Source: Escherichia phage vB_EcoM_TH18. From it: a DNA stretch of 64,000 nt. The notes under the pieces are model-generated. The model saw nothing but the letters and a program-made list of their open reading frames with translations, made no database searches and was not told the DNA's origin. Below are positions 1 through 64,000 of the stretch, in pieces. The stretch is taken from sequence record ON075799. One strand, 5' to 3'. The translations under genes and the position numbers were made by a program. How positions within the stretch are numbered: position 1 is the first letter of the stretch; each line of letters starts with the position of its first letter.

Positions 1-17
1 ACCAATCTGCAATAATT

Positions 18-94
18 TGGTGTGACGGACAGGATTCGAACCTGTGACCACCTAGTCTTCAGCAAGGCACTCTACCAACTGAGTTACCGTCACA
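18..94 (-). tRNA. tRNA-Phe (anticodon GAA)
   Basis: Hand-folded cloverleaf on minus strand: 7-bp acceptor, D-stem actc/gagt, anticodon loop CTGAAGA, T-loop GGTTCGAATCC, CCA encoded. Confidence 0.75.
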
Positions 95-98
95 TAAT

Positions 99-175
99 TG
101 GTGGGCGATGAGGGACTCGAACCCCCAAAATTCAGGTTCTAAGCCTGACATGTATACCAATTCCATCAATCGCCC
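99..175 (-). tRNA. tRNA, anticodon UAG (Leu-like decoding) but short variable loop; atypical
   Basis: Minus strand: acceptor gggcgat/atcgccc, anticodon stem tcagg/cctga with loop CTTAGAA, T-arm with TTCGAGT loop, CCA encoded; type-I length (77 nt) despite Leu-type anticodon. Confidence 0.55.
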
Positions 176-189
176 ATCTATATTAACAG

Positions 190-381
190 TTATGGTTTTC
201 CACGATACACAGAAATAGTTTTCCCATTAGCATTGATAACATAAGCGGTCTGATCCTCAGACAAAAACACTTTTTGATCAATGCCGGAAATAGCTATAGA
301 CTTTTGATGAGCACAATACCCAACAATTTTCCCACAAAAAATTTGTTCATCATTTGGAGAGACGACTTTAACTGTTAACAT
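190..381 (-). CDS. hypothetical small protein (63 aa; ORF 190-462 trimmed to internal ATG)
   Basis: Internal ATG at 381 preceded by AGAGGA; the longer ORF would overlap tRNA-Pro. Confidence 0.4.
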   Translation of the reverse strand: MLTVKVVSPNDEQIFCGKIVGYCAHQKSIAISGIDQKVFLSEDQTAYVINANGKTISVYRGKP

Positions 382-423
382 GGTATCCTCTGTACATTTC
401 TGCTTTGATATGTTTATGTTTGT

Positions 424-501
424 TGGTCTGTCCGGTTGGATTTGAACCAACGACCTGGTCATCCCAAGTGACCCGCGCTACCCAAGCTGCGCTACGGACA
501 G
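424..501 (-). tRNA. tRNA-Pro (anticodon UGG)
   Basis: Minus strand: acceptor ctgtccg/cggacag, D-stem gcgc/gcgc, anticodon stem ggtca/tgacc loop CTTGGGA, T-loop TTCAAAT, CCA encoded. Confidence 0.75.
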
Positions 502-585
502 AGAAATGTAGATTTTAATTGTCCCAGAATCTACTAACTGGTATCGCTGGCTAGGTGATATCTGTGACTTGATTAAGTCAAGAAT

Positions 586-677
586 TGGCGGTTCCTGAAG
601 GATTCGAACCTTCGGTGGGGAGATTCATTCCCAACGGCTTAACAGGCCGTCACCATCGACCACTCGGTCAAAGAACC
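586..677 (-). tRNA. tRNA, type II-like (long variable arm), anticodon loop CTGTTAA (GUU?); identity uncertain
   Basis: Minus strand: acceptor ggttctt/aggaacc, anticodon stem acggc/gccgt, extra stem-loop ggga-atgaatc-tccc, T-arm gaagg-TTCGAAT-ccttc, CCA encoded; 92 nt. Confidence 0.5.
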
Positions 678-686
678 TGAATATTT

Positions 687-763
687 TGGTGGATCTGGTT
701 GGGGTCGAACCAACAATCTCTCGATTAAAAGTCGAGTGACTTAAACCATTTGGCTACAAATCC
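687..763 (-). tRNA. tRNA-Lys (anticodon UUU)
   Basis: Minus strand: acceptor ggatttg/cagatcc, anticodon stem ctcga/tcgag loop CTTTTAA, T-arm gttgg-TTCGACC-ccaac, CCA encoded. Confidence 0.7.
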
Positions 764-780
764 GTTAAATTATCTTTAAA

Positions 781-810
781 ATAGCTAATTACTCGCACAT
801 AATTAGCTAT
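781..810. repeat. perfect 10-bp-stem hairpin (atagctaatt / aattagctat) in inter-tRNA spacer
   Basis: Exact inverted repeat with 10-nt loop read directly from sequence. Confidence 0.6.
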
Positions 811-996
811 ACGCAACAACTCTCCAAGGAGAGCACACTAATGATCGATTACGATTATATGACTAAATTTAGACCATCATAAGTGTTTGGCTTACGCCAG
901 TAAAGAGCGGACTGCTCTGGGGTATCGGTAAGATGGTTGCAGCCATCTACCGAAAAATCACACCAAGCAACTAAACAAGCTACATTAAAGATAACT

Positions 997-1085
997 TGGA
1001 GGAGGCTGACAGAATCGAACTGTCACCATATCTCTACAGCGGGACTGGGTTCAAACCAGCTTGTGCACCATGCACCCCAGCCTCC
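997..1085 (-). tRNA. tRNA-Ser (anticodon UGA)
   Basis: Minus strand: acceptor ggaggct/agcctcc, anticodon loop TTTGAAC, long variable arm, T-arm gacag-TTCGATT-ctgtc, CCA encoded; 89 nt. Confidence 0.7.
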
Positions 1086-1156
1086 AAAGATAGCCTCTGC
1101 CGAGGATATACACCCAACAAAGGAGGCGCTCAGGTCAGAAGAAATCTGAGCCTTAA

Positions 1157-1250
1157 TGGAGGAAGATGCCAGACTTGAACTGGCACACCCATTTCTGGGT
1201 TACTATCTCCTTAGCAGGGAGATCCCTTACCAAATTAGGGTTAATCTTCC
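1157..1250 (-). tRNA. tRNA-Ser (anticodon GCU)
   Basis: Minus strand: acceptor ggaagat/atcttcc, anticodon stem tctcc/ggaga loop CTGCTAA, long variable arm, T-arm gccag-TTCAAGT-ctggc, CCA encoded. Confidence 0.7.
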
Positions 1251-1271
1251 AATACCTTAGTAATTAAAAAC

Positions 1272-1361
1272 TGGTGGAGAAGGAGAGAATCGAACTCTCA
1301 AGCCGTTTTACCAGTCAGCACATTTCCAATGTGCTTTCGTCGCCAATCGATTTGCTTCTCC
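1272..1361 (-). tRNA. tRNA-Ser (anticodon GGA)
   Basis: Minus strand: acceptor ggagaag/cttctcc, anticodon stem gcaca/tgtgc loop TTGGAAA, long variable arm, T-arm gagag-TTCGATT-ctctc, CCA encoded. Confidence 0.65.
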
Positions 1362-1370
1362 GTTTTAACT

Positions 1371-1446
1371 TGGCAGGGGATGGTTGATTCGAACAACCGA
1401 TCACGGGGTCAAAGCCCGTTGCATTAGGCCACTATGCTAATCCCCT
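1371..1446 (-). tRNA. tRNA-Gln (anticodon UUG)
   Basis: Minus strand: acceptor aggggat/atcccct, D-stem gcat/atgc, anticodon stem acggg/cccgt loop CTTTGAC, T-loop TTCGAAT, CCA encoded. Confidence 0.7.
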
Positions 1447-1452
1447 TTTGCA

Positions 1453-1527
1453 CGAGAGTGAGGAATAGAACCTCTTAGTCACTGGTTTTGGAGGCCAGCC
1501 TTCACCCAGTGAAGTTACGCTACTCTC
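1453..1527 (-). tRNA. tRNA-Trp (anticodon CCA)
   Basis: Minus strand: anticodon loop CTCCAAA, T-arm with TTCTATT loop, acceptor gagagt/actctc; CCA not encoded. Confidence 0.6.
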
Positions 1528-1535
1528 ATTAAAAA

Positions 1536-2093
1536 CTATTTTCGAAAAGGACTTATGAAAAATGCCAACATCACTCTCTCTCTTGAAAAAGCTCTGTCTT
1601 CAGGAACCACACTCTTCAGTTTCCAACCGACATAAATTCGCCAGTAAAATTGTTTTCCAAACAATCTAAAAGACGGGACAAACGCGAATACACCCCACGC
1701 ATTGTCATTCCACATCAACAAATAGCCTTGTTGGTTATCCTCCACATCAGAGCTTACATGGAGGTTTCCTTTCCACTTTGTCACAGATGTGATTTCACGT
1801 CCAAGTACGTGATAGGAGAAATTGTAGGCTTTATTTCTCCACAACCAAGCAACTCGTTGTAGGTAAACACCAAAACTTCCTATTTTACGGACTTCTTCCC
1901 ATCTCTCTATGTGTCCTCTATCACCGTCTATAGGATTATCATATGTCTCCATCCACCTGAAAATATAAGGCAGATGCCCTGTCTTCTCATTATAGAACGG
2001 AACAACAAAAGGAGCCAGAATAACACAGAGAACCGACATAACTGGGTCAAGAGGTGCTAACAGGATCCACGATAAATATTTTAAGTATCTCAT
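1536..2093 (-). CDS. hypothetical protein (185 aa, aromatic-rich, hydrophobic N-terminus)
   Basis: Long ORF between tRNA sub-clusters; no recognisable motif. Confidence 0.5.
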   Translation of the reverse strand: MRYLKYLSWILLAPLDPVMSVLCVILAPFVVPFYNEKTGHLPYIFRWMETYDNPIDGDRGHIERWEEVRKIGSFGVYLQRVAWLWRNKAYNFSYHVLGREITSVTKWKGNLHVSSDVEDNQQGYLLMWNDNAWGVFAFVPSFRLFGKQFYWRIYVGWKLKSVVPEDRAFSRERVMLAFFISPFRK

Positions 2094-2320
2094 GCAGGAT
2101 CAAGCCTAGATATAATGTACTGGTTTAAATCTGAATATGGGAAGATACTTTCAAAGATAACCTGTTTAAATCTGAAGCCGCACAAACCGAAAAGTACCTT
2201 CTGACACTCACCAAAAGAGCAATCTTTACCAACTTTTATCACAACCGTATCGGCAATCTGCACACTTTCTATCTCTTTAGATTCATGATGCCGTACTATG
2301 ATTACTTTAGAAACCATCAT
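2090..2320 (-). CDS. hypothetical protein (76 aa)
   Basis: ORF whose stop overlaps the start of the downstream gene by 4 bp (translational coupling pattern). Confidence 0.4.
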   Translation of the reverse strand: MMVSKVIIVRHHESKEIESVQIADTVVIKVGKDCSFGECQKVLFGLCGFRFKQVIFESIFPYSDLNQYIISRLDPA

Positions 2321-2445
2321 ACTCGTCCATATTAAAGCCTTCTACTAAAGATAGTAGATGTCTAGGGTTGGACCGCAAACGCAACCCCATGGAATTTGTT
2401 ACGGTCTTCAGTTGACCCAAGCGGATTTCATTGACATCTTTTAAC

Positions 2446-2520
2446 TGGAGCATCCAGAGGGTATCGAACCCTCGACTTCAGCTTGGAAGGCTGTAGTTTT
2501 CCCAATTAAACTATGGATGC
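2446..2520 (-). tRNA. tRNA-Gly (anticodon UCC)
   Basis: Minus strand: acceptor gcatcca/tggatgc, D-stem gttt/aaac, anticodon loop CTTCCAA, T-arm gaggg-TTCGATA-ccctc, CCA encoded. Confidence 0.7.
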
Positions 2521-2525
2521 ATATT

Positions 2526-2601
2526 TGGTGGGAGTGGTAGGCTCTGCCCCTACGTCCTCTCGATTATCGGTCGAGCGATCTACTAACTGATCTACACTCC
2601 C
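2526..2601 (-). tRNA. tRNA-Ile-like (anticodon GAU), atypical T-loop
   Basis: Minus strand: acceptor gggagtg/cactccc, D-stem gatc/gatc, anticodon stem ctcga/tcgag loop CCGATAA, T-stem gtagg/cctac but loop GGCAGAG lacks TTC; CCA encoded. Confidence 0.5.
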
Positions 2602-2665
2602 AAACTGTACTGGCCCAACAACCACGATTGGAGGGTATCGTCACACATCAAAGCCAGTACAGTTT
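2602..2665. repeat. 13-bp-stem hairpin (aaactgtactggc / gccagtacagttt, 38-nt loop) filling the spacer between two tRNAs
   Basis: Exact inverted repeat read from sequence; no T-loop, so not a tRNA. Confidence 0.55.
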
Positions 2666-2669
2666 TAGT

Positions 2670-2759
2670 TGGTGTGCCGTGATAGAGTCGAACTACCCGA
2701 GTCCCTTTCGAGACAGGAGATTTACAGTCTCCCCCGCTACCCCTACGGTCTAACGACAC
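2670..2759 (-). tRNA. tRNA-Tyr (anticodon GUA), type II
   Basis: Minus strand: acceptor gtgtcgt/acggcac (one G-U), anticodon stem ggaga/tctcc loop CTGTAAA, long variable region, T-arm ggtag-TTCGACT-ctatc, CCA encoded; D-arm irregular. Confidence 0.6.
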
Positions 2760-2760
2760 A

Positions 2761-3108
2761 TTAACCTTGTTTGAATTGAACAATATCCGTCGAGAACGGT
2801 TTAGCTGCCTTAATAGGTGCTTTTTCTGAGTTATCTTTTTCGAGTAACTCTTCGTTTTCCTCATCAAAGTAATCAGAAAGCATCTGCTCACCTTTCTCAA
2901 TAACATAACGAGCTATATTTTCTCTGATATTGTCTTTTGTATTCACATTCTTCATCAAATCCCTAAGAACCTGATGAGCTTCAGGAATCATTGCAATCAG
3001 ATTCGTTTTTAAATCTAGGATATTTTTCTCTAACTGAATTGCATTAGATTCCTCTTTCAGAGGACGACCTTTTCCTCTTCTACGTTTTGTAAGCTGCTTA
3101 GTAGCCAT
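2761..3108 (-). CDS. hypothetical protein (115 aa from internal ATG; acidic C-terminal half)
   Basis: ORF 2761-3333 trimmed to the Met at 3108 because the upstream part overlaps tRNA-Cys. Confidence 0.45.
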   Translation of the reverse strand: MATKQLTKRRRGKGRPLKEESNAIQLEKNILDLKTNLIAMIPEAHQVLRDLMKNVNTKDNIRENIARYVIEKGEQMLSDYFDEENEELLEKDNSEKAPIKAAKPFSTDIVQFKQG

Positions 3109-3193
3109 TTTAAAACCCCACTTAATGATATTATCAAATAAAAACATATCTGTCAAGTGGTATTTTAACATATTTACCAAGAAATTGAAAGTT

Positions 3194-3270
3194 TGGAGCA
3201 CGGTGTCGGACTTGAACCGACATATATCTGTTTTGCAGACAGATCCGTAACCAAATTCCAGCAACCGTGC
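3194..3270 (-). tRNA. tRNA-Cys (anticodon GCA)
   Basis: Minus strand: acceptor gcacggt/accgtgc, anticodon stem tctgt/acaga loop CTGCAAA, T-arm with TTCAAGT loop, CCA encoded. Confidence 0.7.
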
Positions 3271-3356
3271 AATAAGTACCCCAGGTAGAGAACCTATAGA
3301 GTGGGTCTTACGAGCCGCGCTGACGATTCTCAAGTTGGGGTTAATCTGGTCGAGGA

Positions 3357-3433
3357 GACAGGATTCGAACCTGTGACCTACGGCTTAGAAGGCCGCTGCT
3401 CTATCCAACTGAGCTACACCCCGAAAATAAGAA
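3357..3433 (-). tRNA. tRNA-Arg (anticodon UCU)
   Basis: Minus strand: canonical D-arm tagctcagttggatagagc, anticodon stem gcggc/gccgt loop CTTCTAA, T-arm acagg-TTCGAAT-cctgt, CCA encoded. Confidence 0.7.
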
Positions 3434-3623
3434 TGCTTTATAGTGTATGGTTACTCAACCTCACTCCAACTTCCACAGTTGGTGCTCTACGAGCATGACT
3501 ACGTTTGAAATCAACGTTGCGCACCGATAGCTTTCTCACGCATTGTATGCCTCATTCCCAACAAATGCTGATCAGACATTTATATCGAATAATATAAGCT
3601 AATACACTATAAAACAAACTTGT

Positions 3624-3720
3624 GGCTGGGTGATGGAATCGAACCACCTATGTATTCAACGGCTTCCCCGTCTATTTTCAGGATTATAAATCCTCGCCCT
3701 TGCCAAAGGGCTTACCCAGC
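3624..3720 (-). tRNA. tRNA-like gene, unusually long (about 97 nt); anticodon loop TTTATAA (UAU?) with about 30-nt insertion before the T-arm
   Basis: Minus strand: acceptor gctgggt/acccagc, D-stem gccc/gggc, 4-bp anticodon stem agga/tcct, extra hairpin acgg-ggaag-ccgt, T-arm ggtgg-TTCGATT-ccatc; CCA not encoded. Confidence 0.4.
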
Positions 3721-3722
3721 AT

Positions 3723-3797
3723 TGGTGCTCGCAGCAGGTTTCGAACCTGCAACCCCCTGCTTACAAGGCAGGTGCTCTACCGTTGAGCTATACGAGC
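3723..3797 (-). tRNA. tRNA-Thr (anticodon UGU)
   Basis: Minus strand: acceptor gctcgta/tgcgagc, D-stem gctc/gagc, anticodon stem cctgc/gcagg loop CTTGTAA, T-arm gcagg-TTCGAAA-cctgc, CCA encoded. Confidence 0.75.
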
Positions 3798-4162
3798 AAT
3801 AAGACATTGCTTCCGATTAACAGCCTTGAGGCTTTACAGACCATATCTTGTGAGCCATAACCTGTGCCAAGGATTTCAGATGATAAACGAAATTTTATCT
3901 TTCAAGAGTCAACTTTCAAGTTTCATCTTTTACATTTAACCATTGACCTTTATTGTATGAACTTTTACTTAGTGGAAACAACAAGGCATCTTCGTGTGCC
4001 TCGCTGCATCTATGTCCTGTATTATCCTCATACATATACGATACATGGTGGGGGATATTTAACCTCCAACCCCCAGGAGGCAAGATGATGTAAACTTCGT
4101 TAATCAAAAGCAATGTTTTAAATTTCAAAACAAAGGAACGATAATGATATTATCAGAGCCTT

Positions 4163-4810
4163 TTAGAGAGAGTGCTCAATCTCAATTTCTGTCTTAGCGT
4201 TTGACTCAGACAACGCAAAATCAACGTTAGACAAGAAATCTTCAATCTCTTCTTCAAGAGAACGAATCTTAGAAGCCAGTTCAAGAGGATCCACAACCGA
4301 TGGTGTGTTCATCATTCGAATAGGAGCTTCCACAGTCTTAATCTGCTCTGCATCTGGCGCTTTATCACGTTGGATATATGGCGCTCTTGCATTTTCAAGT
4401 TTATCTTCCAGAGATTTTTCTTCTTTTGCCAGAAGAAGCTGTGCAGAAGCACGCTGTGCACAAAGTTTGTTTAACAACTCTTGTTTAAAGCAAATCGTCC
4501 GTTTGCGTTCGATTGCCTCAGCAACTGTCATAGACACATTACCAATTTTGACAATTGTCTCAGCATTAGACTTAACAATTTTTGCTTTCAGTTCATCACG
4601 CACTGCCAAGAGGTCTTGCAGACTTTGATAGTCGTTGATCGCAGATTTCTTAAAATCATCAACAGAGCCGATATAACCCGGAATCTTACAATTATTCTCA
4701 GTTCCTTTTGCAATCTTAATACAATCAAGATTGTAGATACGCTTATTGATCTTATCTTCAATTTTAGAGATAGAAGCAAGTGCACGAGTTACGGAAATCT
4801 TAGTAGACAT
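4163..4810 (-). CDS. hypothetical protein (215 aa, predicted coiled-coil, K/E-rich)
   Basis: Long ORF; composition only. Confidence 0.55.
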   Translation of the reverse strand: MSTKISVTRALASISKIEDKINKRIYNLDCIKIAKGTENNCKIPGYIGSVDDFKKSAINDYQSLQDLLAVRDELKAKIVKSNAETIVKIGNVSMTVAEAIERKRTICFKQELLNKLCAQRASAQLLLAKEEKSLEDKLENARAPYIQRDKAPDAEQIKTVEAPIRMMNTPSVVDPLELASKIRSLEEEIEDFLSNVDFALSESNAKTEIEIEHSL

Positions 4811-4883
4811 GCGATCTCTCCTATGTAAATCAGCTTTGATAAAGTAACTATCCAGAAAAACAAAAACTATGTCAAGAAAAATT

Positions 4884-5075
4884 TTAATCTTTTACAGCAT
4901 CTTTTATAGAATCACAAAGATCTTGAACAACATCAGATGTCGGTGACAAAATCATCTCGTCGGCTGCTGCTATAGCATCTGATGCTAAATCAACAAACGG
5001 AGTTGTTACCGCAGAAGTCACTTCAACAGCCGTTATTGTTACTTCGCTTGCAATCTTAAGCAAAGATCCTATCAT
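4884..5075 (-). CDS. hypothetical protein (63 aa)
   Basis: Small ORF downstream of the tRNA-Met gene. Confidence 0.3.
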   Translation of the reverse strand: MIGSLLKIASEVTITAVEVTSAVTTPFVDLASDAIAAADEMILSPTSDVVQDLCDSIKDAVKD

Positions 5076-5151
5076 AATCTCAACCCTCCTGAATATCCGT
5101 GATTCCCTTTATTTAACGACGCTGGCTCACGGTGGCACTCTCGTCAATAAA

Positions 5152-5475
5152 CTATTTTTTAGTTTTCTTACCGTTTTCTACAGAAATGCTTGTTTTCTGT
5201 TTCGCTTCTCGTTCGCGCTTTGTTTTCCCAGTGCGAATACGATATGAAGCAGAAATAACTTCACCACCAATGACACGAGACACAGATTCGTAATACATTT
5301 CAGTATTACCGTCTTCATCTTTGCGTTTTTTCAGAACTGCTACAGTTTGCGTTTTACCACCAAGGCGCACATCGTGCGGTGCAGAATGTGTCTGCGTGGA
5401 TTTTGATCCAAACTGAAAAGGTTGCTTTATCGCCTCGATAGCTGACACCTTTTTAGCAGACTGTTTCTTAGCCAT
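5152..5475 (-). CDS. hypothetical basic protein (107 aa from internal ATG, Lys-rich)
   Basis: Internal ATG at 5475 preceded by GGAGG; Lys-rich termini. Confidence 0.45.
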   Translation of the reverse strand: MAKKQSAKKVSAIEAIKQPFQFGSKSTQTHSAPHDVRLGGKTQTVAVLKKRKDEDGNTEMYYESVSRVIGGEVISASYRIRTGKTKREREAKQKTSISVENGKKTKK

Positions 5476-5527
5476 TAAGTTTTCTCCTCCGAAAACAATA
5501 AACATAGTTTATTTCGTGTGCCACATT

Positions 5528-5604
5528 TGGTGGCCCCTGCTGGACTTGAACCAGCGACCAAGCGATTATGAGTCACCTGCTCTATCCAACTGAGCTAAGG
5601 GGCC
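5528..5604 (-). tRNA. tRNA-Met (anticodon CAU; elongator-type or Ile2-type)
   Basis: Minus strand: acceptor ggcccct/aggggcc (G1-C72 paired), canonical D-arm, anticodon loop CTCATAA, T-arm gctgg-TTCAAGT-ccagc, CCA encoded. Confidence 0.7.
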
Positions 5605-5936
5605 GAATCTCTTAATATGAGATGATATTATCCTGTATGATCTACATTGTCAAGAGATATTTTAAAATTTTATACATCCCAGTTTTCTTCTTGATAACAA
5701 CCTTCCCCGAATCCAACTTCTTTTTCAAAATCAATACCTTTTTTCATACATTCCTCACATTAACAGATATTGTTTTCAAACTCAAAACGTAAAATACGAA
5801 CTCTGTCAATACACTGCTGTAATCTACAAAGCAACAACTCAACTTGTTTATGCGTCTCTTCAGTATACGTTTTGGTCATCTTGCTTTTCTCCGTGATCTT
5901 TTCATTGCAGCTTCTGCACGTCTTTGTTTACGATTT

Positions 5937-6185
5937 TTAGATGGTTGTTCTAAGGATCCTGATAACGTACTTTGTTGTGCTAATCCCTTCGATGGGGTAG
6001 AAATAATATAATCCCCCTTCTTCACCGAACGATGCAATATATTTCCAGGATTCAATTCCAAAACCAGTTGTAGAAAAAGCGACATCATCCGCTTCTTCAA
6101 GCGCATCATCATGTGTTTTATGGAAAGACTCATGTTCTACGTACTCCCCGTTATCAGACTTAAGAACCATTTTTAATTTAAACAT
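5937..6185 (-). CDS. hypothetical acidic protein (82 aa); overlaps an alternative-frame ORF 5876-6133
   Basis: Two overlapping minus-strand ORFs in different frames; the true product is unclear. Confidence 0.3.
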   Translation of the reverse strand: MFKLKMVLKSDNGEYVEHESFHKTHDDALEEADDVAFSTTGFGIESWKYIASFGEEGGLYYFYPIEGISTTKYVIRILRTTI

Positions 6186-6253
6186 AACAAATCACCACTA
6201 ATTTTATTTTTATCTTGTTATTAGATCTTATCAGTGGTGTTTATTTTTGTCAA

Positions 6254-6460
6254 TTAAACTATTCCAAAAGCCTTGACACCACGCTCGTATTCTGCTACTG
6301 CAAGCTCATGAGGAGAAAGGTCACATGAGGCATCCTTGCAAAGACCGACTTCGATGTAATGTTCTTCTAGTCCATCAAGGATATCTGGCTCCCACGCTTT
6401 TTTCATGTCTGGATGGACTGATGCACGATTTCTATCGTACTTCGCTACGAGATTTCTCAA
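6254..6460 (-). CDS. hypothetical protein (68 aa)
   Basis: Small ORF just downstream of the NAMPT gene on the same strand. Confidence 0.35.
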   Translation of the reverse strand: MRNLVAKYDRNRASVHPDMKKAWEPDILDGLEEHYIEVGLCKDASCDLSPHELAVAEYERGVKAFGIV

Positions 6461-6513
6461 AACATTCTCCTCAAAATAAAAACCCCTCCATGTGGAGGGG
6501 AATGATTATGGTG

Positions 6514-8229
6514 TTAAAGCTGTGATAAGGCTCTTTGGCGAATTTCTTCAAGATCCTCATCCACAAGCAGCTTACCATTAACAAAAACTGTTCTAAGCTC
6601 GTTATCATGGTCAGATACTTGGTTAATACCAAGATTATCTACCAGCTTCAACTCGCCATCATCACCACGAATAACTTTAACAAAACCTTTCGCAGATTTC
6701 TTCCCAAGATCAGTCTTAGGCTCTTTTACGACCATTACTTGTCTGCCATCAATCACAGCACCAGTAGCTTTTACAGCCATCCCAAGAGAATCACGGGTTG
6801 TATATTGCGTTGTATAAGACCCTACACCAAACACAATGTTACTGGAAGCAAACCCTCGTTCTTCAAGGCGCTCAAAGATCTCTTTAGCACGGGAGATTGT
6901 GATAGAGTCTCCGTAGATTAAACCAACATGGCTATCAAGAACTTTGTAACCCAAAGAGTTTACACTACCACCAAAGATTTCCCACAAGCATTGTACAGCA
7001 CCCTTAACTTCCTCTTTTGTCAGATAATTTGTAAATTCATCACCTGTCAAAGATTTCCAATCTACGAGGTTGCCTTCCGAATCTCGCATCCATGAAGTGT
7101 CTCTGGACATCTCGTATAAAGTGACATATTTGCCATTTTTAAACAGCACAGCATCCATGTCACAGCACTGCCCCGTTGCCCATTCTTCCTGAGAGCACAC
7201 GCGATAACCAGCAATGATGTGCTCTGGGATCCCACTGTCAGGTCGGAAGACCAGCTTGCCATCACGAGACATAATCTCATCTTTCAGGATTTTTGCTGCC
7301 TGTGTAATGATTGCCCAAAAATCATAGCTGTCAGCGACGTATGAAGCATAACCTGATGGGAAAATCTCTGTCACATAACGCTTTAAGAACTCAACTTCAG
7401 CACGAAAACGTGCTTCATCAAGCGGCATATCAGGATTTTCCTGCTGGATACGCTCAACAATAAAACCAATGTTCGTTGTCGCTACGCTATGCTCAGATGC
7501 GGGAATAGACCCAGCAACAAAGCGACCTTTCATGTTGTAATAGCGATTTGCGTAAACAATCGCTGGAATTGTATCTGTGCCCATTGAGCTAATCAGTTGC
7601 CCAAATTCGCTCTGTGCTGCGTCATGTGTTCCAGCTTCACCACGGTATGCAAAACAATGGTTCTGGAAAGGAACATGATCGTTGTTATCACATGTTTTCT
7701 TTGCCCACAGTTCTGATAGTTTACGGTATTGCCAGAAAGTCGTTGCCGTGGTAATTGTCTTCCAAGTCTCCGATGAGATCACGCTCTCAAGGAAGTTCGG
7801 CAGCCAGTAAAAATCAGGATGCGTGTTCTGAATCGTGAACATGGGAACCTGAACAGGAACAAGAGTTCCTTCAGGCAAAGCCCTAATTTCAATTGGGAGA
7901 TAACCAAGGTCATGCAATTTCTCAAAACCCCAAGTTTCAACAGCATCCTTCCCAATGCTCAAATCACAAATCTCTTTGTAATCCTGAATCGCCTTTTCTT
8001 TCGGTAAAGCGAAGAAATTATTATTAAACATGTCGATCAGGAACCACTTGATAAATCCCTGAAGACCTGCAAACATCACACGATGGTCATCATCTGCAAA
8101 GTGTACAAAGTGTTTCACATTGCGTGGGGTCATGTTGTCTTGAACAAACTGTGAACGTCTATCGTACATCGAGATGTGACTTGGTTTATAAAAATCTGCG
8201 AACAGCAATGGACTTTCTTTGTGAAGCAT
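6514..8229 (-). CDS. nadV: nicotinamide phosphoribosyltransferase (NAMPT/NadV-like)
   Basis: 571-aa ORF; remembered NAMPT-family signatures including the RPDSG motif and GSYT segment. Confidence 0.8.
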   Translation of the reverse strand: MLHKESPLLFADFYKPSHISMYDRRSQFVQDNMTPRNVKHFVHFADDDHRVMFAGLQGFIKWFLIDMFNNNFFALPKEKAIQDYKEICDLSIGKDAVETWGFEKLHDLGYLPIEIRALPEGTLVPVQVPMFTIQNTHPDFYWLPNFLESVISSETWKTITTATTFWQYRKLSELWAKKTCDNNDHVPFQNHCFAYRGEAGTHDAAQSEFGQLISSMGTDTIPAIVYANRYYNMKGRFVAGSIPASEHSVATTNIGFIVERIQQENPDMPLDEARFRAEVEFLKRYVTEIFPSGYASYVADSYDFWAIITQAAKILKDEIMSRDGKLVFRPDSGIPEHIIAGYRVCSQEEWATGQCCDMDAVLFKNGKYVTLYEMSRDTSWMRDSEGNLVDWKSLTGDEFTNYLTKEEVKGAVQCLWEIFGGSVNSLGYKVLDSHVGLIYGDSITISRAKEIFERLEERGFASSNIVFGVGSYTTQYTTRDSLGMAVKATGAVIDGRQVMVVKEPKTDLGKKSAKGFVKVIRGDDGELKLVDNLGINQVSDHDNELRTVFVNGKLLVDEDLEEIRQRALSQL

Positions 8230-8292
8230 GATCTCAACCCTCCAACCTAAAAGCGTATTTTTTCACTAAAACGTATCTTTGTCAAGATGTAA

Positions 8293-9102
8293 TTAAAAAT
8301 TTTCTGTCCAGTCGTAGTACGCATAGATTTCGTCAACGCCACCGTTGAGAATAAATTCTTTCCCACGAGAGAAAATCCCATGCGTGACATACAAGATAAC
8401 ACGTTTAGCACCAGCAGCTTTCAAGGCTTGAGCTAAGTTTGTAAACGTAAACCCACCATCGCAGATATCATCAACAATCAGGCACATCTTCCCATCGACA
8501 TCACCAAACACTGTTGTGCCTGTGATTGCCCCTGTTCCCACATCACGGATTTTACCAGCTTCAACCACAGATAGTTCCAAGGCATCAGCTACCTTCTGGG
8601 TCTTCTTGCGTGCACCTGCATCTGGAGCAACCAACACAAGCGATTCGTCCGTAAGCAGATCAAAATCAAACTTCATGTTCAAGAACAATTCAGTCTGAGA
8701 ACGAATTTTCACGTTATCAAGCAGTGCTGCGGATACGTCACTGTGTGGGTCATCGACGATGACTTTGTGGAAACCCAGCGAGTTAATCATTGTGGCAAAG
8801 ACTTTCACCGACAGAGCTTCACCAGGGTTCATAACTCGGTCTTGTCGAGCATACGGGATGTACGGCAGGTGTAAAACCTTTTCCACACCAACATCCAAAT
8901 TGCCAAGACGATTGACTGCATCAACAAGCAACGCAAGACACATCACATCTTGGGAGTGCTTAATGCGAGCGAAGATATCCACAAAACCAATCGAACCCTT
9001 AGGGATATAGTGCATATCGATCTTCACCTGCTCCTCACCACCACTGAAGGTAAAATGGTCAACTGGAACATGCAACTTGTTCAAACTCAAACGAATATTC
9101 AT
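8293..9102 (-). CDS. prs: ribose-phosphate pyrophosphokinase-like (PRPP synthetase)
   Basis: 269 aa; PRPP-binding loop VDDICDGGFTF (type I phosphoribosyltransferase fold); next to NAMPT. Confidence 0.75.
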   Translation of the reverse strand: MNIRLSLNKLHVPVDHFTFSGGEEQVKIDMHYIPKGSIGFVDIFARIKHSQDVMCLALLVDAVNRLGNLDVGVEKVLHLPYIPYARQDRVMNPGEALSVKVFATMINSLGFHKVIVDDPHSDVSAALLDNVKIRSQTELFLNMKFDFDLLTDESLVLVAPDAGARKKTQKVADALELSVVEAGKIRDVGTGAITGTTVFGDVDGKMCLIVDDICDGGFTFTNLAQALKAAGAKRVILYVTHGIFSRGKEFILNGGVDEIYAYYDWTENF

Positions 9103-9500
9103 GATTTATCTCCTCTAGCACGATTGACGATAATATAATTTCTTGGTTTCACGTTACCATCAGAATCCTGAAATCCTGATCTGACACGCCTGACATAACC
9201 AAAGCTCTCCATCCGAGACAGAAATTCAGACACTTTGGTTCGTGAGTTTTCGTTCCACCCCAACAGACCACACAAGGATTGCTGTGACGGAAAGAATACC
9301 AGTTCCCCACCCAAGGGGTTCCGACTCTTGAAATACTCGTATCTCCACAACAAGCGTATCAGTCTTTGCAGATCGCTTGGTGATAACCGTTCATCAAAAA
9401 CCCACTCTGTCGGCACAGCGATGTACGACCCAGCTTTCGGATTTACATGGAAACCCCCAACATTCGATTTCAAGGCAAACTCCGGTGTGTAATTCAACAC
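9099..9500 (-). CDS. hypothetical protein (133 aa), first gene of the leftward operon
   Basis: ORF whose stop overlaps the prs start by 4 bp; sits immediately left of the AT-rich control region. Confidence 0.5.
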   Translation of the reverse strand: MLNYTPEFALKSNVGGFHVNPKAGSYIAVPTEWVFDERLSPSDLQRLIRLLWRYEYFKSRNPLGGELVFFPSQQSLCGLLGWNENSRTKVSEFLSRMESFGYVRRVRSGFQDSDGNVKPRNYIIVNRARGDKS

Positions 9501-9540
9501 CGAGAATGCTACTCATAACACCACACAATGTCAACCCCTC

Positions 9541-9859
9541 CCATATGTCCCCATTTCAGGGACATTATGATCTAATATAATATATATTATATAATATAAT
9601 TTAATATAATACTACGTATTATATATATTATAATATATATATATAATTTATATAAAATACACTAAGTCTTGAAGAATGTCAAGACTTGATTTTAAATATT
9701 TTTGTTGATATGATTCGATTGAGTCGAATCGTATGGTTCGATGATTTCGAATCATAGAGTTCATGTTGTTTTGCCTGAAATCGTGAGTCGATGAGACTCT
9801 TCAGGCAATACGTGAGTGTGTAAGATGCTCACTGCGCTGATAGCTTGTGATCATCTAAC
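9541..9859. promoter_or_regulatory. divergent intergenic control region: about 80-bp near-pure A/T tract (9585-9660) plus short palindromes and TCGA-containing repeats
   Basis: Composition and repeats read directly; lies between the leftward (tRNA/NAD) and rightward (small-gene) transcription units. Confidence 0.5.
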
Positions 9860-9978
9860 CCTCATGAGCCATTCTGAGATAAACCCACATCAACAAACCC
9901 CACAGGTTTGTCTCTGTGTGTTAATCTCAATCATGGATTCGGGTTGTCACAAGTCACTATGTGACTCTGTGTGGGGAT
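9860..9978. repeat. 119-bp inverted repeat, copy A (identical to the reverse complement of 63882-64000)
   Basis: Base-by-base comparison of the reverse complement of the window end with 9860-9978: 119/119 identical. Confidence 0.9.
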
Positions 9979-10094
9979 TTCGAATGTGTACCGGAGCATG
10001 GCGCACAGGACTGGTTCATCTGTCCGTCTCAACTGGGGCGCGGCGGGGGTTAAGGTTTAGTTTTACGTTTTGTGTGGGTGTGGAGGAGAGTTTT

Positions 10095-10373
10095 ATGGCC
10101 TACGATGAAAATTCTATCCGGGTGCTGTCACCTGATGATATCAAACAACGATTTGACTGGGTACGCATCGGGGATTTGGTTCACGAATATAACTTACCTG
10201 TGGATTGGGTCAGACGTGGCTTTGAAGCGTGCTGGAGGTTAAACATCGAGCCTGATTATTTTATCAACAAGTACATCCTCAAGCAGGATGTTGAACCTGT
10301 ACCTGATTTCGAGGTTGTTTTTAAAGAGATTGTTATGGAGTCTCGATTCAAGGATCAGGTATGCTCCAGGTAG
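10095..10373 (+). CDS. hypothetical protein (92 aa)
   Basis: ATG at 10095 preceded by GGAGGAGAG; the upstream part of ORF 9816-10373 is the repeated non-coding sequence. Confidence 0.45.
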   Translation: MAYDENSIRVLSPDDIKQRFDWVRIGDLVHEYNLPVDWVRRGFEACWRLNIEPDYFINKYILKQDVEPVPDFEVVFKEIVMESRFKDQVCSR

Positions 10374-10491
10374 TCTCAAAAACGCACCTGTGAATCAGAT
10401 TTGCAAATGTAGTCCACAGATAGGTAAAAACATCAACGCAAATCGATTCTCCGCTGGATCTACAGAGTAAATTTTCAATTTTCGGAGAAAA

Positions 10492-10866
10492 ATGATGAAA
10501 CGTACCATGACAGACAAAGAGCGCGAAATTGCCCTCCAGTTAGCAAGAGAAAAAAGAGAGCAACAAAAGCGAGAATGGGCTGCGCTGGCAGAAGCGGGAA
10601 AAATACGCCAACATTTCGCTGACGCTAATCACTGGGCAAGGCTCCGTAGTCAATACGGGATTACATCTCCGTACAAATTAGCTCCGGCAGAAAGTGATCA
10701 TGGCATGAAAATTCTTAGACGAACGATCAGACTGACCGGAGGATTCGAGTGGTTCAATGAGTCTTTCGGTATGGACATCAAGCAGTTTGTCAGAATGAAC
10801 CCTACGTGGTCTGCATACGCTATTCAGGGGGTAATCCTTGAAGAGTGGGATGATTATCAGAATTGA
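10492..10866 (+). CDS. hypothetical protein (124 aa)
   Basis: ORF with GGAGA ribosome-binding site; followed by hairpin and T-run. Confidence 0.5.
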   Translation: MMKRTMTDKEREIALQLAREKREQQKREWAALAEAGKIRQHFADANHWARLRSQYGITSPYKLAPAESDHGMKILRRTIRLTGGFEWFNESFGMDIKQFVRMNPTWSAYAIQGVILEEWDDYQN

Positions 10867-10908
10867 TTTTTGTTGTGTTTCTGGTAATCAACTGGTATGT
10901 TTATTACA

Positions 10909-10944
10909 GGGAGTGATAACCACTCCCGTGTTACTTGTTTTATA
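10909..10944 (+). terminator. hairpin gggagtg-ataac-cactccc followed by T-rich tract
   Basis: Stem-loop and downstream T-rich sequence read from the sequence. Confidence 0.45.
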
Positions 10945-10959
10945 CAGGAGTATTAATAT

Positions 10960-11583
10960 ATGTCTTGGCCTTTTTTGATTTATCTTATTGATGTTCTTAG
11001 CACAGACGGGAAGTATGAAGGTTGGGGATTCTTGTTGTTTCTGTGTGTTATTGTATACATGCTGATGCGTATTCTTCCAAAGATCCTCGAAGAACCTAAG
11101 CTGGATATCTATCCAGGACAAAACCTTGTTTTAGCACAAGACTGGTCACGATTTAAAGCCGGAGATGTTCTTGTTGTGAAGGATACTGCGGGTGGTGATG
11201 TTCTTCTTCGCCACGGGGAGGAATCACTTGGTTCTTGGGTGAGTAAGAGCATTTTACGAAAAGTGTGTAAACTTGATGAAAAACAAGGATATATCCCACA
11301 GCAAGATGCGATGGAAACACCGCGAAAGTTAACTGTGATTGCTATGGTTGTCTGTGTGATGGGTATTCTATACGCCAACTTCATGCCGCAGAAAGAGACT
11401 TCTTACAAGATGCTTGCTGCGTATGTTGGTCAAAACATTGTAGAATCTCCAAGGACTCAACAACTTGCGGATAGCACAATCAAGTATCTGGATGCCCAAA
11501 TCAAGAAGTACACTCAAGAATTAGGTGATACTTCAGGAGTGGCGAGTAAGGATTCTAAGCCTGGTGAGAAGGTGAAAGAGTGA
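10960..11583 (+). CDS. membrane protein (207 aa, two hydrophobic segments)
   Basis: AGGAG ribosome-binding site; hydrophobic stretches at the N-terminus and mid-protein. Confidence 0.55.
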   Translation: MSWPFLIYLIDVLSTDGKYEGWGFLLFLCVIVYMLMRILPKILEEPKLDIYPGQNLVLAQDWSRFKAGDVLVVKDTAGGDVLLRHGEESLGSWVSKSILRKVCKLDEKQGYIPQQDAMETPRKLTVIAMVVCVMGILYANFMPQKETSYKMLAAYVGQNIVESPRTQQLADSTIKYLDAQIKKYTQELGDTSGVASKDSKPGEKVKE

Positions 11584-11945
11584 TGGGAAAGTCATTTGAA
11601 ACAAAACGAATAGCGTTGGACTTTGATGATACTTTCACGCTAGAGCCTGAGAGATGGTCACAATTTGTTGCTCTATTTGCAGCAAAGGATTCAGGTTGGT
11701 GTGTTAAATTTGTTACTTATCGCTTCGATTCAGATGATAACTCTGATATCCAGTTTTGGGCTGAAAAACTAGGTATCGGAATAATTTATTGCAATGGTGT
11801 CCAGAAAGCACAAGTTTGTGCGGAACTTGGCTGGATCCCAGATGTGTGGATAGACGATTTTCCTGTTCTCATCCCTGTGAAACAACAACTACAGGGTATG
11901 CTTTTAGGGATAGAAAATAACGAAGAAAAACATAATGTTAAGTAG
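11580..11945 (+). CDS. HAD-superfamily hydrolase-like small protein (121 aa)
   Basis: DxDxT motif (ALDFDDTFT) and late WIDD motif; 4-bp overlap with the upstream gene. Confidence 0.45.
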   Translation: MMGKSFETKRIALDFDDTFTLEPERWSQFVALFAAKDSGWCVKFVTYRFDSDDNSDIQFWAEKLGIGIIYCNGVQKAQVCAELGWIPDVWIDDFPVLIPVKQQLQGMLLGIENNEEKHNVK

Positions 11946-12130
11946 TTTAAGGGGGAGTGTTGAGAAGCATTGCGTATTACAAATTCAAATGTTGGGAGAA
12001 ACTCTATGATTTGAGCTACCTTATTTTTGGGAATCTCCCTGTCACTGAAGACATTAAACACAAAATGTATCTTTCATACATGAAATACCGTCTCCACGAA
12101 AGAAAGAGTGGTTGATGAGAATGTTATAAT

Positions 12131-12160
12131 GCCCTGTAGAGAGTGTCTACAGGGCTTTAA
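12131..12160 (+). terminator. hairpin gccctgtag-agagtgt-ctacagggc
   Basis: 9-bp perfect stem; only a weak T-run follows. Confidence 0.35.
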
Positions 12161-12182
12161 TGCTTAATCACAGGACTTACCA

Positions 12183-13013
12183 ATGACAAGTATTTTACAC
12201 ACGACAGGTATTTTACCACACTATCAGAAGGAATATTCTTTCCCTGATTTATCTGGGGATATGTTGCAAATATACGACAAAGTGCAAGGCGAAGTGTCGG
12301 AGCTACAATTTAGTTCAGACCCTGATGATGAGCAAGAGTTTGATAAACAGATTTGTCGTGTAGAAAACGAGCTTATAGAGCTACAATCATTAGCCAAATC
12401 AACAGATATCGAAGACTTAAGGCGACACGTTGAGAATCTTGAAAATTTAGTGTTCGGGCTTTCGCAAGCTATTATAAACATTGGTGAAATTGCTAAAATT
12501 GCCTCTGACAAGTTGCCAGACAACACAGAAGATATTGAAGAAGCGTTGCAGAATATCTGCTATGAAGGAAGTTCTGCTCTCGGTTGTGAATGTAATCTAG
12601 GAAATGCTCTTGAAGAGCGTGGGTGGAACCTGTTCCAAAAAACTTTTGTTTATCGTGTTATTGGTGGTGAGTTTCCTCGGCTCATACAACTTAATGCCCT
12701 TTTTGGAAACAGCCAGGGTGATAATATTGCATTAGGTATTGATGGCTGGTTCTGTTTAAGAGGTAAAGAATTAGCATTTTGTTGTGGCGATGATGTGTTA
12801 ATTCTCAATGCTTATAAACCAGGTGTTGAAATAACAACAAAATTAAATGGTAAGTCCACTAAATTTCACACCAGAGAGTTGGAAGATATTTTCATGGACA
12901 TATTTGATCCTACAGAAGACGAAATTCTTATGTATGAAATGACCAGTGGAAAAAGATATGATATTTTGTCGTGGAGAAATATTTTTGGCAAGAAGAGAAA
13001 GCCTGTAGCGTGA
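12183..13013 (+). CDS. hypothetical protein (276 aa)
   Basis: Long ORF, no recognisable motif. Confidence 0.55.
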   Translation: MTSILHTTGILPHYQKEYSFPDLSGDMLQIYDKVQGEVSELQFSSDPDDEQEFDKQICRVENELIELQSLAKSTDIEDLRRHVENLENLVFGLSQAIINIGEIAKIASDKLPDNTEDIEEALQNICYEGSSALGCECNLGNALEERGWNLFQKTFVYRVIGGEFPRLIQLNALFGNSQGDNIALGIDGWFCLRGKELAFCCGDDVLILNAYKPGVEITTKLNGKSTKFHTRELEDIFMDIFDPTEDEILMYEMTSGKRYDILSWRNIFGKKRKPVA

Positions 13014-13036
13014 TATTTTATCACTGATATTTGTTT

Positions 13037-13064
13037 TCCCTGTGATATTTTTGTCACAGGGAAA
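13037..13064. repeat. 10-bp-stem hairpin ttccctgtga / tcacagggaa
   Basis: Perfect inverted repeat immediately after the 12183-13013 gene. Confidence 0.5.
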
Positions 13065-13273
13065 GTTTCAATAGTGGATATTTTCTTGATACTTTAAATT
13101 CCTACCAGAAATTTAAATTCTGTAAATTTAGAAAACTATTACTTATAGGCGTTTCGACACAATTTTGTTATGAAAGCCTTGTTTTTATATAAAAACCTGT
13201 TTTAGCATGGGTGGTAGGATCACACTCCATACTACCTTTATTCCTACAGATGAGCATCTCCATGTTCGAAAAC

Positions 13274-13458
13274 TCGGTTCTCGATCGAAAATTCATTTTC
13301 CAGATCGTATTTGCTCCTTACGGAGAAAATTTTTTAGGGCTACAAGTTTCAGTTCTCGATCGGTTTTTCGATTTCAAAATCGTATTTGTTTTTTCTTGCG
13401 AAATTTTTCGCACGCTCAGTTCTCGATCGAGTTTTCAAAATCGAAATCGTATTTGCTC
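13274..13458. repeat. iteron-like direct repeats (three units of about 42 bp containing GTTCTCGATCG ... ATCGTATTTG)
   Basis: Three imperfect direct repeats at about 13274, 13350 and 13417, plus a tgcgaaa/tttcgca palindrome between the second and third. Confidence 0.6.
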
Positions 13459-13860
13459 TATAGTGCGAAAAAATTTTTATGGGTATCATAATTCTATCAC
13501 ACACTTAAACGCAAAGCAACATAAAAATTTTTGTTGAATGATAATCATTCTCATTTGCAGAATGACAGGTAGGATCAGTGTCTTATCCTCCCCCGTTGAC
13601 CATCGTCGCCGTAGTTTGAAGTTTATAGCCGTTCTCGGCTTATCTCTTTGTTAGAGATAGATTACCATAATTGATAAAGAAAGCAAGCGTTAATTGTAAT
13701 CTTTACGTTTCTTTACAAATTTATTTTAGACAAACTACCGGCGATCGACCTTCCAACCAGCGCCCTGGTATGTTAGCCCCGCCTTTACGCCGTGGGGATG
13801 GCGTTGCCTCTTCTGTATGTTAGGCATTATAAGCCCAATCCCTGGGCTTGTCAAACATTT

Positions 13861-14124
13861 TTATTTATTTTCTTGCCAGGTTAGGACACCTAACCAGAAA
13901 TGGCAATCACCTTTCGCCCATTGTGGTATATTGCTTTCTTTCCCACCTTCCCGCGCCCAGGAATAACCGCCCGTGTAACTTTGTAATTGATAACTATCCT
14001 CGACCTTATAATCTGACAGGTTGAGAACTGTTTCTACCTTTAAGCCTGTTGCGCTCGCTACCTGGTGGATAGTTCCCCCTTGCCAGCCTAACGCGTGCAT
14101 AAGGTGCATTGTGGTAGTGGTCAT
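13861..14124 (-). CDS. hypothetical protein (87 aa), possible helix-turn-helix regulator, divergently transcribed
   Basis: AGAGGA ribosome-binding site; own sigma70-like promoter; segment GTIHQVASATGLKVETV weakly resembles a helix-turn-helix. Confidence 0.35.
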   Translation of the reverse strand: MTTTTMHLMHALGWQGGTIHQVASATGLKVETVLNLSDYKVEDSYQLQSYTGGYSWAREGGKESNIPQWAKGDCHFWLGVLTWQENK

Positions 14125-14156
14125 TTTTTCTATTCCTCTGTTAGTTGGTTGTCAGA

Positions 14157-14185
14157 ATTGTATCTATAACCAACCAGGTTAGCAA
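14157..14185 (-). promoter_or_regulatory. sigma70-like promoter (TTGCTA-17-TACAAT) for gene 13861-14124
   Basis: -35 and -10 hexamers with 17-bp spacer on the minus strand. Confidence 0.5.
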
Positions 14186-14220
14186 GATAAATAAAAGAGA
14201 AAAATTTTTTAAAAATACTA

Positions 14221-14249
14221 TTGACAGCTAGATAGTATAGGTCTACTAT
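14221..14249 (+). promoter_or_regulatory. sigma70 promoter (TTGACA-17-TACTAT) with AT-rich upstream element
   Basis: Consensus -35, 17-bp spacer; the upstream A/T tract is nearly identical to the one at 19246-19263. Confidence 0.6.
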
Positions 14250-14303
14250 GTGCACATCAAGGCGATACACCGCCACCAACCAACCTAAAAGGGGTAAATC
14301 AAT

Positions 14304-14927
14304 ATGAAAACCATTGTTAACGCTGAGAATGTATCTTTCGATAAGTTGAACGACGCACAAAAAGAAAAAGCCATTGATCTTATTCGTGAGCGTGAAAGAG
14401 AAAGCGCCGATAATTTCTTTGCGGATAGTGTCATTGAAGACTATAAGAATGACATTTTACCAGAGTACGGGATCGATGACGCGGTTATCTATTGGTCAGG
14501 ATTCTGGTCGCAAGGCGACGGCGCATCTATCAGCACTGATCGCGTGGATATTGAAAAATTTTTAAGAAAAGTTAAATCTTTAACAAAATTTAGAGGTATC
14601 CGCAAACTATTTGATCTTGGTGAATATAGTCAGTTATACGCAAGCATTGAGCGGGATAATTACAGCCGCTACCATCATGAAAATACTGTTTCCGGTTACG
14701 TTGAAACTATGTATTGTGGTGATTTAACGGCAAAACAGGAAGATCTAGCCAATCAGCTTGAAAACTTGTTAACTGAAACGATCCGCGATCTGTCTTGTAA
14801 ACTTTACAGAGATTTAGAATCAGCCTATGATGACCAGTTTACAGATGAAGCCATCACCGAATCAATTGAAGCCAATGATTATCGTTTTGATATTGATGAA
14901 GATGGAGAAGTTTACGCTATCGCTTAA
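14304..14927 (+). CDS. hypothetical acidic protein (207 aa)
   Basis: Ribosome-binding site AAAGGGGTAAAT; strongly D/E-rich. Confidence 0.6.
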   Translation: MKTIVNAENVSFDKLNDAQKEKAIDLIRERERESADNFFADSVIEDYKNDILPEYGIDDAVIYWSGFWSQGDGASISTDRVDIEKFLRKVKSLTKFRGIRKLFDLGEYSQLYASIERDNYSRYHHENTVSGYVETMYCGDLTAKQEDLANQLENLLTETIRDLSCKLYRDLESAYDDQFTDEAITESIEANDYRFDIDEDGEVYAIA

Positions 14928-15014
14928 AAGTACTTGCATTCAGTTTTAAAATAGTATTATACTACTAAAACAGGACGGGGAACTGCTCCCCGTCACATTC
15001 AGGAGATCATCAAA

Positions 15015-15227
15015 ATGGCTAATATTCGCACCTTGTTAAAAAATGCAAAGCAAGTTTTATTTTCCGATCACGATTATTTCAATAAAGACATTACAGGCGT
15101 AAAGAATATCAAAGACGTAAAAAATGTCATGGGTATCTATTGCAATATGAAGCGAGTAGGCACATTTGGCAATAAAGTATTATATCAGGCAGGTGACTAT
15201 AATTTTACTTTGACAATTATTTCATAA
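15015..15227 (+). CDS. hypothetical protein (70 aa)
   Basis: AGGAG ribosome-binding site; preceded by hairpin gacgggga-actgc-tccccgtc. Confidence 0.5.
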   Translation: MANIRTLLKNAKQVLFSDHDYFNKDITGVKNIKDVKNVMGIYCNMKRVGTFGNKVLYQAGDYNFTLTIIS

Positions 15228-15292
15228 AACCACTTGCAAAGTTATATAGCTCTGTTATACTACCAACATTGACAAACGAGAGGTAAATAAAA

Positions 15293-15649
15293 ATGGCAAT
15301 CCAGGCAATCATGTTAGAACTTACAGATTTCCGTAATACTGTAAAAAATTTATCTAAGAAACAGGTTGACAATATCATCAACGGATACCGTAGCAAGATT
15401 AAAGATCTTCCGCTTAAACGCGATCAACATGCGGCTAATATGATGTTTAATGCTATGATTAAAAAGATGATCCAATGTGATCTTTCTCTGGCTTATGAAT
15501 ACGCTGGCGATCTCTTTGCAACGTATAACAAGCCCGTGCTAGGTATGAGCACCACGGAAGAATTACACGCCTTAAATCTGCGGCAAGATGCTTGGGATAA
15601 TATGCACCGCGTTATGGTGTGGGTAGAAAGCGGTAAAATTTATCAATAA
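15293..15649 (+). CDS. hypothetical protein (118 aa)
   Basis: Promoter TTGCAA-16-TATACT at 15235-15262 and ribosome-binding site GAGAGGTAAAT. Confidence 0.55.
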   Translation: MAIQAIMLELTDFRNTVKNLSKKQVDNIINGYRSKIKDLPLKRDQHAANMMFNAMIKKMIQCDLSLAYEYAGDLFATYNKPVLGMSTTEELHALNLRQDAWDNMHRVMVWVESGKIYQ

Positions 15650-15703
15650 AAGTAGTTGACTTTTAGTTATGCCGTGATAGAATACACGGCATAGATAAGA
15701 GAA
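15650..15703 (+). promoter_or_regulatory. 54-bp repeated promoter/operator element, copy 1 (TTGACT ... TAGAAT with the -10 inside an 8-bp-stem palindrome)
   Basis: Direct repeat of 19883-19936 with one mismatch. Confidence 0.6.
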
Positions 15704-15725
15704 ACTACTTATCAGAGTTTAAAAG

Positions 15726-15944
15726 ATGAAAAATATTACGGGTAAAACCGAACTATTAAAGGCGCTTTCTGTTGGTGAGTCAGCTTTATGGGTATGTGAA
15801 AAAGATCGCCTACCATCGCGAGAGATGGCCTTATTTAAGGCTTTATCTCTGAAGCTGAAAATTAAATTATCCCAAAAATTAGCGGTTGTTGCCGCACCGA
15901 GGGAAACCGCTTTCAGTGTTGTAATGGTTAAACGGTTGGAGTAG
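15726..15944 (+). CDS. hypothetical protein (72 aa)
   Basis: Small ORF immediately downstream of repeated promoter copy 1. Confidence 0.5.
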   Translation: MKNITGKTELLKALSVGESALWVCEKDRLPSREMALFKALSLKLKIKLSQKLAVVAAPRETAFSVVMVKRLE

Positions 15945-16030
15945 AAAAAAATTAAAAATTATCTTGACAAGCAAAACAGCAAAAATTAAACTTACACACA
16001 GTTAAACAAACAATATTGACGAGGTAAATC

Positions 16031-16402
16031 ATGAAACAGTTAACCGCTTCCCAAAAAACAATGATCCGTGAGTATGTTTTAAATTCTCTTTCTTTTGATC
16101 TTGAATCTGATCTCAAACAAGATCAGATTCAAGAATTAAAAAACCGCTTTGAATCTGAATACTGGTACGATAGCAACAAGAAACGCTATCAAAATGATAA
16201 AGTACAAGGCCTTAAAAACTGGCTACAAGGCTTGCCAAGCGGTGTTGATATTGATTTCACTTATTACGATATTGAGCAACGCCTTAAGGATTTTGGAATC
16301 ATCACCGACACGACCAGAGAAAGCACCATTGAAAAATATGTTTCTGAGTGGTGGGATCTAGTAGCGCCGTTTTATGTGGGTCTGATCGTAAACTTAAAAT
16401 AA
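16031..16402 (+). CDS. hypothetical protein (123 aa)
   Basis: Promoter TTGACA-17-TAAACT at 15964-15992; ribosome-binding site GAGGTAAAT. Confidence 0.55.
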   Translation: MKQLTASQKTMIREYVLNSLSFDLESDLKQDQIQELKNRFESEYWYDSNKKRYQNDKVQGLKNWLQGLPSGVDIDFTYYDIEQRLKDFGIITDTTRESTIEKYVSEWWDLVAPFYVGLIVNLK

Positions 16403-16479
16403 TTCTTGAAAACTGTTTTAAATTGGCTTAAATTAAAGGGGTGAATTTAATCACCCCCAACATGAAAGAGGTTAATCAA

Positions 16480-16791
16480 ATGAATACTTATTTTTCTACT
16501 CGTTCACTTGCACGCATTGCAGCGAAAGAAACAGGCGGTAAAGTTTTAGACAATGGCAAAGATTCACCGATCGGTAAACGTTGGCAGGTTATCCCCGGTT
16601 ATGTTGTCGAAGCCTCCCAGGATACAGCAAAACAACGCGCGGAGATGGAAAATAAACCAGTAGTTACCTTATCCATCGGCAAGCGTAGCAATGTAGCGAA
16701 TAAAGCCCGTAAGGCGCTTTATTACGCCATCAATTACGCAAGAAATAATAAAACTGTACCAGTTTATCATAAGCGTTCATTTAAGAAATAA
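16480..16791 (+). CDS. hypothetical basic protein (103 aa)
   Basis: Ribosome-binding site AAAGAGGTTAAT before the ATG at 16480. Confidence 0.55.
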   Translation: MNTYFSTRSLARIAAKETGGKVLDNGKDSPIGKRWQVIPGYVVEASQDTAKQRAEMENKPVVTLSIGKRSNVANKARKALYYAINYARNNKTVPVYHKRSFKK

Positions 16792-16861
16792 TTTTTAATT
16801 AGATAAAAAAGCGCCCTAGGAAATGGGCGCTAAACAAAAACACTTAAAGAGGTAAATTATT

Positions 16862-17212
16862 ATGACTAATATTGCAGAAGCTTTTCAAAAAGCTATCGAA
16901 AATAAAAACGCTGAGTTGTCTTTAACTTCTCTGGATTTTACGGATGTGTACGGTAACACTTATTTTGTTTATGAGCTTGCTTTTACTTGTCCTGAGTTAA
17001 AAACATGGGAAACGTTGCATAAATCTCGCGAGCTGCAATATGGTTATGGCGATCATGTTCTTCATGTTGCAATGAAAGACCTTTCAACTATCGCCGAGGT
17101 AAAATCTGAGGCCGCATATATTACCCGTTGGGCGCATGACAACGGCTTAAAAATTAGTGTCAACAAGCGCACCAATTGCCGGAAAAAAGATTTAAAACAG
17201 TTTATCGCTTGA
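16862..17212 (+). CDS. hypothetical protein (116 aa)
   Basis: Ribosome-binding site AAGAGGTAAAT. Confidence 0.55.
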
Positions 17213-17237
17213 TCCTGTTAATCATCTTGGTGGTTGT

Positions 17238-17588
17238 ATGATTCAGTTTTATATAATCATCGCGGCGCTTGCAATTTACTTAGGATTGCACAAAAAAGTA
17301 TTCAGGTTAATTCTCTGGTTTTATTACGAGTACAGGATCAGAATGGTTTTCCATTATATTGAATACTCTTTCCACGGTGAGAGATACCACACAAGGAGAT
17401 CCGGCCCATTAAATGATCTTGAGGGAAACGGTTTAATCTGTGAGGTTAAAAAGCGTGGCGGGAAAATTCTTTACCACAAAGAGGGCACTTTTGATTATAT
17501 TGATGAGGTGATTAATTTTAGGCAACAAGCCGTAAAAGATCACGCAAGCAAAATAATCAACGGCAGCTATAAACGCAAAGCGGGGTAA
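17238..17588 (+). CDS. hypothetical protein with N-terminal transmembrane segment (116 aa)
   Basis: Hydrophobic N-terminus IIIAALAIYLGL. Confidence 0.5.
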   Translation: MIQFYIIIAALAIYLGLHKKVFRLILWFYYEYRIRMVFHYIEYSFHGERYHTRRSGPLNDLEGNGLICEVKKRGGKILYHKEGTFDYIDEVINFRQQAVKDHASKIINGSYKRKAG

Positions 17589-17589
17589 T

Positions 17590-17772
17590 ATGCGGAATTT
17601 TGAAAAAATTGTTAAAGCTAATCGCCTGGAATACGGGGAAACAGACGAAAAACGGGAACGGGTAGGCAAACGCCACAAGCCTAAAAAGGTTCCTAAATTG
17701 TGGTGCCCTGATAAATACGACCACAAATTAAAACAACGCATCGCTGAAAAACAGCGATTAAATGCAAGATAA
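17590..17772 (+). CDS. hypothetical basic protein (60 aa)
   Basis: Lys/Arg-rich ORF followed directly by a terminator. Confidence 0.45.
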   Translation: MRNFEKIVKANRLEYGETDEKRERVGKRHKPKKVPKLWCPDKYDHKLKQRIAEKQRLNAR

Positions 17773-17779
17773 CAGACAA

Positions 17780-17803
17780 GGCCGGAACTATCCGGCCTTT
17801 TTA
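17780..17803 (+). terminator. rho-independent terminator (ggccggaactatccggcc + TTTTT)
   Basis: GC-rich hairpin immediately followed by a T-run. Confidence 0.7.
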
Positions 17804-17991
17804 GCACCTAGTAGCGCCTGTAACGATTAAAAAGGCCAACGGTGGCATGATGCACCACAAAATAAAATAGCTCGTTAGAGAGTGTTTTAGAGGCCTTAAA
17901 ATCGATCCGAAAAATATCTATAAAAATGCTTGCAATGCTTTCCCGCTATCGTTATAGTGTTCCCAACAAGCAAGCAAACGAGGTAACGGCA

Positions 17992-18129
17992 ATGATTGAG
18001 ATTCTTAAAAATCCTATTTTGTGTGGTATGGTTGTTTCTGTGTCACTTCCGATCGTGCTGTTAGTCGTTAGCGAAATAGATGATTTTATTTTCAATAAAA
18101 GACTTGCCAACAAGTCAAAAACAAATTAA
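17992..18129 (+). CDS. small membrane protein (45 aa)
   Basis: Promoter TTGCAA-17-TATAGT upstream; ribosome-binding site CGAGGTAA; hydrophobic core. Confidence 0.35.
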   Translation: MIEILKNPILCGMVVSVSLPIVLLVVSEIDDFIFNKRLANKSKTN

Positions 18130-18166
18130 TATAGTACCAACATACTAACTAGCGAGGTGATTTAAT

Positions 18167-18385
18167 ATGTTTGGTTTTATTGTTCTATCTTGTTCTCTTT
18201 CTGTTACTGCTGCAAAGGTAGAATGTAACTACACTGTAAAAGAGACTTTTAATGATGAAAAGTCTTGCAATGTATACGAAAATAATTATAAACTAGGAGA
18301 CGGGGAGCAGTTCGGGATCTGTGATGAATTAAAGGACGGTATCAAGAAAGGCGATAAGCGCCCGATCTTGGTCCTGAAAAAATAA
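18167..18385 (+). CDS. small secreted or periplasmic protein (72 aa, signal-peptide-like N-terminus, 4 Cys)
   Basis: N-terminal hydrophobic segment ending in AAK; ribosome-binding site GCGAGGTGAT. Confidence 0.5.
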   Translation: MFGFIVLSCSLSVTAAKVECNYTVKETFNDEKSCNVYENNYKLGDGEQFGICDELKDGIKKGDKRPILVLKK

Positions 18386-18426
18386 TTTTTCTAATCATGT
18401 TGATCAATTTTTAAGAGGTGAATAAA

Positions 18427-18714
18427 ATGTTTGAAGTTTTCGCGGGTATGTGTTTTTATACAGCTTTGGCAATTCGTCAGTGTGATGATTATATCGTTGA
18501 ATCATACGATGATCAGCTGACTTGCGAAATAGTCGCTAATGACTACGGCAAAAAAGATCGCTGGATTAATCCGGCTTGCATACCATCCCCAGAGGTAGAA
18601 GCCATGCCGGAAGGGGAAGAGGTATCAGATCCAGTTGTGGCGGTATCCTCCTTTTTCGTTGACAACCTGGACGCCCAAGAATTGATCGACATGTATGTAA
18701 AAAATCAAAAATAA
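18427..18714 (+). CDS. hypothetical protein (95 aa)
   Basis: Ribosome-binding site AAGAGGTGAAT before the ATG at 18427. Confidence 0.5.
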   Translation: MFEVFAGMCFYTALAIRQCDDYIVESYDDQLTCEIVANDYGKKDRWINPACIPSPEVEAMPEGEEVSDPVVAVSSFFVDNLDAQELIDMYVKNQK

Positions 18715-18716
18715 CG

Positions 18717-18754
18717 CTTGACGTTGATTTGTGCCGCTTTATAATAGGCGGCAT
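18717..18754 (+). promoter_or_regulatory. sigma70 promoter TTGACG-17-(T)ATAAT with the -10 inside the palindrome tgccgc...gcggca
   Basis: Hexamers plus a 6-bp inverted repeat flanking the -10. Confidence 0.5.
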
Positions 18755-18804
18755 AGGCAAGCGAAAGCGGATATAAATCTTAAACAAGTTAAGAGAGGTA
18801 AATC

Positions 18805-19125
18805 ATGGAACAAGCGAATAAATTTTTCTTTCTGGCTGGGATCGTGGATAATGTGAAATGTGATTTCAAGCGTGAAAATGATAAGACGTTACTCACTTTC
18901 TGCGATATGCTTGATCATGAGAATGCCGACACGTTACGAATCGAGATCCGCACGATAACCAATATCGACAATTTAAGCCGTTTAATTTATAAATCTCATT
19001 CTATAGCCTACAACCTGGAAACATCAACAAGCTGCCTCCAACAAGGAGAGAGCTTGCCCATTCTAAATAGTGCCGATGTATTTGGCGCGGTTGTTGCAAT
19101 TGTAAATGATGTTTTTTCTCGTTGA
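18805..19125 (+). CDS. hypothetical protein (106 aa)
   Basis: Ribosome-binding site AGAGAGGTAAAT. Confidence 0.5.
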   Translation: MEQANKFFFLAGIVDNVKCDFKRENDKTLLTFCDMLDHENADTLRIEIRTITNIDNLSRLIYKSHSIAYNLETSTSCLQQGESLPILNSADVFGAVVAIVNDVFSR

Positions 19126-19263
19126 TTGGTGTTAATATTATGTTAGAGAATATTGTGTTCTTGTGTGGTGTCGTTCTTGCTGTTGTGGTTGGCCTCCTGG
19201 CGACGATGGCGAATATTGTGATCTCAAACAACCTGGCAGGGTAAAAATTTTTAAAAATAGTAT

Positions 19264-19291
19264 TGACATACTTGCGGCATATGGTATTATT
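19264..19291 (+). promoter_or_regulatory. sigma70 promoter (TTGACA-16/17-TATTAT) with repeated AT-rich upstream element
   Basis: The upstream A/T tract plus -35 nearly duplicates 14199-14226. Confidence 0.6.
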
Positions 19292-19341
19292 TACCACATG
19301 AAGGGGCAAGATTGACTTGCCTCACTAACGAAAGGTAAATA

Positions 19342-19611
19342 ATGATGAACATTTCTAAAACTACTTTTAACTTTGCTAAAAAGCGCGGTATTGAGCTTGA
19401 GCTGATCGAAGCGGATGATCGCTTGGTCCTGGCTTTTTATGAGGCTAAAAATGAATGTGAATGGATGTTCTCTTATAATGTTAATCATGATTGCCTAACA
19501 TGGCGCGGCAATATCTATCTTTCAAACGAAGTAAAAGAGGAGTTACCCGCCACGATCACGACTGAGAAAAAACTACGTGAGGTTATTGATTTCATCTCTA
19601 AAAATATCTAA
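19342..19611 (+). CDS. hypothetical protein (89 aa)
   Basis: Ribosome-binding site GAAAGGTAAAT. Confidence 0.5.
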   Translation: MMNISKTTFNFAKKRGIELELIEADDRLVLAFYEAKNECEWMFSYNVNHDCLTWRGNIYLSNEVKEELPATITTEKKLREVIDFISKNI

Positions 19612-19658
19612 GATTACATGAAAAGGGGCGAAAGCCCCTACCGAAGAAGGTAATAAAA

Positions 19659-19883
19659 ATGGATAAAGTAACAAAGATTGAGCATGAGGTAATTGACTTG
19701 GCACGGGCCAACAAGCCATTTGATAAGATTTATTCTAAGGAGAATAAAGAGATCTTGAAAGACCTAACGCAAGGTCAAAAAGATGGCTTGCGCCGCTTAT
19801 ATCGTGAGGCGTATGACTATTTTCGTTGGTGGGAAATAGAAGAGGCTAACGCGAAAATAGAAGGCCTAGAAAATTTAGTATAA
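19659..19883 (+). CDS. hypothetical protein (74 aa)
   Basis: Ribosome-binding site GAAGGTAAT; preceded by hairpin gggcgaaagcccc. Confidence 0.5.
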   Translation: MDKVTKIEHEVIDLARANKPFDKIYSKENKEILKDLTQGQKDGLRRLYREAYDYFRWWEIEEANAKIEGLENLV

Positions 19884-19936
19884 AAGTAGTTGACTTTTAG
19901 TTATGCCGTGATAGAATGCACGGCATAGATAAGAGA
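19883..19936 (+). promoter_or_regulatory. 54-bp repeated promoter/operator element, copy 2
   Basis: Direct repeat of 15650-15703 with one mismatch. Confidence 0.6.
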
Positions 19937-19978
19937 GACGGCACAAGCCATTGATTAAACTTAAAGAGGTAAATTATT

Positions 19979-20380
19979 ATGAATACTTACAAAACTGTTT
20001 TTAATTTCGACAATTTCAAAGCTATCTGCGACGACCAGATCGGCAAGTGCCGTAAAGAAAAAGGATTCTATAAATCTTATAAGTTGATTGCGGTTGTTGA
20101 TGAAGAGATCACCGAAGTGGCAACGCTCAACCTGTACCACACTAACGCTACTAATTACGCTTGCTTATGGATGCACTGGGCCAATATTAAAGGTTGGGAT
20201 CATGGCTATGTTGGCGGGAAAGCAAGCGGATACGGTTACAACAGGGAGGAGGCCGCGATCCATGTCGCAGCTAATAAACTCGGTATCACTGGCAACTGGT
20301 TTAACGGTGAACAATTGTTAGATGCAATGGCACGTAATTTTGATATGAAAGGCGCGAAGGTTATCTGCTGCAACGCGTGA
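19979..20380 (+). CDS. hypothetical protein (133 aa)
   Basis: Ribosome-binding site AAAGAGGTAAAT. Confidence 0.55.
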   Translation: MNTYKTVFNFDNFKAICDDQIGKCRKEKGFYKSYKLIAVVDEEITEVATLNLYHTNATNYACLWMHWANIKGWDHGYVGGKASGYGYNREEAAIHVAANKLGITGNWFNGEQLLDAMARNFDMKGAKVICCNA

Positions 20381-20427
20381 TCACTCAATAGCGGGGAATA
20401 TTCCCCGCTTATAGATAGGGCATAATC

Positions 20428-20886
20428 ATGATTTACGATCTTAAATATTACGACGAATTGAGTATTGCAGCACAATTAACCGCCCGTGTCAATATTATAG
20501 CAGACCTGGAAAATCACCATAGAAAGCGCATAGTCCAGACTATAGCCAGTTTTAAAAATGATCCTCATAAAGTGATTAATGACACGAAGCACATTCAACG
20601 CCTCATAAACGGCGCAAAGACGCTTTATAGTGTACGTCATTACGGGGATGATTACCTTATAAAGTTTATTCGTGATAATCGTTTGATCTTTACCCCTGGT
20701 GGTAGCTATATAACCTATAGCGACGGCTTTATGATGATTATTGGAGGTAAGGAATACACCCCCACGGCCTCACAACAAAAAGCATTGAGAGAGCTTTATA
20801 TAGCCATTAATGAGCGTGGTCAATCATATCATGATTGGTTATATAGAATGCACCACAAAATAAAAATTTTTATGATTCCCGCTTGA
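20428..20886 (+). CDS. hypothetical protein (152 aa)
   Basis: ORF preceded by hairpin ggggaatattcccc. Confidence 0.55.
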   Translation: MIYDLKYYDELSIAAQLTARVNIIADLENHHRKRIVQTIASFKNDPHKVINDTKHIQRLINGAKTLYSVRHYGDDYLIKFIRDNRLIFTPGGSYITYSDGFMMIIGGKEYTPTASQQKALRELYIAINERGQSYHDWLYRMHHKIKIFMIPA

Positions 20887-20964
20887 CACCTACATAAAAA
20901 CGCCTTATTATCTATCTCATAAGGCGGGGAGCGGTTCCCCGCCACACTTAAGAGGTAAATAATC

Positions 20965-21354
20965 ATGCGTAACCTGGTTCATGTTTCCAACGTTGAAAAA
21001 TTCCAATCTTTACAGGCTATCGTAAACGATACAGCGCCTTTTATCGTTAAAGGCTTGATTGCCAGAATGCAACAGAAAAAACCTGAAATCTGGGCTAATT
21101 ATTGCCTTGATAATGATGATCAGGCTGCCGCTTTCATGGTTGGCGAACTGCTGGGAAGTGTAGGGAACATGCTACCGGAAAACATCGCAGAAGAGATCAC
21201 CTACCGTTATAATATGGCGATAACTTATCAGGAAGTCGCACAATTTAACCTGATGGATGACGACGAACAACAGGATCAGGAAATTTTCTGGGAGTATGCC
21301 GACCGCCAAGCCGTTTTTGATGAGCGGTTAGAGATGTACTATAACGAATGGTAA
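20965..21354 (+). CDS. hypothetical acidic protein (129 aa)
   Basis: Promoter TTGACA-17-TATTAT at 20883-20911; ribosome-binding site TAAGAGGTAAAT. Confidence 0.55.
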   Translation: MRNLVHVSNVEKFQSLQAIVNDTAPFIVKGLIARMQQKKPEIWANYCLDNDDQAAAFMVGELLGSVGNMLPENIAEEITYRYNMAITYQEVAQFNLMDDDEQQDQEIFWEYADRQAVFDERLEMYYNEW

Positions 21355-21359
21355 TAAAC

Positions 21360-21389
21360 AGGCCGCTAATATGCGGCCTTTAATTTTTC
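21360..21389 (+). terminator. rho-independent terminator (aggccgc-taatat-gcggcct + T-run)
   Basis: Hairpin followed by TTTAATTTTT. Confidence 0.65.
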
Positions 21390-21450
21390 TATTGACAATA
21401 TCGCACTAACCTTTAAAATGTTCTTTGTTAAGTATCTTTAAAGGTGTAAC

Positions 21451-21630
21451 ATGTTCCAATCAATCATTGATATTCTATCAGTCGCTAATAACGTGATGAA
21501 CGTAATTACAATGATTAAACTTGTTGCGTGGTTTGTTTCCGGGGATTATCGCTATATTAAATGGCGCAAGCCAACCATAAAAGACGTAGTGAAGATCTCA
21601 TTTGAAGCAATGACAGAATATTATCTATAA
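21451..21630 (+). CDS. hypothetical small protein (59 aa; below the ORF-track cutoff)
   Basis: Promoter TTGACA-16-TAAAAT at 21393-21420, ribosome-binding site AAAGGTG, and an open frame translated by hand. Confidence 0.35.
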   Translation: MFQSIIDILSVANNVMNVITMIKLVAWFVSGDYRYIKWRKPTIKDVVKISFEAMTEYYL

Positions 21631-21986
21631 CGATTATTTTTTGTTGACATCCAAAAGATTTTTCAATACCATTGATCACATAAGGGCGGCAATGATGCTG
21701 CCCACAACTGAAAGAGAAATCACCATGGCGCTTAAAAAACTAACAAGTAATACACGTTGGGATGAAATCGGCGGGGAAGTATACATTTTTACCCGTAAAC
21801 CAGGTGACCAAAAATGATCAAAGGCTTTTACTTGCCACCCTGCAACCATAGACCTGATAAAAAGGGAAGGTTTACGCGAAGCAGTAGCAAGAAGTTTACT
21901 GATCCCTTATAAAAAATAGTTTGAAATTAATTTCACTATTGATAAAATATTATATAAAACTTTAACCTAAAAAGGGGTAAATTAAT

Positions 21987-22187
21987 ATGAAACGTTTTAC
22001 TTATGGTGTGGTTGATGGTTATGTATCTAACCGTTTTTACAATACCGAGCGTGGTGCTAAAAATGCGGCTACCCGTGAACATGGCAATAGTGTAAATTTA
22101 CAAGTTGGCTATATTAGCAAAATTAGCGGTATGTTTATTCCGGTTGCTCAACGCGGCATGTATTGCATAAACTGGATGCCAATGTAA
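21987..22187 (+). CDS. hypothetical protein (66 aa)
   Basis: Ribosome-binding site AAAAGGGGTAAAT. Confidence 0.5.
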   Translation: MKRFTYGVVDGYVSNRFYNTERGAKNAATREHGNSVNLQVGYISKISGMFIPVAQRGMYCINWMPM

Positions 22188-22202
22188 AAAGGAGTAATAA
22201 AA

Positions 22203-22394
22203 ATGGATGTATCACAAGTTAGAAAGGTATTAGCAGCGTTACGCTATCACAATCATAGCAAGGTGAAGAATGATCCTGATTATGTTGATTCAAGTCTGGA
22301 GGAAGACACCTTGCAAGCTATAAGCCATATGCAGGAATTGCTTAAGCGTATGACAGAGAAGAACAGATCTGACTATATAGGTGACGAGATCTAA
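22203..22394 (+). CDS. hypothetical protein (63 aa)
   Basis: Ribosome-binding site AAAGGAGTAAT. Confidence 0.5.
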   Translation: MDVSQVRKVLAALRYHNHSKVKNDPDYVDSSLEEDTLQAISHMQELLKRMTEKNRSDYIGDEI

Positions 22395-22490
22395 TCTTTA
22401 CAATCTCGCCTATTGACACCGGATCACGCTTACATTATTATCTATCTTGTAGGGCAAGCAATACCGCAAGCCCACAAAGAGGACAATAAA

Positions 22491-22859
22491 ATGAGCAAAT
22501 CAGCAATTAAAGCACTTGAAAAAGCGCAAAAAGTGATCGCTACTTCCACCACTGGCGCAAGTATTAATCTGATCGCTTACTTGGAAGATGAAACTATCCG
22601 TAAAAATTGGCGTAATACTGATTTGCTGGCTTGCTTATTGATTAATAGTGTTGCTAATGCTTTCCAGTGTGAAACAGCCGAGAGCCTGGAAGAAAACTTG
22701 TTTGACAATATGGATCAAGCCATTGAAACCTATATCCAATCAAATCTGGATAGCTGGAACAGTAAAACATGGCCCGACAGCTTACGCGATACAACTGACC
22801 AACTGATCCGCCTTGCGGTGATGGTTGAACGCGATAACGTTTACAGCCGCACAAAGTAA
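22491..22859 (+). CDS. hypothetical protein (122 aa from internal ATG)
   Basis: Promoter TTGACA-17-TATTAT at 22415-22443; ribosome-binding site AAGAGGA before the ATG at 22491. Confidence 0.55.
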   Translation: MSKSAIKALEKAQKVIATSTTGASINLIAYLEDETIRKNWRNTDLLACLLINSVANAFQCETAESLEENLFDNMDQAIETYIQSNLDSWNSKTWPDSLRDTTDQLIRLAVMVERDNVYSRTK

Positions 22860-22867
22860 GATAGTAC

Positions 22868-22897
22868 AAAGGGCGCTTAATGCGCCCTTTCTTTTTG
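22868..22897 (+). terminator. rho-independent terminator (aagggcgc-ttaa-tgcgccctt + T-run); end of the plus-strand module
   Basis: Hairpin followed by TCTTTTTG. Confidence 0.7.
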
Positions 22898-22929
22898 CCC
22901 TAACAAACATGATAAGTTTTATCTATCAA

Positions 22930-23230
22930 AACACCACACAGAAAGAAAGTGAATAAAACGCGGTATCGAGCTAAACGAGGGTGGGCAATACAACGGCAAG
23001 GCTAAACAATTAAGGCTGTTATAACGCGATTTAGGCCGCTTAAAATCGATCCCCACCACAAACAACACCCACAAAATGACCAAAACGACACAACATGACT
23101 TAAATGATAACCATTCCCAACAACATAAGCATTTTTATGCAATTTGAGTGAATATCTATTTAAATGATAATGACTCTCAACAACAAACTAACACGACCGA
23201 AGCGATTCAATCGCCTACCACAAAATTAAT
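22930..23230. repeat. C/A-rich, G-poor tract with repeated CACCACA(C)A motifs and a 28-bp imperfect direct repeat (about 23098 and 23158)
   Basis: Motifs read from sequence; reverse-complement orientation of the TGTGTGG motifs at 24044-25283. Confidence 0.5.
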
Positions 23231-23284
23231 CACTTGTAAAGAGTAATTTGAAAAAAGCTGCGTAGGTGGCGCGACCGTAGGGAG

Positions 23285-23361
23285 CGACACAATAACGCAG
23301 TAGTAGCCCCTCACCCCTCCTTCCAGTCGCCCCCGGTATCGGGGCAGCGTTATTGTGTCGC
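23285..23361. repeat. 15-bp perfect inverted repeat (gcgacacaataacgc / gcgttattgtgtcgc) around a 47-nt C-rich loop
   Basis: Exact reverse-complement match read from the sequence. Confidence 0.8.
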
Positions 23362-23373
23362 TAAGCGACAACG

Positions 23374-23437
23374 CGTTAACAATTTTGCAAGATTTTATTA
23401 ATACTTTAACTGTTATAATTTTATTGCAAAATTGTTA
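23374..23437. repeat. 16-bp perfect inverted repeat (gttaacaattttgcaa / ttgcaaaattgttaac), 32-bp spacer
   Basis: Exact reverse-complement match read from the sequence. Confidence 0.8.
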
Positions 23438-23444
23438 ACCTACT

Positions 23445-23555
23445 GCGTTATTGTGTCACGTAGTGATTAGTTACATATGTAACTAACAGCTATCACTGCA
23501 AAATTGTGTCACGTAGTGATTAGCTGAGAATCAGCTAACCCGTAAAACGGGCTAA
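23445..23555. repeat. direct repeat ATTGTGTCACGTAGTGATTAG (two copies), each followed by a palindrome (ttagttacatatgtaactaa; agctgagaatcagct), then cccgtaaaacggg
   Basis: Exact repeats and palindromes read from the sequence. Confidence 0.75.
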
Positions 23556-23799
23556 ATTGTGTCCGGTACGGATGAGATAATCTCTCATTAATCCCCGATT
23601 ATTACGCAGTAAATCACCATGAATCACCTGTTTTTAACCCTGTTATTGTGTTCTTGCCCAGGGATAACCGCTTACTATGCGGTTAAATGCTGTATAGTCG
23701 CTACGCGATTAAGCGCGATGCGCTTAACCTGCAAAGCAGGCTTCTAAGTGCCTGAAATGCCAGATCAATTTGGTCACTGCGTGATCATGATTGCGACAA

Positions 23800-23995
23800 T
23801 AATTTGCTTATGATTTGCTATTTATTTGTTTGTAGTTGGTTATAGTTGTTATGGTTTGTTTGTTAATAGTTGCTATAATTTTGCTTTATTTGATTTTATT
23901 TGTTAAACACCCTTTTATCATTCCTCTTACATTTTCGCAATATTTATTTTTGTTATCGTTTTCCCTCATTTCATTTCGTTATTGAAAACAAGAAT
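23800..23995. repeat. AT-rich tract of short phased T/G-rich repeats (GTTAT, TTTGTT)
   Basis: Composition; possible DNA-unwinding or bending element. Confidence 0.4.
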
Positions 23996-24043
23996 TATTA
24001 TCAATGCGCCTTAACAGGCTGACAGGTCTGTTAGTGGGCTAGC

Positions 24044-25283
24044 TCTCTGTGTGGTTATGTGTCGGCTGTTATTGTTAGCTTGCTTATTGTTGTGTGGTGT
24101 ATGTACCAGTTAACTAGTACATTGTGTGGTGCGCATAACGTGTATTATGTTAAATCGCTAAGCCCACAAATCAGGTGACTTGTCAATAACAATAAGTGCT
24201 GTGTGCGGTAGGTCTGACCTATCAGTGTGCCCCTTTGTTGTGTGGTGCTTCCAATGGCTGGTCTGCCTGCTGTCTGTGCTGCGTCAGGAATCGAGGGGAC
24301 TCGATCGCAATAGCTGTAAGATATTTTGTAAAGATTCGTAGTTTTTCTTGACACCCACAATCGTCTGCCTAACCCTTCAGAGATAAATACTTCAGAGATT
24401 TATCTGGGCTTTTTACCCTTCAGGTATAGAGACGTGTGTTTTATCCCTCACTTCTGAGATAAAGCCGTAGATATTTTCACTCTTCACATCATGTGCAAGT
24501 TAATACATGTATGTCTTTACAGACGGGGTGGGGTAACAATCAGGAAGTGGTCTGGCAGTGATAACGCACTGGATAAAAGCTCTGTGTGGATTGTCGATGA
24601 TATTTGTGTGTGTGGGAAATGCTGATAGGCAAGAGATAAGACACTTGTCTCCGGCAGGGGTGGGGTGTGGAAAAGAAATGGGCCTGTCCGACCCATTGTG
24701 TTACAGAGATGAAACGCCTATCTCACCATTGACCAGGTAAGCCAATATCAAGGCCAAATTCGTGACATTCATCCCAGTCAAGACTTTGATTCCAGTTTGT
24801 AACTGTTTGCTCTGTGTGGTGGGTGTGTGATGCTCTCTGTGACTGCTTGGGCATCTTTTTTGTCTGGGATTTCCCGAAGAGAGGTGTGTTGTCATTAAGT
24901 CTTCCGGCAGCCTTTTCACCCTTTTTGACTTGTCTCCCACGGGCATTCCACTGCTCCAGTGTCCTGTAACACATAAAATGATTCTCCTGTAATATCTGGT
25001 GTGGGAATGATAGTGGAGAATGTCAGTCGTGTCAAGTAGGTTGCTCAGAGGCGCTATTATAAAAATTTTTTGGTGGCTTTCTGGGGCTTGTTGTGGGACT
25101 GTAAACAAGCTGTGGAGCCAGATGTGACGGGGCTTTCAGCCATGTTGTGTGTTGATAGCAAATAAGGATAAAATAATCAATATAAATGCGGATAAATGTT
25201 GTTTTATTGCGGTTGTGTGACTAGTGTGTCAATTCTTGATAGGCTATGTCTTGTACATATTTTGTACAATTGTGTGGTGTGTG
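24044..25283. repeat. dispersed same-orientation TGTGTGG(T)(G) motif, at least 7 copies
   Basis: Copies at about 24044, 24087, 24121, 24235, 24580, 24810 and 25268; no convincing ORFs in the region. Confidence 0.6.
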
Positions 25284-25365
25284 GAGTTTGGGTGGCAATT
25301 CCCCAGACGGGGTAGGGTAGGTTATGGTGGGGAGCAGGGGCATGGTTAGCCCCATATGATCAGGG

Positions 25366-25683
25366 TTATGCGTCTGTTTGTTTGAACTGGTCTTTTGAAC
25401 GTATTATATAGCTGCATCCGTATTTTCTTAGCCAGACAAGTTCCCATGGACTATCACTCAGGTTCTTCCTGTTTATCTCTTTTAGCTGGGCAACCGCATC
25501 GTCCCATGATGTGACTTCGAGATAACCGATAAGACAGTCCTCTCCAAAATCTCCGTAATCAAATGTGCATCTGACCTTGGCGATAAACTCTGTTTGTGGG
25601 CTTGTTGGTTTTACAAAAGCCCGGTGAAAGATTTGTTCTGTGCAGTGCTCATTAACCCATCTGATTTGTGTGGTCATAATCAC
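25366..25683 (-). CDS. hypothetical protein (105 aa); last gene of the leftward block
   Basis: ORF; hairpin ggggctaaccatgcccc downstream. Confidence 0.5.
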   Translation of the reverse strand: MIMTTQIRWVNEHCTEQIFHRAFVKPTSPQTEFIAKVRCTFDYGDFGEDCLIGYLEVTSWDDAVAQLKEINRKNLSDSPWELVWLRKYGCSYIIRSKDQFKQTDA

Positions 25684-25686
25684 CCC

Positions 25687-26310
25687 TCATCGTATAATTT
25701 CGCCTCGGAAAACTGTCTCTTGCTCCTGAAGATGCCTTGTCATGTAGTCTTTGATCCGATCATCAACCCATTTAATACGTTCTGGGTTGGTGTGGCAATT
25801 AGCGTTGGTACTTTCCAACCAGTAAGCCGCCTGGTCCGTGGCGAATGGAAAATTCAATGGACGACCCGCAGCTACGAATTGTGCTTGCATCTCCCGAAGT
25901 AAGTTATCCCTTTCTCGCCATGACCAGCGCCATTCTGCATAAGCCTTCAGATTGTTTTTCAGGCCTGTCTGTGTTGAAAACTTATACCCTAAATATTTGT
26001 CAGGGTCATTAAGCCATTTCTGGTAAGCCGTGTAAAACTCATACAGTTTTTCACTTGAAACTTTTATCTTTGTTGCCTGTGTGGGTGGCAGAGGCAGATA
26101 TCTCCAGTGTGTTGGTTCACACACAATACGCGTGTCATCGTGGTAAGCATACTGAAACACACCTTGCCCAATATGAGCACCAACAAACATTTCTTTAGTG
26201 TCTGAACAGAACACCAGAACATCTACAAAATCTTGTGGTAACTTATCGGAACACATTGCCCATGTATCTTGATGATAGGTTTTTAATTCCGCAAAAAATT
26301 TATTTTCCAT
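25687..26310 (-). CDS. hypothetical protein (207 aa from internal ATG)
   Basis: Internal ATG at 26310 with GAGGG ribosome-binding site; avoids overlap with the upstream gene. Confidence 0.5.
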   Translation of the reverse strand: MENKFFAELKTYHQDTWAMCSDKLPQDFVDVLVFCSDTKEMFVGAHIGQGVFQYAYHDDTRIVCEPTHWRYLPLPPTQATKIKVSSEKLYEFYTAYQKWLNDPDKYLGYKFSTQTGLKNNLKAYAEWRWSWRERDNLLREMQAQFVAAGRPLNFPFATDQAAYWLESTNANCHTNPERIKWVDDRIKDYMTRHLQEQETVFRGEIIR

Positions 26311-26312
26311 AC

Positions 26313-26558
26313 CTACACCCTCAAAAATAAGGAAAACAGACAGGCAATCCCACCGAATACACTGACGCAACTTAGAAGAATACCCCTGAGCCTTTTCCAA
26401 CCTTTAACAGAGGCACTTTCCCAGAGTCCACTGACTGCCAATACGAAATTGGCAATCCCAAGAAAGGCTAGTAGTAAATTTAATAGTATATCCATTATCG
26501 GCATCACCCAAACCACATTACTATCCCCAGTACCACGAAAAGAAACCCAAGTAAACAA
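26313..26558 (-). CDS. small membrane protein (81 aa or shorter)
   Basis: Two hydrophobic segments. Confidence 0.4.
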   Translation of the reverse strand: MFTWVSFRGTGDSNVVWVMPIMDILLNLLLAFLGIANFVLAVSGLWESASVKGWKRLRGILLSCVSVFGGIACLFSLFLRV

Positions 26559-26860
26559 AAGGAGGTCATTCTCTCTTTCTTTTTAAACTCTTTTGTTGGG
26601 TTGTAATTTTCCTGTTTTAATACAAGGTTCTCATCATACCAAGTAATCCGTTGCCCGTTCAGGTTATAATACCGCTTATGAAGCTGCACAGCTTTTTTGG
26701 CAATATCTCCTGTTGGGTATGGGTTTGAGTACATGGCATCGCCATCATCTGAAACTACTGTTTGATTTATCGCATTACCATCGTAGTACACTTCCCAGCA
26801 GGATTTAGTTATAACCCCATCAACCATGTCTTCTATGTGGTATATATTGTACTTGCTCAT
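26504..26860 (-). CDS. hypothetical protein with C-terminal transmembrane anchor (118 aa)
   Basis: Hydrophobic C-terminus. Confidence 0.45.
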   Translation of the reverse strand: MSKYNIYHIEDMVDGVITKSCWEVYYDGNAINQTVVSDDGDAMYSNPYPTGDIAKKAVQLHKRYYNLNGQRITWYDENLVLKQENYNPTKEFKKKERMTSFCLLGFLFVVLGIVMWFG

Positions 26861-27210
26861 ACGTACTCTTTTATCTCCTGGATTGCATCTTTCGATAGCC
26901 AGTTATCAACAGGAATACTACTGAAATCCTTGTGCCCCTCCCTATGGTCAAGGGGACATATATCCTCTGGCACTTTAAAATGAATGCCTTCGATATCGTA
27001 ATAGTTTCCGTCTATAAGGGTATAGACGTGTCCTTGTATCCTGCTATAGCATATTTGTGCTTGTGGAAAAATGTGTTTAAGTACTAATGCCACCTGGTAG
27101 CACTTTCCATTCTGACCAACCCACACACTATCTACTTGTGGTGGGAAAATATCTCTGATTTTTCTTATCAAAGATGTTATATGGTTCTCTACACAACCTG
27201 CCATACTCAT
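26857..27210 (-). CDS. hypothetical protein (117 aa)
   Basis: ORF with 4-bp overlap coupling to the downstream gene. Confidence 0.5.
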   Translation of the reverse strand: MSMAGCVENHITSLIRKIRDIFPPQVDSVWVGQNGKCYQVALVLKHIFPQAQICYSRIQGHVYTLIDGNYYDIEGIHFKVPEDICPLDHREGHKDFSSIPVDNWLSKDAIQEIKEYV

Positions 27211-27503
27211 CGCCTTGTTTTTAGCAGTGCCTTGAAAAATTTTCTCGCTGCTTTTTCTGCTTGCCCCTTACGAGAAAACTCATTCTCTCTGAATCTCCAT
27301 TTCCCAGTGTCCTCGTCCTTCCAGACTTCTGTGTCAAGGAAATCAAGGATAGTCATCTTGTCTATGTACATAGTGCTTGGAATCATTCCAATATCCTCAT
27401 CTGTAAACCAGTATTTTATAACTCCGTTATAGACTTCTCGGAGGTACTCTCTACGATCATTACCAGAAATCATATTTTTCCCTGATAGCTGCTCCCAGTC
27501 CAA
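27207..27503 (-). CDS. hypothetical protein (98 aa)
   Basis: ORF only. Confidence 0.45.
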   Translation of the reverse strand: MDWEQLSGKNMISGNDRREYLREVYNGVIKYWFTDEDIGMIPSTMYIDKMTILDFLDTEVWKDEDTGKWRFRENEFSRKGQAEKAARKFFKALLKTRR

Positions 27504-27645
27504 TACCGATAGCTAATAATACTGCCACAGTGATCAACCAAAAGAGATAAGCATTGCCAAAAATGGTTGTTGGAAACACAACAATGAACAAAACAAGCAG
27601 TACGACAGGAACCCCGATACACAAATTCTTCAGCACTTCCTTCAT
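27460..27645 (-). CDS. small membrane protein (61 aa)
   Basis: Two hydrophobic segments. Confidence 0.4.
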   Translation of the reverse strand: MKEVLKNLCIGVPVVLLVLFIVVFPTTIFGNAYLFWLITVAVLLAIGIGLGAAIREKYDFW

Positions 27646-27647
27646 AA

Positions 27648-27968
27648 TTACAAACTATCCTCTTTCTTTGGTAAAGGTTTAAAGCATGGCGGTAATTCAC
27701 CACCTAACGACCAACGTAGAAGATAATTATATCCTGGAAGTCTCTTGATACCGCCTTCTCCTTTATACACCCACGGAACAAGCGTAGATTCAAATTTTCT
27801 CTTGCCTGTCTTTGACTCATACAATAGCCACATACCTTTGGTATTGGTTCCTGTATCCGTCCAGTTTATCTGCCACTCTGATGTTCCCACTAATTCGAAA
27901 TTGTCTGTTTCTTTCTTTTTCTTAAACCATCCAAACATTACTCTATCCTTACTGATACATATCGCCAT
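27648..27968 (-). CDS. hypothetical protein (106 aa)
   Basis: ORF only. Confidence 0.45.
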   Translation of the reverse strand: MAICISKDRVMFGWFKKKKETDNFELVGTSEWQINWTDTGTNTKGMWLLYESKTGKRKFESTLVPWVYKGEGGIKRLPGYNYLLRWSLGGELPPCFKPLPKKEDSL

Positions 27969-28095
27969 GTTCTTTTGTAATATTCTACAGTTTCCTTCAG
28001 TTTGTCAAGAGGTACTTTGGTTTTCAACACCCACCAGTTTCCCAAGTATTCGGCAGAACATGCACTCATCCTGCCACATATGGTATACGTTGCCA

Positions 28096-28296
28096 CTACA
28101 TCCTCCACGTTAGTTTCTGAGCGATCTCTAACAAGGCATCTATCTTGTGCATATACTCTTTCCTTTTCTCACTACCAGGAGGGAATTGGTCTCTCGTTTG
28201 CATCAAGGTTTTTATCTCTTCAGACAGATGATTAAGGATTTCAACGCGCTCACGTTTTCGACCTAGTTGCTCAATTTCTTTATCACGACAATTCAT
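28096..28296 (-). CDS. hypothetical protein (66 aa)
   Basis: ORF, divergent from the plus-strand gene at 28376. Confidence 0.4.
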   Translation of the reverse strand: MNCRDKEIEQLGRKRERVEILNHLSEEIKTLMQTRDQFPPGSEKRKEYMHKIDALLEIAQKLTWRM

Positions 28297-28375
28297 AATA
28301 CACCCTACAGTGTTGTCAAACTATGAGAGTATGATAATATATGGTGCAACAACTTACAATAGCAGGAGACGATTT

Positions 28376-28657
28376 ATGACTGTAAAAATCCCTAAAGGTG
28401 GCAGACCAGATAGAAATGCATGTGACATGCGTGTAAGGGTAGGGAGAATGTGTCTAATTTATGGAATAACTTATCCACCAATGGTGCGACTTAATGGTAA
28501 AATATGTAAGGTCATCGACATACCAAAAGATAACACAACACGCTTCTTGTGCAAGGTCAAAGATGAAGAGAAGGTTTTTAACATCCCACACAAAAACCTA
28601 ACAGTTTTGGATCTTAATGACAACATTGTTATCTCTAAATACCGTTGTATAAGCTAA
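28376..28657 (+). CDS. hypothetical protein (93 aa); lone plus-strand gene inside the minus-strand block
   Basis: Own promoter TTGTCA-16-TAATAT (about 28312-28345), AGGAG ribosome-binding site, and a bidirectional terminator downstream. Confidence 0.45.
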   Translation: MTVKIPKGGRPDRNACDMRVRVGRMCLIYGITYPPMVRLNGKICKVIDIPKDNTTRFLCKVKDEEKVFNIPHKNLTVLDLNDNIVISKYRCIS

Positions 28658-28660
28658 CAT

Positions 28661-28684
28661 AAAAGCCCCGCATGGGGCTTTTAT
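28661..28684. terminator. bidirectional rho-independent terminator (AAAA-gcccc-gcat-ggggc-TTTT)
   Basis: Hairpin flanked by an A-run and a T-run, between convergent genes. Confidence 0.7.
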
Positions 28685-28686
28685 GT

Positions 28687-29490
28687 TTATTCAAAATCAT
28701 CAACACCACTATCGGTAAGGTTTTCTCTGCTTGAAGGTTTTGTCGAAAGAACTTGCTCAAGCAGAGAGGAAAATTTCTGCAAATTACTTACAGAAGAAGT
28801 ACCTGCTGCCATGGCAAGCATATCCACTTCTTTTTCGGTAGGTTGAGCCCAGTCTAGAAACATCTCTTTCATGTACAACGTTGATGACCCTATTGGTGTG
28901 GCGAGGTCAACCCTATCAGCATAGATCCAGAAAAGAACCTCTTTCTCTATACATACACACAAAGCAGCACCCAACGAGTATCCTGTAACGATGGATGGAT
29001 ATCTTGCAACGAGGATCTCGACATTCAGGTCATCCCAGTGAAATACAACACCCAAATACTTCATACCCACAATGTCTTCCACTGCGGGTTTTAGCTCCTC
29101 ATGGGAAGAAAGGGAGTCATAGTTAATATTCTTTATGAATTTAAGAACGTCTTGGCGGTTGTAGGCACAATCGTTATCACCTTGCTTCCAATAACCCCAA
29201 AATGAAGTCGATAAATTCAACCAAAAACTTGCAGTTGTCCCTAATGTCTCAGCCAGTTTTTCAGCCACATCTTCTGATACTTCTTCCATGTTATAAAGGA
29301 TGGTTCTCAACTTATTTACCGGTATACCAGATTTGTCGGCAAGATCATCCACACACCAACCTAATGGATCTAGATATTCGTGGATAATAACCTCACCTGG
29401 TGATACTGGTGCTCTTTCTTTTAACATTCTTGCTCCTCTATCTATATCAGAAAACCCTGCAAAGCAGCAGGGTTCTGTCACTCTTAACAC
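28687..29490 (-). CDS. HigA/XRE-type helix-turn-helix domain protein with about 170-aa C-terminal domain of unknown function
   Basis: N-terminal segment SPGEVIIHEYLDPLGW...IPVNKLRTILYN...AEKLAETLGTTASFWLNLST matches the remembered HigA-antitoxin helix-turn-helix pattern. Confidence 0.55.
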   Translation of the reverse strand: MLRVTEPCCFAGFSDIDRGARMLKERAPVSPGEVIIHEYLDPLGWCVDDLADKSGIPVNKLRTILYNMEEVSEDVAEKLAETLGTTASFWLNLSTSFWGYWKQGDNDCAYNRQDVLKFIKNINYDSLSSHEELKPAVEDIVGMKYLGVVFHWDDLNVEILVARYPSIVTGYSLGAALCVCIEKEVLFWIYADRVDLATPIGSSTLYMKEMFLDWAQPTEKEVDMLAMAAGTSSVSNLQKFSSLLEQVLSTKPSSRENLTDSGVDDFE

Positions 29491-29687
29491 TTAGGTGAGC
29501 ATTTATCGCACGAACATGAAATTCCGTGGAAACACAATCCTGTCCCGTCTTTCTTGACCCCTGTTCCACCACACTGGGGACAACTATCGTGTAAACATTT
29601 TGTTTTTGTTGTCTCCTCTTTATCTTTATTAAAGAGGTTTTTCATAATCATTTTCTGTTGTTCAATCGTAAACATTTGCGTCCCCAA
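29484..29687 (-). CDS. Cys-rich small protein (67 aa, zinc-finger-like)
   Basis: C-x2-C and repeated Cys pairs (CPQCGG ... CFHGISCSCDKCSPKC). Confidence 0.45.
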   Translation of the reverse strand: MGTQMFTIEQQKMIMKNLFNKDKEETTKTKCLHDSCPQCGGTGVKKDGTGLCFHGISCSCDKCSPKC

Positions 29688-29968
29688 AATCTTTCAAGTG
29701 CTTCTGCCTCTTCCATGTTCGGGAAGATACCGTAGAAACAGAACTTACCTTTAGAGAAGTACGGAATAAATACCCGCCCATCACTGGTTTCAAACATCTT
29801 ATCAAAATTTGGTAGCTTCAGGTGTGATTTTATAGCCTCTTTAATACTTTTATCCCATTGATGCTGCCATTTACAGGCTTTTAGGTATTCACTAATATTG
29901 TAAGAACCTACTCTCCTCAAAATACTGGTGAGAAACTTTTTGTTTTTACGAATAATCTTCTTTTTCAC
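29648..29968 (-). CDS. hypothetical protein (106 aa); paralog of 29946-30251
   Basis: Shares N-terminal MKKK(I/L)xRxNKxFL(T/S) with the adjacent gene. Confidence 0.5.
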   Translation of the reverse strand: MKKKIIRKNKKFLTSILRRVGSYNISEYLKACKWQHQWDKSIKEAIKSHLKLPNFDKMFETSDGRVFIPYFSKGKFCFYGIFPNMEEAEALERFWGRKCLRLNNRK

Positions 29969-30251
29969 TCAAAAGCCTCATTTCTTCAAACTGCTCTGGT
30001 GTCAATAAACTTGTTCCTACACGACTGCCATTACCACACATAAGAGGTACGGCAATCATATGGCTATCCTTTTCTGCATTACCTAAATCAAGGTACTCCC
30101 CATAACGTTTGATAAGTCGAATGCTCATTTTTGAATTAGCTAAAGCCCTTGTGTTATAGAGATAATCCTCAAGGTACAAATGTAGATCGTTTGCCACCTT
30201 TAAAGATTTTGATAAGAATAATTTATTACGCCGTGCCAGTTTTTTCTTCAT
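29946..30251 (-). CDS. hypothetical protein (101 aa); paralog of 29648-29968
   Basis: Tandem duplicate by N-terminal similarity. Confidence 0.5.
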   Translation of the reverse strand: MKKKLARRNKLFLSKSLKVANDLHLYLEDYLYNTRALANSKMSIRLIKRYGEYLDLGNAEKDSHMIAVPLMCGNGSRVGTSLLTPEQFEEMRLLSEKEDYS

Positions 30252-30444
30252 ACACCCCTCGCTTGTGCCTGTACATTGCCAGAGGCCATACAGAACTCAC
30301 TATAAAGCATTTCCATGCCCAACCCCATGCAGTTTTTGGTGCATAGACCTGTTCAAGTGTTTTACTATTCTCCATCTCTGCGGTATGCACAAACCATACC
30401 GCAATATACAATGTAACTGTAATGTAGATAAAGCTATTAATCAT
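30226..30444 (-). CDS. small membrane protein (72 aa)
   Basis: Hydrophobic segments. Confidence 0.4.
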   Translation of the reverse strand: MINSFIYITVTLYIAVWFVHTAEMENSKTLEQVYAPKTAWGWAWKCFIVSSVWPLAMYRHKRGVYEEKTGTA

Positions 30445-31498
30445 TCATCTTATCCCAACACATTTGTTGCGCTGTCATCAAGACGTCAGCAGCAAAATCA
30501 AGGTCTGTTGACTTCGGTAAATGCGTGCTCTTGTACAGAGTGTTACGAATATAATCATCCTTCTCTTCTGCCCAAGCCAAGAGCTTCTCCAAAGACCATG
30601 CACCATTCCTGATTGCAAGAAGCTCCTGAGCATCAGGTCTTTTTACTAAGACTTTACCTTCTGCTAGGATCTCCTCAGCCATACGCATCAATCTTACCAA
30701 ATGGAGAGCATGTTTGCAATCGTACCCGTACTTTTCTTCTAAGTCATGCCGAACCAGATTTCTGTTTTTAACCCATGCCCAGTAGTTCTTATGTTTTTCC
30801 TTTGCTTGTTTATGCTCCTCTGCCAGATATTTAACAATTAAAATTGGCTTACGTCTCTTATCCTCGTCAGAGAACTGCTCGTAAGGAACTTTACGAATAG
30901 AACCATCAGAGTTAAACAAGCCAGCATTGTCGTGTGTTCCGATCACGCCATAGATATTATCACCCATGGGTAAAAAGACACACAACTTGTTAAGATCATC
31001 CAACATTTTCTGGAAGTCTTTGTGTTTTGTAAGATTATCATCCATCCACGAGTGTGTCAAGCGCATGAACTCTTTTTGTGTTGGTTGCTCTTTAGGTTGC
31101 GGGTTATTAATCCATTTATTATGGCCTTTGATACGCTTAAGTTGCGCCATCGCATACCCAGAAAAAGTAAAAGCAACTTTGCTGGATAGGAGTTTTGGCG
31201 CTTGCTCGCGTAGGTACTCGTAAACATCTGAAGTTTGCAGAATGTCACCTCTATCAACAAACATAAGCTCGATGATGTTTGGGTTCATATCAACGAACAA
31301 CTTCATGTAGTTTGTTAGCTCATACAGCTTACCATCCTCTTCATCAATAAGGGTCATTTCTCTGTCAACGAAAAATGGGGTAAGAATGCTTTTAGGCTCT
31401 GCACAATAAATTCCGCGAATATCCACATCGGATGTTGGTAAGTTAGTTCCATATGCAATGCTGCCGGAGTAACAGCGCATTAGTTCTAGTTTCTTCAT
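30437..31498 (-). CDS. nucleotidyltransferase-fold protein (Pol-beta superfamily, GS...DxD motif), 353 aa
   Basis: N-terminal YSGSIAYGTNLPTSDVDIRGIY matches the minimal nucleotidyltransferase signature; substrate unknown. Confidence 0.5.
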   Translation of the reverse strand: MKKLELMRCYSGSIAYGTNLPTSDVDIRGIYCAEPKSILTPFFVDREMTLIDEEDGKLYELTNYMKLFVDMNPNIIELMFVDRGDILQTSDVYEYLREQAPKLLSSKVAFTFSGYAMAQLKRIKGHNKWINNPQPKEQPTQKEFMRLTHSWMDDNLTKHKDFQKMLDDLNKLCVFLPMGDNIYGVIGTHDNAGLFNSDGSIRKVPYEQFSDEDKRRKPILIVKYLAEEHKQAKEKHKNYWAWVKNRNLVRHDLEEKYGYDCKHALHLVRLMRMAEEILAEGKVLVKRPDAQELLAIRNGAWSLEKLLAWAEEKDDYIRNTLYKSTHLPKSTDLDFAADVLMTAQQMCWDKMND

Positions 31499-31857
31499 TC
31501 TCGTACCTTTGTGCTTTTTCTTACATTATCCCAAAAATCAAGGATATTTTGGTATCGGATCTTGTCTTCCATATATTCAGCCTCATCACGAAGATCGCAT
31601 ACATGGTCTATTAAGGCACACACTTCATTATAGTGTTCTGTATCACTTGTGATGTGCTTAATCATACAAGATCCTGCTTTCCACTTTGAAAGTGAGTATC
31701 TCAGATTATCATCTTTCTCTGTGGGGGACGCGTCAACTAATATTTTTGCCTTATTGCCTTTTATCTTTTGTACCACCCCTCTGCGCAATTCATTATTACC
31801 CCAATAGATAAATACTGTATCGCCAACAAACAGTTTTGTTCCGCTTGCGTCTCTCAT
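31495..31857 (-). CDS. hypothetical protein (120 aa)
   Basis: ORF coupled to the downstream gene. Confidence 0.5.
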   Translation of the reverse strand: MRDASGTKLFVGDTVFIYWGNNELRRGVVQKIKGNKAKILVDASPTEKDDNLRYSLSKWKAGSCMIKHITSDTEHYNEVCALIDHVCDLRDEAEYMEDKIRYQNILDFWDNVRKSTKVRE

Positions 31858-31858
31858 T

Positions 31859-32203
31859 TTAAGACCCTAGTAAGAAGAAATAATAAATGGTTATTGCTGC
31901 AAAGTAAGTAATCCCGCTCAATAACCCAAACCAACATTGCTTGGCAGTATAAACTTTCTCTGACAAAAGATTATTCCCTGCTACAATATGCCTACACAAC
32001 CAAACTCCCATCAAGAATCCACCTATTAAGCCACCCGTCGGAGGTGTTAACATGGTGATCATTGCAAGACCTTCAAGCAAAGAGAATATTAAAAAACATG
32101 GGAATGCTTTTCTTTTACATTTAAAACCTTTTCCATCGACACAAACTTTGGCTAGGCTTGCTATGCAAAAGACCGTCCAAAGCACATACAATGTATAAAC
32201 CAT
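31859..32203 (-). CDS. membrane protein (114 aa)
   Basis: Multiple hydrophobic segments. Confidence 0.5.
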   Translation of the reverse strand: MVYTLYVLWTVFCIASLAKVCVDGKGFKCKRKAFPCFLIFSLLEGLAMITMLTPPTGGLIGGFLMGVWLCRHIVAGNNLLSEKVYTAKQCWFGLLSGITYFAAITIYYFFLLGS

Positions 32204-32267
32204 AATCCACTTAACCTTCGAATGTTAACCTCTCCTATTCTATCAGAGAGGTTTCAAAAATGATCTA

Positions 32268-32765
32268 CTACTCACCTTTTAGCTTAAAACTTTTCAACGT
32301 TTTGATAAAGTCTTTCTCTGCTGGTGTGTAAGTGTGAACTAAACCTGTTTCTTCACAGGTGTAGGTATCATTAACCTCCATTGCATGTTGAGGGATAAAT
32401 GTACCTTCAGGAACAGGCTTATATTCTGGGTTGTAGATAAACTCCGGCAGCACAACAGCCACAGCAGTCATTGCTCCATTCAAGGCTTCCTCTTCTTCAC
32501 GCCACCAAGCATATGGATAAGTTTTGAGAGGCATAAGTTGAGCAAGAAAATCTTGGAGTACTGACTGATAACCACCATTTAAAATAATGATGGTCTTATC
32601 TTTTTCTCTCCAACATTTCAACCAGTGGTGTGCGGTTAACTCCTCTGGCGCTCCTGCTGGTTGGTCATACCATGTCATGAGTTCCGCAATAGCATGTGCC
32701 GATTGGATACCTGCATGGATACCGGAGATATACTGATTAACAACACAATACATTCTTGTTTTCAT
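32268..32765 (-). CDS. hypothetical protein, possible PTH2-like peptidyl-tRNA hydrolase fold (165 aa)
   Basis: Weak motif resemblance (GIHAGIQSAHAIAE versus remembered PTH2 GKxAAQCSHAA); needs a profile search. Confidence 0.35.
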   Translation of the reverse strand: MKTRMYCVVNQYISGIHAGIQSAHAIAELMTWYDQPAGAPEELTAHHWLKCWREKDKTIIILNGGYQSVLQDFLAQLMPLKTYPYAWWREEEEALNGAMTAVAVVLPEFIYNPEYKPVPEGTFIPQHAMEVNDTYTCEETGLVHTYTPAEKDFIKTLKSFKLKGE

Positions 32766-33043
32766 TTTTCTTTCTTCCTAAAGATTATTCTATCTTCACT
32801 AAAAATTTCCTGTAACCCAGCAGCTATCAGTGCAAATATTGCTACCCACCATACAACTAACAGGAGTACCCCAACAAGCAAATCTCTACCTGTGATCTGT
32901 TGCTCAACCCTGTAGGTAATAATAAAGAAAGCTACGGATACTAAAGCACCAACAAAGAAGTAGATAAACACTTCAGTCATTATCTCTTTTCTCCAAGTAC
33001 CTTTTTTACCATAAGGGCCACAACGTAAATTCCCACAAGACAA
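32762..33043 (-). CDS. membrane protein (93 aa)
   Basis: Hydrophobic segments. Confidence 0.45.
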   Translation of the reverse strand: MSCGNLRCGPYGKKGTWRKEIMTEVFIYFFVGALVSVAFFIITYRVEQQITGRDLLVGVLLLVVWWVAIFALIAAGLQEIFSEDRIIFRKKEK

Positions 33044-33291
33044 ATCCAGAATGTGAAAATAATAGGTAAAAGCATTACCGCAAGCGTTATAAACAGTGGT
33101 CCTGCAACAGTGACGAATGCTGTTCCAAGCAACAACAAAAATACTACATATCTAACCGTTTCATCCACCTTCTTAAGATACACACCTAAACACACAGAAG
33201 ACAATAGGAATGATAGAATGGACAGCAACAGATACCAATTATCAATGAAAATGACAATTGGACTAGCAACATTTTCTAACCACCACATCAT
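32980..33291 (-). CDS. membrane protein (103 aa)
   Basis: Hydrophobic segments. Confidence 0.45.
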   Translation of the reverse strand: MMWWLENVASPIVIFIDNWYLLLSILSFLLSSVCLGVYLKKVDETVRYVVFLLLLGTAFVTVAGPLFITLAVMLLPIIFTFWICLVGIYVVALMVKKVLGEKR

Positions 33292-33305
33292 ATATTCATA
33301 CCTCT

Positions 33306-34562
33306 TTAGAATAACATATCCCTGCTAATTGCTTTACGAATAGCATCAATACGGGCTACTCGCACAGCTTCACCAATCTCTTTACCCTTCTTACCTTTTT
33401 CCAGAAGAGGGTTTGTGATAGCTTTAGAATCAACTTTTGTCATAGCGTCATAGGCTTCCAACAAAATATGACCTTGAAGGTAAGGTTTATGCCTAAAATC
33501 ACCACCTCTTCCTTTAGCATCACAATAACATGCATCTGCAAGTGTGTAAACCTTCATTTTCTGATCAGCTTGTCCAGCAGCTTCAAATATTTTCATGATG
33601 CTTTTTGGTTTCAAACCGTTGTTACCATCTGTGGGAGAGATGGCGTGCACTTTTGTGTGATTTTCTGCAACATATTTTGCCGTGTCACGATAGATATTAT
33701 AAATCTTTAACCTTTCGCACAAAGATTGGATAACATCCGCACCAGCTTTTTCATGACCATGCAAATTACCATTGTTCTTGTAAGTTACAGCTTTGCCAAA
33801 ATCATGGCAAAGCACAGCAAACTTGGTCAGTGGATCAGCTTCTAATTCATCGGCAACCCGTAACGCTAGAATTGTATGAGTGTAAGCATCCCCTTCTGGG
33901 TGGTGTTCTTTAGGTTGTTGTACACGACGCAGGGCTTCCAGTTCAGGAAGCTCGCCAATACGTCCCATATTGACAGCAAAAGATCTGAAATAATCACTCT
34001 TTAAGGCTTTCAACATTTCATTCCATTTACGCTCGGCGCTTATTTCTGCCAAAGAGTGTCGGTTGTCATAAGCCAGTTTAAAAGTCTCTGGGTGGATATG
34101 CCATTCTTCCCCAAGCTGGGCTTTAAATCTAAACAGGCGTAGAATACGTAACGGGTCTTCAATAAATGCCTGTGATGTATGACGTAATGTTTTAAGTCCT
34201 AAATCAACCTGGCCACCAAAAGGATCAATAATCTCACCACTGTCAACATCCATCGCCATGGAGTTGATGGTTAGATCTCTACGTGCCAAATCCTCTTCCA
34301 GAGTTACATCTGGGCTAAAGCATACCTCAAATCCTTTATGGCCTTCGCCTGTTTTTCTTTCTGTGCGTGCAAGAGCGTACTCTTCTTTTGTTTCTGGGTG
34401 AAGATAAACTGGAAAAGATGCGCCAACTTGTGTGAACCCTCTTTTCAACATCTCTTCATGCGTAGCTCCAACAACAACATAATCACGGTCTGATAATTCA
34501 CGACCCAATAATTTATCTCTAACCGCCCCACCTACCAAATATACCTTCATTTCTTCACCCAC
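33306..34562 (-). CDS. cca: tRNA nucleotidyltransferase (CCA-adding enzyme) with HD domain
   Basis: YLVGGAVRD and RRDLTINS motifs of class II nucleotidyltransferases; C-terminal HD-like histidines; 418 aa. Confidence 0.85.
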   Translation of the reverse strand: MGEEMKVYLVGGAVRDKLLGRELSDRDYVVVGATHEEMLKRGFTQVGASFPVYLHPETKEEYALARTERKTGEGHKGFEVCFSPDVTLEEDLARRDLTINSMAMDVDSGEIIDPFGGQVDLGLKTLRHTSQAFIEDPLRILRLFRFKAQLGEEWHIHPETFKLAYDNRHSLAEISAERKWNEMLKALKSDYFRSFAVNMGRIGELPELEALRRVQQPKEHHPEGDAYTHTILALRVADELEADPLTKFAVLCHDFGKAVTYKNNGNLHGHEKAGADVIQSLCERLKIYNIYRDTAKYVAENHTKVHAISPTDGNNGLKPKSIMKIFEAAGQADQKMKVYTLADACYCDAKGRGGDFRHKPYLQGHILLEAYDAMTKVDSKAITNPLLEKGKKGKEIGEAVRVARIDAIRKAISRDMLF

Positions 34563-34873
34563 ATGTTCATATAATTAACAATATCTTTTATGGTTCTCTT
34601 GCCGTCCAGTGGATAAACCATGTCATCGCTCATCCCACCGTGTTTTAGCATTGCTACCAGCCTAGTATATACCCCTTTTGGTCTTTTGCAAGTTCTTTTC
34701 TTCCATTTATGACCGTCTGGGGAGTACTCCTTATCTTCAAGAGAGATATGAAGTATATCTCCTATAAACTCTTTTGCCTGTGTGCTGTAAAGTGGACGGT
34801 AGAATATGTAGAATTTCATCGCTTGCTCCTTTGTTGTAATAACAATACCAGTGCAAGCCACCTGTGTCAACAC
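34547..34873 (-). CDS. hypothetical protein (108 aa or shorter)
   Basis: ORF only. Confidence 0.45.
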   Translation of the reverse strand: MLTQVACTGIVITTKEQAMKFYIFYRPLYSTQAKEFIGDILHISLEDKEYSPDGHKWKKRTCKRPKGVYTRLVAMLKHGGMSDDMVYPLDGKRTIKDIVNYMNMWVKK

Positions 34874-34908
34874 ATAAAGAAAAACCCGCTAAAAAGCGGG
34901 TTAATCTC

Positions 34909-35190
34909 TTACCATGTTACAAATATGTTTATAGATGTGCCTTGTTTTGTTGGTTGATAGCTAATAATATCCACCATGAAACCACCACCACGAAGATCGC
35001 CAACAATATGAGGCAGGTAATCACCCATTTCCTCCGGGAACTGTAGTGACATACCCATTCCAAATAGACCTTTCTTTGCACATTGGCTTATCCCGTTTAC
35101 TATCTGGTCGTACAGTTCCACCAGAGATTTTGGGGTATCCTTCTTTGACTTGTTCGCTATCTCTCTCATTTTGCTGGCGACATTTGCCAT
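34909..35190 (-). CDS. hypothetical protein (93 aa)
   Basis: AAGAGG ribosome-binding site; overlaps the 3' end of the methyltransferase ORF in another frame. Confidence 0.45.
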   Translation of the reverse strand: MANVASKMREIANKSKKDTPKSLVELYDQIVNGISQCAKKGLFGMGMSLQFPEEMGDYLPHIVGDLRGGGFMVDIISYQPTKQGTSINIFVTW

Positions 35191-35701
35191 CTTTACCTCT
35201 TAAAAAATAGAAAGGCTTCAAATTAAGGGTGTTCTTTTTGTCCCACACATACCATGCATACCCGCTTCCATCTGTCTTACCATCCTCTGTAAAAGATGGT
35301 CTTTGAGAAAGTACAAGCAGAGATGTTGGGGGATTATCTTGCCACCACTCCCACCTTTTCATACTTTCAAGAAAACCAAGACGTAGAAGCATGATAACGA
35401 CATCAGCATCACGTAGAGCTTTCTCAACAAACTCTTGAGCCAGTGAGTATGGAGGGTTAGAGATTATGATGTCTGTGTGATTATACTCTGTTGTCAGATA
35501 ATCAACACCTTGGCGTATTTCTCCCCAAGCACTTCCGATTGGTAGAAAATTATAAATCCTACCGGAAGCTCTGCACGGCTCCATATATTTCTTTTTCATA
35601 TCTATGGGGATGACTTCCAACAGGGCTTCAACAGCCCATACTGGGGTTTCATACGTGTCGTACTCTCTCCGATCACCCTTCCTTTTCAGAGGTGCTACCA
35701 T
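35021..35701 (-). CDS. DNA amino-methyltransferase (N6-adenine or N4-cytosine), NPPY motif
   Basis: IISNPPY catalytic motif and upstream SAM-binding-like segment; C-terminal 50 aa low-complexity, possible frameshift. Confidence 0.6.
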   Translation of the reverse strand: MVAPLKRKGDRREYDTYETPVWAVEALLEVIPIDMKKKYMEPCRASGRIYNFLPIGSAWGEIRQGVDYLTTEYNHTDIIISNPPYSLAQEFVEKALRDADVVIMLLRLGFLESMKRWEWWQDNPPTSLLVLSQRPSFTEDGKTDGSGYAWYVWDKKNTLNLKPFYFLRGKDGKCRQQNERDSEQVKEGYPKISGGTVRPDSKRDKPMCKERSIWNGYVTTVPGGNG

Positions 35702-36648
35702 CAGTTACCAACCTTTTCGATAGTTTCTTTCAAAATATCTTCGGAAACACTAAGAATTTGATTCAGTAGAATGTCTCTTTTGTGTGGTATTACTCTGGTC
35801 TCATTCTCACCATATTGCAGGTTGTTTAATTGCGCAAGAATTTCTTTTAGCTCGTCAACGTTAAAACCATCAAAATCACGGTCGTTCAAAGTTGACATAT
35901 TGAAACTAAAATTCTCGCCACCAACGGTAATGTTCATAAGCATTTCTTGTACCTCACCCTTAGGAACGGCATCTATGTTTTTGGGTGTGACATTCTTAAC
36001 CACTGTTGTTTTTGTGGTTTTTAGGCCAGTTACATACCGCAAACCTTGCTGTTCTCTTCGGATATTCTCTTTATCCAGTAAAGCGGCTTCAGTGCGTACC
36101 AAAATATCTTCTTCTGTCAGCCAAACTTCCCCACCACCTTTAATGGTTTCCATTTCTTCAGGTGTTAGCACATCCTTATAGAAATGATCGAAGACACGAT
36201 CAAAGTAGTCTTTTTGGAACACAGCTTGGCGGTAAATGTTGGATCCGTCCCCGCCTATCCAACCCTGATAGTTATGGAACATAAAAATTGTCAATGGTGA
36301 GACAGTTCTGCGCTCACATGCCAACCATAATACTGTTCCTGCTGAACACACTTGGCCTTCTGCATGAACAATAACCATGGCCTGACTTTCTCGGATGGCG
36401 CTAACGTATGCCATAGCAATAGCAACATCCCCACCCAATGTATTTATAATAATGCGTACTGTATCCTCTGGATTGGCTGCACGAATTGTTTGTAATCGCT
36501 CTTGGTGGTCTTCCAACCAATGCATCTCATTAACGTATATGACATGATTATTAGCATGAGCACGATATGTAAAAACGTTAGCAGTCTCTACACGGTTAAC
36601 ATTAAAACCATTATTCAGTTTTTGCATTACAACCTTCTCCGTTTTCAA
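35701..36648 (-). CDS. ClpP/S14-like serine protease family protein (315 aa)
   Basis: INTLGGDV and GQVCSAGT segments resemble ClpP active-site regions. Confidence 0.5.
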   Translation of the reverse strand: MKTEKVVMQKLNNGFNVNRVETANVFTYRAHANNHVIYVNEMHWLEDHQERLQTIRAANPEDTVRIIINTLGGDVAIAMAYVSAIRESQAMVIVHAEGQVCSAGTVLWLACERRTVSPLTIFMFHNYQGWIGGDGSNIYRQAVFQKDYFDRVFDHFYKDVLTPEEMETIKGGGEVWLTEEDILVRTEAALLDKENIRREQQGLRYVTGLKTTKTTVVKNVTPKNIDAVPKGEVQEMLMNITVGGENFSFNMSTLNDRDFDGFNVDELKEILAQLNNLQYGENETRVIPHKRDILLNQILSVSEDILKETIEKVGN

Positions 36649-37108
36649 TGAGGATGCCCCTCAAAATATGACTATTACTCAAAAGCCAATCTATGTTTAT
36701 GCCACACTCCTCATCAACAATAACTTTGTCGCTGTACATGGAGCACCGGATAACTCTACGGGCATATTCAGCCGCTATAGCTGCTTGGTGTATAATTGTA
36801 AACCTATCGAGATCTTTTTTAGCAAGATAAATGAACTTAGATTTGCCATTCATACAGATAAGGTGCTCTAGCAACTCAATTCTGTTAGAGAACATCAATT
36901 CGGCATCCCTCTTAGCAGCACTTTCAGAATAAAACATACTAGCCAAGAAGCCTTTATTAACAATTCTCAAAGAATTAGCTACTGTGATCATATATCTATT
37001 ATAAAGCTCAGTAGCCATCTCTTCAAACACGTCAGGCTCTACAACCCCACAATTCTGTAACTTTACCAAGGTATCGTTTGTTAAGACACTGTAGACAGTA
37101 CTTTTCAT
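36611..37108 (-). CDS. hypothetical protein (165 aa)
   Basis: ORF only. Confidence 0.5.
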   Translation of the reverse strand: MKSTVYSVLTNDTLVKLQNCGVVEPDVFEEMATELYNRYMITVANSLRIVNKGFLASMFYSESAAKRDAELMFSNRIELLEHLICMNGKSKFIYLAKKDLDRFTIIHQAAIAAEYARRVIRCSMYSDKVIVDEECGINIDWLLSNSHILRGILIENGEGCNAKTE

Positions 37109-37114
37109 TGTCCC

Positions 37115-37444
37115 CTACCTAGCAATTAAATATCGTATCTTTCCGTCATCTTCCTGATACCCGACATCTACAACATAGTATTCTCCAACATCAGGAATCA
37201 ACAACTTATCCCCAACTTCATACTCTTTTTGGGTATGATACACCATTGACTCTGTAAAATATTTGTACTTATTTGTATCGTTAATGTTGCATGAAACTTC
37301 CATTTCTCCGCTCTTGTTGAGGATAAGAATATCCTCACCATTCTTTTTTCCAACCACATAACCGCCAGCCAATGTCTTGACCAAGCACAGTGTTTTATTG
37401 AGTTTGTCTTGGAACTTTGGCAAAAGAGTCCTCCATCTTGTCAA
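37115..37444 (-). CDS. hypothetical protein (109 aa)
   Basis: ORF only. Confidence 0.5.
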   Translation of the reverse strand: MTRWRTLLPKFQDKLNKTLCLVKTLAGGYVVGKKNGEDILILNKSGEMEVSCNINDTNKYKYFTESMVYHTQKEYEVGDKLLIPDVGEYYVVDVGYQEDDGKIRYLIAR

Positions 37445-38039
37445 GGAAAGTTTTTAGGAGTTTTATTCTTTCTGGTGTGTTAAGATTAAGAGTTTTAATC
37501 CCTTTCATTTTGGCAAGGTTGACAGCAGTGGCTGTACCTCCTTTCGGGTTTCCGTTCTTATCTTCTTTTGCAAAGTAAAGCACAAAGGAAGATGGCTTTG
37601 GGTTGTTAATATTCACTCCCAATACTTGATGCACATTCCTGGAATGTAGAGCAAATGCTGCTCTGTTTCTCAGCAATGCTTGTGGGTTTGGATGCACCTT
37701 TTGTACTAACTCATTTCGGTATTCCATTTGCTCGATATACAGATGGTTAATATATTGTAAGTCATAATCCCAGTTATCGTACAAATCAGCTTCTTTATCA
37801 CCAAAACCTTTCCATGGTATGTAAATTTCTGCGAGTCTGTTACCATACAACATCTTTGTTTTATCGTCAAGGCTATTGAAATATCGCTGCATCCCTCTCT
37901 GGAACGCTGCATCGGCTCCTTCTGCCTTACCGCTCCGCAATGTAAACCCTAACCCAGCCAGTCTAAAAGCAGCGTCTTCCATGACGCTGATAACTTCTGG
38001 GGGTGTTTCACGAGAACCTACCCCAGTATAATAACGCAT
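37395..38039 (-). CDS. DprA/Smf-like Rossmann (SLOG) domain protein (214 aa)
   Basis: GVGSRETP ... SGKAEGADAAFQRG resembles the remembered DprA GSR...SGxAxGxDxAAH pattern. Confidence 0.45.
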   Translation of the reverse strand: MRYYTGVGSRETPPEVISVMEDAAFRLAGLGFTLRSGKAEGADAAFQRGMQRYFNSLDDKTKMLYGNRLAEIYIPWKGFGDKEADLYDNWDYDLQYINHLYIEQMEYRNELVQKVHPNPQALLRNRAAFALHSRNVHQVLGVNINNPKPSSFVLYFAKEDKNGNPKGGTATAVNLAKMKGIKTLNLNTPERIKLLKTFLDKMEDSFAKVPRQTQ

Positions 38040-38047
38040 AAACCCCC

Positions 38048-38833
38048 TTATGATGCCATTGGTGTGTAAATACCTTTATCTCTGTCTTTCAACAATCCCT
38101 TGGCGATCTCCTTGACAACACCACCACGGACTACATCCTGTAGTTGATTAAATTGAACAATACCCACACCAGAAATATTATGTCTGTGGAGAAAATCTTC
38201 AACCCATTCCAAACCAGAGACACCACGTATATCTTTTTGACTTTCATCCCCCATGATGACAAGAGTGCAATTATCTGAAATGCGAGTTACAATACTCAGC
38301 ATTTCTTCTGGAGTGCTTTGTTGTGCCTCGTCAATCAGCAGGAAGCTGTTTTCATCAAACGATCTTCCTCTAATACTTTCCAACTCTTGCACCTCGATAC
38401 GTCCATGCAATCCATCTTTCAATGAATTGTAATACGCCCCATCACCCATTCTTTTACGAATTGTGTCGAGCATATTTCTTACGTAAGGATATAGTTTCTC
38501 CAGAGTAGAACCAGGTTTGAAGCCTGAGGTCTTTCCCGTTTGCACATATGGTCTTGCCACAATGATTTTATCTATCTCATTTTTCCTGAGAAGATCAGCA
38601 GCATATGCAGAGGCGAGATATGTCTTTCCTGTTCCAAAGATCCCTTTTGCTATAATGATGTTACAGGTCTTAAGTTTTTGGAGGTAATCTTGTTGCTTTC
38701 TATTCATGGCAACAAGTGCTGGGGCGCTGTTTCTATCTTCATCAAACTTAGGATTGTATTTCATCTTTCTTTCAGCGCGTGCTTTCTTCCTTGCGGCAAG
38801 TTTCAAAGCACGCGTCTCTTTACTTCTTCCCAT
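38048..38833 (-). CDS. phoH: PhoH-like ATPase
   Basis: Walker A GTGKTYLA and overall PhoH-like layout; 261 aa. Confidence 0.8.
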   Translation of the reverse strand: MGRSKETRALKLAARKKARAERKMKYNPKFDEDRNSAPALVAMNRKQQDYLQKLKTCNIIIAKGIFGTGKTYLASAYAADLLRKNEIDKIIVARPYVQTGKTSGFKPGSTLEKLYPYVRNMLDTIRKRMGDGAYYNSLKDGLHGRIEVQELESIRGRSFDENSFLLIDEAQQSTPEEMLSIVTRISDNCTLVIMGDESQKDIRGVSGLEWVEDFLHRHNISGVGIVQFNQLQDVVRGGVVKEIAKGLLKDRDKGIYTPMAS

Positions 38834-38845
38834 CAGAGGGTCTCC

Positions 38846-39550
38846 TTAAGAGTTCAGAACAGATTTAGCTTTATTATAGTATGCAGTTCTTTCAGACAGA
38901 TGGTTTGTCCCACCATTCACAAGTTTTGTTATTTTTACAATATCATCAGCATCACAAGCTGCATTAATATTCCTAGATTGCCAGTACCAACCAGCACTTA
39001 ATACAGCATATTCCGGCTGCTCAAGAAGCTCTGGGTGATTAATCAAATCTATGCCTAGAGCTTTGCCACAATCTCTGTAATTGGCATAACCTGTAATCTG
39101 GATAAGGCCTCTTCCTTTATACTTTGCCCCATCACCATCTTTTTCCGGTGTATTGCCGAGTTTTTTTGCTAGGCTACCTGTGTCATACTTGTCAAAATAG
39201 GAATCATTCCCAAGTTCCCTAACATATTTAAATTCAGCAGATTCAACCCCTATCTGGGATAGGAAACCAGCTATCCTGTTTGTGGTGTTTATATTTGTCT
39301 TTGAGAATAGCTCATTCAGAGGCTCAAGAAATTTAGAATTTCTGTTGGCTTTCGCACCTGTAGGAAAGATCTTATCTAGTTGCGATTGTGTTAGTAGTGT
39401 ATTCCCCCCGTTTGTTGAGTTAGCTTTCTGTATGCATTTTTCCAATGCGGATTTAGTGGCGGGGCCATATATTCCATCAGCCCCTGATTTTCCTACACTA
39501 AAACCACCATTTATCAGCATACGTTGAATTTCGGCTATCGCAGAGTTCAT
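38846..39550 (-). CDS. endolysin: peptidoglycan-binding domain plus GH19 (chitinase-like) catalytic domain
   Basis: N-terminal peptidoglycan-binding repeat (GADGIYGPATKSAL); GRGLIQITGYANY GH19-like motif. Confidence 0.7.
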   Translation of the reverse strand: MNSAIAEIQRMLINGGFSVGKSGADGIYGPATKSALEKCIQKANSTNGGNTLLTQSQLDKIFPTGAKANRNSKFLEPLNELFSKTNINTTNRIAGFLSQIGVESAEFKYVRELGNDSYFDKYDTGSLAKKLGNTPEKDGDGAKYKGRGLIQITGYANYRDCGKALGIDLINHPELLEQPEYAVLSAGWYWQSRNINAACDADDIVKITKLVNGGTNHLSERTAYYNKAKSVLNS

Positions 39551-39565
39551 TTTCCCTCTTCTGTG

Positions 39566-40024
39566 TTAGCCCTCTCCAATTGCCTCACTAAAAGCTGTTT
39601 GAAAACTGGAAGCAACTCCAGCAAGTTTAATCGTAATTCTTTCTTGATAAATTGCATACGCTAGCTCATCTGGCGAGAGAGCTTCTTTCAAATGACCAGC
39701 CATTACACCCATTACTTTCTCAAGTGTATCTTCAGATAACATCTTCTTGAGCCGTTTCTGGGCTGTGTTTAACTCTTTCTCAAGAGTTGGATTAGAGTCT
39801 TTCTTAGCTTGCGCTTTCATCATCTTCATGGAATCAATCATTAACTGAGTGTCCTCAGTCACCTGATTAATCAATCTTGGGAAGATCAATTCTGCGAAAA
39901 TATAGGCCAACTCTTGATGAGTTTTAAGGAGTAAACTATCAATCGCTAGTTTTGGTGCGTACAAGTTTTCTTCATTAATGATATCTGCCATGATATTATC
40001 CTCTACGGGTTGCTCGTGCTGCAT
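39566..40024 (-). CDS. hypothetical protein (152 aa)
   Basis: ORF only. Confidence 0.5.
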   Translation of the reverse strand: MQHEQPVEDNIMADIINEENLYAPKLAIDSLLLKTHQELAYIFAELIFPRLINQVTEDTQLMIDSMKMMKAQAKKDSNPTLEKELNTAQKRLKKMLSEDTLEKVMGVMAGHLKEALSPDELAYAIYQERITIKLAGVASSFQTAFSEAIGEG

Positions 40025-40142
40025 TATCAGCCATTACCTGAAACAATTCCTCTTCGGTAATTTTTCTTTTCTTGCGTTTTCCACTGCGCAGCGCCAGCGC
40101 AAGCTCTTTTTCATATGCTTTTCGTAGAGTTTTCTTACTCAT

Positions 40143-40616
40143 TTAAATCTCCTCTTTCCACAAACCATCTTTTTTAACCCACATTTTTTGGTTATCAGAA
40201 CCCCTGAACCTTTTGGTTGTAGGCTTAGACATATCATACTTACCATCTATAACAATGTCAACAAGATTTTTAATACTTTCAGGTATTTCTTCAAATAAAT
40301 ATCCTGTCCACAGCCAAATGTCTTTATCATCTCCGTAAACTGACCGTACCTTTAAAATAATCTTTATAACACCATCAATATTTTGTGGATCAAGTGGTTC
40401 CCCACCTAAAATTGAGAGTCCTTTTATTTGCTTACGTGCCAAATCCTTTATAATTCTATCTAAGTGTTCGTCTGTAAACATTTCACCATAGCTATATGAC
40501 CAAGCTCTTTGGTTAAAGCATCCGCGACAACAATGACCACATCCGCTAACCCAGAGGGAGCATCGCACTCCCTCCCCGTTGATCATATCTGTTGGTTCAT
40601 AACCGCAGAAATTCAT
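40143..40616 (-). CDS. nrdG: anaerobic ribonucleotide reductase activating protein (radical SAM)
   Basis: CxxxCxxC-type cluster (CGHCCRGC) near the N-terminus; 157 aa; adjacent to nrdD. Confidence 0.8.
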   Translation of the reverse strand: MNFCGYEPTDMINGEGVRCSLWVSGCGHCCRGCFNQRAWSYSYGEMFTDEHLDRIIKDLARKQIKGLSILGGEPLDPQNIDGVIKIILKVRSVYGDDKDIWLWTGYLFEEIPESIKNLVDIVIDGKYDMSKPTTKRFRGSDNQKMWVKKDGLWKEEI

Positions 40617-40993
40617 GTATGTTTCACTCTCTCTACAACTTCTTGCATCTTACCCTTGTTATAAGGACGGCTGTTTGGAGCAGACAAATATCCAGACACA
40701 CGTCTAATCACACTTATTGTTTCTTCATCATGATTGCCACAAGAAGGGCACTCGAATCCCTTAGCTGTGGCCTTGAACTCACCAGAGAAACCACACTCGT
40801 AACATCTATCTACAGGCTGATTTATACCAAAATAAGGGATGTGTTCATATCCATAATCCACTAAGGCTTCCAACGCTTGCATGTTGTTTCTTAGATTAGG
40901 AACTTCCACATAACCTATGTTACCACCATTGCTTATCTCAGCAAACCCACATTCATAATCCCATTTGGAGAATGGATCAGACGTTTTCCACAC
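40613..40993 (-). CDS. nrdD: anaerobic ribonucleoside-triphosphate reductase NrdD, C-terminal segment (exon 3; frame open upstream to about 41116)
   Basis: Zn ribbon CYECGF...CPSCG and glycyl-radical motif RRVSGYL; upstream in-frame YLTNSFH. Confidence 0.75.
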   Translation of the reverse strand: MWKTSDPFSKWDYECGFAEISNGGNIGYVEVPNLRNNMQALEALVDYGYEHIPYFGINQPVDRCYECGFSGEFKATAKGFECPSCGNHDEETISVIRRVSGYLSAPNSRPYNKGKMQEVVERVKHT

Positions 40994-41092
40994 TGGTTGA
41001 TGAAACGAGTTTGTCAGATAATCTCTTTCGATTAATCCTGGGTATGCTTCTTTAAGTTTTGTGGCAAATTTATAACACAGAGATTCTGCCGA

Positions 41093-41379
41093 TGTACCGC
41101 TGCTTTCGCAGTATTTTCACGGACTAGACTATATCACGATCTTGTGACCACTCACAAGACCCTCCACATTTCGCCATTCAAGGCTACTCTACTCGCTTCT
41201 TCACATCAGGTGAAGCTGATGCTATGCTTTCGATAGTCGTTAGAGACAATCTCTTGCCTACGGGGTTAGCTCTGCCCCAACAGGGTTTAGCCTTTCTTAC
41301 CAGCTTATTGTTTATTCAGCTATGCCCGTTTAGTGGAGTTATTCGACAACCATCACTGGTTGAAGGCCCAATTGTGTTT
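41093..41379 (-). other. intervening sequence B in nrdD (about 290 nt, no ORF); candidate group I intron
   Basis: Conserved NrdD motifs FSLYGTP and SAESLC...YLTNSFH are separated by non-coding sequence with stops in frame; boundaries approximate. Confidence 0.45.
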
Positions 41380-41871
41380 AGGCGTGCCATATAGGCTAAA
41401 TGCTAAACCACTTCGCTCTTTAAAATCAGCACAAATATCCTTCATATATTTCAAGATATTCATTGCCATCTCTTTACGAACTGGTTCGCCATACAAAATT
41501 TCAACTGCTTCATAAAGACCCACATAGCCAATACTGATTGATGCGTAGCCATTAAAGAAGAGTTTACTAATCTTTTCATCAGGTCCGAGCCGTGCAATAG
41601 CCCCCTCCATAAACATTGTGGGATTCTGGGATGCTTTTACATCCATCAATCTACCGACTCTAACCATGTGCGCTTTATACGCCATTTCCATGTGCTTTTC
41701 AAGCAATTCGGTAAACAGAGTTTTCTTAGATTTTGCTTCTGCTGCAATCATAGGTAAGTTTAGAGAGACAACACCAAGATTGAATCTACCATCATATTTC
41801 TCACCATGTTCTGTTGCATAATAAGATAAGAAACTTCTACACATTATGTTCGAAGTGGTTCGCAAGGCCAC
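41353..41871 (-). CDS. nrdD: NrdD, middle segment (exon 2)
   Basis: Contains MCRSFL and NLGVVSLNLP motifs as remembered from class III RNR. Confidence 0.7.
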   Translation of the reverse strand: MALRTTSNIMCRSFLSYYATEHGEKYDGRFNLGVVSLNLPMIAAEAKSKKTLFTELLEKHMEMAYKAHMVRVGRLMDVKASQNPTMFMEGAIARLGPDEKISKLFFNGYASISIGYVGLYEAVEILYGEPVRKEMAMNILKYMKDICADFKERSGLAFSLYGTPKHNWAFNQ

Positions 41872-42120
41872 TCCCGCACCACTACGTGCTGCTGCATGTC
41901 ACCATGCAGACCAGACCATATCTTCATGCTTAAAGCATGTCTGCCGTTTGGGGTGTCATCAGCTTACACTCTACATCCCTACATTCATCAGGATTGGTCG
42001 TTAGGCATTTACGGTTGATACCGATTTAGCACGGGATTCCCTCCATAGAGGATTCCCCCGTTTAGGCAGATTTTACATGAGCAGTTATAGTTTACCCATG
42101 CTTGTAACACGCCCGTCTGA
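41845..42120 (-). other. intervening sequence A in nrdD (about 275 nt, no ORF); candidate group I intron
   Basis: Lies between the motifs GDPNYD...KKVTGS (exon 1) and MCRSFL (exon 2); stops in all frames; boundaries approximate. Confidence 0.45.
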
Positions 42121-43260
42121 AGAACCTGTTACCTTTTTATTCAACGGTACAGATATGAAATCTGGATAAATCCTTTCAACACAACACTCCATGGCTAATT
42201 GCTTTAAGTCGTAGTTGGGATCGCCAGGTTTCATGTTTACACCATCTTCCAAGAAGAAGATAACTTTTGGAAAAACAGGTGTGACTTTGTCTTTGCCAAG
42301 TCCGTTTTTGTGAACAAGAAGATAATTCTTTGTAATCATTCTCCCAAAATAGGAAGTATCAAGCCCAAGACTCAAGGTGATAAATGGGCATTGACCGTTA
42401 GCACTCATCAAGGTATTTACCTGATAAAGCAATGTCTGCATAGCATCGTAAACATCTTTTTCCGTCATCTGCATAGCTACACCTTCTGGGTCTGGCAGCC
42501 ATTGCTCCTGACAAAATTTTAGATTTTTATCGTAACTTGCCTTGGCATATTGTTTTAATCCTTCATCAATATGGGTGTATGACTGACCACCATATTGAAC
42601 CGAAGAAACTGATTGGGATATCTGGCTAAGAATGGTACAGGCAACACCTATCGATTTCGGCTTTTCTATTTTTGCATTGCCAATTTTAAAACCGTTCTCC
42701 AACATATCCCTATAATTTACAAGACTGCAATTAGTTAATGGGCTTATCAAATAATCTAAGTCATGTATATGACCATAACCATTTGTATGCCATTCAGCCA
42801 ATTCTTTTGGTAGAATTTGAGTTAGTGAGACGTGCTTGCTAAGGATACCCGCGAGAAGATCACGATGGCTACTAACCACCCCACTTGGTTTATTAGCGTT
42901 TTCTTTAGTAAATTCATCGGCAGTTTGTTCTAAGAATCCCGTAATATCTGCAAACAGTTTTCCTTTACCTTCCCTAACGTTATCACGCGTTTTACGATAT
43001 TCAATATACGCCCGTGCAGCGTTCTTGAGGTCAAGATCCATTAGTGAATCTTCCACAATGCGGTGAATATCACAAACAGCCACTTTCTCTTGCGGTGGTT
43101 CTGATTTTTCCAGAGTTTCATAGGCTTGCTCGCCAACTGCACACGCCAGAGGATATGATTTCTCACCATAACCAGCAGCAATTAAAGCGGCTTCTGCCGC
43201 TTTAATAACTTTCACACCATCATAATCTTCTTCACGCCCATCACGTTTAACAACTTTCAT
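42085..43260 (-). CDS. nrdD: NrdD, N-terminal segment (exon 1, ATP-cone plus catalytic core start)
   Basis: N-terminal MKVVKRDGREEDYD ATP-cone-like start; GDPNYD motif near the end. Confidence 0.75.
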   Translation of the reverse strand: MKVVKRDGREEDYDGVKVIKAAEAALIAAGYGEKSYPLACAVGEQAYETLEKSEPPQEKVAVCDIHRIVEDSLMDLDLKNAARAYIEYRKTRDNVREGKGKLFADITGFLEQTADEFTKENANKPSGVVSSHRDLLAGILSKHVSLTQILPKELAEWHTNGYGHIHDLDYLISPLTNCSLVNYRDMLENGFKIGNAKIEKPKSIGVACTILSQISQSVSSVQYGGQSYTHIDEGLKQYAKASYDKNLKFCQEQWLPDPEGVAMQMTEKDVYDAMQTLLYQVNTLMSANGQCPFITLSLGLDTSYFGRMITKNYLLVHKNGLGKDKVTPVFPKVIFFLEDGVNMKPGDPNYDLKQLAMECCVERIYPDFISVPLNKKVTGSSDGRVTSMGKL

Positions 43261-43263
43261 TGT

Positions 43264-43566
43264 TTATTCCCCCAGTTCAGTATTAATAAACGCAATAAAT
43301 TCATCTGCCGTGCCAACATATACAGTATCGACACCGCACTCATAAAAAATCCGTGGGACTGTTTTTGGGATAACAGGAGAGCATTTTAAGACCAATTCCT
43401 CTTTGGTGAAATCTTCTCCTAATTTCTTATAGATAAAGTTAAGTCCTTTTTGTTTTGCAAACTCTTTTGCTCTTACACAATGAGGGCAATTATCTTTCCC
43501 ATAAATTACAAACGTGCATTCTTTAAAGTTCATCTTAAAAATCCCAGATTTCTTCTTCTGCATCAT
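43264..43566 (-). CDS. glutaredoxin/NrdH-like redoxin (CPHC active site)
   Basis: CPHC dithiol motif near the N-terminus; 100 aa; between nrdB and nrdD. Confidence 0.7.
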   Translation of the reverse strand: MMQKKKSGIFKMNFKECTFVIYGKDNCPHCVRAKEFAKQKGLNFIYKKLGEDFTKEELVLKCSPVIPKTVPRIFYECGVDTVYVGTADEFIAFINTELGE

Positions 43567-44623
43567 TCACCGTTGTGTTAACACGATAGTCTGTGTTGGA
43601 CATTTCTTGGTTAGCCGTCTGCTGCAATGCAGGATTCATCCATACTTGCATTAACGGTAAAGGGTCTTTGGAAGGAGGGTTGAAGTCCCTATCAAATCCA
43701 AAATGGTCATAGATAGGAGCACAATTATAATCAACCCACTCTTTCAGCAATGATTCGTTAAGGCCAATGATTGCCCTACCATCACTGAAGATATAGTGAC
43801 TCCAACTATACTCTTTAAATCTAACTTCGTCAAGAATTTCTTTCAATTCATGTTTGATGGCATTAAAGCTGTTCAACCATACAGGATCTTCTAACAGAAT
43901 TTCAATAATTGCAAAGTCGTTTTTTGTATGGAGAATCTCATCAAGCATTATTTTTTGCACAAGCTGTGCAACTTGAACAAAAATCCCCTGTTCCGCTAGA
44001 GCAAATGTGCACGCAAAACTGGATATGAACTCTATGGCCTCTAGGCCAAGCAGAGCAAACATAGCTCTCAGAATACCTCTACGGATATCTTCTTTATCTA
44101 TAGAAGCAGGATCCAGTCTGTATTTAGCACCAAGAACTTCTAGTTCACGCATATATTTGACAATGACACCAGATCTGTTTAAAACTTCTTGGTTGTTTTG
44201 TACTTCTTCAATAATTTCTCGTGCATTTGGCAAACACTGTCTGACAATTTCTGAGTATGTCAAAGCATGAAGCACTTCGATTTCTGCCTGTTTCATCATC
44301 AAAGCGTATAATTCACTGTTTGTGATGAATGGGGCAAATAAACAGATAATTGATTGCGCTGCAACACTATCAGCTTCCCATTGCCACATCAAAGTTTGCA
44401 CCATAACATCATAGGTTGATTTACTGCATGTAGCAAAATCTGAAATTGATTGTACTAAATCAACTTCGTCTTCTGACCAGTCTTGCTCTTTTTGTTTTTT
44501 ATACAAATCGAAAAGTTTTGGGTATTTTTTATTAATGGAGTCATACATCCCCATCTGCTGACCAAGAAACAGAGGGTAATCCCCAGTTTTATGTGCTGTG
44601 TTTTCTGTATTGAATAATGCCAT
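43535..44623 (-). CDS. nrdB: ribonucleotide reductase small subunit (class Ia beta)
   Basis: 362 aa, immediately downstream of nrdA, with Glu/His-containing helices typical of a di-iron site. Confidence 0.8.
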   Translation of the reverse strand: MALFNTENTAHKTGDYPLFLGQQMGMYDSINKKYPKLFDLYKKQKEQDWSEDEVDLVQSISDFATCSKSTYDVMVQTLMWQWEADSVAAQSIICLFAPFITNSELYALMMKQAEIEVLHALTYSEIVRQCLPNAREIIEEVQNNQEVLNRSGVIVKYMRELEVLGAKYRLDPASIDKEDIRRGILRAMFALLGLEAIEFISSFACTFALAEQGIFVQVAQLVQKIMLDEILHTKNDFAIIEILLEDPVWLNSFNAIKHELKEILDEVRFKEYSWSHYIFSDGRAIIGLNESLLKEWVDYNCAPIYDHFGFDRDFNPPSKDPLPLMQVWMNPALQQTANQEMSNTDYRVNTTVNDAEEEIWDF

Positions 44624-44663
44624 TTAAACCTCGATGAAAAAGGGGCTTTCGCCCCTTAATAAA

Positions 44664-46979
44664 TTACAATGCACAACTCTCGCAGTACGGATCTTCAACT
44701 GAACTGTCTGCAATCAAAGGATAGTTCTTTTTAGTTTCTTCCTCAGCTTGTCTCTTCGCGTGAAGTTCCGCTGTCAAGGAATCACCAGCACCAACCTTAG
44801 AATTTAGATAGTACCACGTTTTCATACCCACTTTTGTTGCTTTGATAAGATACCCTAGCTGCTCTTTCATAGAAATCTTACCATCTTTTTGTTTGGTGTA
44901 ATCAAGGTAGAGATCTGCACTGATCGTCTGCCCAGTAAATTTCTGGAATAGAGCATAGATATCTATCATGTCATTTGTTGGTGTATCCCAAGCAGATGTG
45001 TAGTAATCTTTTAATTCTTCATAATCAGGGACAATAAAAAGAACCTGACCTTGAGGTGATTTTTTAAAGATCACATGATCACGAACAGGGTATATACCAT
45101 TTGTTGTGTTTGTTGCCAAAGACGAACTTTCGTTCGGCATGTAGGCTTCCAGCACACTGTTCCTTATTCCACCAAAATCAATAATCTCCTTGCGTAATGA
45201 CTCCCAATCCTGTTTGAGTGTGGGATCCTCCACCACACTATCAATCGCCTTATTATAGGTATCGATCGGTAGCCAGCCAGACGGGTATTTTGTTTTACCA
45301 ATCCACTCACAAACACCACGTTCTTTAGCTAACCGCAGACTTGCCTTATGAAGGCTGTAGCTGTGCAATTCAGCTAAATCATGTACCAACTGTTTGCTCT
45401 CAGGAGAACCATAAGGAACTCTATGTGTCGCAATATAATGTGCCACGTTTGTGATGCCAACACCAATAGACCTGCGTTTTTTAACTGTACTCTCCATATT
45501 TTCATACGGATAGGTCATGATATCCATCACGTTGTCAATCATGAGTACGGTATAGTATGCCACATCTTCATATTCTTCTGGTTTAACTCTGCCAGCAACC
45601 AACGAGGCCAAGAAGCACAAAGCAACTTCACCATCTTCAGCATCATACTTGAAGAGGTTACGCATATCTGAATAACCTTTTGTTGGGAGTGATATCTCAC
45701 AACACAGATTGCTTGAATAAATAATTTCCTTAAATGGGGTGTGTCTATTCATCTCGTCAGTCCAGTAAACATAAAGTCTACCAGTTTCTGTACGCTGGGT
45801 AATTATCTCTATTGCCAAATCTCTTGCCTTAATCCAAGTTTTTGGAATAGAAGCATCTTTGGCAATCTTATCAACTTCAGAGTCAAACTCCTCCATTGTC
45901 ATAGTGAACATCCCATCATGGAGTTGTGGGGCATCTTTATAAGATACCAGCATCCAATCCAAGTTTTTCGCAACACGATTGACAAAAGATTTGTTAATAC
46001 CAACGGAATAATCCATTGTGTTAATTCGCTTAGATGTCACAGTCATAGGGTTACGTAAGCGAATTAATTCATCAATTTGTGGATCAAGAGCTAAGAAAGA
46101 AACTGTTGCTGAACCACCTCTGGACTGTTGCCTATTCTCTTTTACCCCAGCATCAATACCACGATAGTAAGGTAGTTTGCCCATATGCTTGATTGTGTTC
46201 CCTCTAACACCATCACCAATAGAGCGAGATGCTAGATAATAACCAATACCAGCTTGATTAACAGTCATCGTATATGCAACTTCTCGTGCAACACCGATGG
46301 ATTTAGCTGTATCGTCTGCCTTGATTACACAACATGAAGCATATCCTGTTTTTCCGGTACGAAGCCCGTTAAGGTATGGTGTCGGGGCGTTAATCTTAAG
46401 ATCAGACAAATATGTGTACAATTTTGTCACATCTTTAATACGACGAGCCTTGGGCATATTCTTCATAACTGCCATTGCCATCCCCATAAACATCATCTGC
46501 GGGGATTCAAAAAGGATGTCATTAACAGCGTCCTTAATACCGTACTTATCACGGAACTGTTTCAATACAGCATACCCATAAGACAGGTCTTTACTATGGT
46601 CGATAACAGCTTCTAATGCTGTTAGTTCCAAACCTGTGTATTTCATATCTTCCCAATAGCCTGAATCAACCATACGGTGATAGAAATTTGGCAAACTAGG
46701 AATTTTTGTGAACCCACCAAAGGCTTCTTTATAAATCTGCCCGACTAAAACTCTACCAGCCATCCGTGCATGTGCTTCATCTTTACGGCTAATACACGCA
46801 TCTATAATAGCTTGGTTAACTTCTTTTGTTGTGCAACCATCATATAATCTTCTATATGCGTCAAGAGCAATGTGTGACCAGTTGCCGTTGCCATCATCAC
46901 CAAAAATGGCAGCTTTGTTAAGACGCTCAGGATCGAACACTACCTCTGACCCATCGCTTTTAATAACTTTAGTAATCAA
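44664..46979 (-). CDS. nrdA: ribonucleotide reductase large subunit (class Ia alpha)
   Basis: 771 aa; N-terminal ATP-cone-like start (VIKSDGSEVVFDPERL), NxCxE-like active-site segment (SNLCCEIS). Confidence 0.85.
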   Translation of the reverse strand: MITKVIKSDGSEVVFDPERLNKAAIFGDDGNGNWSHIALDAYRRLYDGCTTKEVNQAIIDACISRKDEAHARMAGRVLVGQIYKEAFGGFTKIPSLPNFYHRMVDSGYWEDMKYTGLELTALEAVIDHSKDLSYGYAVLKQFRDKYGIKDAVNDILFESPQMMFMGMAMAVMKNMPKARRIKDVTKLYTYLSDLKINAPTPYLNGLRTGKTGYASCCVIKADDTAKSIGVAREVAYTMTVNQAGIGYYLASRSIGDGVRGNTIKHMGKLPYYRGIDAGVKENRQQSRGGSATVSFLALDPQIDELIRLRNPMTVTSKRINTMDYSVGINKSFVNRVAKNLDWMLVSYKDAPQLHDGMFTMTMEEFDSEVDKIAKDASIPKTWIKARDLAIEIITQRTETGRLYVYWTDEMNRHTPFKEIIYSSNLCCEISLPTKGYSDMRNLFKYDAEDGEVALCFLASLVAGRVKPEEYEDVAYYTVLMIDNVMDIMTYPYENMESTVKKRRSIGVGITNVAHYIATHRVPYGSPESKQLVHDLAELHSYSLHKASLRLAKERGVCEWIGKTKYPSGWLPIDTYNKAIDSVVEDPTLKQDWESLRKEIIDFGGIRNSVLEAYMPNESSSLATNTTNGIYPVRDHVIFKKSPQGQVLFIVPDYEELKDYYTSAWDTPTNDMIDIYALFQKFTGQTISADLYLDYTKQKDGKISMKEQLGYLIKATKVGMKTWYYLNSKVGAGDSLTAELHAKRQAEEETKKNYPLIADSSVEDPYCESCAL

Positions 46980-47254
46980 ACATTCTCCTTCTCTTCTACA
47001 TCATATCTAGCCAAAAATAAAGCAGCTTCATCATTAAGATCTTCTTTTAAAGAGTCTCTATCATCTGCAAGGATATTAATTACTTTTCCTGTGTATGCGT
47101 CATAATAAACATCATCATACATCTTGCTATCATCTGTAAGATCATTAAAATATAACCACCCAGCATAATGATATTTATCATCAAAACCGCGATCTTTCCA
47201 TTTGGTCTTTTCTCGTGCCATTAATCCCCCAGACCAAACATATCGCCAAGCCAT
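46976..47254 (-). CDS. hypothetical protein (92 aa)
   Basis: ORF coupled to nrdA. Confidence 0.45.
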   Translation of the reverse strand: MAWRYVWSGGLMAREKTKWKDRGFDDKYHYAGWLYFNDLTDDSKMYDDVYYDAYTGKVINILADDRDSLKEDLNDEAALFLARYDVEEKENV

Positions 47255-47697
47255 GATTCATCTTTAGAATCAAAGTTAATATCTAAACTCTGCTTTCTTT
47301 CTCCACGCTTTGTGTATTTTCTGACATTGACTTTTTCTGTCACAGGAAGATCATACGGAAGATCAATAACAAATTCCATATCCTTTTCTGAATACATTTC
47401 TACATCAAGAATATCTATGCCATTATAAATTCCTGCGTATGGATAATCATTCCTCATATCACCTACAAAAATTGTTGTTTTTCTATAGGTTGATGGGTAG
47501 TTGGCACAACGAACATTCTTGTTGTGTAGCATTGTAATATGTTTAGGAAGTCCATCAGCATCACTGACTTGGAATCCAATAGCATACAACGCAGCACGAA
47601 GTTGATTTTCTTCTTTAATATTAAAACCGGGGATTGTGCGAAGAAAGTCCAGCGTCACAGAAATATGCTGTGTAGGTTTACGTTTTGTTTTTTTCAT
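47221..47697 (-). CDS. hypothetical protein (158 aa)
   Basis: ORF; promoter-like TTGACA-17-TATTAT upstream at about 47750-47785 on the minus strand. Confidence 0.5.
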   Translation of the reverse strand: MKKTKRKPTQHISVTLDFLRTIPGFNIKEENQLRAALYAIGFQVSDADGLPKHITMLHNKNVRCANYPSTYRKTTIFVGDMRNDYPYAGIYNGIDILDVEMYSEKDMEFVIDLPYDLPVTEKVNVRKYTKRGERKQSLDINFDSKDESWLGDMFGLGD

Positions 47698-47781
47698 ATA
47701 TTCTCCACCACATTTGCAAACTAGGGGACAAATAGCCCCCTATACATCATGCAAACATAATATGTATTTTTATTAAATTTG

Positions 47782-49671
47782 TCAACCTGCCACAACATTG
47801 TTGGGAACTAGTTGGCGGTATTGTACCCACCCACGTAGATTTCCTGACCACATGTTTCCCTTTCTATCCATATGCGTCACGCCGTCACTTGCCTGTCCAT
47901 CCCACCACAATGAAGCCTCATTCTCCAACATAGGTGTTGCAACATGCTCAAAAGGAGAGGCGTGTACCTTATCACCACTTGTTAACTTTTTATAGATATC
48001 AAGGGCTTTATCCTTAGTGTTGTTAAGCACGCGATAAGAGACTTGTGCACAACAAGACACAGAAATAGCAATTGCCTCATCAACACGTAGCATCACAGGT
48101 TCGTTGTTTTCGTCTAAAACACAATACCCCTGAAATTCTCCAACACCCTCACCAACCTCAACTGTGTAGAGGTGCGCTACATATGGGGTGTGCCACTGCC
48201 CAGGTTCTAATGGTTCAGGTACAGACTCATCCACAGCTTGTTTCATGAGAGATGCTAGTTTATGGATCGTCGGGTCCGCATCTCCATCTTCGCGCAGATG
48301 GAAAAAATTATTCCAATCCGTAGCAGTAACAACAGTTTTCATCCTCTGGAACGGTTCCAGTAAGCGATTTGCCACCTGCTTGTGGTATCCAGCTTGTGAG
48401 TATGCTTCGGCAAAACGTGATGCACTTAAAGCCGCCAATTGCCACCAATCCTCTGGGGAATATCCAGCATCTATTTCAGCATTGTGATTACCATCATCTT
48501 GCATACCAGGTTTATTCTTACCAAATTGAACAGGCATGGCAGGATTTTTTCGTACTTGCTCAATCATCTTAGAGATTGGAATTGCTCTGCTACTCATGGC
48601 ATTCCTGCTAAACAGTCTATGCGTCATAAGTTCACAGTTCCCACTGATAAATACGACACCTTCCCTTCGAACAACCACGTAGGAGGTGTCTACACTTACA
48701 CAATACACCTTCCCTACATAGTCCTCATACTCGAAGATATCTTTATCCTGCCTTAGACTAATGTAGTTCGTAACTTTAAATGAGCATTTATACAGAGAGC
48801 CATACTTACGAATATTCACAGAGTCACCATTCAGGTGAGCTAACACCTGAATTTGGTTAATCAGTGTTTTGGATGTGGTGTTATACTCCATGTTGTCAAT
48901 ATTGCCGTCTGAGAGTAGCAATGCTCTCTTAAATAAGCGGTACTGCTCCTTATTTAACCCTCTGATATATTTTGGTAATTTTTTCTCCCCTTCTCCAGTG
49001 TAACATGCTTCTGTTAATGGGTTTTTATTAAAACTGATAACTATATCGTCCCCATATATAGAGGTGCTATATTCGTATCCACACTCTTCAAGGATACGTG
49101 TAACTTCCTGTACCTTCCGAGACTTTTTAAAGTGGAAGTTTGCCTTATTCCCCTTTTCTGGGGTATGCCCATCAGCAGCAAACCAAACACAAAATTCAAT
49201 CTCCGCATCAGAAAGGTCACACTTTGCATCCATTACCCCAGACTGCTCGATACGTAATGTTCCATAGTCTCCTACAAGTTCCTCAGCAAGAATCGTCTTA
49301 CTTACAAATTTACCCCCAGTGGTCCTTTTTTTTTTCGTAAGGACTCGATGCTTGTCTGTAACAAGCATGGGGAACTTCTTCTTGTTCAGAGATACCATCC
49401 GATGACGACCTTCGTTCTCTATGTGTGCGGATGGGGTTACAAAGCTAATAGCTCCTGTTGTATCATCATACTGTGCTACCTTAGCATTGAGTGCAAATAC
49501 TTCCCTGAAAGATCTGAACTCTGGCAATTCCGAGTTAATCTGACTGAGTATCTCTGTCTTCTCGTCAAAGCAGTGAATAATGCGAGGGTATTCCAACTCA
49601 AAAGTGGTAATTCTGATACCTTGTGGGGAAATACTGTCAGCTACGATATGTACAGAAATCTGATTATTCAT
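47782..49671 (-). CDS. thyX: flavin-dependent thymidylate synthase (ThyX)-like protein interrupted by an intein
   Basis: C-extein begins CELMTHRLFSRNAMSSR, matching the ThyX HRxxSxNxxSxR signature; 629-aa precursor. Confidence 0.55.
   Translation of the reverse strand: MNNQISVHIVADSISPQGIRITTFELEYPRIIHCFDEKTEILSQINSELPEFRSFREVFALNAKVAQYDDTTGAISFVTPSAHIENEGRHRMVSLNKKKFPMLVTDKHRVLTKKKRTTGGKFVSKTILAEELVGDYGTLRIEQSGVMDAKCDLSDAEIEFCVWFAADGHTPEKGNKANFHFKKSRKVQEVTRILEECGYEYSTSIYGDDIVISFNKNPLTEACYTGEGEKKLPKYIRGLNKEQYRLFKRALLLSDGNIDNMEYNTTSKTLINQIQVLAHLNGDSVNIRKYGSLYKCSFKVTNYISLRQDKDIFEYEDYVGKVYCVSVDTSYVVVRREGVVFISGNCELMTHRLFSRNAMSSRAIPISKMIEQVRKNPAMPVQFGKNKPGMQDDGNHNAEIDAGYSPEDWWQLAALSASRFAEAYSQAGYHKQVANRLLEPFQRMKTVVTATDWNNFFHLREDGDADPTIHKLASLMKQAVDESVPEPLEPGQWHTPYVAHLYTVEVGEGVGEFQGYCVLDENNEPVMLRVDEAIAISVSCCAQVSYRVLNNTKDKALDIYKKLTSGDKVHASPFEHVATPMLENEASLWWDGQASDGVTHMDRKGNMWSGNLRGWVQYRQLVPNNVVAG
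48637..49572 (-). mobile_element. intein with LAGLIDADG homing-endonuclease domain (about 312 aa) inside the thyX-like gene
   Basis: N-terminal Cys (CFDEKTEIL), TxxH block (LVTDKHRVLT), two LAGLIDADG-like motifs (FCVWFAADGHT; RALLLSDGNID), C-terminal ...FISGN then Cys. Confidence 0.6.
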
Positions 49672-49991
49672 TATAAAGCCCCTTCCAGTTTCTTTAGAAA
49701 GTCATCTTTAAAACTATCTACCAGTTTCATATATTCTTCTGCAATCATATCCTCAATAATCCCACGGCGTTCAGAATATTTTTTATCGAAGGAGATCATT
49801 TCTTCGATTTCTTCTGCGGTGAAGATTTTTAAGTGCATATCGTTAATAATTTTAGTAACAAATTCCTCTGTGATACCCAGATCTTCAATTGTGATCCCTG
49901 TTCCTTCAAGGCCAAGGATAGGGATGATTTTACCTGCACGAGCAATCATTTCAGTCTTAAGGTATTCAAAAGATTCTTTTTTCAACATCAT
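49671..49991 (-). CDS. hypothetical protein (106 aa)
   Basis: ORF only. Confidence 0.45.
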   Translation of the reverse strand: MMLKKESFEYLKTEMIARAGKIIPILGLEGTGITIEDLGITEEFVTKIINDMHLKIFTAEEIEEMISFDKKYSERRGIIEDMIAEEYMKLVDSFKDDFLKKLEGAL

Positions 49992-50185
49992 CTTCCTCTC
50001 TTTTTTATCTTGAACTTTGTTTGTGGATCCATGCCAGCTTTAAAAACAAGATATCTTGTAAGAATATCGTTACACATATCGCTGGTAGCTTTAAAAGATA
50101 TTAAGAAGTCTCCACTCTCTGTGAAAACTTCTACCCAATCTCCATATTTTACTACAAAATCACCTTTTGTGCATCGTCTAATCAT
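49988..50185 (-). CDS. hypothetical protein (65 aa)
   Basis: ORF only. Confidence 0.4.
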   Translation of the reverse strand: MIRRCTKGDFVVKYGDWVEVFTESGDFLISFKATSDMCNDILTRYLVFKAGMDPQTKFKIKKRGR

Positions 50186-50787
50186 GCTATATCTAAAACA
50201 AAATCACGTATTGTATACCAATCATCTGTTTCAAGGTCTAGGGATGTCTTTAATTCTTCAGACTGATCGTAAGGTGTTTTAAATTTAATTTTAATAACCT
50301 CTGGACCAAACTGATTAAGGAACTCATTCCTATCATCAATAATAACATCAACATCTACCCCAGCTTTATGCTTTGTTGCATAGAAAGCATGACCGGAACC
50401 AGGCTCTAGGCTGAAAAACTCTTCTGTTTCTCTTTTTAGAAAGCGCACTTTAGATGAAAAATGACCTTTCATGCAATAAGAGACAAAATGATTAAAATGA
50501 CCAGCTTTAGCCCATGCAGCCACGGCTTCCACTGCACCGGGGAGAGGTTTCAACTTATCGTAAAGATAAGGATCCTCCCAAAATTCATAAGGACTAAGCT
50601 GATGCACCTTCGCAGGTGGGAAATACTTAGAAACATTGTAATACAGCATACCTTGTGGATTAGGTGGTGGTAATGATAAATCCATTTTAACACCATAAAC
50701 CTTTTCCAACCACTCAATCCAAGGTGTTCCAGAGTCAACAAATGTCAAATCCACATCAATTCCGATCTTAAGCCTGTTCATCCTCAC
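50182..50787 (-). CDS. HAD-family 5'(3')-deoxyribonucleotidase-like hydrolase
   Basis: N-terminal DxDxT motif (IGIDVDLTF); 201 aa. Confidence 0.55.
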   Translation of the reverse strand: MRMNRLKIGIDVDLTFVDSGTPWIEWLEKVYGVKMDLSLPPPNPQGMLYYNVSKYFPPAKVHQLSPYEFWEDPYLYDKLKPLPGAVEAVAAWAKAGHFNHFVSYCMKGHFSSKVRFLKRETEEFFSLEPGSGHAFYATKHKAGVDVDVIIDDRNEFLNQFGPEVIKIKFKTPYDQSEELKTSLDLETDDWYTIRDFVLDIA

Positions 50788-51392
50788 TTCACCTCACCAA
50801 GACCAGTTACTGAAAAAACGAACCACTTATGGATTGATTTGGCACACTCTTCCATCTTACCATCAATATTCTCGAAATCTCTTTCGTACCCTCGGATCCC
50901 GTCTAAACAGAGCCAATTACGACTATCATTGCCCCAGTCGCAACCTTCTCTGTGAATACGTGCCAAGAAGAATTTACCGCCAGTTTCATAGGCATAGTTG
51001 GAAAGCTCAAGAATCTCTTCTTTAAAACCACCATCTGAAAAAACAACCAACCACGCTTCTTGATAATTTTTCTTTAAGTTCTCTACAGCAGCTTTGCCAA
51101 ATGCATTCTCACCGAAAATTGGTTTAATCACATTCTCTGAACAATGGATCATCCATTCTCGTGGTGAAACATGCTTTCCATCAATTTGCAGGTAAGGGCA
51201 CGGTTTTTCTTTGTATCTACGGTCATAAAGACTGTTCCATAAATCTTTTGAAACTCCAGAAGACCTAACAGCAACTTCAAAAAGCAATTTCTTCACTTCT
51301 TCGTGAAAAACACCAGAAATATTCTCACACAAATAAGAGCAAATAGCGTCTTTTCCAGCACCAGGTGGTGCATTTAAAACAAGAATATGCAT
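50784..51392 (-). CDS. P-loop nucleotide kinase (dNMP kinase-like)
   Basis: Walker A NAPPGAGKD at the N-terminus; 202 aa; nucleotide-metabolism context. Confidence 0.55.
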   Translation of the reverse strand: MHILVLNAPPGAGKDAICSYLCENISGVFHEEVKKLLFEVAVRSSGVSKDLWNSLYDRRYKEKPCPYLQIDGKHVSPREWMIHCSENVIKPIFGENAFGKAAVENLKKNYQEAWLVVFSDGGFKEEILELSNYAYETGGKFFLARIHREGCDWGNDSRNWLCLDGIRGYERDFENIDGKMEECAKSIHKWFVFSVTGLGEVK

Positions 51393-51406
51393 TCAATCTC
51401 CAACAA

Positions 51407-52381
51407 TCAGATGATATTGACAAGAGTATTAGCCATCTCTTCTTTGGTGCGGATATTACGTCTATCACGCATAACAGATCCGCAACATTCGCAACGGTAA
51501 GCCTGGAATTTTGATAAATATGTTGTCCCTACCTTACCATCCATAACTGACAAATTATCAGAATTGCATCTTACGCAACGAAGCCCCACATTATCATCCG
51601 GCTCATTAAAAAGCGTAACGTTAGGATGTTTTTTCATAAAAGGTCTTACTTTAAGGTAAATACCTTCCAGTGTTGGAATATCACCAATATTATAGTACTC
51701 CATTTCCTCAAACGCCTTAACATCTCCGTGGCAGCATCGTTTCCACAAAGAGATCCCTTCGTGGTGTCTTTTACGAGCTTCCAGTTGAAAGTAGTTACAC
51801 GCAGCTTCTAAGGAGTTAGAAGGTAATGAAAAAGCATTCTTTAACTCAGCAAGAGTATCAATAACAATATATGGCGAGGGGGGGTTCATACCATGAAAAG
51901 CAAATCTTTGGTTTGCCCAACCCTTATCAAATTTAGCATTATGTGCAATAAAAATATCACACTCATCCAGAATATGCCACAAATCTTCCACAAGCTCTCT
52001 GTCATTATGGATATCTGTTTTAAATGTTTCGTAGTCAGGTAATTTACGACTTAATATTGCGGGGTTGTCTAACCACTTTCCTGCCCATGTTAACATATAT
52101 GGTTCGCTCTCTACGTGGGACGGAGAGATGTTTTCTTTAACTCTTCTAAAAACCCAAGCCAATGTTGGTGCTACTTCCACATCACCAAGAAAAATCTTTG
52201 CCCCTGGTTTTTTAGTTAGGACTTCGACAATCTGTTTTGATGCCCCAGCATTCTGAGCGTGAGCTTTAAGAACTAACCTGATATGGGACTCTTTGCTTTC
52301 TTTTCCCAGATACCGACGAGCTATTTCTCTGTTGCTCAAGCCTTTAGATTTTAACTCTAGAATTTCTTCTGCACTAAGCAT
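51407..52381 (-). CDS. DEDD-family 3'-5' exonuclease (DnaQ-like) with N-terminal helix-turn-helix and C-terminal zinc ribbon
   Basis: FLGDVEV (Exo I-like), IAHNAKFDKGW (Exo II-like), C-terminal CxxC...CxxC; N-terminal GLSNREIARRYLG. Confidence 0.55.
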   Translation of the reverse strand: MLSAEEILELKSKGLSNREIARRYLGKESKESHIRLVLKAHAQNAGASKQIVEVLTKKPGAKIFLGDVEVAPTLAWVFRRVKENISPSHVESEPYMLTWAGKWLDNPAILSRKLPDYETFKTDIHNDRELVEDLWHILDECDIFIAHNAKFDKGWANQRFAFHGMNPPSPYIVIDTLAELKNAFSLPSNSLEAACNYFQLEARKRHHEGISLWKRCCHGDVKAFEEMEYYNIGDIPTLEGIYLKVRPFMKKHPNVTLFNEPDDNVGLRCVRCNSDNLSVMDGKVGTTYLSKFQAYRCECCGSVMRDRRNIRTKEEMANTLVNII

Positions 52382-52593
52382 TACACCTCTCTAACAAACT
52401 CGATGATATCGTTAACAGCAAAATCACGGACATCACCCTTGTCGATATCGTATGCCCTCATTAACCATTGGGGTTTTTTGTGATAAGGGGTCGTTCCAAA
52501 CCACAATTTTGGGTCTAAAACATTCCTGTACCCACACTTACCTTTCCAGTTTTTATAATAAAAACGTAGAGGGTTATTCAAATCTTCAGCCAA
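52381..52593 (-). CDS. hypothetical protein (70 aa)
   Basis: ORF only. Confidence 0.4.
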   Translation of the reverse strand: MAEDLNNPLRFYYKNWKGKCGYRNVLDPKLWFGTTPYHKKPQWLMRAYDIDKGDVRDFAVNDIIEFVREV

Positions 52594-52873
52594 ACTTCTC
52601 CTCCGTCTGCCTCACAAATTCCTTCAAATACAAGATGATACTATCCTGCTTCTTAGCAGTTGAAGGAATGTCTAATCCAAGGTCTTGTTTTGCTCTTTCG
52701 ATAATCTTTTCATTAGAGCATCTTCTTAAGAATTTTAGCATGTCATCCTTATATGAGGGATGTAATGGGTAACTGCTAAAATCCCTCTCAAGATAATCTG
52801 CAAGGTTTCTTAATGCTGTAGACAAAGATGTTTCTGTGTGAAGTGACACATACTTCATCCAAGCCTTCAACAC
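52586..52873 (-). CDS. hypothetical protein (95 aa)
   Basis: ORF only. Confidence 0.4.
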   Translation of the reverse strand: MLKAWMKYVSLHTETSLSTALRNLADYLERDFSSYPLHPSYKDDMLKFLRRCSNEKIIERAKQDLGLDIPSTAKKQDSIILYLKEFVRQTEEKFG

Positions 52874-53097
52874 GTAACCTTCGAAAGTGTTAACACACTG
52901 ACTAAGGACTCCACGGCATTTTCCTTCAAAATGGTCATGATCAAGACAAGGGTTGCGAAGTGGCTCACCTAAAACAGGATCAAGACCATTCTGGTCTAAG
53001 ATCAGATATTCTCTAAACTCAGCTATTTGCTTAGGATTTTTTAACCAGAGACTATCGTTGAGAGGGACGCTTACTGCTTTCTTCCTTGGCTTACGTT

Positions 53098-53727
53098 TTA
53101 CTTTCTGTTGTTTTTGTCTTTTTCTTGGGATAATTCCTCCAAGAATTTTTTACCTATTAGGTAAGCATCAGCATAATCGGATTTACCAGCAGCCAATGTA
53201 ATACCATCTAACCAACCAGGACAAACACAATCAACAGCTCGTATCATGTGTGATTTTTCCATCTTTACTTTACGAGATGAGTATACCTTTTTCCCAGTCT
53301 TTTTGTCAAGTCTTTCTTTAACTATTTCTCTATCTTTTTCTGGGAGTAAGTTTCTGGCAAAAGACTTTAGAGAAGTTGGTGGTATTTTATGTATATTATC
53401 AAGCCACTCAGGTGATTTATCACATAAGGCATAGACAATGCAATGGAACAAACCTGCCAAATCACGCGTCGCATTCCCTACAGATCCGAAACTCAAATCC
53501 TCCATCACATACTTATCTATCTTGTACTTATCAACTAATTCCAAGATCTTTTGAACTATGTGTCTGATTTGTTCGTAGACTGTATCGTAATAAACGACAT
53601 CTTTATTTTTCTTAGACCTGCTGGAGTTAGATCCTGTTCTAATCATCTCTCTATATATGGGAACACCATGCTCCCATATAACAACAGCGCAGTGGGAGAT
53701 TGACTGGTCAACCGACATCAGTCGCAT
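53098..53727 (-). CDS. hypothetical protein, possible RuvC-like (RNase H fold) nuclease
   Basis: Weak resemblance only (acidic residues spaced as in RuvC-like resolvases); needs a profile search. Confidence 0.3.
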   Translation of the reverse strand: MRLMSVDQSISHCAVVIWEHGVPIYREMIRTGSNSSRSKKNKDVVYYDTVYEQIRHIVQKILELVDKYKIDKYVMEDLSFGSVGNATRDLAGLFHCIVYALCDKSPEWLDNIHKIPPTSLKSFARNLLPEKDREIVKERLDKKTGKKVYSSRKVKMEKSHMIRAVDCVCPGWLDGITLAAGKSDYADAYLIGKKFLEELSQEKDKNNRK

Positions 53728-54037
53728 CTAAACCCCCGCCAAAATCTTCAACAGCCTGATCTTTAAATAAAACTAAACCACATTCTAAATCACCATGCAA
53801 CACACTTGTCAGAAGAACTAGTCTTTCTCCTTCTACCAACTCACAATCTTCTAAAATCTGTGCAGCAAACATTTTATCCTTGTTTATAAAATCATCCTTA
53901 AAAAGGATATGATCACCATTCTCATCTTCTACTAATTTCCACTGCCCTGTACCAACCAAGAACTTCGGTTTCAAAGACGATACAGAAAGTGCTTGGGAGT
54001 CCCTCATCACAGCTTCTATAATCATCACATCTATCAT
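53708..54037 (-). CDS. hypothetical protein (109 aa)
   Basis: ORF only. Confidence 0.4.
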   Translation of the reverse strand: MIDVMIIEAVMRDSQALSVSSLKPKFLVGTGQWKLVEDENGDHILFKDDFINKDKMFAAQILEDCELVEGERLVLLTSVLHGDLECGLVLFKDQAVEDFGGGLDATDVG

Positions 54038-55167
54038 AGTACCCCTACCCTTTTCAATTCTGTTGCTAGTGTTGTTTTATCATTGGGGTGTCTTTTCATG
54101 TAAACCATCTGGAAAATTACAGATGCCCATTGACCAGCACTCATCTTTTTAAGGCTTCCATCCCAAGATGTAAATTCAACCCCGTTTGGAAACCATGCCT
54201 TATACTGGTCAACAATTGCTTCCCACATCTCTTTTTCTGTTCCAAGATGCCCGATCAAATTGAAAGCCGCAGTATCCCCAAATCTTCCGTTTATATCAAA
54301 GCACTGGTATGGCTTAATATTGTCAGAAATATCACCACAAAGCATCTGATAACCGAAGAACTTTTTGCCCCAGCCTTTAATCTTACTACCTTCCATCCAT
54401 ATTTCACCCATTGAGTCATCAATCAGCATTGGGGTTGGATGTTTCCACTGCTTCTCCCCGTTATCGCGCATCGTATCAAATAGCAGACCTGGTGTTCCTT
54501 TCTGATCCTTATCGAAGGATGCTATCAAGAAATTAAACTTACCTGTCTTCTTATAATTTTCCCACCCTGTGTACATTAGTACGGATAAGTAATCATCTGC
54601 TTCAACACCATTGATGACTTTTGCATTGTACTTCTTCTTAACGTAATCTCGCGTTTCCTGTAAAAGCAACGGCCTGAGTAGATCTTCCCTATTACCTTTA
54701 TATCTTTCTGGGGCAGGAAGCATAAGACGGAAATTATTCTCGCCACCAAGAACACCAACACCTTGCTTGCTGCTAATTTCAAGATGATCAAAAATAGCAT
54801 TAATCTTCATTTTTAGGAGATGCAAGCAATTCTCAACAGGCTCTGGTGTTTGGATATCCTCAACAAGGAAGTCTTCCCTCGTCCATGGTGTAAATGATTT
54901 TCCTGCGGCCTTCGCTTTCATTTCCATATTAGCATTTTGGTCTTTTAGCCAACCGCCTACAACTTTTTTTGTTGATCCCCAAAACTCTGTGCGATTACGA
55001 AACTCTTTAGATTTCCCAGATTTAATATGCGTCGCTCGGATGGTTCTTTTTTCAGAGCCAGCAGCCGATACGTAACATGTTTGATCTAAATCCAAGACAA
55101 TTACACAATCATTTGTGATTTTATCTTTCCAGTTTTTATCGTATGGATACCCCACAACACCTCTCAA
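54034..55167 (-). CDS. 5'-3' exonuclease / flap endonuclease (FEN-like)
   Basis: GVEADDYLS and LCGDISDNIKPY motifs as remembered from 5' nuclease domains; 377 aa. Confidence 0.65.
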   Translation of the reverse strand: MRGVVGYPYDKNWKDKITNDCVIVLDLDQTCYVSAAGSEKRTIRATHIKSGKSKEFRNRTEFWGSTKKVVGGWLKDQNANMEMKAKAAGKSFTPWTREDFLVEDIQTPEPVENCLHLLKMKINAIFDHLEISSKQGVGVLGGENNFRLMLPAPERYKGNREDLLRPLLLQETRDYVKKKYNAKVINGVEADDYLSVLMYTGWENYKKTGKFNFLIASFDKDQKGTPGLLFDTMRDNGEKQWKHPTPMLIDDSMGEIWMEGSKIKGWGKKFFGYQMLCGDISDNIKPYQCFDINGRFGDTAAFNLIGHLGTEKEMWEAIVDQYKAWFPNGVEFTSWDGSLKKMSAGQWASVIFQMVYMKRHPNDKTTLATELKRVGVL

Positions 55168-55601
55168 GTATTACCTAAATAATCTTTCAAATAGCTAACG
55201 TCAAGTTCCCATTCCTGACGCTTACTTCTCTCACGATACAAAGCAAATGCATCTTCAACATATTTTTCGGCTACATGTTGGGGGATGTTGTTGACTTTCA
55301 TGAAATGCTTCAAAGCTATATGCCCTCTACCTCGTAAACTAGCCAAACCGATATGTTTAACTTCGTGACACGATGGACATAGTGCAATAAGACCTTTCAG
55401 GGTGATCTTACCATCTTCAAAATCCCACACCTCGTGGCATTCAACAGGGTGTTTATGCCCTTTCCCTCCGCAGATTTCACATTTGTAACCTGCCTCTACA
55501 TAACATTTCTTTCTTACCTTGTCCCATTCTGATTTTGATAAGTAAGAACGTAGATTGTTGAACCATGCCGTTTTAGGTACTAGCTCAATAGTTAATTTCA
55601 T
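55164..55601 (-). CDS. HNH endonuclease
   Basis: CEICGG...H...CPSCHEVKH: paired CxxC zinc ligands with His-Me finger pattern. Confidence 0.55.
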   Translation of the reverse strand: MKLTIELVPKTAWFNNLRSYLSKSEWDKVRKKCYVEAGYKCEICGGKGHKHPVECHEVWDFEDGKITLKGLIALCPSCHEVKHIGLASLRGRGHIALKHFMKVNNIPQHVAEKYVEDAFALYRERSKRQEWELDVSYLKDYLGNT

Positions 55602-55779
55602 TCTTATTTCTCCCGAAGTACATATGCAAAATTCTCATCCAACTAGGCATTGGTAAAAGAGCCAGTAGAGAACATATCATTAATGCCTTCAAATCATAAT
55701 CTTGGCAAACAAGCCATCCAATGCTTACCAAACATAAAGACAGGATAAAACTTAACAACATTATTAACATATTTTTCAT
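55585..55779 (-). CDS. small membrane protein (64 aa)
   Basis: Hydrophobic segments. Confidence 0.35.
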   Translation of the reverse strand: MKNMLIMLLSFILSLCLVSIGWLVCQDYDLKALMICSLLALLPMPSWMRILHMYFGRNKNEINY

Positions 55780-55799
55780 AACAATCTATGTTCTATGTT

Positions 55800-56033
55800 T
55801 TAATGAAAGGTTCTTTTTGATGGGCAGCTTCCAGCACCTTCTTTAACCACTGCTTCTGTTCTATGCCCGTCGCTATAGATACAGACTTTGGAATCACCAT
55901 CACGATATTCTGCCTCAAGGCTCAAGGTGTTTGTGGTAGAAATTGCTAGAGGACTAAACAGAAGTGATGAGAAGAGGATAATGTTTTTAGCTTTCATTTT
56001 TACCACCTTTGAAAAAGCCCGATGAAAGCTCAT
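55800..56033 (-). CDS. small secreted protein (77 aa, signal peptide)
   Basis: N-terminal signal-like segment KNIILFSSLLFSPLAIS. Confidence 0.4.
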   Translation of the reverse strand: MSFHRAFSKVVKMKAKNIILFSSLLFSPLAISTTNTLSLEAEYRDGDSKVCIYSDGHRTEAVVKEGAGSCPSKRTFH

Positions 56034-56051
56034 CGGGCATACGGTATATTA

Positions 56052-56942
56052 TTACTTACCTGTAGGTAATGTTACAAACGGGGCTTGTGCTCCACTAGTC
56101 ATATACACAGGTGTTACACCATTCCATTTATTAATTGCTTCAAGCTGCATAATCTCTGGATTTTTACGCAGGGCAGCACCACGTAATTCAATAGACTCTG
56201 CATCACCTTTGGCAATCAGAATTTTGGCATCTGCCTCGCCTTGTGCCTGTAGACGTTTAGACTCAGCCTCACCACGAGCAGCCTCGATACGTTTCTGAGC
56301 TTCAGCTTTCACTTGCTGAATTTCGTTTTCACGAAGCAGTGCTTTTTGGGTTGCTTCGATCTTAGCATTGATGGAAGCCGTCACCTGTGGTGGATACACC
56401 AGATCGTCTGTATAAGACAGCTTCACAAGCACAATACCAACAGGATCAAGTTTTTGTTTCAGATGCTTGGTTACACGCTCAAGCAGTTGTGTTTTTCCAT
56501 CTCCAGCTAGTGTACCGATATCCATTGAACCAGCTTCCTTGATCAAGGCATCAGAGATATTCTGGCGAATATTTACCTCTGTAATTTCTTGCACACCTTT
56601 ACGGTACGTCTGGAAAATAGTTGTTACTTTAGAACGATCAACATAATATTCAACACCAATTTTCGCAGAAACTGTCATAGAGTCTTTTGTCTGGAAATTG
56701 AATGGTTGATCATAGTTATGCAACTGGTTAAAAGTCGGGAACTGATAAATCTCTTCGTTCCAAGTCAGCCAGTATTTACCTACCCCAACTTCTTGTTGTT
56801 GGACACCTTTTTCATCGCCGTACAGGTCAACTTTAACGCCAACGTAACCTGCTGGAACGGTTGCACGCTCACAACCTGTCAGACCAATTGCAGAGACTGC
56901 AAGAATACCTGCAAAAATAACTCGTTTAATAGATTTAAACAT
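56052..56942 (-). CDS. SPFH/band-7 domain lipoprotein (HflC/HflK-like)
   Basis: Lipobox LTGC after a signal peptide; Ala/Glu-rich coiled-coil tail typical of SPFH proteins. Confidence 0.7.
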   Translation of the reverse strand: MFKSIKRVIFAGILAVSAIGLTGCERATVPAGYVGVKVDLYGDEKGVQQQEVGVGKYWLTWNEEIYQFPTFNQLHNYDQPFNFQTKDSMTVSAKIGVEYYVDRSKVTTIFQTYRKGVQEITEVNIRQNISDALIKEAGSMDIGTLAGDGKTQLLERVTKHLKQKLDPVGIVLVKLSYTDDLVYPPQVTASINAKIEATQKALLRENEIQQVKAEAQKRIEAARGEAESKRLQAQGEADAKILIAKGDAESIELRGAALRKNPEIMQLEAINKWNGVTPVYMTSGAQAPFVTLPTGK

Positions 56943-56955
56943 TAAAACAATCTCC

Positions 56956-57168
56956 TTACTTTTTACGTTTCCCAGTCTTCTTCTTAGAAGACTTGCCTAA
57001 GAATACCTTACGCCCCCAGACAAAAATAATCATCGGAGACACAAGCAACATTGCAAATCCACACACTACCATCAGTGTGTCTTTTGCAGACAGCATTGTT
57101 GGCACTACAAATCCAATAATGACACAGATAAAAACAAGAATACCAACGCAATTTAAATACGTCTTCAC
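56956..57168 (-). CDS. small membrane protein, possible NfeD-like partner of the SPFH protein
   Basis: 70 aa, two transmembrane segments, Lys-rich tail; immediately upstream of the SPFH gene. Confidence 0.4.
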   Translation of the reverse strand: MKTYLNCVGILVFICVIIGFVVPTMLSAKDTLMVVCGFAMLLVSPMIIFVWGRKVFLGKSSKKKTGKRKK

Positions 57169-57170
57169 AA

Positions 57171-57488
57171 TTATCCCTCACTACCAAACAAAATATCCAC
57201 CTCAGCCATTTGTTCGATCTTCTCTTCAAGATCTTTACGTTTCTTTCCTGCTTGGTATTGTCGATCAAACAGAGCATTGATCATGGCATTAATAAATTTA
57301 GGATCGTAGCCGTGACTTTCTTTTTCTACTGAAACGATATCTTTAAGCATGTCACCTGCGTCTTTTTGCATGATGCGAGCTTCAACACCTTCCAAGATAA
57401 CTTTTTTCAGTCGATCGCACTCGACAGGATCAGAAGGTAAAGTATTTTTCAGTTCAATTTTTGTTTTAGGCATACGTGGCATTTTCAT
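57171..57488 (-). CDS. hypothetical protein (105 aa)
   Basis: ORF with strong upstream promoter. Confidence 0.5.
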   Translation of the reverse strand: MKMPRMPKTKIELKNTLPSDPVECDRLKKVILEGVEARIMQKDAGDMLKDIVSVEKESHGYDPKFINAMINALFDRQYQAGKKRKDLEEKIEQMAEVDILFGSEG

Positions 57489-57512
57489 CTCCTCTGTCTA
57501 CGTATAAATTTA

Positions 57513-57540
57513 ATTATAAAATTTTTATATGGTTTGTCAA
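57513..57540 (-). promoter_or_regulatory. sigma70 promoter (TTGACA-16-TATAAT) on the minus strand
   Basis: Consensus hexamers read on the reverse complement. Confidence 0.6.
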
Positions 57541-57546
57541 GGGGTG

Positions 57547-57753
57547 TTAAAGAAAATCTACACCAACCAAATCACCATCACAACGAGCAATATTATCTGC
57601 CACACTGCTAAGTTCATAGACATAGCAAGTATGAGCATATTTCTTAGCTCCACCCCAACGACGCTTCACAACAAAGCGTACAACACACTTCTGAAACAGT
57701 GTTTCTGTACCACCGCGTTGTTCTATCTTCTTGATAATATCTTCGATATTCAC
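57547..57753 (-). CDS. hypothetical protein (68 aa)
   Basis: ORF only. Confidence 0.4.
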   Translation of the reverse strand: MNIEDIIKKIEQRGGTETLFQKCVVRFVVKRRWGGAKKYAHTCYVYELSSVADNIARCDGDLVGVDFL

Positions 57754-57808
57754 TTTTCACCACACTTCCAAAACAAGCCCCTCATAAGGGGCTATTGTTA
57801 TAGATTGA

Positions 57809-58498
57809 TTATACTTTAATAATTGGTTCAACAAAGGTAATTGGTTTCATAATTTTACCATTGCCATCCATAAAAGCAACACGTTCACCGACCTGAGCAT
57901 GGATTACAGAATTATAACGCCCTTTTGAACGGCGTTCAATCTCTTTACATTCAAACTCCAACATCTCAAGTTCTTTATCCTTGTAGTCAGGATATTTAAC
58001 AAGTAGTTGTGTGATTGTTGGGAATTTAGAGTCGTTGGAATTAAGAACCTCTTCCATATTGTATCCAAGATTGATATCCAAATTATAGCATAAAGCCACA
58101 ACTTGTTTCAAAATCTCTGCATAATCAGAGATCGTCAACTTATCTTTGTGCACCAGGTCAAGTAAGCTGCCAATTTTCAACTCAACCATGTCTGATGGGA
58201 CCATACATGACTCCCATTTTTCAGTGTCCCATTGCACCAAACGCAAAGCGTAAGAGCTTACGACAAAAAGATCACATGCTGCATCAATAACCCCTGCCTT
58301 GTCGGATGAGGATAAGGCCTCAATAAGCTCAGAAAGCTCCTCTTTAATAAGATTTGTTTGTAGTTTAATATCTGTTGACATTCCTCCACGCCCAATCCTT
58401 GCCACCTCATTCCATTGGGCAACACGATGACCATATGCAATCATGTTATCAGGCTTGCTCATGGCTTCAAGTGTGGAATACATATTTTTTAAATTCAT
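57809..58498 (-). CDS. MazG-like nucleotide pyrophosphohydrolase (putative)
   Basis: EELSELIEA ... DAACDL spacing resembles the MazG EExxE/D motif pair. Confidence 0.4.
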   Translation of the reverse strand: MNLKNMYSTLEAMSKPDNMIAYGHRVAQWNEVARIGRGGMSTDIKLQTNLIKEELSELIEALSSSDKAGVIDAACDLFVVSSYALRLVQWDTEKWESCMVPSDMVELKIGSLLDLVHKDKLTISDYAEILKQVVALCYNLDINLGYNMEEVLNSNDSKFPTITQLLVKYPDYKDKELEMLEFECKEIERRSKGRYNSVIHAQVGERVAFMDGNGKIMKPITFVEPIIKV

Positions 58499-58507
58499 CT
58501 CTTCTCC

Positions 58508-58879
58508 TTAATTTACTACATCTGATGTATGATCGCCATCTGGTTGATCACGAATTATTCTTAGAGGTAACAAAGAACCATTTTTGCCTGTGAACAGACA
58601 TTTATCTGCATAACTACCATTCTTGTACCAAGAGTATGATGTATTAACTTTATAAGTCATCCCATCAAACTGGCAAGCAACAGTGTTAATTATTGGCCTA
58701 ATAAGACAAAATGTTAAGATACCAATAACAACAAACCATGCGATAATGATCTTACGAATATTTGGTTTTACCCAATCAATAAAATCATCTAATTTATCCC
58801 GTCTGAACCTATAAGCCAGATACACACATACAGCGAACAGTACAGTAGTCAGTAGAACGAACACCCAATACCAAATCAT
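58508..58879 (-). CDS. membrane protein (123 aa)
   Basis: Two or three hydrophobic segments. Confidence 0.45.
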   Translation of the reverse strand: MIWYWVFVLLTTVLFAVCVYLAYRFRRDKLDDFIDWVKPNIRKIIIAWFVVIGILTFCLIRPIINTVACQFDGMTYKVNTSYSWYKNGSYADKCLFTGKNGSLLPLRIIRDQPDGDHTSDVVN

Positions 58880-58891
58880 AATTATTAACCT

Positions 58892-60181
58892 TTAATATAT
58901 AGGGTCCCACGTCAAAGAATCTACCTCACGAACACATTTACCAACAGGGAATTGCGGAACACCGTCATCAGTCCTTGCTTGGTAGGTAAAAGTTATATAT
59001 TTGCCGATAAGTTTTTTCATATTCTCTTGTGAGCGTTCTTCGTGTGTGCCTCTCATCTTACAGTTAAATTGTGTACCATCCTTCTCAGCACACAACAGGA
59101 CACCTTCTCCATTCTTATCCTCAAAAGAATCAATAACTCTGGCCTCACCATCCTGAAACAGTTTCCACTTTTGGAGATCAGAGGATCTTTGCCCGAACTC
59201 ATACTTTCCGTGAAAGTTTCGTATTACAACACCCTCATAACCTGATTCCATAAACTCCTTGATGAGCATTTTAACACGATCCTCACCAGACACTATTGCT
59301 CCGTGCACTACTTTAATTAGGTTATAAGGCCATGTATATTCAGAGACTTTCTGTAAATTATTAAACCTACACCCGTTTGTGTCAGAAGACATCCATGGTG
59401 TGTCATCTTCCGAAGGGATATCGAAAATATGATATTCTAAGTCTAAACTTGAATAACCACAATACTTATTAATATTTTTCTCTGGTTTCTTTGTGATAGG
59501 ATGTTCTAACCCTTCGGAGTCTTTCCAAAATTCATCACCATTGTTAATTGCTTTTTCAAATCGCTTTATGTCTGATTGATAGTCTTTTTCTATCTCAGCT
59601 TCTATCTCTTCTGGGGATCTCCATTTTTTAGCTAAGGAGACTATTTTCTGTAAACTTAATCCATGAATATACAATTCCCCATCAAACATTTTCAATCCTG
59701 TCTTTTTGGCTAGTTTAGACATCTGATCAAGCAATTGGCCTTGTACAGGATATGTTTTATTGCCACGACTATTGAATACAGGCACGCCATCATCACAAAC
59801 CAGAACAAGTGCTCTGACACCATCAAGTTTTGGTTGAACATGCAAAGGATACACTAAAGAACTTTTCCTTTTTATGGCATCATGTGCAAGCATTGGTGAG
59901 AAATCTTGTGTTTTTGTCAGGTCATTCTTGGATACACGATAGCCAAGCCTGACTTGTTTTTCCCACTTAGCTTTTGCTTCTAAAGCAGCTTGTTCTTCAT
60001 CCGTTGTTTCGTTCTTCTTTCCAATATTTTTAGCAAAGCATTTGGTACGTTTATACTGCATTTTACCGTTTTCTTTGCCAAATTCAACTACGATCTCTGA
60101 CCCTTCTGTCCACACATTCCACACTTGGTGTGATCCATCCCTGTTCAGGGCATACAATGTTGGAAGATTATTCTCAGGCAT
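58892..60181 (-). CDS. ATP-dependent DNA ligase
   Basis: Nucleotidyltransferase motifs I (KLDGVR), III (FDGELY), IV (EGVVIR) and V (KWKL). Confidence 0.7.
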   Translation of the reverse strand: MPENNLPTLYALNRDGSHQVWNVWTEGSEIVVEFGKENGKMQYKRTKCFAKNIGKKNETTDEEQAALEAKAKWEKQVRLGYRVSKNDLTKTQDFSPMLAHDAIKRKSSLVYPLHVQPKLDGVRALVLVCDDGVPVFNSRGNKTYPVQGQLLDQMSKLAKKTGLKMFDGELYIHGLSLQKIVSLAKKWRSPEEIEAEIEKDYQSDIKRFEKAINNGDEFWKDSEGLEHPITKKPEKNINKYCGYSSLDLEYHIFDIPSEDDTPWMSSDTNGCRFNNLQKVSEYTWPYNLIKVVHGAIVSGEDRVKMLIKEFMESGYEGVVIRNFHGKYEFGQRSSDLQKWKLFQDGEARVIDSFEDKNGEGVLLCAEKDGTQFNCKMRGTHEERSQENMKKLIGKYITFTYQARTDDGVPQFPVGKCVREVDSLTWDPIY

Positions 60182-60959
60182 TAAAGTCCTCGCTTGTTAC
60201 GACATGTTTTCCTTCAAGGTGATTCTCTACCAACTCAATAAGTTTTGGGTTACTAAATGCTTCAACCGCCCCACAACGCATTTGGTACACACCAAATTTA
60301 TCATACTGCTCTTGCTCAAAGTAATTGATCGCTGGGTTTATCACAACAAGTTTAATACCTCGTTTTGCGATTGCATGTAACAATTCCCAGTTAAAATCAA
60401 TAACTTGGTTAGAGCAGCCAACAAGAAGCACAAGGTCTTGGGTATTAAGGTCATCAAGCATAGTAAACATGTCCTGATAAAGTAGTGCATTCTCACCGAA
60501 GAACACCACATTCGGCTTGCACCACCAGTAATCATCAGGATCAACACTCGTATATCCAACATCCATAACGCGCTTAGGAAATTCTTCACCATTCTGTACG
60601 ACAATCTCTTTTAGGAAACCATGCACATGGAGAATATCTTTCTTTGGGATTCCAGCGCGTTCAAGTAAATCGTCAACGTTAGTTGTAAGATTACGTACTT
60701 GTCCTGGATAACGGTTATACCATTCTGCTACACGCAGATGCGCCATGTTGGGATGTACAGTCTTCAATTCTTCACGACGTTTGTTATAAAACTCGTGTGT
60801 TTTGTGGTAAAAATTACCACGAAATGCATGAATATTACATACTTCTTCAAGATCATATTCTTCCCAGAGGGCTTTACCTGACGAAGTATCTGTACGGAAT
60901 GTGCGGATACCGCTTTCTGTTGACATACCTGCACCACTGATCACAAGTAATCGACGCAT
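60174..60959 (-). CDS. Sir2-family NAD-dependent protein deacylase / ADP-ribosyltransferase (sirtuin-like)
   Basis: GAGMSTESGIRTFR, TTNVDDLLERAG, HG and KPNVVFFGE sirtuin motifs. Confidence 0.75.
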   Translation of the reverse strand: MRRLLVISGAGMSTESGIRTFRTDTSSGKALWEEYDLEEVCNIHAFRGNFYHKTHEFYNKRREELKTVHPNMAHLRVAEWYNRYPGQVRNLTTNVDDLLERAGIPKKDILHVHGFLKEIVVQNGEEFPKRVMDVGYTSVDPDDYWWCKPNVVFFGENALLYQDMFTMLDDLNTQDLVLLVGCSNQVIDFNWELLHAIAKRGIKLVVINPAINYFEQEQYDKFGVYQMRCGAVEAFSNPKLIELVENHLEGKHVVTSEDFNA

Positions 60960-60967
60960 ACAACCAC

Positions 60968-61375
60968 CTATTGTAATTTTAAAGAGTTACGTAAACGTGC
61001 TTCTTGACGGTCACGAATAAACTGCGGAACAGCATGAATGCTTTCGTTGCCATGATAATTTTCCACAACAACAGATGTTACATCATAGCAGTACTTTTCT
61101 GCTAAGTCAAGATAAGGTTTCAACTCTTTCACAGAAGTTGTTGTGTTTGAAACAATAATCTTTTCAACTCCATTTTGCATATGGAGTTCTACCTTGTCAC
61201 GACACCATTGATGAGCTTTGTGGACATTTTCTTCCTTCCACTCATACACACCTTCTTCGGTGTAATGAAATTGGTCAGCTTCACATACAGGCCAACGACC
61301 ATCATCAGACAACTCTTTAGCAAGAGTTGACTTTCCTGACCCAGAGACACCACGTAAAATAAATAACTTTTTCAT
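60968..61375 (-). CDS. P-loop polynucleotide 5'-kinase-like protein (Pnk kinase-domain-like)
   Basis: Walker A GVSGSGKST at the N-terminus; 135 aa; resembles the kinase domain of T4 Pnkp from memory. Confidence 0.5.
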   Translation of the reverse strand: MKKLFILRGVSGSGKSTLAKELSDDGRWPVCEADQFHYTEEGVYEWKEENVHKAHQWCRDKVELHMQNGVEKIIVSNTTTSVKELKPYLDLAEKYCYDVTSVVVENYHGNESIHAVPQFIRDRQEARLRNSLKLQ

Positions 61376-61385
61376 TAGTTTCCCT

Positions 61386-61718
61386 TTAGTATTGGTGACG
61401 ATAAAACTTTATACCTAGAGTGTTTCCAAAATATTCTCTCGCCAACATAAACTTGTTCACGGCAGATGGGTTAGAGCTATGTACGTGAATTTCTTTAAGA
61501 TTCATGAACTTGCCATCGTGCAATTCACGTTCAACATAGAGGAAAGCATCATAACCTTCCTCATCACCACCCAAATCATTATCAAAATGAATGGAATCAA
61601 TGTCACTATCACTCATAAATTTTAGTAATGAGTAGAAGCTGGAGAGATTCTTACACCATATGGCATTAGGGTATCCATAATCTACTGGATTTCGCAGATC
61701 ATCCAACCACAGTCTCAA
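61386..61718 (-). CDS. hypothetical protein (110 aa)
   Basis: ORF between the kinase and ligase genes. Confidence 0.45.
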   Translation of the reverse strand: MRLWLDDLRNPVDYGYPNAIWCKNLSSFYSLLKFMSDSDIDSIHFDNDLGGDEEGYDAFLYVERELHDGKFMNLKEIHVHSSNPSAVNKFMLAREYFGNTLGIKFYRHQY

Positions 61719-62647
61719 ATTGCACCTCCGAAAAAATCCTCAATAATTTCACGACGGAATTGTTCATGCAAACATTCCCAATGTTCTTTAGAATAGTTAT
61801 CACGTAAATAATTTAAAAGGTTATAATACTCTTCATCAACTTTCTTCTTAGCTTCTTCTGGGTTTCCCCAAATCATATCCCACTTGTTCTTACCGCCACG
61901 CATCAAAAATTTCTTCGCCAAATAGTGTGGCGATTTGATCTTCAAGAGAAGATCTTGCTGTCCTGTAGCAGCACGCACAACAAATCCTTCATGTTTGCAT
62001 TCTTTAGACATTTTCAGGATGTCTGAAAAGTGCATATTTATGTAAATCTCTGGTCGTTTAAAACCGAACTCTTTTGCGATAAGATCAAGAGCTTTTTCAC
62101 TAAGCATAGAAGTTAATTTGTCTTTGTGAAATCGAACACCAATCAAATACACACCAGCCTTTTCTGGTACAATGTGTGGATCTGAAGGAGAGCAAATCTC
62201 AAAGATAAATGTTGTCTTTGGTTCTTCCACACATGATAACAACATTGGCAAATTAGTACATTCTGCCATGATCATACCTTTTGCAAGTTTTGCAAAATCG
62301 GAATCTAAAGTTCCTGTTGTTGAAACAATCAGCTCACCATTGTATGAGCTTACTGCTGCCATAAAGCCATTAACTTTACGTGCTGCATTCACAACCATAT
62401 CTTTTGGAAGATCAGTACCGTTCTCTAAATGGTTGAAAATTTTAGTAAAAGGCCACACAATGATGTTGTCATCACTGTCAACAACCATACCACGGCAATC
62501 AAGCAACCGACTATCTTGACACCACAGATTTTCCCAGAAAACTTTATTGCTGTATTTCAAAACAGACAAACCTTTAAACTCACCACTGGTATAAGTCTTC
62601 TTTTTAACAAGACCTTTTGATACTAAATCTTCAACATTGAATTTCAT
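61715..62647 (-). CDS. RNA ligase-like nucleotidyltransferase (putative)
   Basis: Motif I KVNG, motif IV EGFVVR, motif V LLKIKS; 310 aa; distinct from the DNA ligase at 58892. Confidence 0.5.
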   Translation of the reverse strand: MKFNVEDLVSKGLVKKKTYTSGEFKGLSVLKYSNKVFWENLWCQDSRLLDCRGMVVDSDDNIIVWPFTKIFNHLENGTDLPKDMVVNAARKVNGFMAAVSSYNGELIVSTTGTLDSDFAKLAKGMIMAECTNLPMLLSCVEEPKTTFIFEICSPSDPHIVPEKAGVYLIGVRFHKDKLTSMLSEKALDLIAKEFGFKRPEIYINMHFSDILKMSKECKHEGFVVRAATGQQDLLLKIKSPHYLAKKFLMRGGKNKWDMIWGNPEEAKKKVDEEYYNLLNYLRDNYSKEHWECLHEQFRREIIEDFFGGAI

Positions 62648-62844
62648 TTGTTTTCACCGTCACAATTGCAGAATTGTTTATTCAATGACTCTATTATACA
62701 TGTTGATCTTCTTGCGTCAACAGACTGGCTTGTTAAATCTTTAGCAACTAACAGCTTTTCCACATCATCTTTTCTGATGGATCCATAAGCACCAGAATCC
62801 ATCGTGAAAAAGATTTTATCCTCTGTTATCTTGTGTATTTTCAT
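62644..62844 (-). CDS. hypothetical protein (66 aa)
   Basis: ORF only. Confidence 0.4.
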   Translation of the reverse strand: MKIHKITEDKIFFTMDSGAYGSIRKDDVEKLLVAKDLTSQSVDARRSTCIIESLNKQFCNCDGENK

Positions 62845-62865
62845 TCATAAAATCTCAATAATTAT

Positions 62866-63444
62866 TCAATGACCATCAGCAGTGAAAATGTCTTTTTCCA
62901 TGCACATTTGGTATGCTTCTGGTAGATCCAAAATTCTCCCATGTACATCCCAACCCACATCAAGGATCCGCCCTTTCGCACTGTAAGATCCGTGGCAATG
63001 ACCGTGCAAGAATACAGACCCATAGTGAGATTTATTCCACGCGGCAAACGGGTAATGACTCATACAAATTTTTTGTTCATAATCGTTAAATTCGTAATAA
63101 TCGCACACATCATGACCACGTTTTTTGAATGTTTTAATCGCATCAAAATTGTCATGATTGCCTTTGACAAGGACGATATGCCCCACAAGTTCATCAAGAA
63201 TTTCTTCAAGTCTTTTAATAACTTGCTTGCCATGACCGAAACAGAAATCACCAAGCACAAAAGTCACAGTGTCAGCATTTGCGCCGTGGTTAAATTTCAC
63301 TGTGAGGTCTTGGTTCATTTGTTCAACGGTTTTGTACAAATCACCACGAAAACGTTTTGAACTCTCAAAGTTCAGGATGTTTTTATGCCAGTAATGTAAA
63401 TCAGATGTTACACGGTATTTAGTTCCCATTTCTCTCTCCCACAC
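62866..63444 (-). CDS. calcineurin-like metallophosphoesterase (phosphatase)
   Basis: Motifs SDLH, GDFCFGHG, GNHD, HGHCHG. Confidence 0.8.
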   Translation of the reverse strand: MWEREMGTKYRVTSDLHYWHKNILNFESSKRFRGDLYKTVEQMNQDLTVKFNHGANADTVTFVLGDFCFGHGKQVIKRLEEILDELVGHIVLVKGNHDNFDAIKTFKKRGHDVCDYYEFNDYEQKICMSHYPFAAWNKSHYGSVFLHGHCHGSYSAKGRILDVGWDVHGRILDLPEAYQMCMEKDIFTADGH

Positions 63445-63451
63445 ACCAAAA

Positions 63452-63889
63452 TCACTGTCGCTCTAACAAATCTTCTGCTGGATAAGCATACAGCATGTAT
63501 TCCCAACCACGATGATAGTGTCTGTGTTGCCAGTTGATTAATTTTAGACACACAATGTTCACCACGTTCCTGTCCCCATGAATAAAAACACAAGTCTCAA
63601 GGATTGACTTTCCAAACTCAACATGGCTGTCAAGATACAGTTTTGTGTTGTATCTTTTTTCAGCATCCAGCATGATCTGTTTCAGTGCCTGAAATGCCTC
63701 ACAACACACAGATTTTTCATCAGAAATCATTTTGATATTCAAGCATTCACCCCCACCCAGGCAACCACGTAAATCGTGTCTGATCACCACAACATAATCG
63801 GTTTGAAACAAACCTGTTTGACACACAAAACACATCGTCGTAGTGTCATGCCCAAACACAGACAGACATGATACGACGAAGATCCCCAC
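63452..63889 (-). CDS. hypothetical protein (145 aa or shorter); first gene after the right-hand inverted repeat
   Basis: ORF begins at a GTG inside the repeat; the true start is probably an internal ATG. Confidence 0.35.
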   Translation of the reverse strand: MGIFVVSCLSVFGHDTTTMCFVCQTGLFQTDYVVVIRHDLRGCLGGGECLNIKMISDEKSVCCEAFQALKQIMLDAEKRYNTKLYLDSHVEFGKSILETCVFIHGDRNVVNIVCLKLINWQHRHYHRGWEYMLYAYPAEDLLERQ

Positions 63890-64000
63890 ACAGAGTCACA
63901 TAGTGACTTGTGACAACCCGAATCCATGATTGAGATTAACACACAGAGACAAACCTGTGGGGTTTGTTGATGTGGGTTTATCTCAGAATGGCTCATGAGG
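63882..64000. repeat. 119-bp inverted repeat, copy B (reverse complement of 9860-9978); truncated by the window edge
   Basis: 119/119 identity after reverse complementing. Confidence 0.9.

What the first reader, a model, noticed from the sequence alone, without database searches (positions are those of the whole stretch)
18..5604. Large tRNA cluster with three structurally atypical members
Eighteen tRNA-like genes were folded by hand on the minus strand. Three are odd. 99-175 has a Leu-type UAG anticodon but a short variable loop. 586-677 has a long variable arm yet an Asn-type GUU anticodon loop. 3624-3720 is about 97 nt with a roughly 30-nt insertion before the T-arm and a UAU-type loop. 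A fourth (2526-2601) has a T-loop lacking TTC. These could be tRNA-derived regulatory RNAs, decoys for tRNA-targeting nucleases, or tRNAs with non-standard identity.
Basis: partly seen in the sequence, partly recalled or inferred. Interest (0 to 1): 0.5.

Follow-up and report, generated by a model that had tools for sequence, protein, structure and literature searches.

The report
Phage tRNA cluster with non-canonical members
This E. coli phage carries 18 tRNA genes, five of which depart from the textbook tRNA shape; related phages keep each departure, so they are real, selected variants rather than errors or dead genes.

Summary
The window comes from an Avunavirus phage (18-1-2/Av-05).

- **Leu(UAG), 99-175:** a leucine tRNA without the long arm. 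It keeps the E. coli leucine identity elements. A phage BF23 homologue is annotated as an effective suppressor.
- **Asn(GUU), 586-677:** it has a 4-bp extra arm that covaries across nine sequences. It keeps GUU and G73.
- **Ile(GAU), 2526-2601:** it has C33, no TTC in the T-loop, and a matching change in the D-loop.
it has an 8/4 acceptor/T branch and a 6-bp D hairpin.
- **3624-3720:** this belongs to a phage-only, single-copy family resembling selenocysteine tRNA. All 21 pairs form in 24 sequences. Its anticodon-like triplet differs between genera: UAU here, UUU, NCC or UCA elsewhere.

My reading is that four are working decoders with remodelled bodies. The fifth is probably not an ordinary decoder. 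Escape from host tRNA nucleases as the driver is inference only.

The parts
18..93 (-). tRNA-Phe(GAA), canonical
   Evidence: ARAGORN; Rfam tRNA model 68.4 bits
99..175 (-). tRNA-Leu(UAG), 77 nt, with a 5-nt variable loop (AUUUU) instead of the long arm. It has a Leu-type D-arm (GAAUUGGUAUA) and A73-CCA.
   Evidence: ARAGORN; Rfam 63 bits. Orthologues occur in Seunavirus and in T5-like BF23, with anticodon-stem covariation. The D-loop differs at 1 of 11 positions from E. coli leuT. The BF23 record carries a suppressor note.
424..501 (-). tRNA-Pro(UGG)
   Evidence: ARAGORN; Rfam 62.4 bits
586..677 (-). tRNA-Asn(GUU), 92 nt, with a paired variable arm (GGGA-AUGAA-UCUC). It has a Ser/Tyr-like D-arm, the loop CUGUUAA and G73-CCA.
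   Evidence: ARAGORN; Rfam 56.8 bits. Orthologues of 85-92 nt occur in Avuna-, Seuna- and Mydovirus and in jumbo phage 7t3. The arm is 100% paired with 3 of 4 pairs compensatory.
687..763 (-). tRNA-Lys(UUU)
   Evidence: ARAGORN; Rfam 61.3 bits
997..1085 (-). tRNA-Ser(UGA), U73
   Evidence: ARAGORN; orthologues
1157..1250 (-). tRNA-Ser(GCU), U73
   Evidence: ARAGORN; Rfam 41 bits
1272..1361 (-). tRNA-Ser(GGA) with A73; its same-scaffold orthologues (PVP-SE1, L010, L034) have G73
   Evidence: ARAGORN; comparison of orthologues
1371..1446 (-). tRNA-Gln(UUG)
   Evidence: ARAGORN; Rfam 61.2 bits
1448..1529 (-). Non-canonical tRNA-Trp(CCA). It has an 8-bp acceptor stem, a 4-bp T stem, a 6-bp D hairpin with a 3-nt loop, A1-U72 and G73. 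The window copy has T-loop UUCUAUU and 3' CAA instead of CCA.
   Evidence: ARAGORN misses it. Rfam tRNA-Sec model 32 bits, below threshold. 23 pairs are 94.9% paired and 6 of 6 D-hairpin pairs are compensatory across 6 sequences. PVP-SE1 annotates the orthologue as tRNA-Trp.
2446..2520 (-). tRNA-Gly(UCC)
   Evidence: ARAGORN; Rfam 63.4 bits
2526..2601 (-). tRNA-Ile(GAU) with C33, T-loop GGCAGAG (no TTC) and D-loop AGUUAGUA (A where G18 normally sits); A73-CCA
   Evidence: Rfam 53.4 bits; ARAGORN misses it. The MFE fold is a cloverleaf. The table of orthologues shows the D-loop and T-loop changes always occur together, and the T stem covaries.
2670..2759 (-). tRNA-Tyr(GUA)
   Evidence: ARAGORN
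3194..3270 (-). tRNA-Cys(GCA)
   Evidence: ARAGORN; Rfam 53.1 bits
3347..3423 (-). tRNA-Arg(UCU)
   Evidence: ARAGORN; Rfam 69.9 bits
3621..3720 (-). tRNA-like RNA resembling tRNA-Sec ('X97'). It has a 7-bp acceptor stem, a 6-bp D stem with tetraloop UGGC, anticodon-like loop UUUAUAA, a 31-nt variable region with a hairpin, and a canonical T arm. C73 is at 3624, followed by ACA instead of CCA.
   Evidence: Rfam tRNA model 33.1 bits. It is 92-94% identical in about 120 rV5-like phages. The family alignment has 21 pairs 100% paired, 10 of them compensatory. The family model scores 100.6 bits here and finds one copy per genome.
3723..3797 (-). tRNA-Thr(UGU), 2 nt upstream of X97
   Evidence: ARAGORN; Rfam 73.6 bits
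5528..5604 (-). tRNA(CAU), 96% identical to E. coli ileX. It is therefore tRNA-Ile2, the AUA reader after lysidine modification, not tRNA-Met.
   Evidence: ARAGORN; alignment to ileX
5625..5653 (-). Promoter-like site (TTGACA, 17 nt, TAATAT) upstream of the first tRNA. Similar 10-of-12 sites lie at 4847-4875, 3892-3919 and 3128-3156.
   Evidence: Consensus scan only

Best explanation
This is the multi-promoter tRNA gene cluster of an Avunavirus (Vequintavirinae) E. coli phage. It supplies tRNAs for codons the phage uses more than its host does.

Four members keep the anticodon loop, discriminator base and other elements that E. coli synthetases read. These are Leu(UAG) without the long arm, Asn(GUU) with an added 4-bp arm, Ile(GAU) with C33 and a remodelled D-loop/T-loop corner, and Trp(CCA) with an 8/4 acceptor/T branch and a long D hairpin. 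They most likely act as ordinary decoders charged with their normal amino acids. Only the tRNA body has been remodelled.

The fifth member, 3624-3720, belongs to a phage-restricted, single-copy family resembling tRNA-Sec. It sits 2 nt after tRNA-Thr and is probably cut out like a tRNA. Its anticodon-like triplet differs between phage genera, so in this phage it is probably not a standard isoacceptor.

Shown here: the structures, their conservation, their covariation and the identity elements. Inferred: aminoacylation, decoding, and the idea that body remodelling is selected because it escapes host tRNA-targeting nucleases or toxins.
For: **Origin and gene calls.** The window is 100% identical to phage 18-1-2 and 95.6% to Av-05. 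ARAGORN and Rfam confirm all 18 genes.

**Codon supply.** Codons matched by the phage tRNAs are enriched against an E. coli sample: AGA 6.6x, ACA 2.5x, TCT 2.5x, ATA 2.2x, CTA 1.8x.

**Leu.** It has A14, A15, G18G19, A20a, U48 and A73. Its D-loop differs at 1 of 11 positions from E. coli leuT. A review states that E. coli LeuRS needs these elements and not the long arm (PMC9976931). The BF23 record says the CUA-anticodon version of the 77-nt homologue is an effective amber suppressor.

**Asn.** The loop CUGUUAA and G73 are invariant. Anticodon plus G73 transfers Asn identity into tRNA-Lys (PMC9976931). The arm is 100% paired and 3 of 4 pairs are compensatory. Contigs L034 and L043 show the same arm inserted into a body like E. 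coli tRNA-Asn.

**Ile.** The T stem covaries. The A18 D-loop always occurs with the RGCARAG T-loop.

**Trp.** 6 of 6 D-hairpin pairs are compensatory. A1-U72, G73 and CCA match E. coli Trp identity.

**X97.** 21 pairs are 100% paired in 24 distinct sequences, 10 are compensatory, and 0 of 500 shuffles reach the observed values. There is one copy per genome. No true member was found in 185,579 bacterial species genomes. A member sits in an unrelated Schitoviridae phage.
Against: No expression, processing or charging data exist for this phage.

The window copy of Trp has U57 in the T-loop and CAA instead of CCA, so it may be decaying. X97 lacks an encoded CCA.

Ile lacks T54, Psi55 and U33, which are almost universal in working elongator tRNAs.

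The class II Asn also carries G1-C72, G2-C71 and G73, so charging by SerRS is not excluded.

Nothing here links any structural change to a defence system. Drift under relaxed constraint could also produce conserved oddities once compensated.

The Leu suppressor evidence is a database note on a 77%-identical homologue, not on this gene.
Confidence: 0.6

Rival explanations
1. X97, and possibly other odd members, are decoys or competitive inhibitors of host tRNA-targeting defence nucleases. They are tRNA-shaped RNAs whose anticodon arm imitates a target tRNA and soaks up the nuclease without taking part in translation.
For: The anticodon-like loop is the one part of X97 that differs between phage genera, while every helix and both linkers are conserved.

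In the E. coli phage lineages the 3' side of the loop and stem reads UAAUC-C. This is the same string the PARIS paper gives for the AriB site in E. coli tRNA-Asn (PMC12409363). That paper also suggests over-expressed viral tRNAs might inhibit AriB by competition.

In contrast, the cluster's own Thr and Asn tRNAs have G39 where the PARIS paper's E. coli target motif (U36AAUC) has U39.

U32-A38 and U33-A37 can pair, closing the loop to three bases. No CCA is encoded.
Against: UAAUC is a short string that could arise by chance. Seuna- and Mydovirus members lack it. Many members carry UCA with U73-CCA, which looks like a working suppressor tRNA. No experiment links this family to any nuclease.
Confidence: 0.2
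2. Some members have non-standard identity and recode. The class II Asn(GUU) would be charged with serine. X97 would be a missense or nonsense suppressor whose amino acid is set by the body and not by the anticodon, as proposed for allo-tRNAs and nematode nev-tRNAs.
For: Asn carries an extra arm, G73, G1-C72 and G2-C71, and serine identity rests mainly on the arm (PMC9976931).

X97 homologues in the two annotated Erwinia phage records, pEp_SNUABM_01 and Hena1, are labelled tRNA-TERM and carry UCA. They score 36-42 bits on the tRNA-Sec model.

Allo-tRNAs also combine a Sec-like D-arm, a long arm and diverse anticodons in which UAU is common (PMC5389517).
Against: Asn codons make up about 49 per 1000 (AAT 28.2, AAC 21.0) and this is the only Asn tRNA in the cluster, so serine insertion would be costly. 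GUU plus G73 suffices for AsnRS. The arm stem is only 4 bp.

UGA still ends 7 of 50 ORFs in loci with the UCA type, and that share does not clearly differ from other groups. UCA-type members have A33, not U33. Seuna-type loops are 6 nt.
Confidence: 0.1
3. The odd members are decaying pseudogenes, or tolerated drift with no function of their own.
For: ARAGORN fails on three of them. The window Trp copy lost CCA and has U57. X97 lost CCA in the Avuna- and Vequintavirus lineages. The neighbouring nineteenth tRNA-like gene has several acceptor mismatches.
Against: Every helix is kept by compensatory changes across genera. X97 is the only part of the 5.8-kb region still over 90% identical between Avuna- and Vequintavirus, and it has moved into an unrelated phage family. 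Pseudogenes would not show this pattern.
Confidence: 0.1

Closest known systems
T5/BF23 tRNA gene region (tRNA-Leu 'tRNAL1' and its tRNA-like stable RNAs)
   Same: It is a phage tRNA cluster interspersed with small ORFs and promoters. It holds a homologous 77-nt Leu(UAG) with the same D-arm and short variable loop. The record also lists 'tRNA-like RNA with unknown functions' inside the cluster.
   Different: It belongs to a different phage family (Demerecviridae). The X97 family model finds no member in the BF23 region. BF23 Asn and Ile are canonical (U33, class I).
Allo-tRNAs, (8/4) tRNAs and SelC* tRNA-Cys (Mukai et al. 2017, PMC5389517)
   Same: These are tRNA-Sec-like bodies with a long D stem, a tetraloop and a long variable arm. 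Their anticodons are diverse and include UAU and UCA, and U73 is common. 8/4 tRNAs were found in phages. X97 shares the D-arm, long arm and variable anticodon. The Trp gene shares the 8/4 branch.
   Different: X97 has a 7/5 branch, not 8/4 or 9/3, and a longer variable region of 31 nt. The 8/4 Trp has no long arm. An 8/4 tRNA-Trp is not among the species that paper names (Ser, His, Cys, Sec) in the parts I read.
Bacterial tRNA-Sec (Rfam RF01852)
   Same: X97 shares the 6-bp D stem with a 4-nt loop and the long variable arm. Homologues in other genera have the loop CAUCAAA, one base away from my recollection of the E. coli selC loop CUUCAAA (I did not fetch selC).
   Different: The acceptor/T branch is 7/5, not 8/5. 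The discriminator is C73 or U73, not G73. The triplet here is UAU. UCA-type members have A33. Scores lie below the family threshold (36-42 bits against 47).
Phage tRNAs that escape anticodon nucleases (T5 Lys/Thr/Asn against PARIS AriB; van den Berg et al. 2023)
   Same: The cluster encodes the same target isoacceptors: Lys(UUU), Thr(UGU), Asn(GUU) and Tyr(GUA). Thr and Asn carry G39 in place of the U39 of the target motif, and a U39-to-A change in E. coli tRNA-Lys abolished AriB cleavage (PMC12409363).
   Different: The published escapes are point changes in the anticodon stem-loop. Here the departures are whole-arm changes: an arm gained, an arm lost, and a remodelled D-loop/T-loop corner. 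No link to defence has been tested.
Nematode nev-tRNAs (class II tRNAs with non-Leu/Ser anticodons, PMC3333845)
   Same: They are natural tRNAs with a long variable arm and an anticodon for an amino acid that normally uses class I tRNAs.
   Different: They are eukaryotic. From my own recollection, not from a text read here, they are charged with leucine. The phage Asn tRNA keeps the full Asn identity set.

Membership tests
Canonical bacterial elongator tRNA (Rfam RF00005) | Score at or above the family threshold of 29 bits | tested here: met
   Leu 63, Asn 56.8, Ile 53.4 and X97 33.1 bits. The Trp-like gene did not appear under RF00005; its best hit was the tRNA-Sec model at 32 bits.
Canonical bacterial elongator tRNA (Rfam RF00005) | A long variable arm only in Leu, Ser and Tyr; a 4-5 nt loop in all others | tested here: not met
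   Leu(UAG) has a 5-nt loop and Asn(GUU) has a paired arm. Both states are conserved in relatives.
Canonical bacterial elongator tRNA (Rfam RF00005) | U33, a T54-Psi55-C56 T-loop and G18G19 in the D-loop | tested here: not met
   Ile(GAU) has C33, T-loop GGCAGAG and D-loop AGUUAGUA. Leu, Asn and X97 keep UUCGA and GG.
Canonical bacterial elongator tRNA (Rfam RF00005) | A 7-bp acceptor stem, a 5-bp T stem and a 3-4 bp D stem with a 7-11 nt loop | tested here: not met
   In Trp, U8-A65 pairs in all 6 sequences, whereas pair 49-65 would be A-A. This gives an 8/4 branch. Its D hairpin is 6 bp with a 3-nt loop. The X97 D stem is 6 bp with a 4-nt loop.
E. coli leucine identity set (for 99-175) | A73, the A15-U48 pair, G18G19 and A20a; the long arm is not required | tested here: met
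   All are present in the sequence. The rule comes from PMC9976931. Charging itself cannot be tested with these tools.
E. coli asparagine identity set (for 586-677) | G34-U35-U36 and G73 | tested here: met
   The loop CUGUUAA and G73-CCA are invariant in 9 orthologues. The rule comes from PMC9976931.
tRNA-Sec (RF01852), considered for X97 | Score at or above 47 bits; 8/5 branch; UCA anticodon; G73 | tested here: not met
   The window copy is best matched by RF00005. UCA-type homologues reach only 36-42 bits. The branch is 7/5. The triplet is UAU and the discriminator C73.
tRNA-Sec (RF01852), considered for X97 | A 6-bp D stem with a 4-nt loop and a long variable arm | tested here: met
   The six D-stem pairs are 100% paired and 3 are compensatory. 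The variable region is 31 nt with a hairpin.
Allo-tRNA (Mukai 2017), considered for X97 | An 8/4 or 9/3 acceptor/T branch | tested here: not met
   A8 faces C65, so no eighth pair can form. The 7-bp acceptor and 5-bp T stems are 100% paired.
(8/4) tRNAs (Mukai 2017), considered for Trp 1448-1529 | An 8-bp acceptor stem and a 4-bp T stem making a 12-bp branch | tested here: met
   The 8/4 structure is 93.8% and 100% paired in the two helices. However, the eighth pair never varies, so support comes from pairing logic and not from covariation.
BF23/T5 tRNA-like stable RNAs (RNA1, RNA2, RNA3) | Sequence or structure homology to X97 | tested here: not met
   The family model gives nothing above ordinary class II tRNA scores in the BF23 region; the best hit is 28.8 bits on a tRNA-Ser.

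The most novel reading that the evidence does not exclude
X97 represents a phage-only scaffold resembling tRNA-Sec whose anticodon is re-targeted from genus to genus: UCA opal-reading in the Erwinia phages pEp_SNUABM_01 and Hena1 and in a Schitoviridae phage, NCC in Seuna- and Mydovirus, UUU in rV5-like phages, UAU here. It would act either as a programmable recoding tRNA or as a mimic that disarms host anticodon nucleases. In parallel, the gain and loss of whole arms in Asn, Trp and Leu would be a previously unrecognised way for phage tRNAs to escape host enzymes that recognise the tRNA body.
Probability: 0.2. Interest if true: 0.85.

Novelty: new variant of a known kind. Interest (0 to 1): 0.6.

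Why it matters
Bacterial tRNA class is treated as fixed: long arm for Leu, Ser and Tyr, short loop for the rest. [quoted passage not shown]

This one cluster, and its relatives across a whole phage subfamily, holds conserved natural exceptions that must work with E. coli enzymes:
- a leucine tRNA without the arm;
- an asparagine tRNA with an arm;
- an isoleucine tRNA without the T-Psi-C motif or U33;
- an 8/4 tryptophan tRNA.

These are ready-made test cases for what synthetases, EF-Tu, RNase P, modification enzymes and the ribosome really require. They also let one test whether phage tRNAs escape tRNA-cleaving defences through their body shape as well as their anticodon loops.

The X97 family is a widespread structured RNA that is unannotated in most of the phage records listed, including rV5-like phages, and its function is unknown.

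Tried and rejected
- **BLAST against E. coli genomes.** Searching the Asn and Leu genes against all E. coli genomes found nothing, because the queries are short and the database is 28 Gb. I fetched individual K-12 tRNA loci instead.
- **Global identity to E. coli tRNAs.** This was uninformative for most genes. The exception was tRNA(CAU), which equals ileX.
- **Asn derived from a Tyr or Ser tRNA by anticodon mutation.** I first favoured this because of the D-arm and a T arm identical to E. coli tyrU. It was weakened when contigs L034 and L043 showed the same arm in a body like E. coli tRNA-Asn.
- **Gapped motif search.** My first gapped motif for X97 matched nothing.
- **Bacterial origin for X97.** The single genome hit, in Sporosarcina, is not a member.
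- **UGA avoidance in phages with the UCA-type X RNA.** TGA ended 7 of 50 ORFs there against 20 of 99 in Seuna/Mydovirus loci. This is inconclusive.
- **Literature.** Searches of the held library found no paper describing these structural variants in Vequintavirinae. The library is incomplete, so this is not proof of novelty.
- **X97 as coding sequence.** One record annotates a small CDS over it. I rejected that reading because of the covariation.

Full report
**Origin and observation.** The first 5.8 kb of the window is 100% identical to Escherichia phage 18-1-2 and 95.6% identical to phage Av-05. Both are Vequintavirinae of the genus Avunavirus. Neither record annotates any tRNA.

ARAGORN finds 15 tRNAs on the minus strand between 18 and 5604. 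The Rfam tRNA model adds 2529-2601 at 53.4 bits and, in E-value mode, 3624-3720 at 33.1 bits. The tRNA-Sec model gives a sub-threshold hit at 1454-1525. A nineteenth tRNA-like gene in the full phage overlaps window positions 1-11.

The other two are visible in the sequence.

**Context.** Four promoter-like sites matching 10 of 12 consensus positions lie on the minus strand, upstream of tRNA groups (consensus matches only). Small ORFs are interspersed, as in the T5/BF23 tRNA region.

Codons read by the phage tRNAs are enriched in 51 window ORFs relative to 33 E. coli ORFs: AGA 6.6x, ACA 2.5x, TCT 2.5x, ATA 2.2x and CTA 1.8x. This fits the usual codon-supply role.

The tRNA(CAU) at 5528-5604 is 96% identical to E. 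coli ileX. It is therefore tRNA-Ile2, the AUA reader, and not tRNA-Met.

**Leu(UAG), 99-175.** The gene is almost invariant in Seunavirus phages (GAP31, 4MG, PVP-SE1, SSE121), with compensatory changes in the anticodon stem. A 77-nt homologue exists in T5-like phages including BF23.

Its D-arm (UG-AUG-GAAUUGGUAUA-CAU) matches E. coli leuT (UG-GCG-GAAUUGGUAGA-CGC) with compensated stem changes. It carries A14, A15, G18G19, A20a, U48 and A73. A review states that E. coli LeuRS needs A73, A15-U48, G18G19 and A20a. The same review says the long arm is not required and that variants lacking it remain active (PMC9976931).

The BF23 record notes that replacing the anticodon of the homologue with CUA gives an effective amber suppressor.

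Some relatives keep a long-arm Leu(UAG) of 85-86 nt (for example VIK251 and contig L030). The VIK251 copy shares its anticodon arm with E. coli leuW. GAP31 and 4MG also have a short Leu(UAA). Arm loss is therefore lineage-specific and has happened more than once.

I conclude this is a working leucine tRNA that has lost the arm.

**Asn(GUU), 586-677.** Orthologues of 85-92 nt occur in Avuna-, Seuna- and Mydovirus, in several metagenomic contigs and in the 349-kb Salmonella phage 7t3. The loop CUGUUAA and G73-CCA never change.

The extra arm is a 4-bp stem. It is capped by a GNRA tetraloop (GAAA, GCAA or GGAA) in seven of the nine sequences; the window copy has AUGAA and contig L034 has AUUA. 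In nine distinct sequences the stem is 100% paired and three of four pairs show compensatory changes. No shuffle reached the observed covariation score.

Two body types carry the arm. One has a D-arm and anticodon arm like E. coli tRNA-Asn (L034, L043). The other, including the window copy, has a D-arm like Ser or Tyr tRNAs. The arm therefore seems to have been added to an Asn tRNA, with the D-arm remodelled later.

Asn identity in E. coli is the anticodon plus G73, and it can be transplanted into tRNA-Lys (PMC9976931). The likeliest reading is Asn charging. The tRNA also has G1-C72, G2-C71 and an arm, so some charging by SerRS cannot be excluded.

**Ile(GAU), 2526-2601.** The minimum-free-energy fold is a clean cloverleaf. 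Three lineages share an A at the G18 position (D-loop AGUUAGUA or AGUCAGUA) together with a T-loop RGCARAG: the window phage, PVP-SE1/SSE121 and VIK251-like phages. Every relative with GG in the D-loop has a normal UUC T-loop.

G19-C56 is kept. The T stem covaries (GUAGG/CCUAC against GCAGG/CCUGC). This looks like a coordinated change of the 18-55 and 54-58 corner contacts, though it probably arose only once.

C33 replaces U33 in all Vequintavirinae-type Ile(GAU) genes examined. It does not in BF23 or E. coli. A73, GAU and C29-G41 are present.

Six sequences from five lineages support an 8-bp acceptor stem, a 4-bp T stem and a 6-bp D hairpin with a 3-nt loop. Overall 94.9% of cells are paired, and all six D-hairpin pairs show compensatory changes.

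The eighth pair, U8-A65, is invariant, whereas a 7/5 reading would need an A-A pair. The 8/4 reading therefore rests on pairing logic. A1-U72, G73 and CCA match E. coli Trp identity.

The window copy differs from Av-05 by U57 in the T-loop and CAA instead of CCA, so it may be weakened. Mukai et al. reported 8/4 tRNAs for Ser and His in phages (PMC5389517).

**X97, 3624-3720.** This is the only part of the 5.8-kb region still 92-94% identical in about 120 rV5-like phages. There it is annotated as tRNA-OTHER, tRNA-???(atcc) or tRNA-Lys, or not at all.

A motif scan recovered about 30 distinct homologues from viral and metagenomic contigs. In a 24-sequence alignment, 21 pairs are 100% paired: 7 acceptor, 6 D, 3 shared anticodon-stem and 5 T. 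Ten pairs have compensatory changes, and 0 of 500 shuffles reach the observed values.

A covariance model finds exactly one copy per genome at 100-114 bits. It finds none in BF23 or 7t3. The motif scan found no true member in 185,579 bacterial species genomes. The model also finds one unannotated member in the tRNA cluster of an unrelated Schitoviridae phage.

In most of the recovered sequences (not the rV5-like ones) the element begins 2-3 nt after another tRNA's CCA. Most members end in U73-CCA. Two single-stranded linkers are almost invariant: GAAAA after the anticodon stem, and AAUACAUA before the T stem.

The anticodon-like loop is fixed within lineages but differs between them:
- UUUAUAA in Avunavirus;
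- UUUUUAA in Vequintavirus;
- a 6-nt CAUCCA, CAGCCA, CCUCCA or CUUCCA in Seuna- and Mydovirus;
- CAUCAAA, UAUCAAA or AAUCAAG in Erwinia phages pEp_SNUABM_01 and Hena1 and in many contigs.

Those two Erwinia phage records annotate it as tRNA-TERM. UCA-type members score 36-42 bits on the tRNA-Sec model, below its 47-bit threshold.

In the window copy, U32-A38 and U33-A37 can pair and close the loop to three bases. No CCA is encoded.

The family thus combines a Sec-like D-arm, a long variable region and a variable anticodon, as allo-tRNAs do. Its branch is 7/5, however, so it fails the defining allo-tRNA feature.

I read X97 as a selected, tRNA-shaped RNA that is probably not an ordinary isoacceptor in this phage. 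AUA is already covered by tRNA-Ile2.

**A broader pattern.** In the fetched relatives, ARAGORN also finds long-arm versions of Trp(CCA), Cys(GCA) and Glu(UUC). It finds a Lys(UUU) with a small GCAA-capped hairpin inside the D-loop in PVP-SE1, and further unassignable tRNA-like genes. Gain and loss of small hairpins in tRNA bodies is therefore common in this phage group.

**Mechanism and its limits.** The structures, their conservation, their covariation and the presence of identity elements are shown. Charging, decoding and the selective cause are inferred.

The attractive cause is escape from host enzymes that recognise tRNA bodies. PARIS AriB cuts E. coli tRNA-Lys(UUU), Thr(UGU) and Asn(GUU) at the motif U36AAUC. 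A U39-to-A change abolishes cleavage, and recognition also involves positions far from the anticodon loop (PMC12409363).

The cluster's Thr and Asn tRNAs carry G39, while X97 carries UAAUC-C. This is suggestive only. Drift followed by compensation is a fair alternative.

**Novelty.** I found no description of these variants in the held literature. Several are already annotated as plain tRNAs in GenBank, and the short Leu has an experimental note in the BF23 record.

I rate the cluster as a new variant of a known kind. Interest is 0.6, mainly for tRNA biology and for the phage-defence field.

Noticed in passing
window 40613-43260 (minus strand); intron hit at 41892-42132: There is a group I intron here (Rfam 79.8 bits). 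The anaerobic ribonucleotide reductase gene nrdD is split into three ORFs covering Pfam profile positions 1-263, 263-415 and 449-562. The intron explains the first break. The second gap, about 40994-41352, is unexplained.
   Followed up: partly
window 5528-5604 (minus strand): The tRNA that ARAGORN calls Met(CAU) is 96% identical to E. coli ileX (tRNA-Ile2, the AUA reader). No other gene in the cluster exceeded 77% identity to any E. coli tRNA in the partial comparison set, which suggests recent capture from a host.
   Followed up: yes
window 1272-1361 (minus strand): Ser(GGA) has discriminator A73, while its same-scaffold orthologues (PVP-SE1, L010, L034) have G73. G73 is reported as an antideterminant against LeuRS and TyrRS, so identity might be affected. 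Ser(UGA) and Ser(GCU) have U73.
   Followed up: partly
window 1-11, continuing beyond the window (L001 5933-6011): A nineteenth tRNA-like gene (CAU loop, 79 nt) has several acceptor-stem mismatches. Its relatives in PVP-SE1 and SSE121 are 82 nt with an enlarged D region, and different tools call them Met or Ala.
   Followed up: partly
L043 4186-4272, L057 6275-6360, L030 10932-11019, L054 5859-5947, L006 6848-6933: Related phage contigs hold long-arm versions of Trp(CCA), Cys(GCA) and Glu(UUC). PVP-SE1 has a Lys(UUU) with a GCAA-capped mini-hairpin inside the D-loop. The Glu and Lys hairpins carry GNRA tetraloops (GAAA, GCAA); the stems are 3-4 bp.
   Followed up: partly
L064 2501-2607 (Salmonella phage vB_SenP_UTK0002, Schitoviridae): An unannotated UCA-type member of the X97 family (108 bits) sits in the tRNA cluster of an unrelated podovirus family. 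This implies horizontal transfer.
   Followed up: yes
Variable region of many X97 homologues with a UCA or 6-nt NCC-type loop (e.g. L013, L039, L054, L057, L064, VIK251): A conserved loop motif, GAACUAACAGUA(C), is closed by a short covarying stem (GUC/GAC, GCG/CGC, GCC/GGC, UCC/GGA). It is absent from the window copy and its role is unknown.
   Followed up: no
L001 861-3606 (just beyond the window in phage 18-1-2): In the 18-1-2 record the terminase large subunit is annotated in several pieces, with an HNH homing endonuclease ORF between them.
   Followed up: no

What the first reader, a model, noticed from the sequence alone, without database searches (positions are those of the whole stretch)
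2602..2665. Long perfect hairpins fill the spacers between tRNA genes
The whole 64-nt spacer between the Ile-like and Tyr tRNAs forms a 13-bp perfect stem with a 38-nt loop. Other spacers carry a 10-bp-stem hairpin (781-810) and a 7-bp stem (about 509-535). These may be processing signals for the polycistronic tRNA precursor, or small structured RNAs in their own right.
Basis: seen in the sequence. Interest (0 to 1): 0.4.

Follow-up and report, generated by a model that had tools for sequence, protein, structure and literature searches.

The report
Genus-specific hairpin insert between phage tRNAs
The 64-base hairpin between the tRNA-Tyr and tRNA-Ile genes is real, but it is an insertion found only in the Avunavirus phage genus and shows no evidence of a function of its own; two other spacers in the same tRNA cluster do hold structured RNA elements conserved in other phages.

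Summary
Window 2602-2665 has a perfect 13-bp inverted repeat around 38 nt. It fills 64 of the 68 nt between tRNA-Tyr and a Rfam-detected tRNA-Ile(GAU), all on the minus strand. The RNA folds at -26 kcal/mol (z = -4.3) and ranks in the top 0.05% of 64-nt segments in the window.

The window is an Avunavirus phage (100% to Escherichia phage 18-1-2, 95.7% to Av-05). In three other Vequintavirinae lineages, Tyr and Ile lie only 6-7 nt apart. The hairpin is therefore most likely a genus-specific 62-64-nt insertion, not a conserved processing signal. It is single-copy and has no match in phages, IMG/VR, E. coli genomes or plasmids. Av-05 and two metagenomic relatives carry one substitution that breaks the third base pair, with no compensating change.

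My best reading is a self-folding spacer that is co-transcribed and cut out by ordinary tRNA processing. Function is unproven.

The other two hairpins differ:
- 781-810 sits inside a spacer whose ends belong to an unannotated ~120-nt structured RNA found next to a tRNA in about 175 phage genomes, with compensatory base-pair changes.
- 508-534 lies in a ~50-nt element conserved upstream of tRNA-Pro, and its stem sequence differs between genera while staying complementary.

The parts
2602..2665 (-). 64-nt spacer hairpin. The outer stem is 13 bp perfect and is extended by 2 G.U pairs, a weak 4-bp helix and a 5-bp apical stem.
2653..2665 (-). 5' arm on the transcribed strand (AAACUGUACUGGC). Position 2663 is the only variable site: A here, U in Av-05, L017 and L018.
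2602..2614 (-). 3' arm on the transcribed strand (GCCAGUACAGUUU). It ends directly at G+1 of tRNA-Ile.
2624..2641 (-). Apical stem-loop: ACGAU/AUCGU (5 bp) around the 8-nt loop ACCCUCCA.
2666..2669 (-). ACUA, the 4 unpaired nt between the CCA of tRNA-Tyr and the hairpin. It resembles the start of the ancestral 6-7-nt spacer (AUUAAU in KB57, AAACAAA in SalP219).
2670..2759 (-). tRNA-Tyr(GTA), upstream neighbour in the transcript. Its 5' end is 1 nt after the stop codon of ORF 2761-3108.
2526..2601 (-). tRNA-Ile(GAU) with non-canonical T-loop GGCAGAG, downstream neighbour. Missed by ARAGORN and found by Rfam.
764..996 (-). 233-nt spacer between tRNA-Ser(UGA) and tRNA-Lys. It is an expanded copy of a widely conserved structured element, closed by the stem 770-779/985-994.
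508..534 (-). 7-bp hairpin inside a ~50-nt element conserved upstream of tRNA-Pro in several Vequintavirinae genera.
3424..3623 (-). 200-nt Avunavirus-only spacer between the Leu-like tRNA and tRNA-Arg, closed by a 12-bp perfect inverted repeat (3437-3448/3602-3613). Relatives have 3-7 nt here.
3271..3346 (-). 76-nt spacer between tRNA-Arg and tRNA-Cys, closed by a 6-bp stem. IMG/VR relatives L010-L012 have 1-5 nt here; SalP219 has 118 nt.

Best explanation
The hairpin is a 62-64-nt piece of DNA inserted, in the Avunavirus lineage, into the ancestral 6-7-nt spacer between tRNA-Tyr and tRNA-Ile.

**Proposed mechanism (inferred).**
- It is transcribed on the minus strand as part of a polycistronic RNA: ORF 2761-3108, Tyr, hairpin, Ile, Gly.
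- It folds on itself into an extended hairpin.
- It is released as a by-product. RNase P cutting at G+1 of tRNA-Ile makes its 3' end. Endonucleolytic cleavage and 3' trimming just after the CCA of tRNA-Tyr make its 5' end.
- Because its two ends pair, the insert is a closed domain. It cannot mispair with the flanking tRNAs, and it keeps the Tyr 3' end and Ile 5' end about as close as in relatives without it. That would explain why such an insert is tolerated.

I think it has no essential role of its own.

**Shown:** the structure, its position, its restriction to one genus, its single-copy status, and its predicted independent folding.
**Inferred:** co-transcription, the processing steps and the lack of function.
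For: **Structure and statistics:**

**Orientation.** All 15 ARAGORN tRNAs and the extra Rfam tRNAs are on the minus strand. A sigma-70-like promoter (TTGACA-17-TAATAT with TG) lies at 3156-3128 on the minus strand, upstream of ORF 2761-3108. No terminator-like site lies between Tyr and Gly.

**Insertion.**
- SalP219 (Seunavirus), KB57 (Mydovirus), PVP-SE1 (L012, Seunavirus) and IMG/VR relatives L007, L010 and L011 (genus not determined) have the same Cys-ORF-Tyr-Ile order with 6-7 nt between Tyr and Ile.
- The alignment shows a clean 62-nt gap in the relatives.

**Restricted to Avunavirus.** The sequence occurs only in Avunavirus records and contigs. It has no match in E. coli genomes and only one short chance-level match (25 nt, E = 1) in plasmids.

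**Independent folding.** In a 314-nt Tyr-hairpin-Ile-Gly precursor, the minimum-energy fold gives separate tRNA domains plus the hairpin. Pair probabilities are at least 0.99 for the core 10 bp.

**No sign of constraint on the stem.** The only substitution among four lineages breaks a pair and is not compensated.

**Closure is a recurring feature.**
- Spacers 764-996, 3424-3623 and 3271-3346 are also bracketed by 10-, 12- and 6-bp terminal stems.
- In the conserved element of spacer 764-996, the closing stem covaries across phages.
Against: - No expression or RNA-end data exist, so co-transcription and excision are inferred.
- A perfect 13-bp stem, and a 98-100% conserved 64 nt, could reflect selection. 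However, the flanking tRNAs have 0 substitutions and the genomes differ by only about 4-5%, so about one change in the stem is expected either way.
- Polarity is by parsimony. If Avunavirus branches first in the subfamily, one deletion in the ancestor of the other genera is equally parsimonious.
- The source of the inserted sequence was not found.
Confidence: 0.5

Rival explanations
1. RNase III processing site. The roughly 25-pair extended hairpin would be cut by host RNase III, separating tRNA-Tyr from tRNA-Ile. This would work like the processing hairpins of T7 early mRNA or the stems flanking rRNAs.
For: - The predicted fold has 13-15 contiguous pairs followed by interrupted upper helices.
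- Three other long spacers in the cluster are also closed by 10-12-bp stems, or about 18 bp in the predicted fold of 3424-3623.
- From my own knowledge, not verified here: the T4 tRNA-cluster RNA 'species 1' is an RNase III substrate in vitro.
Against: - Relatives separate the same two tRNAs with a 6-7-nt spacer and no hairpin, so no such site is needed.
- The contiguous duplex is only 10-13 bp, shorter than the roughly two helical turns typical of RNase III substrates.
- Three of four lineages weaken the base of the stem.
- There are no cleavage data.
Confidence: 0.15
2. Stand-alone small RNA. After excision the hairpin would accumulate and act in trans. For example, its C-rich apical loop (ACCCUCCA) could pair with Shine-Dalgarno-like GGAGG sequences, or the 5-bp stem with its 8-nt loop could act as an anticodon-arm-like decoy for a tRNA-targeting defence nuclease.
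For: - It is very stable and self-contained.
- Its ends coincide with tRNA processing sites.
- There is precedent: RNAC and RNAD are made from the T4 tRNA region and have unknown roles (PMC3014915 and PMC9697503).
- A clearly selected non-tRNA structured RNA exists in another spacer of this same cluster.
Against: - It is restricted to one genus, with no homologue anywhere else.
- There is no covariation.
- The loop motif is short and non-specific.
- There is no evidence that the RNA accumulates.
Confidence: 0.15
3. Relic of a small palindromic mobile element (MITE- or REP-like) or of a template-switch inverted duplication. It would act only at the DNA level.
For: - It has perfect terminal inverted repeats bounding an insert at a precise site.
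- A perfect stem fits a recent origin.
Against: - It is single-copy in the window and in the Av-05 genome.
- There is no target-site duplication.
- No elements with the same arms occur in IMG/VR.
- The 35 hits with the same arms in bacterial genomes are Pseudomonas REP-like palindromes and chance matches, with unrelated interiors.
- The arms do not copy any neighbouring sequence.
Confidence: 0.07
4. Decayed tRNA gene that once sat between Tyr and Ile.
For: - Its size (64 nt) and position are tRNA-like.
- It shares a 10-nt string (CGATACCCTC) with the T-arm of the neighbouring tRNA-Gly.
Against: - Rfam finds no tRNA there even at E up to 1.
- Its best local alignment to 164 phage tRNAs is matched or beaten by 58% of shuffles.
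- A 13-bp terminal stem is not tRNA-like.
- Relatives have no gene at this position.
Confidence: 0.04
5. Intrinsic transcription terminator or attenuator.
For: On the plus strand the stem is followed by TTTTAGTT.
Against: - On the transcribed minus strand the hairpin is followed by GGGAGUG, with no U tract.
- The loop is 38 nt.
- The terminator scan did not call it on either strand.
- Terminating here would cut off tRNA-Ile and tRNA-Gly.
Confidence: 0.03

Closest known systems
T4 RNAC and RNAD (species 1 and 2), small stable RNAs from the T4 tRNA gene region
   Same: They are non-tRNA structured RNAs encoded among phage tRNA genes and made from the same region. Their function is unknown (PMC3014915, PMC9697503).
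   Different: - The 64-nt sequence found no match outside Avunavirus in the phage collection.
- By my recollection, not verified here, RNAC is about 140 nt, roughly twice this size.
- T4 RNAC and RNAD are shown to accumulate; this hairpin is not.
RNase III processing hairpins (T7 early-region R1.1 type; rRNA operon flanking stems)
   Same: Each is a hairpin or long-range stem between functional units of a polycistronic transcript, with a lower stem, an internal loop and an upper stem.
   Different: - The contiguous duplex here is only 10-13 bp.
- Cleavage is untested.
- Relatives need no such site at this junction.
Conserved ~120-nt structured element abutting a tRNA in phi92-like, rV5-like and some T5-like phages (found here; unannotated)
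   Same: It lies in the same tRNA cluster. It is a closed module whose 5' and 3' ends pair, and it directly abuts a tRNA end.
   Different: - That element is in about 175 phage records and has 7 covarying pairs.
- The 64-nt hairpin is confined to one genus, shows no covariation and has no sequence similarity to it.
Spacer-filling hairpin downstream of tRNA-Gln in other Vequintavirinae
   Same: It is a hairpin starting 4 nt after the CCA and nearly filling the tRNA-tRNA spacer (L007 4728-4760, L010 4498-4568, L012 4560-4592).
   Different: - It is at a different junction and has a different sequence.
- Its stem shows compensatory differences between the L007 and L010 relatives (TGAGCAT/GTGCTCA versus TGAGTGT/ACACTCA). 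The window lacks it: Gln and Ser are 9 nt apart.

Membership tests
tRNA or tRNA pseudogene | Cloverleaf detectable by tRNA covariance model or ARAGORN | tested here: not met
   There is no ARAGORN call and no Rfam tRNA-clan hit at 2602-2669, even at E up to 1.
tRNA or tRNA pseudogene | Residual sequence similarity to tRNAs | tested here: not met
   The best local score against 164 phage tRNAs was 20. The shuffled null had mean 20.1, and 58% of shuffles scored at least as high.
Intrinsic terminator | G+C-rich stem, short loop, and a U tract directly after the stem on the transcribed strand | tested here: not met
   The loop is 38 nt and the hairpin is followed by GGGAGUG on the minus strand. 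It was not called by the scan.
Repeated palindromic or miniature inverted-repeat element | Multiple copies in the genome or in related genomes | tested here: not met
   There is one place per Avunavirus record, and the arms are not repeated in the window. IMG/VR holds only Av-05 itself. Hits in bacterial genomes are unrelated.
Repeated palindromic or miniature inverted-repeat element | Target-site duplication flanking the terminal inverted repeats | tested here: not met
   The flanks are ACTA on one side and GGGAG on the other, with no direct repeat.
RNase III processing site | Double-stranded region of about two helical turns, often with an internal loop | tested here: inconclusive
   The predicted fold has 13 Watson-Crick plus 2 G.U contiguous pairs, then interrupted 4-bp and 5-bp helices. 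Other lineages have 10 bp plus a mismatch.
RNase III processing site | Cleavage by RNase III in vivo or in vitro | not testable with these tools
   This needs a comparison of rnc mutant and wild-type hosts, or an assay with purified enzyme.
Conserved tRNA-operon processing signal | Present at the same junction in related phages | tested here: not met
   The Tyr-Ile spacer is 6-7 nt in SalP219, KB57, L007, L010, L011 and L012.
Structured RNA under selection | Compensatory base changes in the stem | tested here: not met
   Only two alleles exist. The single difference changes A-U to U.U with no compensation. Power is very low.
T4 RNAC/RNAD-type stable RNA | Encoded within a phage tRNA gene cluster on the tRNA strand | tested here: met
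T4 RNAC/RNAD-type stable RNA | Accumulates as a discrete stable RNA during infection | not testable with these tools
   No RNA data are available for Avunavirus.
T4 RNAC/RNAD-type stable RNA | Sequence homology to the T4 RNAs | tested here: not met
   A blastn search of the 77-nt region against 50,697 phage records at E up to 10 gave full matches only in Avunavirus.
Any Rfam family, including self-cleaving ribozymes | Covariance-model match | tested here: not met
   A cmscan of window 1-7000 at E up to 1 found only tRNA-clan hits and antisense plastid-UTR artefacts lying on tRNAs.

The most novel reading that the evidence does not exclude
The hairpin could be one lineage-specific member of a broader, undescribed class: closed-stem, non-tRNA RNA modules that large enterobacterial phages insert directly against tRNA ends in their tRNA operons. 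The widely conserved ~120-nt element in spacer 764-996 would be the oldest member. These modules would be released by the tRNA-processing enzymes and act as functional RNAs, for example as decoys for tRNA-targeting defence nucleases, or as chaperones or insulators of precursor folding.
Probability: 0.12. Interest if true: 0.6.

Novelty: new member of a known kind. Interest (0 to 1): 0.3.

Why it matters
By itself the hairpin matters little. It shows that a phage tRNA operon tolerates a sizeable insert between two tightly spaced tRNAs when the insert folds on itself.

The comparison has more value. Several spacers in this cluster are bracketed by terminal stems. One of them is an unannotated structured RNA shared by about 175 genomes of rV5-like, phi92-like and some T5-like phages. 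Phage tRNA clusters are now studied as counter-defence loci (for example PMC10264068 and PMC11464382), so conserved non-tRNA RNAs made from the same transcripts are obvious candidates to test.

Tried and rejected
**Origin of the insert: nothing informative.**
- blastn against phages, E. coli genomes and plasmids.
- Arm-pattern scans of IMG/VR and of 185,579 bacterial species genomes. The latter gave Pseudomonas REP-like palindromes and chance hits with unrelated interiors.
- blastn-short against the window and all fetched loci.

**Covariation for the main hairpin: not possible.** A tRNA-anchored metagenome scan found only two more Avunavirus-like contigs, both with the Av-05 allele.

**tRNA-relic idea: rejected**. 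The shared CGATACC motif occurs 10 times, all on the minus strand, against 2.9 expected. It was a lead, but it is also a common T-loop string, and six of the ten copies lie outside the tRNA cluster.

**Known RNA families or ribozymes:** none.

**ORFs inside the cluster.** They give only families of unknown function (PHROGs and DUF7338) plus one protein annotated as tail fibre. They say nothing about RNA processing.

**Element upstream of tRNA-Pro.** RNAalifold picked only an invariant CCAG/CUGG stem, because the variable hairpin is shifted in register between genera. The covariation there was therefore read by eye.

**Literature searches** found nothing on hairpins in Vequintavirinae or T5 tRNA clusters.

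**Spacers 3424-3623 and 3271-3346.** Comparison across the four Avunavirus lineages showed too little variation to test their stems. In 3271-3346, L017 and L018 break one pair of the 6-bp stem.

Full report
**What the window is.** The first 6 kb of the window are 100% identical to Escherichia phages 18-1-2, 19-1-2 and 24-2-1, and 95.7% identical to Escherichia phage Av-05. These are Vequintavirinae, genus Avunavirus. None of these records annotates tRNAs or anything else at the hairpin. The Av-05 genome paper reports 9 tRNAs (PMC4463512).
- ARAGORN finds 15 tRNA genes in the window, all on the minus strand between 18 and 5604.
- Rfam adds a tRNA at 2529-2601 (53.4 bits) and a 97-nt one at 3624-3720 (33.1 bits). 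It also gives a weak tRNA-like hit at 1454-1525.
- No non-tRNA Rfam family is hit at E up to 1. The only other hits are antisense plastid-UTR artefacts lying on tRNAs.

**The observation.** The sequence at 2602-2665 is AAACTGTACTGGC, then 38 nt, then GCCAGTACAGTTT: a perfect 13-bp inverted repeat.
- On the transcribed minus strand the order is tRNA-Tyr ending in CCA at 2670, then ACUA, then the 64-nt hairpin, then G+1 of tRNA-Ile(GAU) at 2601 with no gap.
- The minus-strand RNA folds at -26.0 kcal/mol. The outer stem is extended by two G.U pairs, a weak 4-bp helix and a 5-bp apical stem (ACGAU/AUCGU) with the loop ACCCUCCA. The z-score is -4.25 and no shuffle of 200 is as stable. The plus strand gives -22.6 kcal/mol and z = -4.41.
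- No shuffle of 500 gives a terminal stem this long.
- The segment ranks in the top 0.05% of 15,985 minus-strand 64-nt windows.
- In a 314-nt Tyr-hairpin-Ile-Gly precursor, the predicted minimum-energy fold keeps the tRNAs and the hairpin as separate domains. Pair probabilities are at least 0.99 for the core 10 bp.

**Conservation.** The 64-nt sequence has full matches only in the five Avunavirus records. The IMG/VR copy of Av-05 is the only viral-contig hit.
- A metagenome scan anchored on the flanking tRNAs found two more Avunavirus-like contigs, L017 and L018, 95-96% identical to the window.
- Av-05, L017 and L018 all carry U instead of A at the third position of the 5' arm. This turns an A-U pair into U.U with no compensating change. 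The perfect 13-bp stem is therefore specific to the 18-1-2 lineage. The others have 10 bp, a mismatch, then 2 bp.
- The hairpin lies in a block where tRNA-Gly, tRNA-Ile and tRNA-Tyr show no substitutions at all. With genomes only 4-5% apart, one change in 64 nt fits either neutrality or constraint.

**The key comparison.** Other Vequintavirinae share the same local gene order: Cys, a conserved ORF of unknown function, Tyr, Ile, and in several of them Gly.
- In Salmonella phage SalP219 (Seunavirus), Klebsiella phage KB57 (Mydovirus) and four IMG/VR relatives (L007, L010, L011 and L012 = PVP-SE1), Tyr and Ile are separated by 6-7 nt.
- The alignment shows a clean 62-nt gap in those phages exactly where the hairpin lies. 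The spacers read AAACAAA in SalP219 and AUUAAU in KB57, against ACUA + hairpin in the window.
- The most parsimonious reading is an insertion in the Avunavirus lineage. If Avunavirus is the earliest branch of the subfamily, a single deletion would be equally parsimonious.
- Either way, these phages process the same tRNA pair without the hairpin, so it is not a required or conserved processing signal.

**Where the insert came from.** I could not find a source.
- It is single-copy and has no target-site duplication.
- It has no match in 5,426 E. coli genomes and only one short chance-level match (25 nt, E = 1) in 72,556 plasmids.
- A scan of bacterial genomes for the same arms returned 35 hits. 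These are a Pseudomonas putida-group REP-like palindrome and scattered chance matches, all with unrelated interiors.
- It is not a recognisable tRNA relic.
- It is not an intrinsic terminator on the transcribed strand.

**Context: other spacers.** Folding every tRNA-tRNA spacer in the cluster showed that closure by a terminal stem recurs.

| Spacer | Length | Closing stem | Same junction in relatives |
|---|---|---|---|
| 764-996 | 233 nt (z = -6.4) | 10 bp, 770-779/985-994 | 5 nt in SalP219 and L010 |
| 3424-3623 | 200 nt | 12 bp perfect, 3437-3448/3602-3613 | 3-7 nt |
| 3271-3346 | 76 nt | 6 bp | 1-5 nt in L010-L012; 118 nt in SalP219 |

Sources.
- Across 50 spacers in the window and relatives, 12 had terminal stems with p < 0.03 against shuffles. 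These spacers are not independent, because many are homologous between relatives.
- Relatives have their own spacer-filling hairpins. One follows tRNA-Gln, and its stem differs in a compensatory way between the L007 and L010 relatives.

**Spacer 764-996 holds a widely conserved RNA.** Its first ~86 nt and last ~25 nt are homologous to a ~116-127-nt element that abuts a tRNA in about 175-180 phage records.
- It occurs in Justusliebigvirus and Phapecoctavirus (Stephanstirmvirinae), Vequintavirus (JES2013), Certrevirus (PBES 02) and some T5-like Tequintavirus phages (Spc35, phiLLS).
- In most of these phages it directly follows a tRNA-Ser. In JES2013 it follows tRNA-Arg. In the T5-like phages it sits immediately upstream of tRNA-Tyr, and in PBES 02 about 30 nt upstream of tRNA-Tyr.
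- No record annotates it and no Rfam family matches it.
- RNAalifold on 11 sequences gives a 13-bp closing stem plus three hairpins. Seven pairs show changes on both sides that keep the pair. For example, the closing stem GUUAUCUUUAA/UUAAAGAUAAU becomes GUUGUUUUUAA/UUAAAAACAAU in EF1-1 and GUUCUUUUUAA/UUAAAAAGAAU in Ro121lw.
- The window's copy carries roughly 110 extra nt. It also includes a hairpin at about 819-834 that shows U-A to C-G and G.U to G-C changes relative to Av-05.

**Spacer 502-585.** A ~50-nt stretch just upstream of tRNA-Pro is 88-93% identical across genera. Its stem reads GUAGAUU/AAUCUAC here, GUAAG/CUUAC in Seunavirus, UGCAG/CUGCA in L010, L011 and KB57, and GUGAG/CUUAC in L009. 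The loop UCUGGGAYAAUUAAAA is conserved. RNAalifold could not score this because the register shifts.

**Most likely mechanism.** The hairpin is probably co-transcribed with ORF 2761-3108, Tyr, Ile and Gly. A good sigma-70-like promoter lies at 3156-3128 on the minus strand, and no terminator-like site lies between Tyr and Gly.
- It folds on its own and is cut out by the enzymes that mature the flanking tRNAs. RNase P at the Ile 5' end would create its 3' end. Cleavage and trimming after the Tyr CCA would create its 5' end.
- Its closed fold would keep it from interfering with tRNA folding, which explains why it is tolerated.
- These steps are inferred from established E. coli tRNA processing, not shown here. 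I put this at about 0.5.
- Rivals: an RNase III site (0.15), a functional small RNA (0.15), a mobile or template-switch relic acting only as DNA (0.07), a decayed tRNA (0.04) and a terminator (0.03).

**Comparison with known systems.** The closest precedent is T4 RNAC and RNAD, small RNAs of unknown role made from the T4 tRNA region (PMC3014915 and PMC9697503). The hairpin shares the genomic setting but shows no sequence similarity to any other phage in the collection, and accumulation is untested. It fails the tests for tRNA, terminator, repeated palindromic element, conserved processing signal and any Rfam family.

**Verdict.** The feature is real and statistically striking, but it is a genus-specific insert with no evidence of function. 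It is a new member of a known kind: non-tRNA structured spacers in phage tRNA operons. I score interest at 0.3. The more valuable result is the by-product, a widespread, covarying, unannotated structured RNA in phage tRNA clusters, part of which lies at window 764-996.

Noticed in passing
window 764-996 (minus strand); L054 600-726, L072 182-298, L076 200-316 and others: An unannotated ~116-127-nt structured RNA element abuts a tRNA in about 175-180 phage records. It follows tRNA-Ser in most, follows tRNA-Arg in JES2013, and lies upstream of tRNA-Tyr in T5-like phages and PBES 02. The taxa are Justusliebigvirus, Phapecoctavirus, Vequintavirus, Certrevirus and some T5-like Tequintavirus. It has a 13-bp closing stem plus three hairpins, and 7 pairs show double compensatory changes. 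No Rfam family matches it. The window carries an expanded copy.
   Followed up: partly
window 502-585 (minus strand); L003 606-655, L012 5314-5357, L010 5670-5711: A ~50-nt element (CUAGCCAGCGAUACCAGUU, a variable hairpin, and the conserved loop UCUGGGAYAAUUAAAA) is 88-93% conserved just upstream of tRNA-Pro in several Vequintavirinae genera. The hairpin stem sequence differs between genera but stays complementary. Its function is unknown.
   Followed up: partly
window 3347-3423 versus L006 3172-3263 (Av-05): At the tRNA-Arg(UCU) position, Av-05 carries a different, odd Arg(UCU)-like sequence with a long extra arm that ARAGORN and Rfam do not detect. Both flanking spacers are 100% identical. 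This looks like a cassette-like swap of a single tRNA gene.
   Followed up: partly
window 2526-2601 (minus strand): tRNA-Ile(GAU) has a non-canonical T-loop (GGCAGAG instead of UUCGAAU) and is missed by ARAGORN. SalP219 has a similar loop (AGCAAAG), whereas KB57 has a normal one.
   Followed up: no
window 3624-3720 (minus strand): A 97-nt tRNA-like gene (Rfam tRNA, 33 bits) has a long extra arm and an anticodon loop that reads UUUAUAA. It is 94% identical to unannotated sequence in rV5-like phages. ARAGORN calls odd 4-base-anticodon tRNAs of similar length (about 98 nt) in L015 and L016, but their correspondence to this gene was not checked.
   Followed up: no
window 1454-1525 (minus strand): A weak tRNA-like hit (tRNA-Sec model, 32 bits, E = 0.002) lies 7 nt upstream of tRNA-Gln in the transcript. 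Part of it is conserved in SalP219 and PVP-SE1.
   Followed up: no
window 3424-3623 (minus strand): A 200-nt spacer found only in Avunavirus is closed by a 12-bp perfect inverted repeat and predicted to fold into about 8 hairpins (z = -3.55). Relatives have 3-7 nt at this junction. It has no homologue in the phage collection.
   Followed up: partly
window 23283-23507: A cluster of long perfect inverted repeats with 16-18-bp arms (for example GACACAATAACGCAGTAG/CTACTGCGTTATTGTGTC) lies within about 225 nt. It may be a regulatory or origin-like region.
   Followed up: no
window 16099-16134, 28656-28687, 9576-9647, 13469-13532: Other long perfect hairpins are present: a 15-bp stem with a 6-nt loop; a 14-bp stem AACATAAAAGCCCC/GGGGCTTTTATGTT with a 4-nt loop (terminator-like); AT-only palindromes; and a 13-bp AT-rich inverted repeat.
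   Followed up: no
L055 (ESCO32), L077 (alia), L064: Some Justusliebigvirus copies of the conserved element carry a ~45-nt internal duplication. One repeat resembles the window/Avunavirus variant of the second and third hairpins, which suggests recombination between variants.
   Followed up: no
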